Position numbers and translations under genes: made by a program. Of a DNA stretch of 64,000 nucleotides, positions 1-64,000 are shown one piece after another. The notes under the pieces were generated by a model. It was given only the letters and a program-made list of their open reading frames with translations. It ran no database searches and had not been told where the DNA came from. The stretch spans positions 175,584,001 through 175,648,000 of the forward strand of contig OX597815.1 of the NCBI GenBank assembly GCA_951406725.2, in the 5' to 3' direction. How positions within the stretch are numbered: the stretch's first letter is position 1; each line of letters opens with the position of its first letter. The stretch is from Octopus vulgaris (taxonomy: Eukaryota).

Positions 1-755
1 AACGCTGCCATTACCATTACTTATGATCTTTAAGAAGTATTGTTGTTGTTCCAGAGTTAAGGTGCTTGGTTAGCTTCAGAAACTAATGACAAACAAGAAA
101 ATCTGTAAAGAATTAACAGTCTACAAGCTCAACGATGTTCTCAGGGAGGCCTAAACATCCAAAGATCAACAAAACAGTCTAAACCGGAAAATCTTTCAGC
201 CCGTGGACTATAGACAACTTCCAGAAATCACTCTTCTGATTGTGCTACCAGGAAATACTGCTAGTCTAAATTAAACTCTTCAATCTAGAAAGTGTCGTCA
301 ACCAAGCCTGACTGAGATGAGTGTAGGGATACCAAACTTTCTGCATGGAGTCGCTCTGTTTCTGAGTATCTCTCATATGTGGAGTTTTGTTGAACAATCA
401 TCATCGCATGCCCCACAACTTGGCTTTTGTGGTTTGTCGAATTAATCAAGGTGGATGACTGATTGGAGAAGGCAGCTAACTTTGTATCTACCTCGGTGGC
501 CTGCCTTGATGAGGTACAGTGAAAAACCAATAACAAGAGGCGCATCTCTCAGTTGTCCGAAGTTTCATTCATCTAATTTGGATGATATGAGATTTGAAGT
601 TTACGAAAACAACCAGAAATGTTTGGCAACATATTGGTAGATGACTACTGTATGCGGTGGGGGTGATTGTGGTAGCACTTCTGAGAAAGGAAACTGATAC
701 AGCTTTAGTGTATACACAAATAAATACACAAATAAATTAACAGAGACCCAGAATG

Positions 756-939
756 TGTTAGTGAAAGATTTATTCAGTTAAGTACACGAGGGCAACAGCT
801 GCCAATCCACTCCTGCTTCACAGAAGCCCGCTTAACCGGAAGCCCACTTTGCTGCAGACCAGCTCCCTAGCTAACTGCAGCAAAGTTCCTGTCTACAGTT
901 TGTTTGTCATAAATCCTTGGGCAGTGCCCTACACTAACA
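756..939 (-). mobile_element. Candidate solo LTR
   Basis: tgttagtg...cactaaca terminal inverted repeat (TG..CA), AATAAA on minus strand, imperfect 4-bp flanks aatg/aagg. Confidence 0.35.
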
Positions 940-1412
940 AAGGGACATAATCGATAAATTCGGGCCCTTAACTCTGCCAAGGCATTTGTTGAAAGTGGTT
1001 TCGTAGAGAAGAGATCTATCTACAACAGCCTCCACATTTCATATGGACGATATATCCGTAATGATTCAGGATTCCACAAAAGTGGAGCTGGTTGACAGGA
1101 GAAAAGGTAAGTTTACAGACTTTCAGCCTATTCACCTGCAGAAAGAAGGTTATACTGTCGAACAGCAACTTTAGGGCTGGACAGACAATCTGTTGAAACT
1201 ACTCAGAGCCTGGTTTTGTTTGGATCTCCTGGACGAGGGATGTGAGTGTGAGATCCAGCCTTACTCAGAAATCTCACACACTATTTCTTCCAACTCTTAT
1301 ATTATTAGTTTAAATCCTGAGGCTTTCCAGTTAGCCTTTCATCCTAACCCCGGAATCAATAAAATAGATGACCAGTCAGCTACTGGAGCCGATAGGCCTG
1401 TATCAGAAGCAA

Positions 1413-1502
1413 CTGCTGCTGCTGCTGCTGTTCTTCTTCTTCTTCTTCTTCTTCTTCTTCTTCTTCTTCTCCTCCTCCTCCTCCTTCTCCTCCTCCTCCT
1501 CT
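1413..1502. repeat. Compound microsatellite (CTG)n(CTT)n(CTC)n
   Basis: direct reading; source of the poly-Ala/poly-Leu ORF 1193-1585. Confidence 0.95.
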
Positions 1503-1536
1503 CCCCTTCACCCTCCCCCTCCTCCTTTGCTATGCT

Positions 1537-1764
1537 GAAGGCAGTGAAGTGTTCGAATTGTTTGTACGCTGAACAAAATACTTAACCACATTTCATCCGT
1601 CTTTACGTTCTGTATTCAAATTTCGCCAAAGTTGTCTTTGCCCCTCTTCCTTTTGGGGTCAATGAAATTAGTCTCAGTTGAACACTGGGGGGCTGGGGAT
1701 GGGTTGTCAACTTACCTCCGCACAAAGTTCAAGTCTCGTGCCTAGAGTAGAAAGGATTATTATT
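1537..1764 (+). mobile_element. tRNA-derived SINE family 1 (Meta-domain-like body), diverged copy
   Basis: aligns by eye to copy at 10419; tail ...gtgcctagagtagaaaggattattatt. Confidence 0.75.
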
Positions 1765-2105
1765 GTTGCGTAGAGTGTAGGACAAAATGCCTTGTGGTCA
1801 TTGGTCATTCCTCTTTATGTTCTGAGTTTAAATCACGTTTGTACCCACTCTGAATTTATCCTTCCTTTCCGTGGTCAATAAACTCATTATTTATCCCGCA
1901 ATCAGATCAAATGTCATGGGAACATATACCTATCTTACAAATCATTTAGTATATCTTTAATATAAGCAACACTTACTTTTTAATCGCTTTGTATTATTTC
2001 ATTCCAGCCCTCCTCTATATTTTGAGTTTATAATCTACTAACATTGCAATAGTAATAATTATTTTATTACGGATGTTGTGAGTTTGCCGATTCTCTCTCT
2101 TTCAG

Positions 2106-2247
2106 AATGCCTTTGCCATCAACAGAGTCACTGGGGATATTAGCTTAAAGATGAAGCTATACCACAGTTTGGTGGCTACAATCGCATTTGTAGTCCAAGC
2201 TCGGGACTTGAACGCCGATGTTAGCAGCAGCAGTCAGGTTGCCCAAG
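2106..2247 (+). CDS. Cadherin-like gene, first exon visible in window (end of an EC repeat)
   Basis: ttcag|AAT...CAAG|gtgag; encodes NAFAINRVTGDISLKMKLYHSLVATIAFVVQARDLNADVSSSSQVAQ; phase 0 to 1, matches next exon. Confidence 0.9.
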
Positions 2248-3809
2248 GTGAGCACTTACTTCCTAAACTATAATTAGCGTTAATGTCGTGGCCGCTACCA
2301 TCGTCGTTGTCATTCTCCTCCTTCTCCCCCTCCCCACCTCCATCATTATCATTAACAATGCACTAACAGCAATCACATTGAAAGTAAATATATTTTTTAT
2401 AAGAATAAGACCAGTTCAGTCGACATAAGTATGTCGGGAAGTGAATTAGCCTCCGGTATCTTACTAACCCTAATTACTTCAACTTTCATAAAAGGTGACG
2501 TTGATCAGTAAGGGTTTGGAATCAGTACAGGAATAACACAAAGCTAAATTTACTTCTCAGAGGTGTTGCGGGAGATATTCTACAGAAAGAAATATGGAAA
2601 TCAGGTCATTCGTTATCTTTTCCAAGATTAGCCGTGTCAGTGTTTTCATTAAATAAAACAAAAAAAAAAAAACCCATATCGAAGCTAATTTACGTACATT
2701 ATAGTCCCCAACTGCGAACTGGCCGAACGGTCATATATAGTAAGAAATGCTTATCTTTTCCAGAAGAAATTGTGAAACTTTTCCAATCAATAACTAAAAA
2801 GTGGGTTACGTACCTGATATACTTGCTTCATGGAGATTCCCTGATCTTTTAAAGTGCTTCGAAGTTGCTGCTTCTAAAAATATTTCCTATTTTAATGGCT
2901 GTGGTTGTCATTTATGAGCTAAATTTCCCTGCAAATGATTCTTCTAAAAAAGTTGCATAAATTAAGTGCAAATCTCCACTAAAAGTCAATTGATTAGAAC
3001 AGCCAAACATTCTGTAGAAAACGAGTGGAAGGTATACTGAAAGTGTTGTAGGGAATTAGGAATAATGGTCCACCATTCCCACATGACAAGTGGTATAAGA
3101 CAGTACGAGAGAGTAAGTAGTAGGCGGTCAGAGATAGTCTTGTCTTTACTTGTTTTACTAAGTATACTGTATACCAAAGTGAGCGCTATAACAAGCCCAC
3201 ATTTTAAGGATTATAACAGAAAGACAGGTCTTAAGACAGGCATAAATTTTCCCAGAGACTTTCAAGCTGAGGATAAAGAAAATTTCTCTTAAATTATTCA
3301 CAAGTGTTAAAAGGTTGCTGCTTGGAGATAACCCTAATTGAATTTGTTGATCGTATCTGAGCTGCAGGTTTGAAATCCTTCCCTTCTTGTCTCTGATCCT
3401 GCTTAATTTTATCGGTTGACTAACAACAAACATCACTTGAAAGATGGATTCAACAGTTAGTAGTGAGGGCAAGACTGACCAGCAGCTTGTTTCCCTGTCT
3501 GATAGCAAGAGAACCTAAACTGAAAGGCCTCTGGCAAGTTTCAGAATTCAGCAACATTTTGGTTAGGTCTTGAACAGAGTTCAGACCAGGTTTTCAGCTC
3601 TTTCTCAAAACCATATTTTGTCAGTTAAAATTCGAAGAAGTGCAGATAGTAAGATAATTAACAGATTCTTATATTATTTAGAAAAAAGAGAGGTGAGATA
3701 TTGAAATTTTCTCCAAAGGCTTTATATTTCAAGTGAAAGAGAATAACTTTTGCCCAGATTTGGCATCACCAGGCACTCTCAGTTCAAGCGAAGTTACTTA
3801 AATATTGGT

Positions 3810-4022
3810 ATCAAATTTTGTCACAAGGTCAGCAAGTTCATGAGAGGGGCTAAGCCAATTACATCAACCCTTGTGCTCAATTGGTACCTATTTTTATCGA
3901 CCCTGAAAGAATGGAATGCAAAGTTGACCATGGCGGAATTTGAACTCAGAAGGTAGTGACAGACGAAATGCTGCTAAGCATTTTACCCACCCTGCTAACG
4001 ATTCTGACTGTTCGCTGTCTTA
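3810..4022 (-). mobile_element. SINE family 1 copy
   Basis: gaatttgaactcagaa (B-box complement), gctaacgattctg. Confidence 0.75.
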
Positions 4023-4592
4023 AGTTATCTAAACATTGCTAATTAATATTTGTTGGTTTCCCTGTTATGTACTTATTAAATAAACTACTTAAAAATTGTG
4101 GTTAATTGTATCTTTTATCTTTTACTTGTTTCAGTCATTAGATTGTGGCCATGCTGGGGCACCGCATGGCCACAGTCAAATTGATTTCTAATACTATTGT
4201 TGTACTCTTGTAGCATACAGGCTTATTTGGATTTATATAACAAGATGTAATAATGACTGGTTCTCATTTTAGATTCAGTGGGTGAATCTAATTTGTGAGA
4301 TTTGAACATAACTAGAAGATAGACTGAACTAAATCCAATAACTGGACACTCTCGTGTTCCTTCTACTTCAGCGTGGAATTTTAAATTATTCATTAAATCT
4401 GCTGAGTTGAAAGCAATGAAAAAAAGTTCCTTAACTGAAGTTCTGCAAGAGCTTTCTATTATGGTATTTTCGTGCTGTTCCATCTGACTTCACGTTCTAA
4501 CTCAGTAAAATGATATTTGTGAAGCAAAAGTATATTAAAATCTTCAATAAAAAATACATGAACATGTTAAAATACTCTTTTTTTATTTACAG

Positions 4593-4823
4593 CTCGAGTC
4601 GTAATAATTACACAAGCATCACAGAGAACAGAACCTTTCTTTATACCTGAGACACCTGGTCAAAGTAAAAAGATCTATGAAATAGAAGTCCCAGAAGACA
4701 AACAGGTTGGACTTTTGTTAACAACGGTCAGGGCCAAAGATCCCAAAACTGATCAGTTTGTATCTGACTACACTTTAGCGCCGGGTGGACAAGACAAAGG
4801 GTTCTTCAATGTTACAAGAAATG
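4593..4823 (+). CDS. Cadherin-like gene exon 2
   Basis: ttacag|CT...AATG|gtagg; ARVVIITQASQRTEPFF...YEIEVPEDKQVGLLLTTVRAKDPKT...FFNVTRNG; phase 1 to 1. Confidence 0.92.
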
Positions 4824-5032
4824 GTAGGTTGAATGATTGATATTATTTTCTTCAACTTACTTCCTCACTCTATAATTTGCACAAGTTTTGTGTTATCATT
4901 GTAATAAGATGGAGAGATGAAAAAATTTTGCTATTCGTAAATATGAAGCTGTATAGTTCCATTTGACTTCATATTAGCTTGCTTGATAGCTTATAATTAT
5001 TTAGCTGTATTAATAACCATTATTGAACTGCA

Positions 5033-5072
<40 letters not shown>

Positions 5073-5084
5073 TAACAATAATGG

Positions 5085-6050
5085 AAGTGAAGAATTGAAG
5101 GTGATATTCTACCTTTGTGTAAAGATCTGAGCCACATAGAAGAGTGGTCCAATGGGGAATTGAAACATGGAAAATAAAATGCAAGGGCATATCTTGACGA
5201 GAAGTACCAAATAGAAAAGAAAAGGTTCAAAACTGTCACTGAAACCTTAAAACAATATGTGTGGGCTAAAACATTGAAGGGGCAGCGCTACACTGATTGC
5301 ATATCGCTGTTCCAACTGAAAGCCTAATCATTGTGGCTTCGGACCAGGAATTGAATAGCAACTCAGTGAAAAAGAATATATACCACACTAGAGCATTGGA
5401 CCTCTGCAGAATGTGTGGGAAGAGGGTCGAGAGTGTGACTCAGATTGTTGGTGCTTGTGAAAGTCTTGCGCAGAAAGAGTACAAGAGTAGACACGACAAA
5501 GTAACCCGAAACCTTCACTGATTGCCGTAAGTTTCGATATGAGGTTACGAGTGCTTGGTACCAACACACACACTGGAAAATGAAATGGACAAAAAAGGAA
5601 AGGCTCTGTGACTTTGACTTCCAGACAGACAAGGTATTAGAACACTGAAGGCTGGATATAGTAACCTTTAGGAGGGACAAAGAAGAGTGTCTAATAATCG
5701 ACGTGGCAGTGCCAGATCAACAGATCATCATGAAAGAAAGAGAAAAAGTTGATAAATATGGAGAGCTGAGAATTGAGATCACTAAGATGTAGCAGCTACG
5801 AGAGTTGAACATAAAGGTTATCTGGTTATCCCTATTGACATCGGAGCAGTGGGTTCAATACCACCCAATCTGAAAAAAAACATTTGTAAACCTTAGAAAT
5901 ACTCTATAATCTCGATGTATTGCAAAAGTCATCATTACTTGAAACTGGATGCATGTTGTGTAAAGTGCTGTTTGTCTGAGGTCCTTGTTGTAACTTGACA
6001 AACAGTACAATATCTTCAATCAACAATCTCACAATACTGTGCGATGTCTA
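5085..6050 (+). mobile_element. R4/Dong-like non-LTR retrotransposon 3' fragment (zinc knuckle plus restriction-like endonuclease), decayed
   Basis: CRMCGKRVESVTQIVGAC...RHDKV, DFQTD, RLDIV...IIDVAVP...EKVDKY, IGAVGSIP; (AAT)n on both sides. Confidence 0.85.
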
Positions 6051-6077
6051 CAATAATAATAATAATAATAATAAAAA

Positions 6078-6217
6078 TAATCCTTTCTACTATAGGCACA
6101 AGGCCTGAAATTTGGAGGGAGTGGGGCCAGTCAATTAGATCAACCCAGTATGCAACTGCTACTTAATTTATCAACCCCGAAAGGATGAAAGGCAAAGTCG
6201 ACCTCGGCGGAATTTGA

Positions 6218-6250
<33 letters not shown>

Positions 6251-6637
6251 TTTCAAATTTTACCACAAGGCCAGTAATTTTGTGGGTGGTGGGGATAGTT
6301 GGTTACATTGATCCCATTGTTTCACTAGTACTTAACTTATCAGCCTCCTAAAGGATGAAAGACAAAGTTGACCTTGGAGAAATTTGAACTCAGAACGTAA
6401 CAGCAGATGAAACGCTAATAATAATAATTATAATCCTTTCTACTATAGACACAAGGCCTGAAATTTGATGGGAGGAGGCCAATCGATTAGATCAACCCAG
6501 TATACAACTGGTACTTAATTTATTGACCCCCCCCCAAAAAAAAGGATGAATGGCAGAAGTTGAACTCAGAACGTAAAGGCATGAAATACCGCTAAGCATT
6601 CCACCCGGCATGCTAACAATTCTGCCAGCTCGCTGCC

Positions 6638-6640
<3 letters not shown>
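6078..6640 (-). mobile_element. Three stacked SINE family 1 copies separated by (AAT)n
   Basis: repeated cacaaggcc...aaggatgaa...gaactcagaacgtaa units at about 6078, 6250 and 6430. Confidence 0.85.

Positions 6641-6711
<71 letters not shown>
6640..6711. repeat. (AAT)n immediately followed by (ATT)n, palindromic microsatellite
   Basis: direct reading. Confidence 0.9.
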
Positions 6712-7409
6712 TGAGAAATTTTTCACTCTATAAATTGCATTCCTATTCAGCTGTTTCAAGTTGAAATCAAATTGATAACGAATCAGGGCTGAAATAGTAT
6801 TCTATGTTGATGACCAGACCTCCGTGTCTATCTTTGCATGGAAAAGCACTATTAGTAGAGTAGGGACATTTTTCAACCAATTTCACTCACGTTTGTCAAT
6901 AGGAACAAATTCTTCCTTGAATGATAACACTTTCAGTGGAAATCCTCATATTAATGTCCCTCTACAGTCCAACTAGTGTATGGGATAAAAATGATGTATG
7001 TAGATGAGAACCAGCAAATACCCTTAACAATCAACAGAAATGGTCAATATCTGCAGGAATTTGGTCCAGAAAATGGATTATCATGATTTAGTAAAAATGT
7101 CCAGAAAACATTAATTTTGGACATACACTTTTCAACATGGAGTAATAACTCAATTATTAATTCATAAATTAGAACCGGATAGTGTTTAACTGGTAGTTAT
7201 TTAACGACCCCAAAAGGATGAAGGGTAAAGTAAACAGAATTAGAACTCAGAACCTAAAGATGGATGGAATACTGCTAACTATTTTGCTCGGTGTGCTAAC
7301 CATTCTGCCAGCTCTGCCCCCCCCCCCCCATATTTAGCCCAAACTATTAACTGAAGCAAATCGTTAACATATCACTGATTCAATGGATCAATCTTTGTTT
7401 TAATTCCAG

Positions 7410-7573
7410 GTGAAGTTATTCTGATCAAAGAACTCGACTATGAAAATAAGGGCTATTCAAACCCCCTCAAGTTTGATATAATAGCTATTGCTGACTCACA
7501 ACGTAATGCCACAGCAGGAATGGTAATCACGGTAAAAGACATCAACGACAACTTACCCAAGTTCACGAAAAGT
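7410..7573 (+). CDS. Cadherin-like gene exon 3
   Basis: ccag|GT...AGT|gttagt; GEVILIKELDYE...VITVKDINDNLPKFTKS (LDYE and DxNDN motifs); phase 1 to 0. Confidence 0.95.
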
Positions 7574-7756
7574 GTTAGTATAAGTCAGTAGTTAATCTCT
7601 CTCACTCTTTCTTTCCCACTTGTCCTTTTCATACATGCATACAAACATACATACAAACATACGTACATGCATAAATACACAAATGCATACATACGTATGT
7701 ACATACATACATGCAGACATGTGAACATACAAACATACGTACATGCATACATACAT

Positions 7757-8525
7757 ACATTCGCATTTGTACCTACAATCATAGTCTATGTATCTACAAA
7801 TTTATACAAAATCCTAGATAAACAAGGTTTTCTGAAGAAAGATAAAAAGAAACTGACTGGCATTCTCTATTCCAATCTAGTTGTGGCACTGTGAAGATTC
7901 ATAAGTTATTCCAAAGATTTTCCATCTGAGATTCTTGAGATGAGTAGATTCACAGCTCAACTACATACTTACAAATACTGGAAACTCTCCCAACTCAAAA
8001 AATCTTGTCGCTTTGTTTGCAACCAGCTTGAACTCTCTTAAGAAGAGCTTAAATAAAACTCAGAACATACGTACATACATGCATACATACGTACATATAT
8101 ACTGTTGAGAAATCTGTAGTTACTCTATCCAGATTACAAATTCAGGTTTATACCTGTAATAATTGGGGCCCTGGGATATGTAACAGACTGCCTAAATACC
8201 AATCTTGAGAAATTAGGCTTCTCAAAACCAGAAAGGAGAAAGCTAATTCAAAGACTACAGATCCAATCCATCACTGGAACTGTAAAAATCTGTAAAACTT
8301 TCCAGAAGTTTATCATTTAAATATATATGAGCATGTTTAGATATGCAACTATATGCATGAGAAGACATACATAAAACAAAACATACAAATCTGCACACAT
8401 ACATACATACAAACAAAAATACTGTTGTTGATGTCAAAATTCCAATGAAGGAGCTTTGGATCTAGGTTAGAAACCAGCTCTTTTCTCTATTGGCAAGAAA
8501 ACTTGAAATAAAACTGAACAATGAC
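7757..8525 (+). mobile_element. Two tandem 3' ends of RLE-type (R4-like) retroelements embedded in (CATA)n
   Basis: FAFVPTIIV..YVSTNLYKILDKQGF..GTVKIHKLFQRFSI-stop and FRFIPVIIGALGYVTDCLNTNLEKLGF...GTVKICKTFQKFII-stop, each followed by UTR and catac repeats. Confidence 0.7.
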
Positions 8526-8623
8526 ATATGTATATAAATACATGGATACATGCATACACATATACATACATAAATACGTACACACACCTTCTGTGGAAAA
8601 AAAAAATACACCTTTACATAACC

Positions 8624-8659
<36 letters not shown>

Positions 8660-8875
8660 CACAGATTTGTACAGATATGTCTTTTCTACTTTTTAATTAT
8701 CATAAATCTTCCACTGAGCAGGGAGCCAGTTTCCAACAAAGATAAAAGACTCTATTTTTGGGATGTAATTAACAGACAAATCCATATTTGGAATTTGAGA
8801 AAAGTCTTACATAGTTTTACTGTTCCACTCACAGATTGCACACACACACACACATTTATATGTATGTATGTATAT

Positions 8876-9015
8876 TAGGAGGTTAAAAGTTATAGCATAA
8901 AGTGACCATTGGTTTTGAAGCTATAAAGTACCAAGCCATATATGGTGTTGCTAAGCGTTTTACAGGTGCAAAACCAATGGTCATTCTATGACCAGCCTTA
9001 ACTTTTAACTTCCTA
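8876..9015. mobile_element. Foldback MITE
   Basis: taggaggttaaaagtta / taacttttaacttccta outer IR and tgaccattggtttt / aaaaccaatggtca inner IR. Confidence 0.65.
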
Positions 9016-9064
9016 AAATATATATTATTGCTCTAATGTATTGGTGTGCTTCTTTTTCGGATCT

Positions 9065-9375
9065 ATTATAGCCTCAGGTTGACCAAAGCCTTGTGAGTGG
9101 ATTTGGTAGACAGAAACTGAAAGAAGCCTGTCATATATATATTTATATATTTACGTGCGTGTGTGTCATCATGTCTATATTTGTCCCTCATCTCAACCAT
9201 CACTTGATAATCTATGTTGGTGTGTTTACATCCCCGTAACTTAGCAGTTCAGCATAAGAGGCCGATAAAATAAGTACCAGGTTTACAAAGAATAAGTCCT
9301 GGGATTGATTTGTTTAACTAAAAAGGTGGTGCTCCAGCATGGCTGCAATCAAGTGACCGAAACAAGCAAAAGAAT
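9065..9375 (+). mobile_element. SINE family 2 (CORE-like), headless copy
   Basis: matches copy at 30935 from gaccaaagccttgtgagtgg to ggtgctccagcatggctgca. Confidence 0.8.
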
Positions 9376-10070
9376 CCAGGTAATAATTTTATTATTACCT
9401 GTATTCTACCTCATTTTAACAACTGGAAAACATCGTATTTGTTAGAAGCTGATGTTTATCTTAGTCATCTCACAGCCAGCAGACATATGAAGGAAGCCAT
9501 TCTCGCTGTGACCCTCCTTCTTTTCTCAGACACGGTGCCTGGGATCACATTGTCCAACGTTTCTTCTTTTAGGACAACAGAACGTGACTCGCAAATATTT
9601 TAAGCAGTTCTAATGACAACACAGATGCACTTTTGTTGAGGAGAAGTTTATTATTTTCCTGAAATTACAGAAACATCCAGTTACTAAGACCTGTGAAACG
9701 ATTTACTCAACTAAATTAACATCCTATTTAAACACTGAATACGATAAACTGGATTTCCCATTCCATTTCAAGACAACAACAATATATTCCTGTTTGCATA
9801 CTTTTCGCACTCACTCTTTATGCCACAAAATACCAACCGTTTCCTCAAATTCTGGTAATCATCATCTTACTTTGATATAAATTTGTAGGAAAATGTAATG
9901 GTTTCATTTTAACGATTGACTTTACAATTTGTTACTCTATTGAAGTGGAAATAAGGTGACAAAATCTATCAGAGATGAGTTTTAATTAATTAGCAAGTCA
10001 TGTAATGGTTCAGGCACTTCAACCAAATTTATGAATAATTACTAATGTTATTGTATAATATTTTATGCAG

Positions 10071-10217
10071 GTATATACTTTTGAGGTGAAAGAAACTACT
10101 CTCTATCCAAATGTTGTTGGCAGGGTTTCAGCAAGTGATAATGACGAAGGAGAAAACAGCAGGATTTCCTATTTTCTTAAAGGTCCTAACCGTAATGATT
10201 TCCACATCACTGAATCC
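10071..10217 (+). CDS. Cadherin-like gene exon 4
   Basis: tgcag|GTA...TCC|gtaagt; VYTFEVKE...VGRVSASDNDEGENSRISY; phase 0 to 0. Confidence 0.95.
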
Positions 10218-10418
10218 GTAAGTACAATCGTAACTTTACTATTATGAATTCTACTCTTAATCGTCTTGTAACACGGACCGTTTTCTCTTCAAGAGTGTGT
10301 AACAGTTAAAAGGTTATAAACCATCAACTTGAAACTATGTTTGCTCTACTCCATCCTGTTCACACATCACAGATACAGATGCATAAGTGGATATAGATGA
10401 GCAAGCTGTTTACTTTTT

Positions 10419-10610
10419 TAAGGCGGCGAGCTGGCAGAATCGTTAGCATGCCGGGCGAAATGCATAGCCGTATTTCGTCTGCCTTTACGTTCTGAGTTCA
10501 AATTCCGCCGAGGTCGACTTTGCCTTTCATCCTTTCGGGGTTGATATATTAAGTACCAGTTACACACTGGGGTCGATCTAATCGACTTAATCCACTTACC
10601 TGTCCTTATA
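10419..10610 (+). mobile_element. tRNA-derived SINE family 1, well-preserved copy
   Basis: A-box-like agctggcagaatcgttagc, B-box gagttcaaattcc, body gcctttcatcctttcggggttgat...aagtaccag; further copies near 7170, 13839, 24225, 28370, 33960, 41385, 51935, 62860. Confidence 0.9.
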
Positions 10611-11628
10611 AATAAAGAAATAAGCTGTTTATTTTTTCGAAACATAGTATTTTTGTGTAGATATATAAAAACAAGAATTGTGGAGTCATTGCTTTTTTTA
10701 ATTGGTTTAGTGTAATTATTGACAAGCCATCCAGACAACTAATTATCGTAACTCATATTTTGATATTGACACAATAACGTGTCAACTCTTTCAAAATTTG
10801 GATCCAAACTTGTGTTTTTCATTATAATTTTCAATCTTTCCCTCACCTTATACATCCAGACACCTGAGTATGTTTAGAAAAGGTAGATATACCTGCCGTA
10901 CAGGTCTCGTTTAAGTAAAAGGAAACATTATGCAAATTCTATCTGTCTGTCTGACTGTCTACCTATCCACCTACCCACCCACCTACTTATGCACATGAGT
11001 GTATATGTGTACATGCACCACTACTATCATGCTATCAAAACCACTCCACCACAACCCCACACAGTTCAACCACAGCACAAATAGCAGCCAAATTTCACTT
11101 GAATTATTCCCGGCCTTTTAGAAAAAAGGACTTATTAGAACATGTCGCTTAAAACACTAAACTCCATAGACCAAAGGTAACTTTGAGATAAACTATATCA
11201 GCCATCACCACTGCCACCACCACCACCACCACCACCATCACTCTGAGTGTTTTGATTCTGGAATTGTCTTGATGAAAGAATGATTTCAGACTTTTTAACT
11301 GACGATCCCACATTTTTGAGAACTGTACCAGTTTTACGCCAATTCAGGACTTGACTGGGAGCTATTTTATGGACACTCATCAGGATGAAGAATGAAGTCC
11401 AAATTCATGTTTTTTTGCTAAGAACATTATTTGCAAGTCGTTTAACACTCTACCACTTTTTTATCACTTTGCTTTTGAAAAGAACAAGAAATCCACTAGA
11501 TTTGAACCTTGTACCTGTCAATTATCTAGAAAGTGTCCTAACAGTTGTATCATTCTTCAGTTTCTCAATACAAATTAAAGGAATGATCATTGTTTAATAA
11601 AATATTCTCATCTTTATTATATTTTCAG

Positions 11629-11748
11629 GGAGATATCATCGTAAACCGTGGTGCAGAATTAGATTATGAAACTACTAAGATTTACAATCTTCAAGTGGTT
11701 GCCACAGACAATCCTACAGGCCAGGTGCATCAAAAGACAGCCGTTAAG
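11629..11748 (+). CDS. Cadherin-like gene exon 5
   Basis: ttcag|GGA...AAG|gtaaat; GDIIVNRGAELDYETTKIYNLQVVATDNP; phase 0 to 0. Confidence 0.95.
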
Positions 11749-12000
11749 GTAAATCTATATCATTTATCATTTAGCAGGCTGGAAAGCAGAGCATTCTCCA
11801 ATCGAAGTCAGATGTAGAGGGTTTGTTGGACACAGTGTGAGACGACTGTTGTTATTGTTAGGCCTAACTCATCGTAAAGTCAATACCACCATGACCGATA
11901 TCCAATCTACAGTGGAGAAGGCTAGCCACTGGATTTGGTTAAAAAGAGTCGATGAGCAATGGCTAGAAGAATATTGAGCTTTATTTGATAACCAGCTGAT

Positions 12001-12112
12001 CTAGCAAGCGGGGCCTCATATCAGTGAGCGGGGCTGGTGCACGTTGATGCCGTCGAGAGGTAGGCCCCGAAACGGCGCGCATTCTCTCCTGATGACCCCA
12101 AACACTTGCTGG
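12001..12112 (+). ncRNA. Structured GC-rich RNA element with hammerhead core segments in permuted order
   Basis: gccGTCgagagg, GAAAcggc, tctctcCTGATGA with complementary stems I and III; closed by ctagcaag/cttgctgg; stem II not canonical. Confidence 0.45.
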
Positions 12113-12164
12113 CTTCCGTATGCAGAGCCTTCTACTGGTAGCACTTGCACATGCAAGTTGTTTG

Positions 12165-12360
12165 CAAGACACATAAAAAGCACTGATGCTGGTGTCATGC
12201 AAAAAGTACCCAGTACACTCTGTGAAATGGTTGGCGTTACGGAGGGTATCCAGCTGTAGAAACAAGGGAGTCCAGTGTAGCTCTCCATCTTGCCAGCTCT
12301 TCTCAAACTGTCCAACCCATGCCAGCATGGAAATCGGACATTTAATGATGAAGATGAGGA
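12165..12360 (+). mobile_element. RTE 3'-tail fragment
   Basis: ggttggcgttacggagggtatccagctgtagaaac...ccaacccatgccagcatggaa...(atg)n, same as 3' end of LINE at 16391. Confidence 0.8.
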
Positions 12361-14322
12361 TAAATATATAACTCATGGCTACAAGTCGATTACCAGTAAA
12401 TACTATTTCTATGATAATTCTATTTAATCCTATTAGATCAATTCAACTTACTCTAAATTCTAACCACGGTTAGTTCAGCTCGTTGCTTTATCAATTGGCG
12501 ATAAACTAATTTTTTTCTAATTCACAACATCTATCCAGTTGTTATGTATCCCTAGTAGCCGTTGTGTCAAGAAAATGAATGTTAAATCTTTACGTAAATA
12601 ACATTTTTGTCTTCCACATGTTGCTTTTTTAAGACGTTAAAATTAAACTCAGTATCGAAAACTAATGAAATATTCATTTATTACCCACAGTATTTTGCCT
12701 CTTGTGGCTTGTTTAGACAAATTGAACAAACTATTTCATTCGTGAAACTGGTCATAGACAAAAAACGAAGAAAATGGGAAATGACCATCTCACCTTCAAA
12801 TCGTTATTTTGTGTCCTGTAACCTTAGCTCTCAGCACTCTCTGACATCACTCGGAACACTCTCTAATTTGCTAGCTTGCAATTAAAAGCACCATATTGAA
12901 GTGAATGATGCATTAGGAAACCACTCTGGTATTCTTTTCCCCAAGTGACTGAAGAATCAGTGTTTTAATGATACTTTCCAAAATATTAAACGATTAAATT
13001 GAACAACCAAAACAAAATTAGCCACAAGTCAAATGTGATGTGGGGTAGAGAGATCCCAAATGAACTAGATAATTAAATTACTTCAAAAAATTGGTGTAAA
13101 ACTAATACAAGTATGGACCCTAGGCATAAACGAAGTAAGACAAATGCTTTAAATTAGATTCTGCAGAACTGCGTGGTTAACAGTTCCAGGATTTTTAAGG
13201 TTCACTTGTCTTTAGTTTTAGAGAATCAAGTCAATAAAAGATAAACATCCTTTTAGACTTTAGAGGTAACATACCTAAATGATTTGGCTGTTGTTTCTGA
13301 TAGCTCAATGAACAGCAGTAAATAAAATCTGGGTTTTGTAAAGGCATATCAAGAATTGAACTGAAGATATATGAGCTGGTGGTCCACTACATCAAACTAT
13401 GAAGTCATTTCGTGTCTATCCACAGGGAATTGAAATTGTTATTAACGTCGTGAACACCATAACTATTTATAAAAATGAATATATCAATGCTTGTGTTTGT
13501 TTATAATGGTTTACACAAACAACTCTATCAGTTACAGTTAACTGGAAATGTAATTATTATTTTAAGATGTTAATCTGATTATTTTGAAAGTATTGTCGAT
13601 TATGAAAGTATCGCTTTGTATTGAGGTTTATCCTTTTTAACTTTGATCTTCTGTCCTTGAGATCTGGTCAAAATGAAATGTAGTCAGACATATAAAACGT
13701 AAGGCATGATAATTAAAACCGAGAATTAAATGACAAGCTTTAATTGTGGAGGAGCTTTTCTAATAATTCCACAAAGTCAATGATCGGCAACTTTACACAG
13801 GAACTAGAAAAACACAATTCACATTTTATTTAATATGTAAGGCAGTGAGCTGGCAGAATCGTTAGCACGCTGAGCGAAATGCTTATCGGTATTTTGTCTG
13901 CCACTACGTTCTGAGTTTGAATTCCACCAAGGTCAACTTACCCTTTCATCCTTTTTGGGGTCGATGAAATAAGTAGTGTTATGCGCTGGGGGTTGATGTT
14001 AATCGACTAGCCCCCTTCCCCCCAAATTTTCATGGCCTTGTGCCTAGAGTGGAAATAATTATATATTTAATATGCACAAATACATGACCACAAGTACAAT
14101 CACTTGGACATACAGAAGTAGTCAAATCGAAATTTATCGAGAAACATCATTTAGAATATGTGTGTGTGTGTGTGTGAAGATATAATTTTGTTTCTTAGTT
14201 GTAGTGAACCTGAGCACTGTTATACAACAATTTCTTTCATGTACACGCACACACACACACACACACATGCACACACTGAAACGTAATAGATATCACAGAA
14301 ACAAATGATTTGTTTGTTTCAG

Positions 14323-14509
14323 CTGATTATTAAAGTACTCGATGAAAACGACAACAGGCCTGTGTTTCAACCAAGTTCGGAATACTCATTTACCATTCAG
14401 GAAAAGGCCCCTGCTGGAACATTGGTTGGCCGAGTTACAGCCAAAGATGATGACTCCAATGAAAATGGAAGATTATCTTACAGTTTCATGTCAGGAAACC
14501 TCTTCAACG
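14323..14509 (+). CDS. Cadherin-like gene exon 6
   Basis: ttcag|CTG...AACG|gtattt; LIIKVLDENDNRPVF...VGRVTAKDDDSNENGRLSY; phase 0 to 1. Confidence 0.95.
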
Positions 14510-14589
14510 GTATTTACTTTTGCCTATTAATGCCTTACCCACCACAAACTGTTCTTGGTGTCTCTTTCTGACAAAGTCTTTACGTCTCA

Positions 14590-15350
14590 CATAATAAATA
14601 TTAGTATGCATGTTCTCTTGTATTTTCAATTATTTGAAGACTTCCTCTGAGAAATGGCGTTCAATTTTCTAACAAAGATACAAAGTTCCATCATTGCAAT
14701 GAAGAGAACAAAAACAATGACACATGATAAACTTGAGAAAAGTCTTGCATATTTTTGCCATTTTGCCTGAAGATTGTATTAATAGTTTGTGCATTGGTTG
14801 GTTGTTTTAGTTTTCTGAAAATCCTGGCTTTTTCAATTATCTCTTAGCTCTTAATGAGATCAAGTGCACCAATTGTTATTAGTATAAATATGAATTTATT
14901 ATCTGGATATGGAAACTGCCAGCTTTCAAGTAACTGTCTGTAGCTTTCCTCTTTCTCTTTGATTTTCAAAAAAGATATTCACATCAGGAGGAGTCCAGCT
15001 GACCACCATGGCATTACATACTTTTTCTTGTCTCTCAAGTGACAATATTCAGTCTGTTCTGTTTGCATTTGGTGGTGGAAGTTTTTATGGCAATGTTACA
15101 CCAAGCAACCAAGTCGTGTCACGTGGAACCTTGATGAGATTTCTTTGGCAGCTGCTGTTCATTTGTGTAATGTATTCCGCACAAATGTCACATAATCTAC
15201 ATTTACGGTTGTGTCATGGACCTCCAAGGGTTTCACACTGTCTCCTTTGTTCACGAGGTATTTTGTAGCAATCTGGTTGCTCATGGATTCCAAACTCATA
15301 ACCTTTGAAGTGTTATGTAATGGTCATGAGTCTAAAAAAGGCAGCATATC
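14590..15350 (-). mobile_element. RLE-type (R4-like) retroelement fragment, same group as 8105-8525
   Basis: minus strand KCRLCDICAEYITQMNSSC, IGAL, AKICKTFLKF; catgcatac at 3' end, (TATG)n at other side. Confidence 0.65.
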
Positions 15351-15754
15351 CTCTCGGCATGTACACAAGCACATACACACTTATGTATGTGTGTGTGTGT
15401 TGTGCTCGTGTATGTATGTCCTTCATGGTATTCAAACTGGTGGTTGACAGAGTAAGAAAGCTTTGTAAATGCACAAAACCAAGTATATGCATGTATGTAT
15501 GTATGCATGTATTATGCATATATGCATGCATGTATGTATGTATGCATGTATGTATCTATGCATGCATGTATGTGTGCAAATACAGACGTACATCGATGTA
15601 TTTCTGTTTCTATCTTTCTATGGTTTTCTACATGTGAATCAACGTCTTTGTCTTTATATCAAAACAGTTATCCTGTTTTGTTTTTTTTATCTCTGCTGCT
15701 TTCACACTTCCATCCTGCCTGTCTGCCTGCCTACATATGCTATTGCTATTTATG

Positions 15755-16380
15755 CTAGGAGAGAAGTTTCATCCCTGATATTTAGGATGTTATCTGTAGA
15801 AGTTCACATTTGGTACCCCATCCTCTGTATATTTTGGCTTTAACAATAATTTTCCATTCTAAGGGTTGCTTATTCCACCTTCTTTCAATGTTCATATCAT
15901 ATTTGACAGAGATGTTGCATGTTTTTTTTATTTTTGTCTCAAAATGACAGCAGATGTTGTGTACACCTTTCCTTGGATGAGTTACTTATCATTCTGCTAC
16001 ATGTCTTTGCTATTCTGTTGGGGTCTGTGATGTTAGCCTTGTATATGAGTTCTTTCTCAAGACAGTTGTTGTTCAGAGGGCAGCAGTTTGGGAATCTACA
16101 GTTGCATTGTCTTTCGAGTGTGTTTATACTTATTGTGATTGAGTGTTATTCTTTATATTCGGGAGGCAACTATAGCTAACTTTAACAATTTCTGATGATC
16201 TTGTGGTATTTGTGTGAATGTCAAAAGTGATTGTCCATTAGTTTTAAGACTTTCCTGGTTGTTAATAGCTATATTCATGCTATAAGGTGGGTTAAACCAT
16301 AAGATTTTCCTCTGTCTACATCTTCCTGGTCTATTTGTATGTGGTTCAATATAGCATATGCTGTTCTTGATAGACCTTTC
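15755..16380 (-). mobile_element. Penelope-like element (Naiad-type) GIY-YIG region, decayed
   Basis: RKILWFNPPYS, VKVSYSCLPN, CNCRFPNCCPLNNNCLEKELIYKA, ATSLSKY, WKII. Confidence 0.75.
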
Positions 16381-16390
16381 TACTGCAATA

Positions 16391-19300
16391 TCATCATCAT
16401 CATCATCATCATTTAACGTCCGCTTTCCATGCTAGCATGGGTTGGACGGTTCAACTGGGGTCTGGGGAGCCTGAAGGCTGCACCAGGCCAGTCAGATCTG
16501 GCAGTGTTTCTACAGCTGGATGCCCTTCCTAACGCCAACCACTCCGAGAGTGTAGTGGGTGATTTTATGTGCCACCGACACAGGTGCCAGACGAGGCTGG
16601 CAAACGGCCATGCTCGGATGGTGTTTTTATGTGCCACCGACACAGGTGCCAGACGAGGCTGGCAGACGGCCACGCTTGGATGGTGTTTTTTATGTGCCAC
16701 CGACACAGGTGCCAGATGAGGCTGGTGAACGGCCACGATCGGATGGTGTTTGTTACGTGCCCACAGCACGGAGGCCAGTCGATGCGGTACTGGCTACGGC
16801 CACGTTCGGATGGTTTTCTTGTGTGCCACCGGCACTGGTACCACAAAGATACAAATTCCATTGATGTTCATCTATTTTGATTTTGTTTGATTTTCACTTG
16901 CCTCAACAGGTCTTCACAAGTGTCACAAGAAGGAAGGTATGCACAGGTGGACTGACTACGTCCCAGGTAGGGGCCACGGGTTATGGCCTGACTAGTCTTG
17001 CCGGGTCTTCTCACGCACAGCATACTTCCATAGGTCTCGGTCTCTAGTCATTTCCTTGGTGAGACCTAAAGTTCGAAGGTTGTGCTTCACCACCTCGTCC
17101 CAGGTTTTCCTGGGTCTACCTCTTCCACAGGTTCCCTCAACTGCTAGGGTGTAGCACTTTTGCACACAACTATCTTCAGCCATTCTCGTCACATGACCAT
17201 ATCAGCGCAGCCATCTCTCTTGCACACCACAACTGACGCTTCTTAGGTTCAACTTTTCTCTCAAGGTACTTACACTCTGACGATTATGAACACTGACATT
17301 ACACATCCATCGGAGCATACTGGCTTCATTTCTTGCGAGCTTACGCATATCCTCAGCAGTCACGGCCCATGTTTCACTACCATGTAGCATGGCTGTACGT
17401 ACACATGCATCATACAGTCTGCCTTTTACTCTGAGCGAGAGGCCTTTTGTCACCAGCAGGGGTAAGAGCTCTCTAAACTTTGCCCAGGCTATTCTTACTC
17501 TAGCAGTTACACTTTCAGCACACCCACCCCCGCTACTGACTTGGTCTCCTAGGTAGCGGAAGCTATCAACTACTTCTAGTTTGTCTCCCTGGAACGTGGT
17601 AAAAGTTGGTCTCTGCACATTTCCAGTGTTTATTGCTCCTGAGCATCTGCCACAGACAAAAACTATTTTCCTAGTTAGCCTTCCTTTGACATTGCTGCAC
17701 CTCTTATGTGTCCATAGCTTACACTTGGTGCACCTTATAGAGTTTCTACCTACACCTTTTTTACAGATCGAGCAGGGCCATCGTTTGTGATTGGTCCACC
17801 TTCCTACTTATTAGGACTTTGGTTTTGGCTAGGTTGATTCTAAGGCCCTTCGATTCTAATCCTTGTTTCCACACCTGAAACTTCTCCTCCAGTTCTGATA
17901 GTGACTCAGCAATTAGAGCAAGGTCATCAGCATAGAGGAGCTCCCAGGGGCATCCTGTCTTGAATTCCTCCGTTATTGCCTGGAGGACTATGATAAATAG
18001 GAGGGGACTGAGGACTGAACCTTGGTGGACCCCAACCTCTACCCGGAATTCTTCACTGTACTCGTTGCCAACCCTCACCTTACTAGCAGTGTCTCTATAC
18101 ATGGCTCGCACAGCTCTCACTAACCATTCATCTATCCCTAGTTTCCTCATTGACCACCAGATAAGGGATCGGGGGACCCTGTCAAAGGCTTTCTCCAAGT
18201 CAACAAAAGCCAGATACAAGGGCTTATCTTTGGCTAGGTATTTCTCCTGCAGCTGTCTCACCAGGAATATAGCATCAGTAGTACTTTTCCCTGGCACGAA
18301 CCCAAACTGCATATCATCTAAGCTAACTCTCTCTCTAATTAATTGGGCTATAACCCTCTCCGTAACCTTCATTACCTGATCCAGCAGCTTGATGCCCCTG
18401 TAGTTATTTGTATCCAGGGCGTCACCTTTACCTTTGTAGCAGTTGACTATTATGCTGCTACACCAGTCATTGGGTATGACTCCTTCGTGTATCACCTGGT
18501 TAACTATACGGGTGACTAAGCTATAGCTGACACTACCAGATGTTTTGAGCATCTCTGCAGTAATTCCTGATGGGCCTGGGGCTTTCCCTGTTTTCATGCT
18601 TCTAATTGCCTCAACTACTAAAGAGCTGTTAACTCGGATTGCTGGTCCCTCTGTTGGGTCCACATTCGGCAGACTCTCTTTATCCCATTCATTTTCCTCA
18701 TTCAGCAACCTTTCATAGTGGCGTCTCCACGCCTCTCTCTTTGCATCCTCATTTAGCGCAAGTGAACCGTCATCCTTGCGAACACATTTCTCTCCTACCA
18801 TGTCACGATTCTCTCTCACACACTGTCTTGCAACACGAAATACCTGAAGTCTTTCATCCTCACGGCGCAGGACATTGGCAAATTTTTTCTTATCTGCTTC
18901 CCCTCTGGCTAGATAGACCTGTCTCCTAGCTTCCCTTCTGGCAGTCTGATACCCTTCCCTGCTACCACCGTTCTTCCAGGCCTTCCAAGCCTGTTTCTTT
19001 TGTCTAATAGCCCTGTCGACAATATTGTTCCACCACCACGTTATTTTGGGTCTTAAGGGGACTTTGCACCAGCCACAGATCTGGTCAGTGGCTTTCAGCT
19101 TCCCTCAGAAGCGTCCAGTTGTCTTCTACCCCATGCGTAGTTATACCCCCTTCCATTTCGTCAAAGGCTTCAAGTAACATGTCTCTAAATCTCTGTCCAT
19201 TCGCAGGGTCTTTAAGCTTCCAGACCCTTCTTCTCCATGTTGGTCATCTAGTCGCCCTCTTATTCTAGTCGCCCTCTTATTCCTGATCCTAAAGTCACTA

Positions 19301-19881
19301 ACTACCAGTCTATGTTGTGGGGTGCATTCTTCGCCTGGGAAGGTTTTGGCATTTATAAGCAGCCATCTTTCCCTTTTTCTGGCAAGGATGTAGTCGATTT
19401 GGCTAGTATGCCGGCCCGATCGGTAGGTGACCAGGTGGCTTGTCGGTTTCCTGAAGTTAGTGTTGCAGACCATAAGACTATTCGCATCGCAGAACTCCAG
19501 CAGCCTGGTTCCCTCCTCGTTGCGGGAACCATAACCGTAGCCTCCATGTACGCCATGGAAGCCCCCAGCATGTCGTCCAACATGCCCATTGAAATCACCA
19601 GCCACAAAGAGAAGGTCCCTGTCATTCGTCAATGAGGTTGTCTGCAGTAGGGTGTCATAGAAACTGTCTTTCTGTCCATCGGGTAGCCCTGGCTGAGGGG
19701 CATAGGCCGATATAATGGTTGCTAATCTATTATGAAGCACTATTCTAATCTTAAGTATTCTGTCACTTACTCTGATTACCTCAATTACTCTATCTACCCA
19801 TTTCTCAGCGATAAGTATACCCACGCCACCAACACCATCAGTGTTCCAGTATACCCACGCCACCAACCCCGTCAGTGTTCC
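16391..19881 (-). mobile_element. RTE-clade LINE, 5'-truncated, near-intact (APE endonuclease, RT, PHD finger, 3' UTR, (ATG)n tail)
   Basis: GVGILI, SAYAPQ, GDFNGHVG, QIDYIL; KAPGPSG, NYRGIKLL, DLEKAFD, GVHQGSVLSPLLF, YADD; GRGRPRKTW; few frameshifts and stops. Confidence 0.97.
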
Positions 19882-20053
19882 ACTATATATATATATATAG
19901 ATTCAGATGAATATGGTATGTAAGTTGAGGCACCAGAATTTAATACAGTATTATCCATACAATTTCAAAATAAGGTGATTAAAATCATATTAAATGGTGT
20001 TGTTTGAAATGATCGTACTGCATTACCTCTGGATATCCTTGTTGCTTATTTTG

Positions 20054-20097
<44 letters not shown>

Positions 20098-20120
20098 CAT
20101 ACATATTGTTTTATTTTCAG

Positions 20121-20347
20121 GACAAAGGATTTTTAATATTAATGCAGTCACAGGAGAGATAAAAACAGCCTTTGATATGTTGAATGTTTCTACAGTAAAT
20201 TCTTTCCCTCTGACTGTGAAAGCAACAGACAACGGTCTTCGTCGTTTGAATGCAAAGGCAAATGTTGAAGTTGTCATTGAGTTTTTAATCACAAAAGAAC
20301 CGAGAATTCTTCAACCAGGACCTGGACAAATCGCAAGAGTTTCTGAG
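20121..20347 (+). CDS. Cadherin-like gene exon 7
   Basis: ttcag|GA...GAG|gtgcaa; FNINAVTGEIKT...LTVKATDNG...EPRILQP...ARVSE; phase 1 to 0. Confidence 0.92.
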
Positions 20348-21404
20348 GTGCAATTATCTATCTATCTATCTGTCTGTCTGCTGTGTGTGTGTGTGTATGA
20401 GTGCATGTCTGTTGGTGTGTGTCTGTCTGCCTTCATATCTATCTATATGTAAGCATATATATGTACACATGTTTATACACACACACATATATATATATAT
20501 TCATATATGTATATGTATATATACATATACACATGTTGCTGTCTTGATGATTGTGTGGGTAAAGACAGGGAGATATCAACCTAGACAAAGGATGTTGAAT
20601 TCTTTCTAGACTCTGGTTTAAATTTTTTCTCAAAGTTATGCCCCAGCATGGCTGCAGTCTAATGACTGAAACAAGTAAAAGGTATATATATATATAATGA
20701 CTGACATATTCTTTCAGATTTCTGAAAGTCTGAAGAATAAATATGTAAGTCATCGTTCTGAATCTCGTTGTTCTCCGACAATTCTTTATCTGTTGGCAAA
20801 TACAAGAATGTATCAGTAAATAATTCGTCTGCTAAATTTATAAACAAGAGCCATACACTCAAGTTAGATTTATTAGTTGAGAGTAGGTTTGGCCTGGCAG
20901 ACTCAGTGATGACGAAGCATCAGCTGTCTCAAAATCCCCTAATGAGCTAACAAATTGAGAGTGTGATGACCAAACATTCATCTCAAAGTATTTGTTCTCC
21001 AATGACAAAATGCAACAGTGATAAGCATATTTACGTTCGCATCGGCCGCTCACTGTTTACTTTGCACCTGACAATAATAAATCGTTATGAGCTCAATGAA
21101 CAGTGAGAGTCAAGAGTGGCTGACATATACAGTCTTAGCCCGTCCTGCCAGATTCGAAGCTGATGCAAATCCACAGAAACAAGAAATATATTTAAAGACA
21201 AATAATGGTGAAGGAACACAAAATGAATTGGCAAATCCCAATGATTCTTCTAGAAGCAAAGAATTCTAGCATTCAATCGAGAAATGTTTATCACACATAA
21301 AAATATCTATTTTGACCAGAGTCAAAGTATCTTCCATTTTGTATTACTTTATTTAAACACAAATATTTGACTAAAGAAATTCAATTCATATAATTATATT
21401 TTAG

Positions 21405-21581
21405 AACCAACCAAATGGAACTTATGTGTTTACAGTGGTCGCCAAAGCTCGACAAGATTCCAATGTTTCATTTTCTCTTATTTCCGATGAAACGAGTCCT
21501 AAGTTATTTGAAATAGATCCTATTTCTGGAATCATAACTACAATGGCACCTCTAGACAGAGAGGAACAGAGCATGTACACT
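21405..21581 (+). CDS. Cadherin-like gene exon 8
   Basis: tttag|AAC...ACT|gtaagt; NQPNGTYVFTVVAK...FEIDPISGIITTMAPLDREEQSMYT; phase 0 to 0. Confidence 0.95.
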
Positions 21582-22306
21582 GTAAGTATATTTTCTTGAG
21601 TTATTTAATCATAATTCTAAGATTGTGATAGTTTTCCTTGTTAGTCAGAAGCAAGCCACAAAGATATACAGTAGAACATCTGCCTGAATCCAACACCAAT
21701 TCAAAAAATTTACAGAATCGATTTTATTTTCACTTCTGTGTGGCTGATGAAAATAATTATCAAATTTGTGTTGTGGATATGTCTAAGAATGAGTAAAGAA
21801 AAGAAACATTAGCGATGGATGAAAATGGAGTTTAGTGGCTTCCTGTAGTAAATCTCATTGGTGTAACAATTGCTTTCAACAATTCTAGAATCAATAAGTT
21901 AAATTCAAGTCAATATAATTGGATTTAAGGTAAATTGTACATTTTAAAGTAAACAATTTTTATAGAGATTCTGTAAGAAATATGCAAAAGAAAAAAAAAA
22001 ATGCATGAATTTAGATTAACTAATTTTAAAATCTCAAGTGATGTCATGCTGAAGGGTTCAGAAAGAGGACAAAATAGAGCTGTCCATGGTTACCAGAAAA
22101 CTTTAAGGACTTTCATGCAAAAATAAAGGAGTTATATGGAAATATATGTATGTACTTTTTTACTCTTTGAAAATGATTTCTCAACATAAGAAAACTAGAC
22201 TTGGAAAGCTTTTTTCCCCATCAGTAGCAATTCCGAGTAATTTCATCTTGTATATGTTTTTATTTATTATGTAACAACTTGTAACTATTCTTATATTCCT
22301 GATCAG

Positions 22307-22420
22307 GTCGTTATTCAGGCTGCTGACACATTAAATCTTAATTACACCAGCATAAAGCAGTTGCGTGTTTTTGTACTCGATGAAGATGACAACAGACCAA
22401 CTTTTACTTCATGTTCGTCG
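22307..22420 (+). CDS. Cadherin-like gene exon 9
   Basis: atcag|GTC...TCG|gtaagt; VVIQAAD...LRVFVLDEDDNRPTFTSCSS; phase 0 to 0. Confidence 0.93.
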
Positions 22421-22448
22421 GTAAGTAAAAAGAAAATCAGTGTGTGTG

Positions 22449-22486
<38 letters not shown>

Positions 22487-24171
22487 AGTGTTGTTCTCAG
22501 AAACATTTGTAAGCAAATACTTTTTTTACTTATTTTAGCCATTGGACTCTGCATTTCAAATTTTTAGTCTTCTATCAATGGCTCAGGCCAAGTTATCTAA
22601 GTTCTAATGTCAGTATTAAATTTCACTGTGTCTCATTCATACGTACACTGTTTCATTTCACAGTGTAAATCTATTCACTTTCTCTTTTGATATCACCGAG
22701 AGAAAAACAAAGAACATGAACATTTCCCAATACTCAATATGCTCACTCTGCAAATTCAGAGCCCTGCACCTTGTCAAAAATCCCCATCCTCTAGAATGTA
22801 TCATTCTTCTTTCTTCTCGTAAAAATAACTTGATTAGTTGCTCGTTATTACACAGACTCTATTAAGGTAGAGAATTGACAGCAAATGTTAAAGCAGGTCT
22901 AAACGAGTTGAATTATTTTAATTGGATGCTTAAAGATCTAAATGTTACTGGAGCCTACGTTTTCTTTAAACCTCTCATGATCGATAAAGTTAGTATCGGT
23001 GACAACTGCCGTCAACTACAAGCATTTTCTACTATAAAAGGCAACCTAGCATCTGGTCAGAAGTAAATATTAAGTTCATTATAATTTCTATGTAAAATAT
23101 TTCAAAGTTACACAACTTAATACAACCCTATTAATAAATGTGAATTCTAAATATTGAAGATTTTGTTAAATAATGAAAAACCTACATAAATTTAGTTATT
23201 AAAATCATTTTTGACTTATGAAGTGAAGACAATAAACTAAGAATAACAATCGCAAAATACAGACTAAGGAGAAAAAAAACAGCAGCTGGATCAATGGTTG
23301 AAAATTTTAAAAGAATTAATACTATCGCTTATTAATTAAAATTTCACATGAAATAATTATAGCCTTTATTAATTAAAATATTGCTAAAGCATTAATTAGA
23401 ACGATGTTACTAATTTAGCAAATTTTCAATTTAGAAAGTTGTTTTCTATTAAATGTGGGTGTTGGCAATAAACTCATTAGGTCCCAGATTTTCAAACACT
23501 GATCATTAGATTTCTGCTACTTGTTGTCATTGTACTGTATAGCTTTGAAATACTACCTATCTGTCTGCCTGTCCATCCATCACTATAAACCAATATATAC
23601 CCTTATCAAAAGAACTTAGCGACATGAAACACAGAAACTGACAGTTATATCCCGTGTCTTGGAAATGACGTATGCGCTATTTCTATATACAATTAATCCC
23701 ACGTGTTCCTTCTACCAGATGAGATAAAAATTTCAAGGACTAAAAATTGCAGACTTTAAGTTTTGAGAACTTTATAACGGCATAAACTGTTTTCTAAAAT
23801 CTGATTAAATTTTCCTCTAAAATTTCTTTGGTTAAAACATGCACCAAAATACATTCAGTAAAATGTGAGTCTATGCATGAGAAGACAGACATAGAACAAA
23901 ACACATAAATCTGCACGTATACATGCATGCATACATACATAGGCTAATATTGAATAATGATCAACGTCACACTGGGGGATAAAAATTACACTAAAATCAC
24001 GTGATACAACAGTCTCATCCGACAGTACTGAGGAATTTTCCTCTGCCATTATAATCTGCACTTTTTAGATGAAATTTCAGCAAGATTACAATTTATGGCA
24101 TTTAAAGCAACACTCTAAGTTCAGTTGGATGTGCAAATTAATACATACATGCATACATACACATGTGGGGG

Positions 24172-24227
<56 letters not shown>

Positions 24228-24499
24228 TTATTGCCCACAAGGGGCTAAACATAGAAAGGACAAACAAGGACAGACAAACGGATTAAGTCGTTTATATCGA
24301 CCCAAGTGCGTAACTGGTACTTATTTAATTGACCCCGAAAAGATGAAAGGCAAAGTTGACCTTGGTGGAATTTGAACTCAGAATGTAACGGCAGACGAAA
24401 TACTGCTAAGCATTTCGCCCGGCGTGCTAACGATTCTGCCAGCTCGTTGCCCTTGTATGTGTGTGTATATAGGCATGGATATAGAATGATATAGAATAT

Positions 24500-25390
24500 A
24501 TAGTAAAAAGTAAGCAACATTTTGAACCACGAAGAATTTACACTGGATTTTTCCAGAGTTTTGAATTTTTTGAAACATTTTTTTGCAATTGTCTTATAAT
24601 ACAGATATAGACTTGCCCAAATGCATCAATAAATTAACATTGATATTTTTTTCACCATTCTTTCAATCATCTGAGATGGAGCAGTCAAAGCGTAATATTC
24701 AAGCAATTTTGCTATTTGACTTCAAAAAAGGACGTAAAACAGCTGAAACTGTTCGCGATATCAACGGAACATTTGATGAGGAAATGACCAGTAAGTGGTC
24801 AGCTTGAAAATGGTTTAAGTGATTTCATAATGGAGTCCTGAGCCTTGAGGATCGTGGACATAGTGGACACCCATCTGTCATCAATGATGGTCAATTAAAG
24901 ACTGTCATTGAGAAAGATCCACGTAAAACCACTCAAGAACTGGAAAAAGAACTTCAAGTTCGCCAGAAAACTGCCTGCAACCATTTGCATGTGATCAGAA
25001 AATCAAAAAAGGTCTACAAATAGGTACCACATGATTTGAATGAAAACCAGAAAATGCGCAGATATGAAATTTGCTCGTCGCTACTTCTCCATGACTATAC
25101 CATTCCATTTCTCAACTGTATTGTAAATTGCGATGAAAAGTGGATTCTGTACAATAATTTAAAAAATGTTCTTTGCATTGGTTGGACTAAAATGAAGCAT
25201 CGAAACCCAAGCTCTTCAAAAAGATTATGGTGGCTGTTTGCTAGTGTACTGCTGGACACATCCATCATAACTTCTTAAAACCTGGAAAAACCATTACTGC
25301 AGAAACCTACTGCCATGAAATGGCCAAAATGAATGAAAAACTGCTACTTCTCCGTGCCAGGCTGGTCAACAGAAGTGCTGCCAATCATTC
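24500..25390 (+). mobile_element. mariner transposon, decayed and 3'-truncated
   Basis: ILLFDFKKGRKTAETVRDIN, VPHDLNE, IVNCDEKWILYNN, LKPGKTITAETY. Confidence 0.9.
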
Positions 25391-25859
25391 TTTCAGTACA
25401 GAAACATACACAGAGTGTAATATTTATATCAAGGAAAGGATGACAGTTACTTTGATGTTTCAAATTTAATTCAGTGTAGCCATATATGACCTCTACTATT
25501 GAAACCAGTGACAAAGAATTCTCCTTCATGCACTTGGACAAATTCTAAAACAAAGAAATTTTCTTTCTTTTCTTTCCTTACTCTGATAAAATCTTCACCA
25601 TTTCTGTTAATAGAGCTCAATGCTACTAAATGTCTCTTATGAAATTCATTGAACATTTGAACCTGTACCACTGTCTATCTCTGTGAAACATTGAACATTG
25701 CAATTTGTATGAGCATTCGATCTTTTAAGCATGTTTTCCCTGAATTTTCTCTCATACTCTTAATCTCTCCTATTTTTCTTTATTCACCATTGAAAAACAA
25801 ACTGGTTTGGTATTTCAATAAGCCTGTTACAAAATTTAAAAACTTCTACACAATTTAAG

Positions 25860-27250
25860 TCTTAGGTGCATCTTCAACCGGATTGATCGCTAACTCCAAA
25901 AGTTTGTTTTTATTCTCTCTCTGTTTATTTCCTAATGTTCCTTTCTGTTGAAGAGCGTAGGCTCGAAACATAAAAGACTTCCTCACCTTCCTGAGCATCA
26001 AACTAATACACTTGCTTGTTGTTTATACACCTGTCTTCATCTTTAGTTTTTCTGTAAATTTCAACTCTACACACACACACATATTTATATATAATACTTT
26101 TGAGGTATTGCTACTGCGCCGGGATAGGTATGTTTTTTAGGGAATTTTTTTTCATATCAAAGATTCTTTAACACTTGTGTATTCCCCCCAAAAGCTATAT
26201 AGTGCACATGAGATCCAAAGATTCTCTGTATAAAACGACACTGCTATCTGGACCACAAACTCACCCCCACTTTCTCCACCTCCCCCTATCTTCTCTCATA
26301 CCTTTCTATATACTCTTAGTAATCTCCCTCTGCCACTGAACTAGACACTTTACCTCCCTCAAATAATTGCCATTCCTTTTCTCTATCTCAATGTTCAATA
26401 ATTCTATAACTATTATCCCTAAACTTTGATGTCTAGACACAAACCCAGCACAATGGACTAACCTTCAAATACTATCTCTCCATCTCTACTACCACCTCCC
26501 TTAGTACTCTCATTATTAACCCTTCACTCTTCTTAAACTACATTCTCTCTTCTCACCATTCCTTGTCTGAATACTCCCCATAAGCCCACCGACCTTCCTT
26601 CTTTCCCCTCTAATATAGCTAACTCTCCACATTTAATCATTCCATCTTTGAACTTCTCTGCATTAAGATCTGAAATATAAGATCTCTCTGATGATGGAAG
26701 CTTGTCTCATCCCATGTTAATTACATTGATACGGCCACATATTGTAATGAACTAAATCTCCAAACATTATTATGGATTGCTGAGCCCCCAGAAATAGCTG
26801 TTGGATTTCTAACACCTTTCTTCCATCCCTTTAATTTTCTCTGTTGTTTGTACTCTGTGTAAGTCGGACCTCTTAATAGAGATATCTCTGTATTTATACT
26901 TGAAAATCTGAAAGTCTTCACCTTCTGCTTTCTCTCATGTTCTAAGTATACATATATACATATTTTGCATTTCTTACCCTAATTATTATATTTAATATAT
27001 TTGATGTCTCTAATTTGTTTATCTGCATAATTGCATATATATATATATATATATGTGACTGTGTGTGTACTGTTGGCGATTTTTTTACTTCGTCTTCCCT
27101 TCCTTGGATCTTTCCTTTTCCTATGTTTCTGACGAAGAGCTCTGCTTGAAATGTTAAATCCTCCTTCTTTCTTTCCTTTCCTGAGCGTCCAATAACACTA
27201 TACTTGTTCCACATCCCCGCATTGTTGTGTTTTCATGTTTGTATTAACTT
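25860..27250 (+). mobile_element. Cluster of Penelope-like terminal-repeat relics with degenerate minimal hammerheads
   Basis: CTGTTGAAgagcgtaggctcGAAA (25945), CTGATGAtgg...ccaGAAAtagctg (26688), CTGACGAAgagctctgcttGAAA (27129). Confidence 0.55.
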
Positions 27251-27287
27251 TATATATATATATATATTTGAACATTGAATTTTTTAG

Positions 27288-27420
27288 AATCCTGAAAGGA
27301 AGCAAATCAGTGTATCCGAAAATGCTCCAATTAAGACTTACGTGACTCAGATATCTGGCTGTGATAAAGATTTGTTTCCATACAACAAAATGGCTTATGT
27401 TTGGGCTGACCACAAAACTT
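27288..27420 (+). CDS. Cadherin-like gene exon 10
   Basis: tttag|AAT...ACTT|gtaaga; NPERKQISVSENAPIKTYVTQISGCDKDLFPYNKMAY; phase 0 to 1. Confidence 0.92.
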
Positions 27421-27684
27421 GTAAGATGTATTTTTAAAAATCCTCTTTCCACATTTCAATTAATGATGTGTTAATATTAATTCATTTAATTGCTATGATA
27501 TACCAGAGAACATATCTGTAGTGCTTGTAATCAAAACTTTATGTTAAATCAATTGGAAATTTTATATTTATAGAAAGCAAAATGCTCACAGAAAGAGAAA
27601 AAAACGAGCAGTTGTGAATGTGCGTGATATGTTCTGTTGTAGGTGCATGACGCTGTGGTTAGGGTTTACAGCTCATGATATTAA

Positions 27685-27908
27685 CCCTTTCGTTACCAAC
27701 CCAGCTGAAACCACTTCTGGCCCTGTAGTACAAATGTCTTGTTTTCATAAATTTTTAATTAAAATCTTCCACCAAATCTTAGTCACAATTTATGTTCCTA
27801 ACACTAGCTAAATGATAACTAAGTTATTTTACTAAATTCTTTGTCATATTTAAAGTAATTGAAAGAAACCTGACAGAGCATCTCAACTGAAATACAGTAA
27901 CGAAAGGG
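27685..27908. mobile_element. piggyBac-like MITE inserted in a SINE head
   Basis: ttaa|ccctttcgttac...gtaacgaaaggg|ttga; inverted sibling at 44369. Confidence 0.8.
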
Positions 27909-28589
27909 TTGAAGGTTGTGAGTTTGATTAGTGTTGGCATGTTGTGACCTTGAGCAAGAAACTTTATTTTATGCTGTTCCCATCCACTCAGCATGAGTTG
28001 CGCTTTTATTTCAAAGGGCCATCCATGTCACATTTGGTGTGTCACGTTGAATCTCTCTGAGAACTGCATTAAGGGTTTGTGGAGTGTTCAGCCACTTGCA
28101 TGTTAATTTCATGTCGTAACCAATGGAATGCAAGTGTTTGTCTTTTAAATATCTTCTACGGTACATCATTGCAATGAAAAGAAACCATATGAACACAATA
28201 TTTTTGTTTAACTTGTTCAACTAACATCATTTTCGCATCATCATGACTCTACTGCCCCCTACATCACCAGAACTGTCGTCACACTCTGCATCATGTCATT
28301 CACTATAACGAAGCTTCTCATTAACTGATCGTTATCCGAAAAAACTATTATTACTACTACTACTACTACTTTCTATCATATGTATAAGCCCTGAAGCTTT
28401 TAAGGGGAATAGGCTAGTTGATTACTTCGACTGCAGTGCGCAACTGGCACTTATTGACCCTGGGAGGAGGAAATATGAAATTGACCCCTGCAGAATTTGG
28501 ACTCAGAATGTGAAGACGGAAGAAATGGCATCAAGTATTTTGTCCGGTGGGCTGACGATTTTACCAGCTTACCACCTTATATAAAAATA

Positions 28590-29145
28590 GTGACAATAGC
28601 CCTGATGCAGTACCAGGCAGTGGCTCATGGCTTATGATCCTAACTGATTGGAAGTGTACATTGTTTGTCTTGGTATAAAAGATGGGCTACAGCAAATATT
28701 CTGCTCAATACCACCGTAACCAGTTGAGCATGTTTCTTGGTGGCTGACAATATGTGCATCTCTGATCATGAGCAGAAGTAGTGGGGGAGCATCATAGCCA
28801 TGTGTTGAGAAGAATTCTTTGGGGTTTGAGTAATTCATCTGTGGAAACAAGGGTGTTTTGTTCAACATACTTAAACAATCCTTATTCAGGGACCTTTTGA
28901 ATGGGATGGGCTACTCAACCTGAAGAAAATTCTAACTGGGCCCCCACCTGCAGGGTCATGCACTGTTTATCTTGATATGAAATAACTAAGTTATGCACAC
29001 ATGGTTATGATGCATGTGCCTGGTGCACCCTTATTAGACGGGTAGTCATGATGGGTATACTTGGTTTCGTATTTTTTACCCCAGTGTCACTTTGATGGCA
29101 TGCTCTGCTCTCTCACTCAATAATAATAATAATAATAATGATGAT
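28590..29145 (+). mobile_element. Unclassified retroposon-like segment ending in (AAT)n
   Basis: higher-GC block with sharp (aat)n tail; no coding similarity recognised. Confidence 0.35.
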
Positions 29146-30462
29146 GATGAGGATGATAATTTCTTGAATTTTCTATGAGAACAAAGGATAAGAAGGGCAA
29201 TCAAAAAGTCTGTGAAAAGCCAAATTAAAAATATTTGTCTACCATTTAGACAAGTATTTATGATATACGAATAAAGAAAAGTTGATGGGATCACCTGACA
29301 GGACTAATATTTGTGATGTAGTTGGTCTTTATATATTAGATATACTAAAACCCAAATTCCCATCCCACGACATTCATCTATACCAGTGGTTCCCAAACAG
29401 TGTAGCGTGCCTCGTAGAAGTGGCGGAAGAGAACAAGCAGGTGAGGCAGAATGATTGAAAGACAAACATTTAGAAACAGTTTAAAAAATTCTAAAATACT
29501 AAAAATAAATATGATTTCCAAATTTAAAATATTATTATGGATTACCTTTAATTTCATGCAAGAGTCCCAGTATAATTGTGACCGATTCTAACATTGTGAT
29601 GTTTTTGCATTATATCAGGTGTTAAGAATATAGTAACAAGGATCCACATATTGGAGGAGAAGGTTATCAATGATAATGTTCTGACTTCGAATCCAAAGTT
29701 ATCTCCTTTTAACCCTGTCTCTGGACCTTTGGTGAGGCACGAGCAAATTTTCATTCTGAAAATGTGGCCCAGAGAAAAATCCATCCTATGTTAACCTATA
29801 ATGATACTAAGTGTCCAGGTACCAAATTAATTCAGAAGACTCTTGAGGGCTGCAGACAGTGTCTGAGTTTCACAACTATAGTGCAGGACAAGGAGGACCA
29901 GAGACCATAAGACCAAAAACTGTCCTTCTGCTCAGATATCGGCAGCACCAAACACCCTTGTGCAAGGAGTCCACAACTGCACCAGTTCGTCCAAGACATT
30001 TTAGAACTTCACACTTGTAACCATAGAAATTTTTAATAGATGTTCAGTGAAAATGTCATACAGATGCTGCCCCAACATGAAAAATATTATTACATGCATG
30101 TCATCCCAAGCTACTACTTAGAATTGTAACTGTAGATACTCAGAAACTTGTCTACTCAACCAGGCATGCATGGTTTGCTCAGGCTTTGTTTAGCCAAAAG
30201 ATCTTATAGCTTTTTAGATCTAAGAACTCTACCAACCTACTGAGTTCTAGATCTGAAATGTAGACATATGGACAAGTCCCAGATGAACTTACATCATAGC
30301 AATAAACTCAAGAGAAGGCAGCAATGTCCATGGCCTTTGGGTTTAAATGCATAAAAGAATACACACACACACAAACACACATATATGTACATACTTACCT
30401 ACATATATGTGTATATGTTTTATGTATGTATATTTAAAACTTTGAATGATTGTATTTTCCAG

Positions 30463-30744
30463 GTAAAAATACCAACGTGAATGCTTTTCTTCTGGAGCCA
30501 CTGTCAGGAGTCATACTAACTAACGCTTCTTTAGATTATGAAGAAATTTCAAAGTATACCTTATGTGTGCGAGTAGTGCCAGAATCGGAAGCTAGTTCAG
30601 CCTCTTCTAGAATTGAGGCTGATCAAAGACAAACCAGGTCAACCTCTCCTAGAATCGAGGATGGTCAAATACAAGAAATAACGGTAAATGTACAAGATCA
30701 GAATGATAATGGTCCACAATTCGATGTAAAAAAAAGATTTGCAG
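30463..30744 (+). CDS. Cadherin-like gene exon 11 (EC repeat with inserted loop)
   Basis: tccag|GT...GCAG|gtgagt; AFLLEPLSGVILTNASLDYEE...ITVNVQDQNDNGPQF; phase 1 to 1. Confidence 0.95.
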
Positions 30745-30934
30745 GTGAGTAAAAACAACTATATTATTCATAAAAAGTTTGAGAGCTGAACAAAATGGCA
30801 GTCTTGGGTTCTGGGTTGATTTCTCACTCATTCGTATTGAGGCTGGTGTTCTAGCAGTTGAGAGATACTATATTTTAGACTCAGTCGCAACTCATAGTCG
30901 AAAATATTCGGAGTAATGAATTATTAATTTTCAT

Positions 30935-31291
30935 AGGCGTAAGAGTGGCTGTGTGGTAAGTAGCTTGCTTACGAACCACATGGTTCCAGGTTCAGTCCCA
31001 CTGCATGGCACATTGGGCAAGTGTCTACCAAAGCCTTGTGAGTGGATTTGGTAGACGGAAACTGAAAGAAGCCCATCGTATATATGTATGTGTGTCTGTG
31101 TTTGTCCCCACAACATCGCTTGACAACCGATGCTGGTGTGTTTACGTCCCCGTAACTTAGCAGTTCGGCAAAAGAGACCGATAGAATAAGTACTAGGCTT
31201 ACAAAGAATAAGTCCTGGGGTCAATTTGCTCAACTAAAGGCGGTGCTCTAGCATGGCCACAGTCACATGACTGAAACAAGTAAAAGAGTAA
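30935..31291 (+). mobile_element. SINE family 2 (tRNA head, CORE-like segment), near full length
   Basis: ggcgtaagagtggctgtgtggtaag, ggttcagtccc, cattgggcaagtgtct, tail ggcggtgctctagcatggccacagtcacatgactgaaac. Confidence 0.88.
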
Positions 31292-32049
31292 TATCTAATT
31301 TGTCTTCTTAATTGATCGTTGTACAAAGCCAGAGCAACTGACTGTAATAGTGCAGTTGTATCTTTTACTTTTATTTGTTCTAACATTAGACTGTGGTAAT
31401 TCTGTGGCACCACTTTGGAGAAGTTCAGTCGAATGAATTGGCCCCCAAGGCTTATTTCTTAAGCTTTGTACTTTAGCTATAGCTTTCTTTTTTGTTGAAC
31501 TGCTAAACGATGGGAACGTAAACACACCAAAGCAAATTGTCGAGTGGTAGTGGGAGATAAACAGACACAAAGACACACCCCCACACACGTCTACTTAAAC
31601 CCAGGTTACGTCTGCTCTGGTAATTGGCGATGGCTTGGTCATTATCAGTAATCGATGGCAAAATGAGCTGCTATGGACCGCACTGTCCTAAAGTGTGTAT
31701 TCATGTGACCAGGGACCACATGTGGACTTGTATTCCCATTGAAACTCCGAACATGAACTCCACACTTCAATAACAAATGACGACTACAGCTATGGTGTCC
31801 ATGCTGTTCGACGTGCTGGGATCTCCCAATGGAGCATTTGTAAAATTTACAAACTGGGTTATTTTATTCTACCTGCTGGGACGTCAGAGCCGACCGTTGG
31901 ATGTGGTCAGCATTTGTGAAGGACGTGGTGAACTCATTGGTCAGAACCTGCTCAATCCAGCCCGAGTGAATACCGCCTTCATTACAAGTGGCACACACAC
32001 ACTCACGCAGGCAGAGTTTACTTTTCTGTTAAGGTAATATCATCAAAAA

Positions 32050-32470
32050 AGGTACTTCATCTGGTGAGAGATGAATATTGCTTAATGTACTCAATACATA
32101 GTTATGGGTTAAGAAGATATGTGGTAAGCATCACGACTTTTGAAGTTGCCTTCACATAACCCGATGTAATTCTTCTTTTCAAAAGTTGCTAACCACCTAC
32201 CCTCTTTCCAGTTTATGCACAAGCAGAAAGCCATTAAGTCGGTTAGCCATGTATGGGATTTGAAGACCAACCACACACCACCACAATCAAGTGGAAAAAA
32301 ATCATTGAAAAGTCGATGCCAGATGTTAATTGATAACAAATAATGCAAATTATGTGTGGCTGATAGATCACATCTCCTTTTTGAATCTAGTTCTACTACA
32401 ATGCTGAATTTCAGATTGGAAATGTTGAGCAAATACAAACATACAGACAAGTTTCTTTTGGAGAATTGGA
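32050..32470 (+). mobile_element. Penelope-like (Naiad-type) endonuclease C-terminus, decayed
   Basis: SHVWDLK, IKWK-IIEKS, CKLCVAD...MLNFRLEMLSKYKHTDKFLLENW. Confidence 0.7.
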
Positions 32471-32833
32471 GAACACCACCACCCTCCCCAAACCGAGCGG
32501 CTCTATCACAGACTTTAGACCTCTTCTGTTGATTCTACACCACATAGACTTACGACTCTATGATCAAAGGGGACATAACTCTAATTCTTCTTTGTTTTTT
32601 CATTGTTCCTTTCTTTTCACCATTCCACTTTCTGAACACACCTTCATCTTGTTTTTCTCTCGTGATTTCTCTTGCTCTATTGTCCTGATTTGTAACTTGT
32701 ATAGGCCATGTGCCTAGAGGCACATGAAGATTACTTAGAAATACCAGGCATGTTTTAAAACCTGCCTAAATATATCTTCAATATATTTTAATAGGTTATA
32801 ACTACATACTGTGTACATTAAACTATATATACA

Positions 32834-33302
32834 CAGAGGTTGGACAAAATAACAGAAACACCTTAAAATTTCAAACAAATTAATTTTAATATGGGGTAGG
32901 ACTGCCTTTGGCAGTAATTACAGCTTGAATTCTATGAGGTATGGACTTGTACAAAATTTGAATTGTTTCCAAAGGAATTTTTGTCCATACTTCAGCTAAA
33001 ACAGTCTCCAGTTCTTGTAGTGATGATGGTGAAGGATACTTCGGCTGTTTTCATTACATTAGCGCCTGCCATACAAACACCAACAATTTGACCTCTTTGA
33101 AAGTCTGATAGATCTGTCGTTTTAATGAATTTTAATTACCTTTTTCTGATGATATCTGAAAAGAAACAATAATTTTAGTAAAACATCTTATGTAACACTA
33201 ATAATAAATAAAAAAACATAAAAATAAACAAGCTTTTGACGGTTTAATATGTATTTCAAAATTCATGATGCTAGGTGTTTCCATTATTTTGTTCAACCCG
33301 TG
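32834..33302 (-). mobile_element. Internally deleted Tc1-like element
   Basis: TIRs cagaggttggacaaaataacagaaacacct / aggtgtttccattattttgttcaacccgtg; residual SSLQELETVLAEVWTKIPLETIQ..RIQAVITAKGSPTPY. Confidence 0.85.
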
Positions 33303-33550
33303 TGTGTGTGTATGCATGTATGTATGTATATGTATACACACACACACACATATACATACACAACAGGCTTCTTTTAGTTTCTCTCCACCAAATCCACTCG
33401 CAAGACATTACTTTTTATTGAGAACAAATCTTTCCAGAATGTTAGCCAGGCTTCATAATATGAAAGATAAGAAAGGAAGGAAATATACTGATGAGGATTA
33501 TAAAAGAAATTATACTTTGAATAGAATATTTGTTTTTATTTCACTCACAG

Positions 33551-33840
33551 TGATCTACGATAAATCCGAGACTGGTAACGAAGTTGCCAAAGTGACTGGC
33601 ACGGACCCTGATAGCTTCCTTTATAACAAGGTGAAATATACTATTGAGAATATCAAATGCAATATCCCTCAGACAGACATATTATTTTCAACCGAAAATG
33701 CTTTTGTAATTTCTCGTAATGATGGACGAATATTCACAAACCTACCAGACTACAAGAAATTTGTTGGCAGTCATTTCATCGTCACTATACGCGGAGAAGA
33801 TGCGCTGAATTCAAATTATTACAGTATGATAACGTTTAAG
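33551..33840 (+). CDS. Cadherin-like gene exon 12 (last EC repeat)
   Basis: cacag|TG...AAG|gtaaga; VAKVTGTDPDSFLYNKVKY...AFVISRNDGRIFTN...VTIRGED; phase 1 to 0. Confidence 0.93.
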
Positions 33841-34249
33841 GTAAGAAATCTCTATCTATCTGTCTACCTACCTATCTCTTTACCTACCTACCTACCTGCC
33901 TATCTATCTCTTTACCTACCTACCTGCCTATCTATCCATCTGTCTGTCTTTCTGCAAAATAATTCCTTCTTCATTAGGCATAAGGTCTGGTGTCTGAGGA
34001 GGTGGCCATTGCATCGACCCCAGTACTCAACTGGTACTTTGTTTTATCGACCTCAAAAGGCTGAAAGGCAACGTAGTCTTCAGTTGAATTTGAATTTAAA
34101 ATGTAAAGCCAGAAGAAATGCCGCTGAGCATTTTATCCGATGCAGTAGTGACTTTGTCAGTTTGCCATATTTCAACTACGAAATGTTGAAATTGAAAGGA
34201 TAACCTATAACGGTAAATGTGGAAGGTATCCAACCCTCAATCTTTTTCC

Positions 34250-34740
34250 TGATACATCGGATGCTCCGGTAACACATTCAAACAACGCTTCTCCAACCCC
34301 AGATCCTTTTTTAGGATACCGGAAAGGAGATGTGCTGTATCATTAGCCAGCCATAGATGGCAGCTGAAGGATGAAGGAATTCCACATGTAATATCGTGGA
34401 GAATCTTAGAAATCCAGGCCTCTACATGAACGGGACCAAGCGCTGTAAACTGTGCATAGCCGAATGGGTAAGGATATTAAAAGACTCCCTTGACCCGGGG
34501 AATAACCTTCACTCTAGAATAGAAGTCTTTGAACCCTGTTTGCAGTTAAGGGAATTCTTGCTGGTGTCATGGTACCCACATGATAACAGAGTCCATTACG
34601 AAAAACAGCTGAAGGGAGACTATCCTTTCTTCCTCCATTTTCTAGAGAGGCCACTTGCTACAGAGGCCATGTGCCAACAGGTTTTGGGGTCTGATGATAA
34701 AGCTAAGCCCTTTATGGATGCAAAACCTAGGGTAATCCCA
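34250..34740 (+). mobile_element. Penelope-like (Naiad-type) 3' fragment with degenerate hammerhead
   Basis: GTKRCKLCIAE...LHSRIEVFEPCLQLREFLL; ggggtCTGATGA...aaaacctagggTAatccc. Confidence 0.65.
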
Positions 34741-34829
34741 TAGACCAGCTATATCTTTCTGTATGTAATATATATGTTCAAGGGGTAGTGGAGGACAAGC
34801 ACAAACACATACATATAGGCACACACATA

Positions 34830-35968
34830 CGAGGGGTGTCTGAAAAGTCTTGAGCCTCAAAAAAATAAAACATTGTACAAGACTTCTGATGATTTATTTT
34901 TCAACATAGTCCCCTTTGATGGCTGAACATTTTCTCCAGCGGTGCTGAAGTGCCATTATCTCGGCGTAGAGGAACTCCTTTGTTTGAGACTCTAAGAAAC
35001 TTCCTACAGTGTCTATGATGTCATTGTCAGTGGCAAAATGGTGACCAGCCAGAGCTTTTTTCATTTTTGGGAATAGATGAAAATCAGAGGGGCTAAGTCT
35101 GGCGAATAAGGCAGATGGGGAACAAGTTCGTATCCACAATCATGAATTGTTGCCATGGCAGCCACTGAGGTGTGGGCTGGAGTATTGTCATGATGAAAAA
35201 GGACTCCTCTGGTGAGCATTCCTGGCATTTTTTCTTTGATTACTTCTCAGAGGCATTTCAGTAGCTGTGAATAATACAACCATGTCACAGTGTGATCCTT
35301 TTCAAGGTAATTGATCAGCAAGACACTGAGAATCCCCCAAAATGGACGCCATGACCTTGCCAGCTGAAGGAATGACCCTGGCCTTCTTTGGGGTAGGAGA
35401 AGATGTGTGCTTCCACTGCCTTGATTGTTCTTTGGTTTCAGGCTGGTAGTGATGAACCCAACTTTCGTTCGTAGTAATGAAATGAGCAAGAAAATTCTCT
35501 TCATTGGCTTCAAACAGTTCCAGATTGCTTGTGGACAAAGTGCACCTGGTGCGTTTCTATTCAGGAGTCAAAAGGCGAGGGACCCACTTTGCAGAAACCT
35601 TTCAGAACCCAAGTTATTTTGTCACAATGTTGTCTGCTCTTTCATTCGAGATGCCCAGTCTCTAAGCTATCTCGCGACATGATATTCGACGATCTTGCAT
35701 TATCATACCAAGAGCAAGGTCAATGTTGTCCTTGGTGGTTGCAGTTGGAGGCCTCCCTGGTGTGGGATCATCTTCCACACTCTCCCTGCCACACTGGAAT
35801 TCATTTACCCAGCGTTTGACTGTTGCATATGAAGGAGCCTTGTCTGTCAAGGTTCTTACCATATCTTCATGGATTTCTGATGGAGTCATGCCTTTTAAAT
35901 GAAGGTACTTTATGACAGCATGATACTCAGTTTCTAGGTTAGGTTCAAAACTTTTCATACACCCCTCG
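34830..35968 (-). mobile_element. mariner (irritans-like) element with both TIRs and TA duplication; transposase pseudogene
   Basis: TA|cgaggggtgtctgaaaagtcttgagcct ... aggttcaaaacttttcatacacccctcg|TA; WVPRLL, TNESWVHHY, HHDNTPAH, SPSDFHLFP. Confidence 0.95.
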
Positions 35969-35974
35969 TACATA

Positions 35975-36142
35975 TTTATATATTTTTGATGGGCTTCTTC
36001 CAGTTTCTGTCTAACAAATCGACTCACAAGATTTTGGTTGGCCAGAAGCTATAGCAGAAGACACTTGTCCAAGGTACCATTCAGTGGGACTGGATCCGGA
36101 ACCATGTGGTTGGGAAGCAAGCATCTTACCACGGAGCCACAC
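35975..36142 (-). mobile_element. SINE family 2 head, interrupted by the mariner
   Basis: gggcttcttccagtttctgtct...gaagacacttgtccaagg...ggaaccatgtggtt. Confidence 0.75.
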
Positions 36143-36183
36143 TTTTTGTGCCTATGTTGAGTTTCCTTTCGTCTTTTTCTCAG

Positions 36184-36272
36184 ATCTACGTGATCCAACC
36201 ACGCCAGCAAACCAGATTGAACTTACCCGACAAGTTAGATGTAAGTCAACCGAAGAGCGCAGAACTGATTGC
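36184..36272 (+). CDS. Cadherin-like gene exon 13 (start of membrane-adjacent domain)
   Basis: ctcag|ATC...GC|gtaagt; IYVIQPRQQTRLNLPDKLDVSQPKSAELIA; phase 0 to 2, the only donor that keeps frame with exon 14. Confidence 0.85.
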
Positions 36273-36549
36273 GTAAGTTATAATTTTTGTTCCTCTCACT
36301 TTTTTAATGTTAGAATCTTATTCAAAGTAAAATAAGTGTAAACAGGAAAGTAAGAGAGAATGTCTAGCTGTAGCCATTATGCATTTAAAAAAAAACTTCA
36401 TACCTAAACATCTAACTTCTAAGTTTACTGGTTATCAACTGAAGACAGAAACAATCTGTTAAACACCCCTGAAATATTCTTATATTAGTGTATATACCTT
36501 TCCTATATTGCTCACATGCATTTTGTTGGCCTTCAAGCTCAGATAAATA

Positions 36550-36880
36550 TACATACGTATATATATGTATTGAGTCGACACAAAGGTGGAACTGCCATTT
36601 TCCTGCATGATACCTTTTTGGCAGATGGAAATATGACATTCTCCAATGGCTTCTGTGATTCGGTCACCATTCACAACAAAACCAATGACCTGATAGTTGT
36701 TGGGCTGTAGAGGCCACCTCAAACCCCCGTACTGTGCTTTAATGAATGCCTCAACAGCATTAAGTGCTTTATACAACACTGTCATCCCAACAACATAATA
36801 ATGATGGGAGATTTTAATCTACCTTGTGCCGATTGGTCTACAAACAGTTTGAAACCAGGAACTCCCACCTCAACTGTTGA
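36550..36880 (+). mobile_element. CR1-like APE endonuclease fragment
   Basis: RHKGGTAIFL, FSNGFCDSV, IMMGDFNLP. Confidence 0.65.
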
Positions 36881-36957
36881 CAAAAGAAACAGAAGAGTCA
36901 CATCTCAACTTGATGAATGTATCTAATATAAATTGTTTTCGGGAACTTTTCTTTCAG

Positions 36958-37041
36958 TGAGCTCAACCGACTGGGAATCGGAACATTTGTGATCAAAGAA
37001 TTAAGCTATCATCAAAAGCTTAACCAAGAAGACTATTACAG
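36958..37041 (+). CDS. Cadherin-like gene exon 14 (membrane-adjacent domain)
   Basis: ttcag|T...AG|gtaagt; ELNRLGIGTFVIKELSYHQKLNQEDYY; phase 2 to 2. Confidence 0.85.
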
Positions 37042-37141
37042 GTAAGTGAAATACTTATTGCACAACATAATTCTTCAGGTGTGTTTAATTAAAGTAGATC
37101 TAAAACCATAAGAGAGGATACAGGTAATGAAATGAAGGTTA

Positions 37142-37435
37142 TCGTTATATATAAAATTGAAGTTGTGTGTGTGAGACTGTCTCCTCCGATTTAGATTTCT
37201 AACTACTCCCGCATTTTGCGGTGCAGTTTAACCAAAAGCGGGTATCTTATAGTCGTCATTCATATCGAGCCCTTCTGGGTATTAGCACGCATCTACGACG
37301 AGTCTACGATTTAAAAAAAATTTACCATCATTTTTCTGCATTTTTAATGATTTTTGCTCGGGTTATATAAGGGAAGTAACTCTCTAAAAATGCTTATATA
37401 GTTATTTTCCTTACAAACCCGAGCAATACTGCTAG
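37142..37435 (+). mobile_element. Non-autonomous Helitron
   Basis: A|TC...tatatataaaa 5' end, ...cccgagcaatactgCTAG|T 3' end; termini shared with 62288-62686. Confidence 0.7.
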
Positions 37436-38084
37436 TTTATTCTAAAACAAAATTCATTGTAAACTTTGCTGATTGTTTTAAGTTGTATTGAGGGGAAAAC
37501 GAAGGCATTAGCTTTTCAGTTCTGCAAAGGTATCGTATCACAACAGATCATCAATTGAATGCTAACCATTATTCGGTGCTTTTTTTTACCTGTCAGCATA
37601 CGAGGCTAGAAAATGCAGCTTATTTGTTTTGCTTATTTCACATGAAGCCATTGGCAAACATACATAAAAGTTTCACGGATAAAACTATAGAATTTACATA
37701 AACCCAACTGTAGATAGCGCTTTGTTTTTGTACGAATTTGAAAGCATGTTCAAAAAATGCTTCCAATTCTGGTTAGAGTTAATTATGTGAATAATTAATA
37801 AAGTAAGATTCATGGATCAATGCTAAAACTAAACCTAATTAGAAAGACTATTACTAATTAATAACAATGAAACAAGTGAATTCAAAAATTGAAGCTGTAT
37901 CTGATATTACTGTTAAACATTCCTTAAAATGCCACAACACTCAAGATGTAAAGTGACCTGTAGCCTGCTTGGTTTTTACATAGAAATCACAGAATCTCGT
38001 TGGCTTCCAAGAAAAACTACAGATGCTTGTTCTGGAGTGAAACACTATTGCTAACCACTGCTCCCCTATTTTGAGGCGACGAAA

Positions 38085-38282
38085 GAGCCTCTTCAAGGGT
38101 CCTCTGTAAGAGTCTACTCTAACAATCCTTTGTAATAGTCGTCTATAATAATCCTCGATAAGAGTCCGCTGTAAGAGTCCTCTATAAGAGTTGTCCGTAA
38201 GAACCCCCTGTTGAAGTTCTCTGTAAGAGTCCTCTGTATGAGTCTTGTATGAGTCATCAGTAACAGTCGTCTGTAAGAGACT
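38085..38282. repeat. Degenerate 13-bp minisatellite (GAGTCCTCTGTAA)n
   Basis: about 14 diverged units read directly. Confidence 0.8.
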
Positions 38283-38560
38283 TCCATTGCCAAATCTTAA
38301 AACAATTATTCCCCAAAGTCTAGAAATGGAATACAGTGAAAATGTAGTGTAAGATAACCAATATTCAAGAGAATGGCTGGATGGCCAGGACTAGAATGTC
38401 TTTGATTATGGATCTGCTTATTGAGGGCTGAATTCAGACTAAACTAAATGCAGCCATTTTTGAAATAGCGTTGAGAAATTCTCACATTGATATAGCGCCA
38501 TAAAGCTATCCCTGTGATTCATAATTGTTTCTAACTTAGAAATGTGTCAATGTATTTCAG

Positions 38561-38687
38561 TACTGCCATGTGTTTTGTGGTGGAGAAGGACGGCCAAGTG
38601 TTATCGCTTTCAGAGACTGAACAACTATTACAAGAACCTGCAGCACAAAATGTTTTGAAGAATTATACAACATCATTAGAAGCTGGT
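38561..38687 (+). CDS. Cadherin-like gene exon 15 (membrane-adjacent domain)
   Basis: ttcag|T...GGT|gtatgt; STAMCFVVEKDGQVLSLSETEQLLQ...SLEAG; phase 2 to 0. Confidence 0.88.
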
Positions 38688-39517
38688 GTATGTATAAAAG
38701 CTGTTTTTTTTTTCTCTATGTTGTCAACCAAAGGCATGAAATCAGTTAATGAGTTTAATTTTGAAGATTTGTTTAATTCCTCTTAGATTCTTAACTAAAT
38801 ACCAGATGTTTTATGAAGCACAGAGATTCGGTTTATATCGTATGAAATGGATGAGAAACAAGGGACACTCTGGATAGGAAGTCAGTCACTCAGGCTGATT
38901 CTTCAGCTACTTTACTACAAATTATGACAACCGGAAATTCAAGTTCAATCTATATTTCTAAGGATCTTGGAAAAAACCCGGATAACATGTTTCCTCTTTC
39001 ACTTCACCACTTTTAAGTCTAATTGAAATTTCGGTAATATTCTGTGGAGAGGCAAGAAGTTGTGAGATGTATGCCTCTCCTCATCTCCATTTATGAATCT
39101 ATAGCATAATCTAATTTTTAGTTCGATTAGAATTTATTGTCTCATGTTGAATAAAATTTTTTACAGTTTCTCTAGGATTGGGTAGCAAAAGCTATTGCAA
39201 TCAATTGTGTCTTTGTGTTTCTATCAGTATTTCATGCTTCTGGTATTTTTGTGTAGTTAAGGCATTGATCTTTTGTCTGTTAACATTGCGTCTTCTCTTC
39301 CAGAACACTCTTCTCATTGTGTGTTCTTACACTGATTTACTTTTCCATGTATCTGTAGAACTTAGAATTGTGTTTTGATATTTTTTCACCATTTTTGTAA
39401 TCCAAGCCCCAGTATATGTCTGGTACTTTATTTTTTGACATAGAGTTATGTCCTGCATCTCATTCCATTATTAGTCTAATCCTTTTCTATTTGCATGCTT
39501 CTAATTATTTTTATTAA

Positions 39518-39990
39518 CATCATCATCATCGCTTAAGGTTTGCTTTCCATACTAGCATGGGTTGGACGATTTTGACTGAGGGCTGGCGAACCAGACGGCC
39601 ACACCAGGCTCCAATCTTGATCTGGCAGAGTTTCTACAAGCTGGATGCCCTTCCTAACGCCAACCACTCCGAGAGTGTAGTGGGTGCTTTTTACTTGCCA
39701 CCGGCACGGGGGCCAGTCAGGTGGTACTGGCAATGACCTCGCTCGAATCTTTTTACACATGCCACCGGCACAGGTGCCAGTAAGGCAATGTTGGTAATGA
39801 TCACGCTCGAATGGTGCTCTTTTACATGCCACCGGCACGGAAGTCAGTTGGCTGCTCTGGCAACGATCACGCTCGGATGGTGCTCTTGGCACCCTACTAG
39901 CACAGGCACAAGTGTCAGTAAGGCGATGCTGGTAACTTTCACAGTCGAATGGTGCCCTTTTATGTGCCACTGGCACGGAAGCCGGTTAGC
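39518..39990 (-). mobile_element. RTE 3' UTR fragment with tandem repeat array
   Basis: same terminal module and tgccaccggcac units as 16391-16850. Confidence 0.85.
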
Positions 39991-41199
39991 CATTTTTAAA
40001 ACTCTGTAACAGTTCCTTACTTATATAAAACCATGCATTCCCTCCGTTCGGTGTTGCTGTTCTTTTTTTTTTTTTTTGTCTAATTCGGCTTTAGGACCAT
40101 GATTTTCTTTTTTATTTATACTAGTTTTAAGACGATGACTATGAAAGGATATAGTTTTCTAGTTTTCCTCTTAGCTTCATAATTAACGTAATTTCCAATA
40201 TATTATGTGGAAGGTGAAACTTAATATCCAATACATTTGGTATGGATTGGAGGATCCATATATTTAGAACTATTCTTATTTCTGCCATTGAGCTCAGTTT
40301 TTTTATGTCTCATTCTTTCCCATTTTTTCTTACATCTTCCTCTACTTCTAACTTCCATTGACTCCTTAGTAATTGCTAATATAACTCTCTTTTAATTAAC
40401 TCTTACTAGTCACTATTAGTGACCGTTTATACAAATCTTATCACATTTTGGTGTCTTTTTGTTGTTTGGTTTTGCAGCATCTTGGCTGTGCAGATGCTGC
40501 GGTCATCGTTTTGAACAGTAATGTCTGTGGTAATTCCTTCATTGTTTATACTTCTTCGCAAAATTCTAATTATTTTTACTTAGTTTTTAATAAAATTGTT
40601 TCAAGTTGGAGTTGCACTGTTTGTTTTGTTCAAAGAATTTTTATTCTGGCAGACTTTTTCCTTTAAAGTATGTGTAGATCTGGGAAGCAGATGTTACCGG
40701 AAGGTGAATAGGAGCAAAGTATATCAATATACCCACATATATTGATATCAATTTGAATATTAATATCTATCAATCTATTTGTTTGTATATTTGTATATCA
40801 ATCTCTCTTTCTCTGTCTCTTAATATATATAAAATATGAATTAGTATGTAGTGTTTTTACTTATTTATTTATCATTCATTTTATACTTTTTGAGATCTAG
40901 TTATAAGTTATATATTTAAAAAAAAAATATATATTATTTGTTATTTATGTATTGGTTTATGTCTATCACTGTTTGAGTTGCATAATAGTGGTTTTATCTC
41001 TAATTCATATTTTATATATTTATACTGTGAAATTTGATTTAATACTAAATTGAATTTTTCCCTGTAAATTTGGAGTTATACTCCCTAATTTTATTATTAT
41101 TATAATATATATATACATATATATTTATATATATATATATATTAAATATACATATATTAAATATACATACTGAGGGGGATATTTTATTGTTATTTCCAG

Positions 41200-41327
41200 T
41201 CTTGCAAACCTGAGACGACACGTGTTAGCAGCTGGTCACCTATGTGGTGGGTGCTGGTAGCATTTGCAATATTCATTTTCATATGCTGTATCATCCTCAT
41301 TGTTGCTCTGTACCTGCTTTATAAAGA
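41200..41327 (+). CDS. Cadherin-like gene exon 16, transmembrane helix
   Basis: tccag|TCT...GA|gtaagt; SCKPETTRVSSWSPMWWVLVAFAIFIFICCIILIVALYLLYK; phase 0 to 2. Confidence 0.93.
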
Positions 41328-41934
41328 GTAAGTACCTCTCCGATTTACCTCTTTTACCAATGATGTCAATTACACATGTATATTACGGCAGCAAGCTGTT
41401 AGAATCGTTTTATCAAGCCAGACAAAATGTTTAATGGCGTTTTGTTTCTCCTTATGTTCTGAGTTCAAATTCCCTCGAGGGTGACTTTGCCTTTCATCCT
41501 TTCGCCTTACTCCCTGAGCTTGTGAAATCATTATATATATATATATATACATACATACATAAATTATAGAAATTTATCAGAAACCATAGCTTTCGTGTCA
41601 CCCAGTGACGAAATATGATAAACATACCTGAATTTCTTGTATATTTTACATTTTTATGTACATTAGGTGCAACAAAAATCATGAATCACAATGTTATGTT
41701 CAAGAGATATTCTTATATCTAGAGTTATTACTTTCTGATCCAAGTAGGCATAATCAGATTTAAAAAAAAAAATGATTTTTTAAAAATGATTTTTCAATTA
41801 GATGTAATCCTCATCATCATCAGCATCGTTTTGTTTTCTTTCCATGCTAGCACAGGGGAAGCTTTCAACACAATACAAGGAATCATAGGACACTGGCTGC
41901 TCCAGTGTCTCACTTTTGGCATGTTTTTTGCATC

Positions 41935-42907
41935 TAGACACACACACAAACATACATACAAACATACATACAAACACACACAAACATACATACACAAACA
42001 CACACATACGTACACGCACAAACAAACGTACACACAAACAAGCAAACCCAAACATAAAAATACATAAACATACACAAAAAAGCAAAAGTACACACACACA
42101 AACATACATACACACAAACACACATACAGACACACATACATGTGCACATACAAACACACACAAAAACACAGACACATACACACACTAACATACACGAAAA
42201 CAAACACATACCCACATATACACACAAAACCCTGCATGTGCACAACTGTACACAAACATACACACAAACTCAAACATACCCACACACATACATACACATA
42301 GACACACACACACACAAACTTACATACACAAACATACACACGCATACATACACACACAAATATTCACACAAAACCGTACACATATATACGCACACAAACA
42401 CGCACAAACATACACACAAGCATACACACACACAAACGTACACACATACAAACATACACACATATGCATGCAAACACACACACATATGCATGCAAACACA
42501 CACACATTCATACATTCACATATATACATACACACACATGCATGCAAACACACACACATTCATACATTCACATATATACATACACACAAACATGTACAAA
42601 CATATATGCACATACAAACACACATACTCATACACACACGTACAAACACATAGATACATACAGACATACATACATACGCACATATACATATGGATACACA
42701 CACACACACACACACGTACACACAAATACACATACACACACAAATATGTACACATACATACATACACATATATATATATGTATGTATATATTACATATAT
42801 TGTGTATGCATATATATATATGTATATATTACATATATTGTGTATGCATATGTGTACATGTGTGTGTACGTGTATGCATGTGTGTATGCATATATATATA
42901 TATATAT
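41935..42907. repeat. Long degenerate (CA)/(CATA)/(TA) low-complexity tract
   Basis: direct reading; source of His/Thr and Cys/Val ORFs. Confidence 0.95.
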
Positions 42908-43658
42908 GTAACGAGTACAGTGAAGAATTCCGGGTAGGTGTAGGGGTTCACCAAGGTTCAGTCCTCAGCCCCCTCCTATTTATCATAATCCTCCAGGCAA
43001 TAACGGAGGAATTCTAGACAGGAGGTCCCTGGGAGCTCCTCTATGCTGAAGACCTTGCTCTAATTGCTGAGTCACAATCAGAACTAGAGGAGAAGTTTCA
43101 GGTGTGGAAACAAGGATTAGAATCGAAGGGCCTTAGAGTCAACCTAGCTAAAACCAAAGTCCTAATAAGTAGGAAGGCAGGCAAACCACAAATCCCTTAG
43201 GTAGATGACCCTCCTCGATCTGTAGAAAAAGGTGTAGGTAGAAACTCTATAAGATGTACCCAGTGTAAGCTATGGACACATAAGAGATGCAGCAATATCA
43301 AAGGAAGGCTAACTGGGAAGATAGTTTTTGTATGTGGCAAATGCTCAGGTGCTATAAACACTGAAAATATGTAGAGAACAACTTCTGCCACATTTCAAGG
43401 AGAAAAACTAGATGTAGTTGATAGCTTCCGTTACCTAGGTGACCAAGTCAGTAGCAGGGGTGGGTGCTCTGAAAGTGTAGCTGCTAGAATAAGAATAGTC
43501 ATCTCTCTTGCACACTACATCTGATGCTTCTTAGGTCCAACTTTTCTCTCAAGGTACTTAAACTCTGTCGAGTATGCACGCTGACATCACACATCCATGG
43601 GATCATACTGGATTCATTCCTTGCGAGCTTATGCATGTCCTCAGCAGTCACTGCCCAT
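42908..43658 (+). mobile_element. RTE LINE fragment (RT end and PHD finger) joined to an inverted downstream piece at about 43499
   Basis: NEYSEEFRVGVGVHQGSVLSPLLF...; 43499-43658 matches minus-strand WAVTAED...VQER. Confidence 0.9.
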
Positions 43659-44368
43659 ACTTTATTTTATTGACCCCAGAAGAATGAAAGGCTAAGCTGG
43701 ACTTGACAGGACATAAATGGAAATCAACCCATCACTAAGTAATACTACTTATACAAAATAAGAGATATTTAAATCTATTTTAATGATTGGTTATTGATTA
43801 CATTAGTCTGATAGGTTTAAATAAATTATTTTCACACTAGTTATTGCTGTTGTCTCAATGGTCTTGTGGGTAAAGACATGGACACAGCAACACACAAACC
43901 TCTTTAACAAAGGATCAATCTTGGCCTAAGTATTCAATGTTTTTTTTTTCCGCCCCTTTTCCATTTACATTGTTGTCTCAATATTCTTGTGGGTGGAAAC
44001 AATAGCAAACAATATAGAACCATCCTGATACAGAGTTCAATCTTGTCCCTGGGCATGCACTGAAGGGCTTTGAGTGGGGGCACCTTCTTGAAGGTTTTAG
44101 TTAAATAAATCGATCCCTGTAATTAATTTTTTCAAGGCAGGTCCTTATTCTATCAGTCCCTTTCACTGAACCATTAAATCCAAGTAAAATTTACCCACTC
44201 CCTTCTTTTTCCCCTCCTATCTAACTAGATAGAAAACACGTAAATATTTAATAAAACTCTTTTATAATACTTGGCAGAGATTGAAACCCTCCACCTCAAC
44301 ATATACCTCTGCTTATAAAGCACCTTTACCCACAAGGCTACCAAAGAAACAACTACACCTATTTTTAA

Positions 44369-44581
44369 CCCTTTCGTTACTGTATTTGTTTTGAGATGCT
44401 CTGTCAGGTTTCTTTCAATTACTTTAAATATAACAAAGAATTTAGTAAAATAACTTAGTTATCATTCAGCTACATAAATTGTGACTAAGGTTTGGTGGAA
44501 GATTTTAATTCTAAACTTGTGAAAACAAGACATTTGTACTCAGAGCCAGAAGCAGTTTCAGCCGGGTTGGTAGCGAAAGGG
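44369..44581. mobile_element. piggyBac-like MITE, second copy
   Basis: ttaa|ccctttcgttac...gtagcgaaaggg|ttca; reverse complement of 27685-27908. Confidence 0.8.
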
Positions 44582-45201
44582 TTCAAAAAGGTGATATTTC
44601 AATATAATTCCATCCTTCACTATATAGCTGCATTCATTATAAAGATGCTCAATCAGCTGTGAATAGCAGCCAAGGCTTGCTTGCATCACCTGTAACTGGT
44701 CTTCAGAAAAAGCTAAGAACACCTCAGAGACATGGATCTAAAAGGGATGTACAACAGATTATTTGGATAACGTTTCACTTTAAAATGTTTTGTCTAAACT
44801 TTAAATGAGAAATGTTGCAGTACCAGTAATTATATATTTCGTTGTCCAATGTATCATAAAGAAAAAGTTACTGAAAAATAACACATTAATGTATTAAGAA
44901 ATACATTATGACTGAGTGATAGATGGGCTGGTCATGGTTGGAATGTTTTTCATCGTAGATCAACTCTAACAAAACAAAAACATTTTTAAAAAAATGATTT
45001 TAGATTTTTCAAGTTTTTTCTTTTGCTTCTTTTCTTTTTAAATATACAATATACATACATATATATATACATATATAATATACAATATACATACATACAT
45101 ATATAATATACATACATACATATATAATATACACACATACATATATATACATATATAATATATATATATACATATATAATATATATACATACATAATATA
45201 T

Positions 45202-45238
<37 letters not shown>

Positions 45239-45247
45239 CAGATATAT

Positions 45248-46098
45248 GTGGATAATAATATGCAGTTTAATGCTGAAACATTCCAAGCCCTGTGCTACCA
45301 GCATCCAAAACTGAATATTAAACTTACAGGGTACACCGGTCCACAGGGAATTTCAATCCCAGAGCCTAAGTCAGTGAGGGACCTGGGTATCGACATGAGT
45401 GATGATACCTCTTTCCAAGTGCACATTACCAGGATGGCAACAAAGTGCAGATGACTGGCTGGATGGATCCTAAGAACATTCAGAACCAGAGATAAGGAAA
45501 CCATGATGGTCCTCTGGCGGACATTCTTCCTTGGCCACCTCGATTTCTGCTCACAGCTATGGTCATCCACCAATGTGAAATTAACCCTGAATCTTGAAGC
45601 AATCCAGAGAAGATTCACAAAGAAGATCGTCTCTTTGCAAAAGCTCAGCTACTGGGAGAGGTTGAAACAGCTAAGACTCTACTCCCTGGAGAGAAGACGG
45701 GAGAGGTATGCAGTAATATATATCTGGACGGAATTGTGCCAAATTTTGGCATTGAAAGCTACACCAATGCCAGAACGGGGATGACACTGCATAGTGCCAT
45801 AGGTCCCAGCAATGCCATCATGCTTCAGGACCAGTTGCTGCAAACTCCTGGGTTTCAAGGGCTCACAGCTTTTTAATATTCTCTCAAAGAGTCTCAGGAA
45901 CTTGCACAAAGTAGATGTAGGGGTTTTTAAATCAAAGCTGGACCTCTTCTTGTCAAGAGTCCCAGATGAACCTACCTTACGGCAAGAGGTGCAAATGAGG
46001 GTAGCTACATATTAGAGGAGGCTCTCAGTAATCACAGTGTAGCAAGACGGTGGTGCATTAGCATGGCCGCAGCTCTGAGCTGAAACTAGAGAGAAAAA
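45248..46098 (+). mobile_element. CR1-group LINE 3' fragment
   Basis: NNMQFN, VRDLGI, GWILRTF, LDFCSQLWS, LEAIQRRFTK, LSYWERLKQLRLYSLERRRER; terminal stem-loop cagctctgagctg. Confidence 0.9.
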
Positions 46099-46610
46099 AA
46101 TGTATTACTTATAATATATAGTTAGAATAGTTATATGTAATATATGTATATATATGTATAAAAATTATATATAAAAATACAAAATGGGACAAGAACGCAA
46201 AACACACAGAGACGACACAAAAAACGGACGGGTCATTCGAAGCCTCTAATCTTCAGTCAGGAACCAGATCATCCTAGCAATTTCGGCTGATTAATCCTGA
46301 TATCGCTCCGATCCGGCTAGCCCCAAGGAAAAACTAAGCTGCGAGCATTAGATTTCTTGGAAAAAGGATCGAATGTATATGAAACAAGGACAGAAAAACG
46401 GACGATGCCACACGAATATAAATACAAAAAACAAAAATAGTAATAACAGGACAAAAACAGTGGGTGTCTTACGACTTTAGACAGTTTAACTTATCTTAGC
46501 TGGTGTATTTTGAAATAAATGCCTTTGCGGCATAATATAATAATATAATATAGAGACATAATGTATATAATTTATAGAATATATAGACAGAATTTATAAT
46601 ATATACAATA

Positions 46611-46646
<36 letters not shown>

Positions 46647-46872
46647 CATATGTATATAATATACATAGATGTATACAATATAGATACATCATATATACCG
46701 TATGACATGGAAGGGAAGATAGCCATTGTTTGCATATGATGGTCCTGTCTTATGTGGCCTGCTTGGTTGTGATGAAGCGACATACCTACAAATGTTTTCA
46801 CAAATTCTCATTACATACGAATGGAAGAATGAAATTTATGTTTTCAATTCGTATTTTTTTCTCTTTCTGCAG

Positions 46873-46904
46873 CCATAAGCACTTCATGGACACAGAAAAA
46901 ACCA
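46873..46904 (+). CDS. Cadherin-like gene exon 17, cytoplasmic mini-exon
   Basis: long pyrimidine tract ctgcag|C...ACCA|gtgagt; DHKHFMDTEKT; phase 2 to 1. Confidence 0.8.
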
Positions 46905-48310
46905 GTGAGTATAAATGAAAGCAATTATTTAAGAGTTTTTTTTATATCAACAATTAAAACCATCCTTAACATTTAAAAGAAAATTCCTATAATGAAACTA
47001 TTAGGAAATTCCTGTGTTCAAAGTATTGATGAGTGTCCAGAAAGAAACGTGTTCTTTTGTCTGTAAAAAGAATTTTATAGGATATAACATTCACCAAAGA
47101 TGTGACAGAGTTTCTATATTTTATTAGTTCATAATTAATTTCTAATGCTGACTTTCAATATTTCTGCTAAACACTTTTCATTATAATTTCATCAGAGTAA
47201 CTGACCTATACTTCACAATTCTCTTTGATGGGGATGTTAACATTATATCATAATGAATTATGGTTTATAAACTGATGTTGGGGTTGATTGAAATTACATC
47301 ACTTATGTCAAAGATCTTCTTTAAGCTTTTTGATAAATTGAATTTGTTATAGAGAAGTCCATATGTGCTAAAAGTTGTATCATTAATTAAAACATTAAAA
47401 TTGTCAGTTATATAAGTGTACTGTCTAATCCTCAGAGCTATCCCCAGAACATAGATTCCTTCCTATGAGACAATCTGCATTTACATGAAACACTCAGTAT
47501 ATTCCTTAGGGGCTGCTGATGGGCTATCAAACTGTCGATATTTGCTTCTGGGCCTGTTTCAATGTACCAAAATATCTATGAAGAAATAAGAGGATTTTAC
47601 CAGCTTCCCATGTAGCGTTACGCAAATGCAGCAAACAAATTCTGTCATAATCCTGCATTATAGTGCCGTGACTGTCTTCCACTCTCAGTGTGGCATCTTT
47701 TGTCAGATTCATCCATTCCAAACATATCTTTTATTAAGCCGTGTGGCAGCACTTTGAAGATCGGGCCTGAGTTAGAGATTAGAATAATACACACACACAC
47801 ACGGTTGTTGATTTTGTTGCATAAAATGATATATTGTCATTTTGTGCAAGAATTCAATAAAAATTATGAACTGCAATTTCTCTTCGAAACATTTAAGTGA
47901 TTTGTTTTACTATGCCTCACCTGACAATAGTGTCACCACTGAAGTCATTGGTCTTACATGGTATGCAGAGCACAATCTGTCAGGTGTAATTTGTCTCTGC
48001 CAGACTTTATCTACAGGAGAAGCTGAATTTAATTCTGTTAACTACTGAAACAATGTTACAACAACTTAGTGACCATCAATCTTCAATATAGCAAGGCCTG
48101 CTTAGAGCTAAACTCAGAGTATTGACGAGGATTACATAAAATAAAGAAACTGATGTTAAACTGGGATTCAGTTTGTGGCCATGAAACTGATAAATATTTC
48201 TATTTTTTTTAAAGTAATGATTAAAGAAAGTTTAACTGAATAAATGATTTACTTTTTTTGTTATTTCGCTATTCGTTTGTTAACAAGTCTTGAAATTATT
48301 TCTATTCTAG

Positions 48311-48324
48311 GTTTATTGAATTAA
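48311..48324 (+). CDS. Alternative terminal coding segment A (SLLN-stop) in a 48-nt cassette exon 48311-48358
   Basis: ttctag|GT TTA TTG AAT TAA, donor GG|gtgagt at 48359; completes EKTSLL, an [DE]xxxL[LI] motif. Confidence 0.6.
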
Positions 48325-49761
48325 TCCAGAAGCATTTCCATGATCAAGCACTGTTTGGGTGAGTGGTGTGAATATGTTTAATGTTTTTTGAGATGTGATT
48401 CCTTTGGACAAAGTGCAACATCACACATTGGAATGTCTTCTGTGGTTTCAGTGGATTCCAGGGTGTTACTGAGAATTGTTTTATTGACGTTGAATAATGA
48501 AAGTTTCTCTGTGGATCGATCCCCTTCTCTGCCTCCCCTAACTGTCATAATGGAAAATAAGCAGGAGAAAGGACTCTCACCCCCCCCTCTCAGCCACTAG
48601 TATCGAGACTGGTTTGTCAGACTTTGGTGATATTGAATTGTCGACTGAGAGTGGTTTGAAAATAGCAGCAATTTTTGGAACTTGCCCAAGTGATTCTGCT
48701 GCTGTTTTTGTTTGTCCCTGTGGGTTTGTCTTACACATAGGATAGCAAAAATGATTTGAGAGCACAAGGCCCTTCAATGGTTTTTGCTACCAACTGTATA
48801 GAAACTAGGCATCTTGGCATTATAGACATTACTAATCTCATCACCCTTCTGTGTGCATTCTTGAAAAGTTAGTGGTCTCTGATTTTCAGTATCTTTAAGA
48901 CACACATTCCCACTGAGATGCAACAGACCAAAAGAACACTGCAATCCTCTCTACTCTATGTTCATAAAGGTAAAACAAGACTCAACAACAATGCCAATAT
49001 CTTTGACTGTAATCCTCTTATTCAGTCCACTTCAGTTGGCTGACACCAATTTATTAATGTATGGTTTAGCCAACTCATGCCGTTCTCAGTCACAAATTTC
49101 TGTGGCTCTACTTCAATCTACGGGTAAGATATCACTCCACACATTAGCCTAGACTTGCTCTGATTTCTCCTTCTTGAGCGCAAAGAAAACCTCTCCATTC
49201 TCAGTAATACATAAGTGACTTTCATTATTTTTATTTTTCTACAAAACAACAAAATGTCCAGTAGGGATGCATCTGTTTTACACACAAAATTTTGTCAGAT
49301 GTCTTCTCGATCAGCTTGTTCATGTTTCAAAATACCACTGCTATTAAAAGCAAATGCAAAAGTACTAGTGCACACACACACACACTGCTTCCTTTATACA
49401 GCAGGCAAAACGCTTGCATATATGAACTGTTGCCATGCAACAAATTGTTATTTGCAGAAGTTTTGCTAGTACTTCTCTTATCACTATTTTGTGCAAGAAT
49501 GTTAGTGTTCTCTTCAATATTTTCACTTTGTTGTTTTGTTTTTGAGTATTTATTGTGCAAAATCAAGTTTATTTTGCCCAATTGGGGCACACGAGCTCTT
49601 GTTTGTGTTCAGAATGTCTATTTTTTCACTTTGTAAGTTAGAAAAATAAAGTTAAACTTACCGCTCATCTTACATTGCAAATTAATCAGAAAAAGTCACC
49701 CAAAATTTGAGAAATATTTACATAATATAATCTATAATGGAACTATTTTATTTTATTCTAT

Positions 49762-49955
49762 TTTACTTGTTTCAGTCATTTGACTGTGGCCATGCTGGAG
49801 CACCGCCTTTAGTCGAGCAAATCGACCCCAGGACTTATTCTTTCTAAGCCTAGGACTTATTCTATTGGTCGCTTTTGCTGAACCGCTAAGTTACAGTGAC
49901 GTAAACACACAAGCATCGGTTGTCAAGCGATGTTGGAGGAGGGGGACAAACACAA

Positions 49956-49998
<43 letters not shown>

Positions 49999-50308
49999 GG
50001 GCATCCAGCCGTAGAAACACTGCCAGATTTGACTGGGCCTGATGAAGCCTTCTGGCTTCACAGACCCCAGTAGAACCGTCCAACCCATGCTAGCATGGAA
50101 AACGGACGCTAAACGATGATGATGATGATATATATATATATATGACGGGCTTCATTCAGTTTCCGTCTACCAAATCCACTCACAAGGCTTTGGTCGGCCT
50201 GAGGCTATAGTAGAAGACACTTGCCCAAGGTGCCACGCAGTGGGACTGAACCCGGAACCATGTGGTTCGTAAACAAGCTACTTACTACACAGCCACTCCT
50301 ACGCCTAT
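49762..50308 (-). mobile_element. SINE family 2, full length, with nested RTE tail (about 49997-50128, + strand)
   Basis: complete match to 30935 copy; RTE tail sits inside its (TA)n. Confidence 0.9.
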
Positions 50309-50519
50309 TAAAAAGGAACTATTAAAAAGGAAACACTCTGCTACGACTAATCCTTTCTATTATGGGCACAAAATTTGAAACTTACATCAAAGAAGAGGGT
50401 AGAAAGGGAAAAAAACAGTGAAATTAGATAAAAAAATATACCCAAGTATACAATGTATGTGAAAACATCAATGATGTCTTCATCTCATTTTGATAAAGGA
50501 GAAACTCCAATCAGGGCCC

Positions 50520-50950
50520 AATCAAGGAAGCCCACAAATCCCGAATCACTCTGAATACTAAAGGCATGAGCCCCCGACTAACTTTTCTCTTCCAATCTGC
50601 CTCACATGAAGCAGATGTTGTCAAAGACTAGTGGGCATCATACATGTTGGAATGTCTCTAACCAATCCACTTATGACAACCACCAACCTCTTTGCTAACA
50701 TCATAGCAAAAACTTTAAACTCTGTTTTTAGGAAGGTTACGAGCTGGAAATTTTCTGTAATAACCCTATTGTTGATATTCTTTTTCACCAATGTTACCCA
50801 GCTCACAGAATTGGAAACCCTCTTTTGCTGCCAGTTGTGATCGATGTTTCACAAGAGATCACTGAACAACAAGTCTAGCAAATAATCATGAAATTCATTG
50901 GACAAACCATCCAAAGCAGGTGATTTGTCATTTTCAAAACTGCTTTCTGT
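50520..50950 (-). mobile_element. L1/Tx1-like RT fragment, decayed
   Basis: KSPALDGL; VTLVKK...ENFQLVTFLKTEFKVFAMMLAKRL. Confidence 0.6.
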
Positions 50951-50987
50951 ACTTTCCGTATCTCAAATAATGATTATATATTTTCAG

Positions 50988-51004
50988 ATTTGGATGAAAT
51001 ATGA
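50988..51004 (+). CDS. Alternative terminal coding segment B (NLDEI-stop), start of probable last exon
   Basis: ttttcag|AT TTG GAT GAA ATA TGA, phase 1 compatible; followed by about 2 kb of AT-rich UTR-like sequence. Confidence 0.55.
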
Positions 51005-52950
51005 GTGACTATCGACCAACTTGAGTTTCTTTAAAAGAAATGTGGAAAACAGAAAAATTATTTAAGTGAATAAATCTCACTAATTTTGCCAAACTGATCT
51101 TACAACCTTTAATTCAGAACAACTTGTTTCTGAGATGTAAAGGGCCAGTAATTGTGATGAAACAGGAAGCGGTTGAGTAAGTATTGGTGAGGGTTAAACA
51201 AACACTTTTAACTAGCTTGCAGACCAAATCACCTGAACTTTCGATTTACTTTGTAAATAAGTATACGTTGTTTTAAAATGAAAACAAAACATTACACACA
51301 CACAAAATAATTGTGATCTAACCAGTTATAGAAATAAATTAGAAAGGATTAGACCTGCTGTGATGAACATATGCTAAATATGCGTTGGTTTACAGAAATG
51401 GAATTTAGTTCGGTGTATGCATTTCTAATTATCACACCATAAAAAAAAAATGCCTTTTCTATTTTGTAATTCCTTATATAAATTTACATACACAGGTTGT
51501 TCAGCATCTTAGCCATAGATATATAATCTTTGTTGGCGTGATACGAATTGTTTCCAACTGTCAAATGATTTAGTCATATGGAGTTAAGGAGATGAAAGGC
51601 AGAAACAAGAAGCTGCTGGATTGGAGAGCTTAGAATAAGTTGGGTGTTAAAAGCCTGCTTGAGTCAGTGCTGCATTTCCTAGCCCTATCTGTTGTCAATC
51701 AACTCCACATCTCAGTGTAGCAGAAATTTATATTTAATTGAATATATTAAAGTGAGAAATCGATATTTCTAACATTTGATCAATGGAAGGTGGTTATATT
51801 TCATCCAGTATTTCAAAGAAGGACAAGATTGGAGGGCTTTGAAATCAGAATCAAAACTAAATATTGTAAGATATTTTTCTCCAAACACTCTTATGCCAAT
51901 TGATAGGAGAAAAATCAACGTTATAAGGAGAGATAAAGCGGCAAGCTGACAGAATTGTTAGCATGCCAAGCAAAATGCTTAGTGCCGATTCGTCTATCTT
52001 CCAAATTCCACCGAGGTTGATTTTGCCTTTCATCATTTCAAGGTCGATAAAATTTGTTAACTGGGGTCAATGTAATCGACTTACCTACTGTCTCGAAATT
52101 ATTGGCCTTGTGCCAAACTTTGAAATTGATATTACAAAGAAAAATACAACTGACGACTTGGATAGGTTTTTCAAACACCCAAACGTATCCCTTCACAGGC
52201 CTGTCCAAGTTAGTAGTTGGTGGCTCAAACCAACTAATTTTATTCATGGGTCATAAATAAATGAAGATCACGTTGTAAGATTCGGAGGAATTGTTTCATT
52301 TTTTTCCAAATGAATTGGAAACCCTTTCCTAAACATTCATTAATAACCATTCTCACTTCAGCTGTAAAAAAAAAAAAAAACGAATAATGAATAACACATA
52401 TTATAACCAGGAAATTACAATATTAATCTTTTCACGAAAAATAAAAGAATAAAGTTCTGTTTCTGTAGCTTAAGACCAATAGATCTCAAGATAAGACAGC
52501 ATCTCAGAAATGCCTCATCACTATTCTCTGGTTATATAAATCAAAGAACTAAACCTATGAAAAAGTAACGACTGCAGGAAGATACAAGCTCATAAACAAC
52601 CAGTAATCCAGGACATAATCTACAGCATAAAAATTACAAAATAAAATTAATTAGAACAAAAATAAAAAAAGATTAAAAAAAGCCTCAACTATTTTCTTCA
52701 TGGATTTTCACACTAAGATATTTGTATTTTAGTAAACTTTTTTCTTTAAAACTGATAAATTTGCCTCCGAATTATTCTTGTTATATATTTGTAAAATCTT
52801 TCTATTTTGTTGATAAAATACTAATTAAAAATGAAGAAATTATAACAGAGGAAATATTAAGACTTACAAGAATTTGATAACTTATGGCAGTATTTTATTT
52901 TTGTGAATAAAATTTCTAATTACATTTTACATTTCTATGTTTTCCCTTCA
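51005..52950 (+). other. Probable 3' UTR of the cadherin gene
   Basis: AT-rich, several AATAAA (about 51333, 52256, 52448, 52906), the last followed by a T-rich tract; end not determinable. Confidence 0.4.
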
Positions 52951-53534
52951 AATTTCGCTGATTCATCAACGTATCTGAAAAACGATAATTAATATTTCAG
53001 AAATCTGTAAAAAATTTGTAAAATAATTTCTAAAACTATCAAGGGCTATTTGTTTCAATGTATAACCAGGCTCTGTTACAATATTTACAATTTCTGAAGC
53101 GAATTCCTGCAACATTTGGTCTTTTGCTGCTATCCATTTATTCCTAATAAAACGTTTAATTTCATTAATTAATGGAAACAAACTGCTGAATACCATACAC
53201 CTGGATAAGTTTTTTAAAATGTTGCTCAATCACCCCGCCCCTTCCTACAAAACTGACAGTAATTGTTATTGACACTTCCAACTGATACATTTACTACAAG
53301 GGAGAGACAAAATGATAAAAAAAAAAAACTTGCACTCATTCAAAATGACTTAGCAACCCACTTTTTTCGAATGTTATTTTCCTTGGTATCCAATAACTGG
53401 CATCCTGTGACTGATATTATTAAAACACTGCAGAATGAACATGTCAATTCGGCAAGAAATTCACTTTAATACAGCATGAAGTGCGCAAAATAACGTTAAC
53501 CAATAACCTCCCCTTCGATTATTCTACTTGTTGA

Positions 53535-53722
53535 ATCATCATCATCACCACCATCATTTCACGTCCGTTTTCCATGCTGACATGGGTTGGACGGTTCGAC
53601 CGGGGTCTGGGAAGCCAGAAGGCTGCACCAAGCTCCAGTCTGATCTGGCAGTGTTTCTACAACTGGATGCCCTTCCTAATGCCAACCACTCCGTGAGTGT
53701 AGTGGGTGCTTTTTACGTGCCA
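53535..53722 (-). mobile_element. RTE 3'-tail fragment
   Basis: matches 16391-16575. Confidence 0.85.
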
Positions 53723-54739
53723 TCCACTCAAATTTCATACACAACATGGACCAAAAGGTTTAAAAAAACATGTATTTAAATAAATTTTAATGTCATGAAT
53801 AGCAAAAGTGAAACTGGTCAACAAACACAAGACAAGATATATTAAAAATTATATTAAAACTATGTAAAGTGTGTGCATTTTCCTTCTTTAATTTCTTACC
53901 TACATTACAACTCACTACATGGAGATAATTGAAATTTATTCTTTTCTGTTACTATATGCACACACACACACACACACACAAACACACACAAGTATAGACA
54001 CGTATACATATGAATATACATGTGTATATATGGATACACATACATATGTATACACATATATACACATGTCTATGTCTATATGTCTATGTGTGTGTATATA
54101 TATATATACATATATGTATATATATCTAATATATATATGTCTATGTGTGTAAATATATCTGTATGTATATCATATATATATATATATATATATATTTCTT
54201 ATAATTATGAGTATAATTACAATACAATTAGGGTTCAGCAAAAAAAATTTGCTTCACAACATATCGAACTTTAGAAATAGCAGCCAAAGAACTTAGCTAT
54301 TTCTTCTACTATAAGAAGAAACTCCCGGACAACATATACTCAAAACAATTCAAATAGACAGAGAGGAAAAACAACGAAATTCACTCGCTATTTGATTACC
54401 TGTGGACGCGTTTTGGAATTAGAACGATATGAAAATGCAAAAATCACATTTCCATCCGATCATTTTCCTCTTAAACACAGCATTTCAAGATTTTAAATTT
54501 GAGAGCACTGAAAAAATTGAACGTTACTTATCCAATTCAAGTAGTATCAGACAAACTATGACCAGTACCAACGAATTCAAAACATACGAATGAGGTCTCG
54601 TATTCTCCCTCACCCATCCACGTGTTGTTGAGTAAAAAAATTCTACAGAAAAAACTGTAGTTTATTACCAGGGAGAGAGGGGTCCTATCTTGTAGTGTAC
54701 TGAGGAAGTCGGTTAACTGCTCTGTCATTGATCACACTT

Positions 54740-55322
54740 GTATGGTGCTCTTTGCACCCTGCTAGCACGGACGCAAGTCATTGAATTTGATTTTGATTTC
54801 ACTTGCTTCAACAGGTCTTCGCTAGCAGAGTTTTGGTGTCCAGAGAAGGAAAAGGTACGCATAAATGGGCTGGTTATGCCCCTGGCATAAGCCACGAGAT
54901 TATGGTCTCATTTGGCTTGCCGGGTCTTCTCACGCACGGCATATTTCCAAAAGTCTCGGTCACTAGTCCTTTCCTTGGTGAGGCCTAAAGTTCGAAGGTC
55001 ATGCTTCACCACTTCATACCAAAGCCTTCCTGGGTCTACCTCTTCCACAGATTCCCTCAACTGCTAGGGTATGGCACTATTTCACAGAGCTGTCCTCATC
55101 CATTCTCGCCACATGACCCTACCAGCGCAGTCGTCTCTCTTGCACACCACATCTGCTGCTTCTTAGGTCCAACATTTCTCTCAAGGTACTTACACTCTGT
55201 CAAGTATGCACACTGACATTACACATCCATCGGATCATACTGGCTTCATTCCTTGAGAGCTTACGCATGTCCTCAGCAGTCACAGCCCATGTTTCACTGC
55301 CATGTAGCATGGCTGGTCGTAC
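54740..55322 (-). mobile_element. RTE LINE 3' coding fragment and UTR
   Basis: [26 protein letters not shown]...GRGRPRK. Confidence 0.9.
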
Positions 55323-55491
55323 ACATACACACACACATATATATGCATATATATATATATACATACATATATGCAATACATATATATATATATATACATA
55401 TATGCAATACACGTATATATATATATATATGCAATACACGTATATATATACATATATGCAATACATATATATGTATATATACATATATGCA

Positions 55492-55524
<33 letters not shown>

Positions 55525-55601
55525 TATATGCATATACAATACATATATATGTGTATATATATATGTATCAAATGAAATAAAAAACAGAACACAAAGGATG
55601 T

Positions 55602-55695
55602 TGCGGTACACGTGTTTCAAGCTTTATAAAACAACTTATTCTTATGTCAATGTATAATCGACATAACTGATGGTTTAAAGCCCTCTTCAGCCGCA
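55602..55695 (-). ncRNA. Type I hammerhead ribozyme (Penelope-type, palindromic stem III)
   Basis: minus strand tgcgg-CTGAAGA-gggcttta...taaagctt-GAAA-cacgtg-TA-ccgca; stems I, II and III all pair. Confidence 0.75.
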
Positions 55696-55849
55696 TGCAA
55701 TTGCTACACCAAAGACTTGTATCACATTATGAAAAGTCCGAAAAAGAACATTTGGTATTATTTATAATGGTAGGTATATTGAGTTTCACTTGTTTGTAAA
55801 TCTTCATAATCAAATAGGTGTGCAGAGTATTATTGGACTTCGAAAATCC

Positions 55850-57470
55850 GTCCATATTGTATCATCAGTCAATACAGAGTCACTTTCACGTCATGTATGT
55901 GTGCTGAGCTGTTTGTGAAACATAGGTCCAGGATATTCTTTCCCCTTGTGCGGTGATGCACCATCTGCTCTATAGTGCGTCAGTGATGTCAAGCAAAGAC
56001 TGCATGCTTCCCATTTTGAAGTGACATACTTGAAAGGGGACATCCCTCTGGCCATTTTACATGAGGGAGATTGAAATCCCCTAAGAGAAGTATGAGCAGA
56101 TCATTGTCGAGATTTGCCAGAACATCTCTCATTTTTTGGAGGCTCTCTTCAAATGAGTTCTCATGATCTGGCACATCTGGTGTGCGATATGCGGTACATA
56201 TTACCATCCTCATCTGTTTAATGTGTACTACCAGAGTATCACATACAGCGTTGGAGTGCAAGAAGAGTACCATGGGCATAACATCATCACGGATGTACAT
56301 TGCCACTCCTCCATGAGACCTTTCTCGTCTTTCAGTTTGTAGCACGACATACCCTGGTATGTGTACCTTGGCATCCGATACATCCACATTTAGGTGTGTT
56401 TCTATTAGTGACACACATATTGCTTGGTTACATGTCACAAGGTCTCTTAGGTATTGCGTTTTACGTCGGTGGTGTTCATAGGTCCGGCGTGCGTGGAGGT
56501 ATCAGGGGTGGCCACACCGGTTCCTTTGTTGTTTGAGGTGGACGCAGGTATTGGTATGTGCCTTGCATGTCGGGTGTCTGGTGAAGCCTGGTCAGCTGTT
56601 CCACAATTTTTTGCGTAACTTCCAAAAAGCTGGTTGTTGAGTGGCTGCCAACTGCACTGCATCAGTTGTCTGTTTCCCTCTAGGAGTTTTGCACTTATCT
56701 TCAGCATACTTCCATGGCAGTGGTAATTGTATCGTGAGTCTTGCGCTTTTTGTGCTGTGGTGATCTGTTCTGCCTGGCCTTCGGGTGATTAGGATGAGGG
56801 TTGCGTGCCTGGGGTTGGGATGAGCAAATTTGCAGCCCATCCCCATATCTCCATACCAGCAGGTACTTGTTCTTGCAGATTGGTTTGTTTTTCTTTTTAG
56901 ACACTTTGCCTCCACAGGTTCTATGTTGTTGTCCGTGTGTGTCCACTTGTGGTCTACATCCTTTCTCACCTTGCGGTCTCTCTAGAATCTTTGTTCTGTC
57001 TTGTGCTACCTTTTGCTTCAATTTACTGTTGTTGTCCTTTTCCTCTTCATATGTCCTCATCTTTGACTTTGGACTCCCTTGTCCGGCTTCAACACTCTTC
57101 TTGGGCTCATAGTTGTCCCCTTTGACTTGTCTCTTCTCTACTCTGTTTTGGTCCTTCTCTGGGTCCGTGTTGTCCTTGTTTTTGCTTTCCTCCCTCTCAT
57201 TTTCGTTTTCCTTTTCCTCTACTTGAACTATTTTGTTTAATATTTCAATGTGCGGCAGTATGAGGTTGTAAGATCGGAGGAGCTTGGTCTTTTTCCTCTC
57301 AATTTGTGCCATTGTCCGGCGGAAACCAAAACTCTCCAGGGAGTCTGCCATGAGAGTATTAGGTGGCGCTCCTTCTGCTAGTTTCTATGCCAAGAGCATT
57401 GTTCTGACCTCCTCCTGCTGCCAGCGTCTCTGGAATTTAAAAAGGTCACTAACACTTATGTAGCTCGCTG
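55850..57470 (-). mobile_element. CR1-group LINE 5' part (ORF1-like region and APE endonuclease), decayed
   Basis: SLIETHL, IPGY, HGGVAMYI, LLGDFNLP, NILDLCFTN; upstream CWYG...CKFAHP. Confidence 0.8.
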
Positions 57471-57489
57471 TACGCCGATCCATTTCCAG

Positions 57490-57850
57490 AAGAGAGGTGA
57501 GGAGGGGAAGACAGGGAGGGAGAAAGAAGCAGATAGGCAGTGATTGAGGGTGGGGAGGGACAGAAAAGAAAGAGGAGTGAGCGGGAGAGAGAGAGGGGGG
57601 AAAGTGTGTGTGTGGGGGGGGGGGGGCAGAAAGGAGACAGAGAGAGATGGAGGGAGATAGGAAGGGGGAATAGGTGAGAATGCTATGTCGGGACGTGGAT
57701 AAGCGAGGAGATGGAAAGAGAGAGTAGGGGAGAACAGAGAGTAGGAGAGAGAGAGTAGGGGAAGACAGAAAGGGAGAAAAGAGGAGAGATGAGTCTATGT
57801 CGGAATGTGGATAGTTGAGGAGAGTAAAGAGAGAGAGAGTAATTTGAGCG
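57490..57850. repeat. GA-rich purine tract with duplicated 28-mer
   Basis: ctatgtcgg(g/a)a(c/t)gtggata at about 57684 and 57795. Confidence 0.7.
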
Positions 57851-57962
57851 AAGGAGATTAATATTTGTTTTCGTCGATAAAAACAGTAATCGAGGGAAGA
57901 GAGATCGATCTATGAGAGACGGGTTGATAAAAGTCGAAGAGAAATTAGAAGCCTTAATCGGT

Positions 57963-58133
57963 ATTTCGTCTGTCGTTGCGTTCTGAGTTCAAATTCCGCC
58001 GAGGTCGACTTTGCCTTTCATCCTTTCGGGGTCGATTAAATAAGTACCAGTTACGCACTGGGGACGATGTAACCGACTTAATCCCTTTGTCTGTCCTCTC
58101 TGTGTTTAGCCCCTTGTGGGTAGTAAAGAAATA
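57963..58133 (+). mobile_element. 5'-truncated SINE family 1 with perfect 16-bp TSD
   Basis: agaagccttaatcggt at 57947-57962 and 58134-58149. Confidence 0.9.
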
Positions 58134-58854
58134 AGAAGCCTTAATCGGTTGATGAAACGACAGGCGAACTCGTAAATAGAAAAAAAAAACCCATGAAGGA
58201 ATTAAGGAAACTACAACAGCAATGCAATATAATGTAATATAATGGATTCGATTTGGATTTGAATTCCTTTTTTTTACAATATATTTAGTTTAGCCACGAT
58301 GTGTACGCTCAAGGATGAATGTATGTGTTTATAAATGTTTATATGTAAGTTTACATAAACATTGTCTTAAATATCGGCAGCGAAAAACAGTTGAACGGCG
58401 AGAAATAATAACAATATCTATGATAATAATAATAATAATGATAACACTAATAACACTACTAGTAACAACAGTAATAATATCACCAATATCTATAATAACA
58501 GCAATGATAATATCAACAAAAAATACCAATAAAACAGTAAAATGAATAAATAAGCAAGAGATATTCTATCTTAGCTCAAGAATCCAGTTCGGACTGTTTC
58601 CATGATTCAACACGGGCGATTTCGTAAGGTGGAAGCTGGACAGAGAAAGTTTTCAAACTTTTCCCTCTACATGGTCCTTAACGCAAATTTCTTCACTATT
58701 TGGCCGAGAAAGTCCAGAGAGTAGCTTAGCACAGTTGTGTGTGTGGCTGTTATGTATGTTTTTAAGAAGACCTCTTGGGATAATGCCATTTTGTGAGGGA
58801 CAACAACATTCCACTACTGAACAACCGGCAGCCATCTTTATTTATTTATTTATT

Positions 58855-58996
58855 TATGATGTATGTATGTAAGTATGTATGTACGTACGTACGTACATAT
58901 ATATATATATATACATACTTACATATATATATATACATACATATATATATACATACATATATATATACATACATATATATATACATACATATATAT

Positions 58997-59041
<45 letters not shown>

Positions 59042-59233
59042 CATACATACATACTTATATACATATATACATACTTACATATATACATATATACATACTT
59101 ACATATATACATATACATACATATATATATATACATATATATATATATACACATATATTTATATACATACATACATATATATATATACATATATTTATTT
59201 ATATATATACATATACACATACATATATATATA
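58855..59233. repeat. (TA)/(CATA) microsatellite tract
   Basis: direct reading. Confidence 0.95.
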
Positions 59234-60625
59234 TGAAGAGCATCGTGGCAAACATGAGGCTGAAGAGTGTGGGAGCCATCACTCAACCTTGCTTCACGCC
59301 ATTGGTGACAGGGAATGGATCAGAGACATCTCCGTTTTCCACGATGTGAACCATCATGCCACCATGAAATGACTGGATGATCTTGACGAGCTTTGGTGAA
59401 CAACCCAGCTTGGACAAGATATCCCACAGGGCCTCTCGGCTGACAGTGTCAAAAGCCTTCGTCAGGTCCACGAAGAGGATGTAGATGTTTTGGTTTTGTT
59501 CTCGGCACTTCCATGTCTATTGTCCCTCAATTGTTCCTAAATCCACACTGGCTCTCTGAGACTACGTCATCCAGCAGGTGGTGTGTGATGCGGTTCAGAA
59601 AAACATGGGCCATGATCTTTCCTGGGTTGCTCAGCAATGAGATGCCTCTGTGGTTGTCACATGAAGCTCTTCCCCCACTTGTTCTTGTACAGATGCACGA
59701 TGTTGGTATCCTCGAAGTCCTGCGGTACTGATCCTTCATCCCAGAACTGCTGTATCAGCTCAGTCAACTTGATGGTAACAGTTTCACTTCCCTCTTTGAA
59801 GATCTCTGGGGGTATTCCGTCAGGACCAGGTGCTTTTCCCACATGTAGATGCTTGATGGCCTTCTGGATTTCTGCCAGTGTTCGGGAGTCATCAAACAAC
59901 ACAAGGACTGGGCGCTGTGGATGTCTTGGATGGCCTGCTGGTCAATCTGGGAAGGTCTGTTTAGCAGCTGACTGAAATGTTCACTCCAGCGTTGTATGTT
60001 GTCGCTCTTTTCAGCTAGCAGGGTTCCATCGGCAGGGCGCACAGGTGCCATTGTATTTAGCGTGGGGTCATTCACGTGTTTCAGGCCGGCAAAGAACTTC
60101 TTGGATTTGTGTTCGTCTGCATACTGCTGTAATTCTGCAGCTTTGTTTTCTCACCACTTGTCTTTCATCTGTCGCAGCTCAGTCTGCGCCTTTCTTCTGA
60201 TGTCCTTGAGGTGGTCATACTTGGCTTGGGAGTTTTTATCGTTGAGCCAGGTTATGAAGGCTTCTTTCTTCTCCTGGAGGATGGTGGTGATCTCTTGTTG
60301 TTGTCAAACCAGTCTTGGTGTTTCCGTTTTGTGTGGCCAAGGATAAGGCAAGTAGATGTTCAAGCTGGTTCGCAAGGTTGGCAATGAAGGTCTCTTTTGT
60401 TTTTGGTTTATAGAGTTTCTGGAGGTCCAGTTTCTTTTTAATATCCGCTTTCTGGCGTCTGTGTCTGTTGATGATGGAAAAGGACAGTCTGCACCTCAAC
60501 AGCAGGTGATCTGTCCAGCAGTCAGCTCCCCTCATTGCCCTAGTGATGTGAACATCCTGGATGTCCCAGCGCCTGGTGATCACATAGTCAATCAGGTGCC
60601 AATGCTTGGACCTTGGGTGCATCCA
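59234..60625 (-). mobile_element. BovB-like RTE LINE fragment, decayed
   Basis: MHPRSKHWHLIDYVI, ADCWTDH, KAPGPDGIPPEIFK, HRGISLL, ESQCGFR, DLTKAFDTVSREALW, GVKQG. Confidence 0.9.
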
Positions 60626-60639
60626 GGTAGTCTTGTGGA

Positions 60640-61280
60640 TGATCCGCTAGATGTGTAATGTTAGTGTGCACACACGACAGAGTTAAGCACCCTGACAGAA
60701 ATGTTGGACATAAGAAGCATCGGATGTGGCATGCAAGAGAGACGTTTGCGTTGGTATGGTCATGTACAACAGATGGATGAGGAGAGACGTGTGAAGAAGT
60801 ACCACTCCCAAACAGTGGAAGGAATCCGGGGTAGAGGTAGACCCAGGAAAACATGGGATGAGGTGGTCAAGCGTGACCTATGTACGGTGGGCCTTACAGA
60901 GGCAATGACAAAAGACCAAGACCTCTGGAGGTATGCTGTGACTGAGAAGAGCTGGCAAATAAAGTGAGTTCACAGCTGTAACATACACCAGTTTCGCATA
61001 ACCAGCCCACTCAAAAGTACCTTGGATCGGAGAGCGACATGCCGTGCTTGACGAGAACTATTGAGTCAAGTAAATTAAAATCTAATGGAAATTGTAGTTG
61101 TGATCCCCATTCCGGTGGCACGTAAAAAGCACCCACTAGACTCTCGGAGTGGTTGGCGTTAGGAAGGGCATCCAGCTGTAGAAACATTGCCAGATCAGAC
61201 TGGAGCTTGGCGCTTCCCAGACCCCAGTCGAACCGTCCAACCCATGCCAGCATGGAAAACGGACGTTAAACGATGATGAT
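60640..61280 (+). mobile_element. RTE LINE 3' end (family of 16391-19881)
   Basis: RRLRWYGHV...GRGRPRKTWDEVVK, UTR, (atg)n tail. Confidence 0.9.
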
Positions 61281-61286
61281 ATGCGA

Positions 61287-61332
<46 letters not shown>

Positions 61333-61383
61333 ATACGTGTGTGTATGTATGTGTATCTAACTATCTATCTATCTATCTATCTA

Positions 61384-61449
<66 letters not shown>

Positions 61450-62287
61450 GGTGCGCGTGTGTGTGTGTGAGTGTGAGTGAGAAAAAAAAGAAAAGGATAG
61501 AAATAAATCTGAGGAAATTAATTTCGAAATTAATTCAAATTTCATCTTTTTAAAAATAAGAATTTGAGATACAAAATAAACGAATATTTCAAATAAATAG
61601 CTTCCTGTTACTATAATAACTTAATCAAAACTGTTCGCCAGCTGATACATTTATAGAAATTATAGACAAAAGGACGATGGTTACTTTCCGTATAAATTGA
61701 ATACTAGAATCAAACGAACACATTAAACATAATACGTAGACAGAAATAACAGAGAAGATACGTGCATTTAATTGTGGACTTTTGCTTTTAACGTCAGTGC
61801 GTCGGCTATGAATAGAAGTGGAGCTGTTCGTTTGAGTTGAGATGTAGACATCAGACGTGATTCAATAAATATCATTTGAGAGACGTATGAATGAATACTA
61901 GTTACTTCGTTTCTATTTTGTTAACCGAAAGTAAATATTCCCCTCTGGTGTATATTCATTCATTCAGGGGAGACATCCCGTATGGTTTGTCAGCGCCGGT
62001 AAATGATTTTAAATAGCAAGAATAATACCATCTGTTTTTATAATCATTAAAAACAAATCAAAACATCAAGTTAGAACTCATGCAACGTTCTACTTGATGC
62101 AAGTAATATTTTTCATTCAGAAAATCACCTCCGAGGACATTTTCTTCGTTGCTAGCAAAAACATAAATGTAACTAAACGTATAGTTGGGCCTGCTTAATA
62201 GAGAGTGAGGGAATTTTATTATAACAAGTTGCGTTGCTTGCAGTTTAGAAACCGGCATTAAATAATCTAAGTTTATTGTAGTAATTA

Positions 62288-62686
62288 CTGGCAGTATCGC
62301 CCGGCGTTGCTAGGGTTTGTTTCGACCCTTTAGAATTGGAATTTTTGAAAAGTAAGAATTTTGCATTATGTAGCTTGTTATTGTCTTTAAGTGAACGATT
62401 TTCTGATTGAAATACACCGAAAAATGGCGATCAGCAGTGAAAAAATCGTAAAAAATAGGGATTTTCATAGAAAAAAAAGCACCTTTTTGATGTAAATAAT
62501 TTCTGGTGTTAACATGGTCCGATTTGAATTTTTTCTTCTACGGAAGGTGGAAGAGCAAGCCTTCTTCTATCATACTCTCAATTTTGGTCAACTTGCGCCG
62601 CCGGGTCTCTGAGGAGATAGTGTTAGTTGAAGGCTACCAAACCTGCCATACACACACAGACAACTTTAGATTTATACATATAGAGA
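62288..62686 (-). mobile_element. Non-autonomous Helitron
   Basis: minus strand A|TCtctatatgtataaa...ccctagcaacgccgggcgatactgCCAG|T. Confidence 0.7.
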
Positions 62687-63539
62687 TTAGAATTAGTTTA
62701 ATGAAGGTTCTGCTTTGCTTTTCGTAAACCAGTCGTTTCGTATATGAATTCAATAACCTTATCCAATTTTTCGAATGAGAGTAGCATATTAAAAACTGCA
62801 AGTTATAGCGATCATCTTCTCTCTCTCTCTCTATCCACACATCCATGCCTGTACATCGTTTCTACTATAGACATAAAATCCGGTATTTGACGGGGTTTAT
62901 CGATCCCAGTGTTCAACTGATACTTATTTTATCGACCCTGAAAGAATGGAAGGCAAAGTCGACCTCGGTGAAATTTGAACTCAGATCGTAAGGACGGACG
63001 AAACGCCGCTAAGCATTTTATCTGGCGTGCTAACGATTCTGTTAGCTGGTGTTTCTTCTAATAGCATAGAATTCCAATCCTTTATTAATTGATTGATTTG
63101 TCAGTTTTGTTTTTGCTAACTATTCAAGGAGTTGATTAGGACTGCTTATTTTTTGGGGTGTCTGGTCTTTATAGATATTTCAATCTAAGTTATATATATA
63201 TATAAATATATTACGGAGATGTACTTGCATAGTAAGTGACCTGTTCTGAGATCGTGTTCTGAAACAAAAACAATTGCAGCATGAAAGGTGTTTATAAGCC
63301 ATTTAAAAACACACAAAATCCGTTTCATTCACTGCAACATTTAAATTTAATTTGCCAAAATAAAATTCAAATAAAATTTAAAATATCATAATATGAATGA
63401 ATAACGAAAATGAAAAAATGGAAATGTGCTGCTTGCCCCAGCATCATTTCCTTTTATCTTGGGAGTCCTTTTAACACATCCGAACCATGTTTTTCTAACA
63501 ATTCCTTGTAACCAATCTTGTCCATTATCTTTTTTAAGT

Positions 63540-63832
63540 GTGGAGGCGCAATGGCCCAGTGGTCAGAGGATCGCGGTTTCGATTCCCAGACCGGGCGTTG
63601 TATGTGTTTATTGAGCGAAAACACCTAAAGCTCCACGAGGCTCCGGCAGAGGGTGTTGGCGACCCCCGTTGTACTCTTTCGCCCCAACTTTCTCTCACTC
63701 TTTCTTCCTGTTTCTTGAGTAACGCTGCAATGGACTGGCGTCCCGTCCAGCTGGGGGAACACATACGCCACAGAAACCGGGAAACCGGACCCATGAGCCT
63801 GGCTAGGCTTGAAAAGGGCGCATAAATAAAAA
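63540..63832 (+). mobile_element. tRNA-derived SINE family 3
   Basis: ggcgcaatggcccagtggt A-box, ggtttcgattccc B-box, gcaatggactggcgtcccgtccag body, A-rich tail. Confidence 0.7.
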
Positions 63833-64000
63833 TCTTTTTCTAAGTCAACATCAATTTTCCAATATTTGTATCCTTTTTATATTTCTTTACTTCTTCCATT
63901 TGTTTCTCTGAAAGTGGCACACAAGTGTGCCACTCTACTATATTTGTTTGTCCATCAACGTTCACAAATTTTGCCGTTTTTCCATTCTGTTACCTCACAA

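Follow-up and report, generated by a model that had tools for sequence, protein, structure and literature searches.

A predicted hammerhead ribozyme with a split stem II in the 3′ untranslated region of HERO-like retrotransposons of the octopus

Here we analysed a 64,000-nucleotide (nt) stretch of the Octopus vulgaris genome (the window; contig OX597815.1, positions 175,584,001 to 175,648,000) and found that a hammerhead-like RNA on its plus strand, at positions 12001–12112, lies in the 3′ untranslated region (UTR) of a HERO-like non-LTR retrotransposon (LINE). The RNA is predicted to be a hammerhead ribozyme in which the three core blocks stand in the order S-G-C and stem II is formed by a four-way junction; it is likely that it cuts read-through transcripts once per unit and that the element is copied from the rejoined, circular RNA.

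All parts of a hammerhead core (CUGANGA, GAAA and UH) are present. On re-checking, the GUC triplet (12052–12054), GAAA (12069–12072) and CUGAUGA (12089–12095) were found where the initial annotation had placed them, with stem III (12048–12053 paired with 12072–12077) and stem I (12055–12060 paired with 12083–12088) in exact register with the core. Block S (12048–12060) comprises the 5′ strand of stem III, the GUC with the predicted cut after C12054 and the 5′ strand of stem I; block G (12063–12077) consists of the 3′ strand of helix IIb, GAAA and the 3′ strand of stem III; and block C (12083–12099) of the 3′ strand of stem I, CUGAUGA and the 3′ strand of helix IIa. The non-circular order UH-GAAA-CUGAUGA that had been described for the site was confirmed and is that of type-SGC hammerheads. 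The motifs are real and beyond chance: in composition-matched resampled DNA, an S-G-C core whose stems I and III both measure 5 bp or more was absent from 5.12 Mb of window-like and 5.04 Mb of UTR-like sequence, and with 4-bp stems the counts were two and zero, respectively. Judged from sequence, cleavage after C12054 is highly probable for the family. A search against Rfam matched no ribozyme family in window positions 10000–14000 or in 13 related loci, and an HDV-like reading, considered by eye, was rejected as no P2 pairing fits.

The ribozyme sits in a 5′-truncated copy of a retrotransposon with a restriction-like endonuclease (RLE) and a unit of approximately 3,737 nt. This copy occupies 11774–12171 on the plus strand and is 92% identical to the last 400 nt of the unit. 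It begins with a remnant of the C terminus of the open reading frame (ORF), comprising the end of the endonuclease domain and the stop codon (11774–11977; tblastn and translations), with 91% amino acid identity to residues 1044–1110 of the full ORF. Beyond the ribozyme, the rest of the 3′ UTR (12113–12171, plus strand) extends as far as the point where inserted copies usually have their 3′ end, approximately 117 nt downstream of the predicted cut. A 136-nt query gave 2,120 first-look candidates in the genome, and the 40 that were scored were 94–100% identical. The copies share sequence from 11774 to approximately 12171, starting at varying positions on the 5′ side and ending together on the 3′ side, and the youngest are more than 99% identical to each other. 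The site had been seen as an island within an AT-rich intron; its placement on the sense strand of an intron stands, but it is part of a high-copy repeat rather than a lone island. The sequence is therefore not single-copy, and its core is conserved and its helices covary.

A near-complete copy (L032) has an open frame of 1,110 amino acids with a reverse transcriptase (RT) domain (PF00078, E = 7.7 × 10−19), RVT_1 being the only Pfam match to this ORF. Reading the ORF by eye, we take it to contain in addition a C2H2 finger, a CCHC knuckle and a PD-(D/E)xK-like C-terminal end. An N-terminal AP endonuclease, a feature of the RTE clade, was absent in the Pfam search of the ORF. A single ORF with RT, CCHC and a C-terminal restriction-like endonuclease (the last two read by eye here) is the arrangement given for the HERO clade in the relevant passages of PMC4640811 and PMC7650587, which also describe mostly non-specific or microsatellite targets. 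Compared by eye, rather than in a tree, the RT is colinear with those of HERO-1_BF and HEROTn in the published alignment, and the flanks of insertions are varied and often TA-rich, with no fixed gene target, as in the HERO clade. The upstream ORF end, the domains of the full-length ORF and the RT colinearity together identify the ribozyme region as the 3′ UTR of a young HERO-like LINE.

Two identities suggested earlier for the carrier did not survive this result. An RTE tail is largely refuted by the HERO-like identity of the LINE upstream and by the finding that the repeat from 12187 onwards is separate and unrelated. Nor is the site a decayed copy of a retrozyme-like family, because the family codes for protein and the C/C arrangement at stem II is the family state rather than decay; a non-LTR retrozyme was rejected as the unit is coding, 3.7 kb long and in S-G-C order, and not non-coding with a type I hammerhead. 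The downstream repeat (12187–12363, plus strand), which we take to be SINE-like, has several other copies in the window. Similar repeats occur at 16388–16566, 39514–39706, 53541–53722 and 61114–61280, with a GAT-repeat tail, and are abundant in RNA reads. Among 29 family loci the repeat was matched in only three (L003, L018 and L025), and in none of these does it adjoin the element end.

Two features of element structure were observed in passing. Local tandem duplications of approximately 160 nt in L013 and L014 end at the ribozyme GAAA and restart in the ORF tail. The element leader (L053:6074–6326) contains about five short hairpins with GAAAGA loops upstream of the ORF, with similar hairpin arrays in L058, L061, L063 and L072; these could be protein-binding or translation-initiation sites on uncapped RNA.

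The wiring of stem II distinguishes this RNA. In the window copy, C-runs occupy both stem II positions, as had been noticed, and this is also the normal state of the repeat family; G-runs lie at 12010 and 12030. Covariation in distant relatives supports the proposal of a bridge between the C-rich strands, made by both G-runs with a hairpin between them. The resulting model, all on the plus strand, has a closing helix P0 (12001–12008 paired with 12105–12112; by folding), helix IIa (12010–12013 paired with 12096–12099, directly after CUGAUGA), a junction hairpin between IIa and IIb (12014–12029), helix IIb (12030–12035 paired with 12063–12068, directly before GAAA) and helix IIIb (12038–12042 paired with 12077–12081; by eye), which a 6-nt bulge separates from stem III.

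A scan of metagenome contigs yielded 28 relatives, 12 of which have a visible 3′ UTR. Six of the 12 fit a strict descriptor of the motif (L057, L060, L063, L068, L073 and L080, the last with AAAA for GAAA), a seventh (L059) fits apart from one mismatch in stem I, L078 has decayed and the motif is absent in four (L061, L072, L076 and L077). The six fitting relatives have 40–60% protein identity and keep the fold with compensatory changes. One other core-like match was found in the 198 kb scanned, on the minus strand of L062, with AAAA and no junction, and no relatives were found among the viral or prokaryote contigs searched. A HERO-like lineage without CUGANGA (L072:2656–3122, L076:6599–6845 and L077:2113–2500) has a different conserved 3′ UTR, without a match in Rfam; it may carry another ribozyme class.

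Pairing was compared across seven lineages, the octopus family (represented by L053) and the six fitting relatives, using a motif-anchored script for pair counting as MAFFT lost the helix register. Stems I and III are in register with up to four pair types per position; IIa has three to four pair types per position and IIb also covaries, except at its first pair, which is G-C in all seven lineages. As the pairs of IIa, IIb and the hairpin had themselves been searched for, pairing in 7 of 7 is in part built in. This does not apply to the geometry without gaps, the variety of pair types or the arm-swap result: every lineage has zero spacer bases at the junction in a search that permitted gaps of up to 3, and arms taken from another lineage fit in only 1 of 42 combinations. 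Shuffled arms equalled the observed score in 0–4 of 1,000 cases. At least a quarter of the young copies have five rather than six Gs in the junction run.

The first pair of IIb is also G-C in L059, in the majority sequence of an older octopus HERO family and in a second, unrelated repeat (both described below). The partner of C11.1 is always a G of the arm, whereas the base after CUGANGA varies (C, U or G) across the seven lineages, and we infer that the arm G (G12030 in the window copy) replaces G10.1 as the partner of C11.1. A direct 10.1–11.1 combination is C/C or U/C in six lineages and G/C in L073 only, so that stem II is not a single helix; the family consensus does not restore this pair, C/C being the family state. 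Likewise, stem II does not form by direct pairing of block C with block G, as it does in type SGC, and the segment in which the extra helix of type SGC would be expected, between the distal sides of stems I and II, appears by eye to pair with the upstream arm (IIIb). In the literature consulted, partly as excerpts, we found no tested precedent for a hammerhead without a direct 10.1–11.1 pair. The joint between III and IIIb was judged by eye against the k-turn consensus: a 3-nt bulge followed by tandem GA occurs in the older family, the second repeat, L063 and L068, and the family of the window has a plain bulge. A kink at this joint appears to be a conserved feature and would allow IIIb to bend back alongside the core.

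Two further families in the octopus genome share the design. The majority sequence of the older HERO family (L084–L113; 24 aligned copies) has the same helices with a 3-nt junction gap, and none of five single copies passed the descriptor. This decayed family is approximately 55–60% identical to L063 in the endonuclease region, and its copies often end beside TA or CA microsatellites. The other is an unrelated non-coding repeat with a unit of approximately 800 nt, represented in the window at 46150–46532 on the minus strand, with CUGAAGA at 46256–46250 and a predicted cut after 46301. Its core came up in the chance-control scan of the window, and the repeat has 4,919 candidates in the genome. 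It has IIb, the hairpin, IIIb, III and I, together with a IIa containing two U-U positions, and in stem I a G-C pair is swapped for A-U between subfamilies. The cut-site base, read by eye at 30 loci, is A in 15, C in 11, U in 1 and altered in 3, and never G. Head-to-tail and inverted partial duplications (inverted 5′ pieces) are found, in a pattern that we take to be Penelope-like, and the start of the upstream piece lies no more than approximately 12 nt from the cut in 4 of 14 tandem loci. A different RLE element, presumably R4/Dong-like, lies directly upstream of one copy of this repeat (L147:118–1388).

The copies of the HERO-like element carry traces of their template. Eleven of 19 copies with the ORF start extend further upstream, across a single invariant junction without added bases, into the 3′ UTR of the element itself, and eight of these reach past the predicted cut; truncation of the other eight falls within the leader, and no copy starts at the junction. 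Three long copies, picked for their length, span 1.53, 1.45 and 1.19 units seamlessly, with no clear target-site duplication. Continuity from tail to leader was also found in L058, L059, L063 and L072 and in contigs of two other organism labels; L072 belongs to the lineage without CUGANGA. The 3′ ends are staggered: in 13 of 47 (one locus counted twice) the match continues into the leader for at least 4 bases after the common end, which points to priming within a longer RNA. An apparent sharp 5′ end of copies proved to be an artefact of a truncated query locus. Copies of more than one unit that span the predicted cut are as expected from, and suggest, a circular or multimeric RNA template. Private variants common to both repeats of a copy, four in L053 and one in L054, favour this reading; against it, the two repeats of L053 differ at 10 sites, compared with 8 between its upstream repeat and L054, and those of L055 have no private variant in common.

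We propose that read-through transcription would make RNA longer than one unit, in which both ribozymes would cut, once per unit. The two halves of each ribozyme could stay paired through approximately 28 bp (P0, IIa, IIb, III and IIIb), holding the ends of the 3.7-kb monomer, which would then be ligated into a circle. The element protein would prime internally, approximately 117 nt past the cut, and copy on round the circle, giving mostly short, 5′-truncated copies such as that in the window and some that are longer than the unit. We lean towards this internal start and passage round the circle, with modest confidence.

The DNA evidence is accommodated almost equally well by a nicked, paired linear RNA combined with template jumping. 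The ribozyme would then cleave without yielding a free circle, and the template would be either linear RNA whose cut halves are paired, the RT jumping between its ends or over the nick, or a multimer that comes from tandem source loci and stays uncleaved. The RT of R2 is capable of template jumping end to end, and such templates would give equally seamless copies of more than one unit. The lack of copies of two or more full units among the three arrays examined fits them too. A dimeric source locus would also explain the private variants shared between the repeats of L053 and of L054. Against a linear template stand the invariance of the junction (11 of 11 copies, with no added bases) and the predicted cut site, where 54 of the 60 loci that contain the part downstream of it cross and none has an indel. 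One of these 54 has a two-base swap and the other 53 cross without an indel at the cut; of the remainder, five start 8–24 nt upstream and one exactly at the cut, so that cut-site scars are weak in the HERO family. We regard a linear or multimeric template as rather unlikely.

It is improbable that the fold is derived from a hammerhead but no longer cleaves, being kept as a site that recruits the RT–endonuclease by binding or defines where reverse transcription begins. The fold is in the 3′ UTR, approximately 117 nt before the end of copies, a region in which proteins of the R2 type bind the RNA of their element. The site is read through in most copies, and RNA ends, which the initial annotation had proposed to look for, did not accumulate: in three RNA-sequencing runs with another organism label (approximately 6% of reads each), there was no site at which many molecules begin or end. 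However, CUGANGA, GAAA and UH are kept across 40–60% protein divergence and in an unrelated repeat, and the core varies only at the tolerated positions N7 and H17, which a protein-binding site alone would not predict.

The window copy itself is a dead-end insertion. It has kept the catalytic bases and intact stems I, III, IIa and IIb, and differs from the family by four substitutions in the arm (12029, 12035, 12041 and 12043), which break the closing pair of the junction hairpin (C12029, G in the family) and one IIIb pair (at 12041). In nested models, the predicted pairing of CUGAUGA rises from 0.69 in the family to 0.93 in the window copy, which is probably impaired and a poor cleaver. The insertion lies on the sense strand of an intron (11749–14322) of a plus-strand gene with cadherin repeats, and starts 25 nt past the splice donor at 11749; weak cleavage would spare the host pre-mRNA. 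The preceding exon (11629–11748) is covered by RNA reads from a run labelled as another organism, and the next begins at 14323. Window positions 7379–30749 contain at least six cadherin-repeat exons on the plus strand.

The rod that had been proposed to sequester CUGAUGA is indeed the nested minimum-free-energy fold of the window copy, but it is no more stable than shuffled sequences (z = 0.28; second test, z = −0.51) and is weak or absent in L063, L068 and the second repeat. Across 10 sequences, nested-only models that ignore pseudoknots predict CUGANGA to be paired at 0.20–0.93, with 0.20–0.24 in these three, and a conserved conformational switch is not borne out. A switchable ribozyme of the host intron, or a decayed retrozyme carried by a downstream RTE-like tail, is thus very improbable: the sense orientation in an expressed cadherin gene and the rod would fit the former, but the sequence belongs to a coding LINE with thousands of copies and stops short of the repeat downstream.

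Type-SGC hammerheads (HRIMA-1 and variants) were described by Eckert et al. in 2023 (PMC10085705), in passages that assume, for all permutations, direct pairing of the CUGANGA-side and GAAA-side strands, and that treat CUGANGA and its stem II neighbour as one uninterrupted block. The HERO ribozyme shares with them the S-G-C order, the full core, a short linker between stems I and II and a doubly pseudoknotted fold, but its stem II strands pair with an upstream arm through a four-way junction. In those passages the type-SGC RNAs come from metatranscriptomes rather than from genomes of known organisms or from retrotransposons. Core insertions in the relevant part of Perreault et al. 2011 (PMC3088659) are of only 1–2 nt. 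In the mostly open-access literature that we searched, partly as excerpts, we found no description of the split stem II or of a ribozyme in HERO elements; Repbase Reports lie outside this literature, and parts S6–S18 of PMC10085705 could hold variants. Judged by its predicted pairing, the hammerhead of HERO-like LINEs is outside type SGC in the strict sense and an undescribed hammerhead variant.

Other retroelements offer partial parallels. In Penelope-like elements the terminal repeats contain hammerheads (Cervera and de la Pena 2014, PMC4209133). In the passages of that study consulted, these elements resemble the present system: the retroelement with the hammerhead is autonomous, partial duplications run head to tail, and a circular template for copying more than one unit has been proposed. 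They differ in their mostly minimal type I hammerheads, GIY-YIG endonuclease and telomerase-like RT; the HERO-like element has an R2-group RT, a restriction-like endonuclease and a rewired ribozyme. LINEs with ribozymes at the 5′ end are known from the corresponding excerpts (HDV-like in R2, PMC7650587, and in L1Tc; twister in Perere-3, PMC8501958). In these, too, self-cleaving RNA frees the element transcript from host read-through, but the ribozyme is at the 5′ end of a linear element; that of HERO is internal, 3′ of the ORF and spanned by copies. The passages on the HERO clade in PMC4640811 and PMC7650587 mention neither a ribozyme nor permuted ends. Animal non-LTR retrozymes, as covered in excerpts of PMC7229834 and bioRxiv 10.64898/2026.07.22.740005, have in common with the present elements tandem units, one hammerhead per unit and circular RNA (the last a retrozyme feature that is only predicted here), but are non-coding with type I hammerheads; among the present elements only the repeat at 46256 lacks coding sequence, and it carries a rewired ribozyme.

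If the proposed fold is correct, the hammerhead extends beyond the six published permutations and breaks their shared assumption on stem II pairing, and a non-circularly permuted hammerhead is present in thousands of copies in animal genomes. Because there are young copies whose ORF is intact, ribozyme, enzyme and template are open to joint testing. For gene insertion tools based on R2, an RT able to initiate within a circular template and to go round it more than once would be of relevance. If the cycle is as proposed, a LINE of the R2 group gains a circular-RNA cycle, hitherto proposed only for Penelope elements and retrozymes. We marginally favour the view that HERO elements, relatives of R2, replicate through circular RNA made by a four-way-junction hammerhead, by rolling-circle target-primed reverse transcription, and that the design has spread to non-coding, retrozyme-like repeats.
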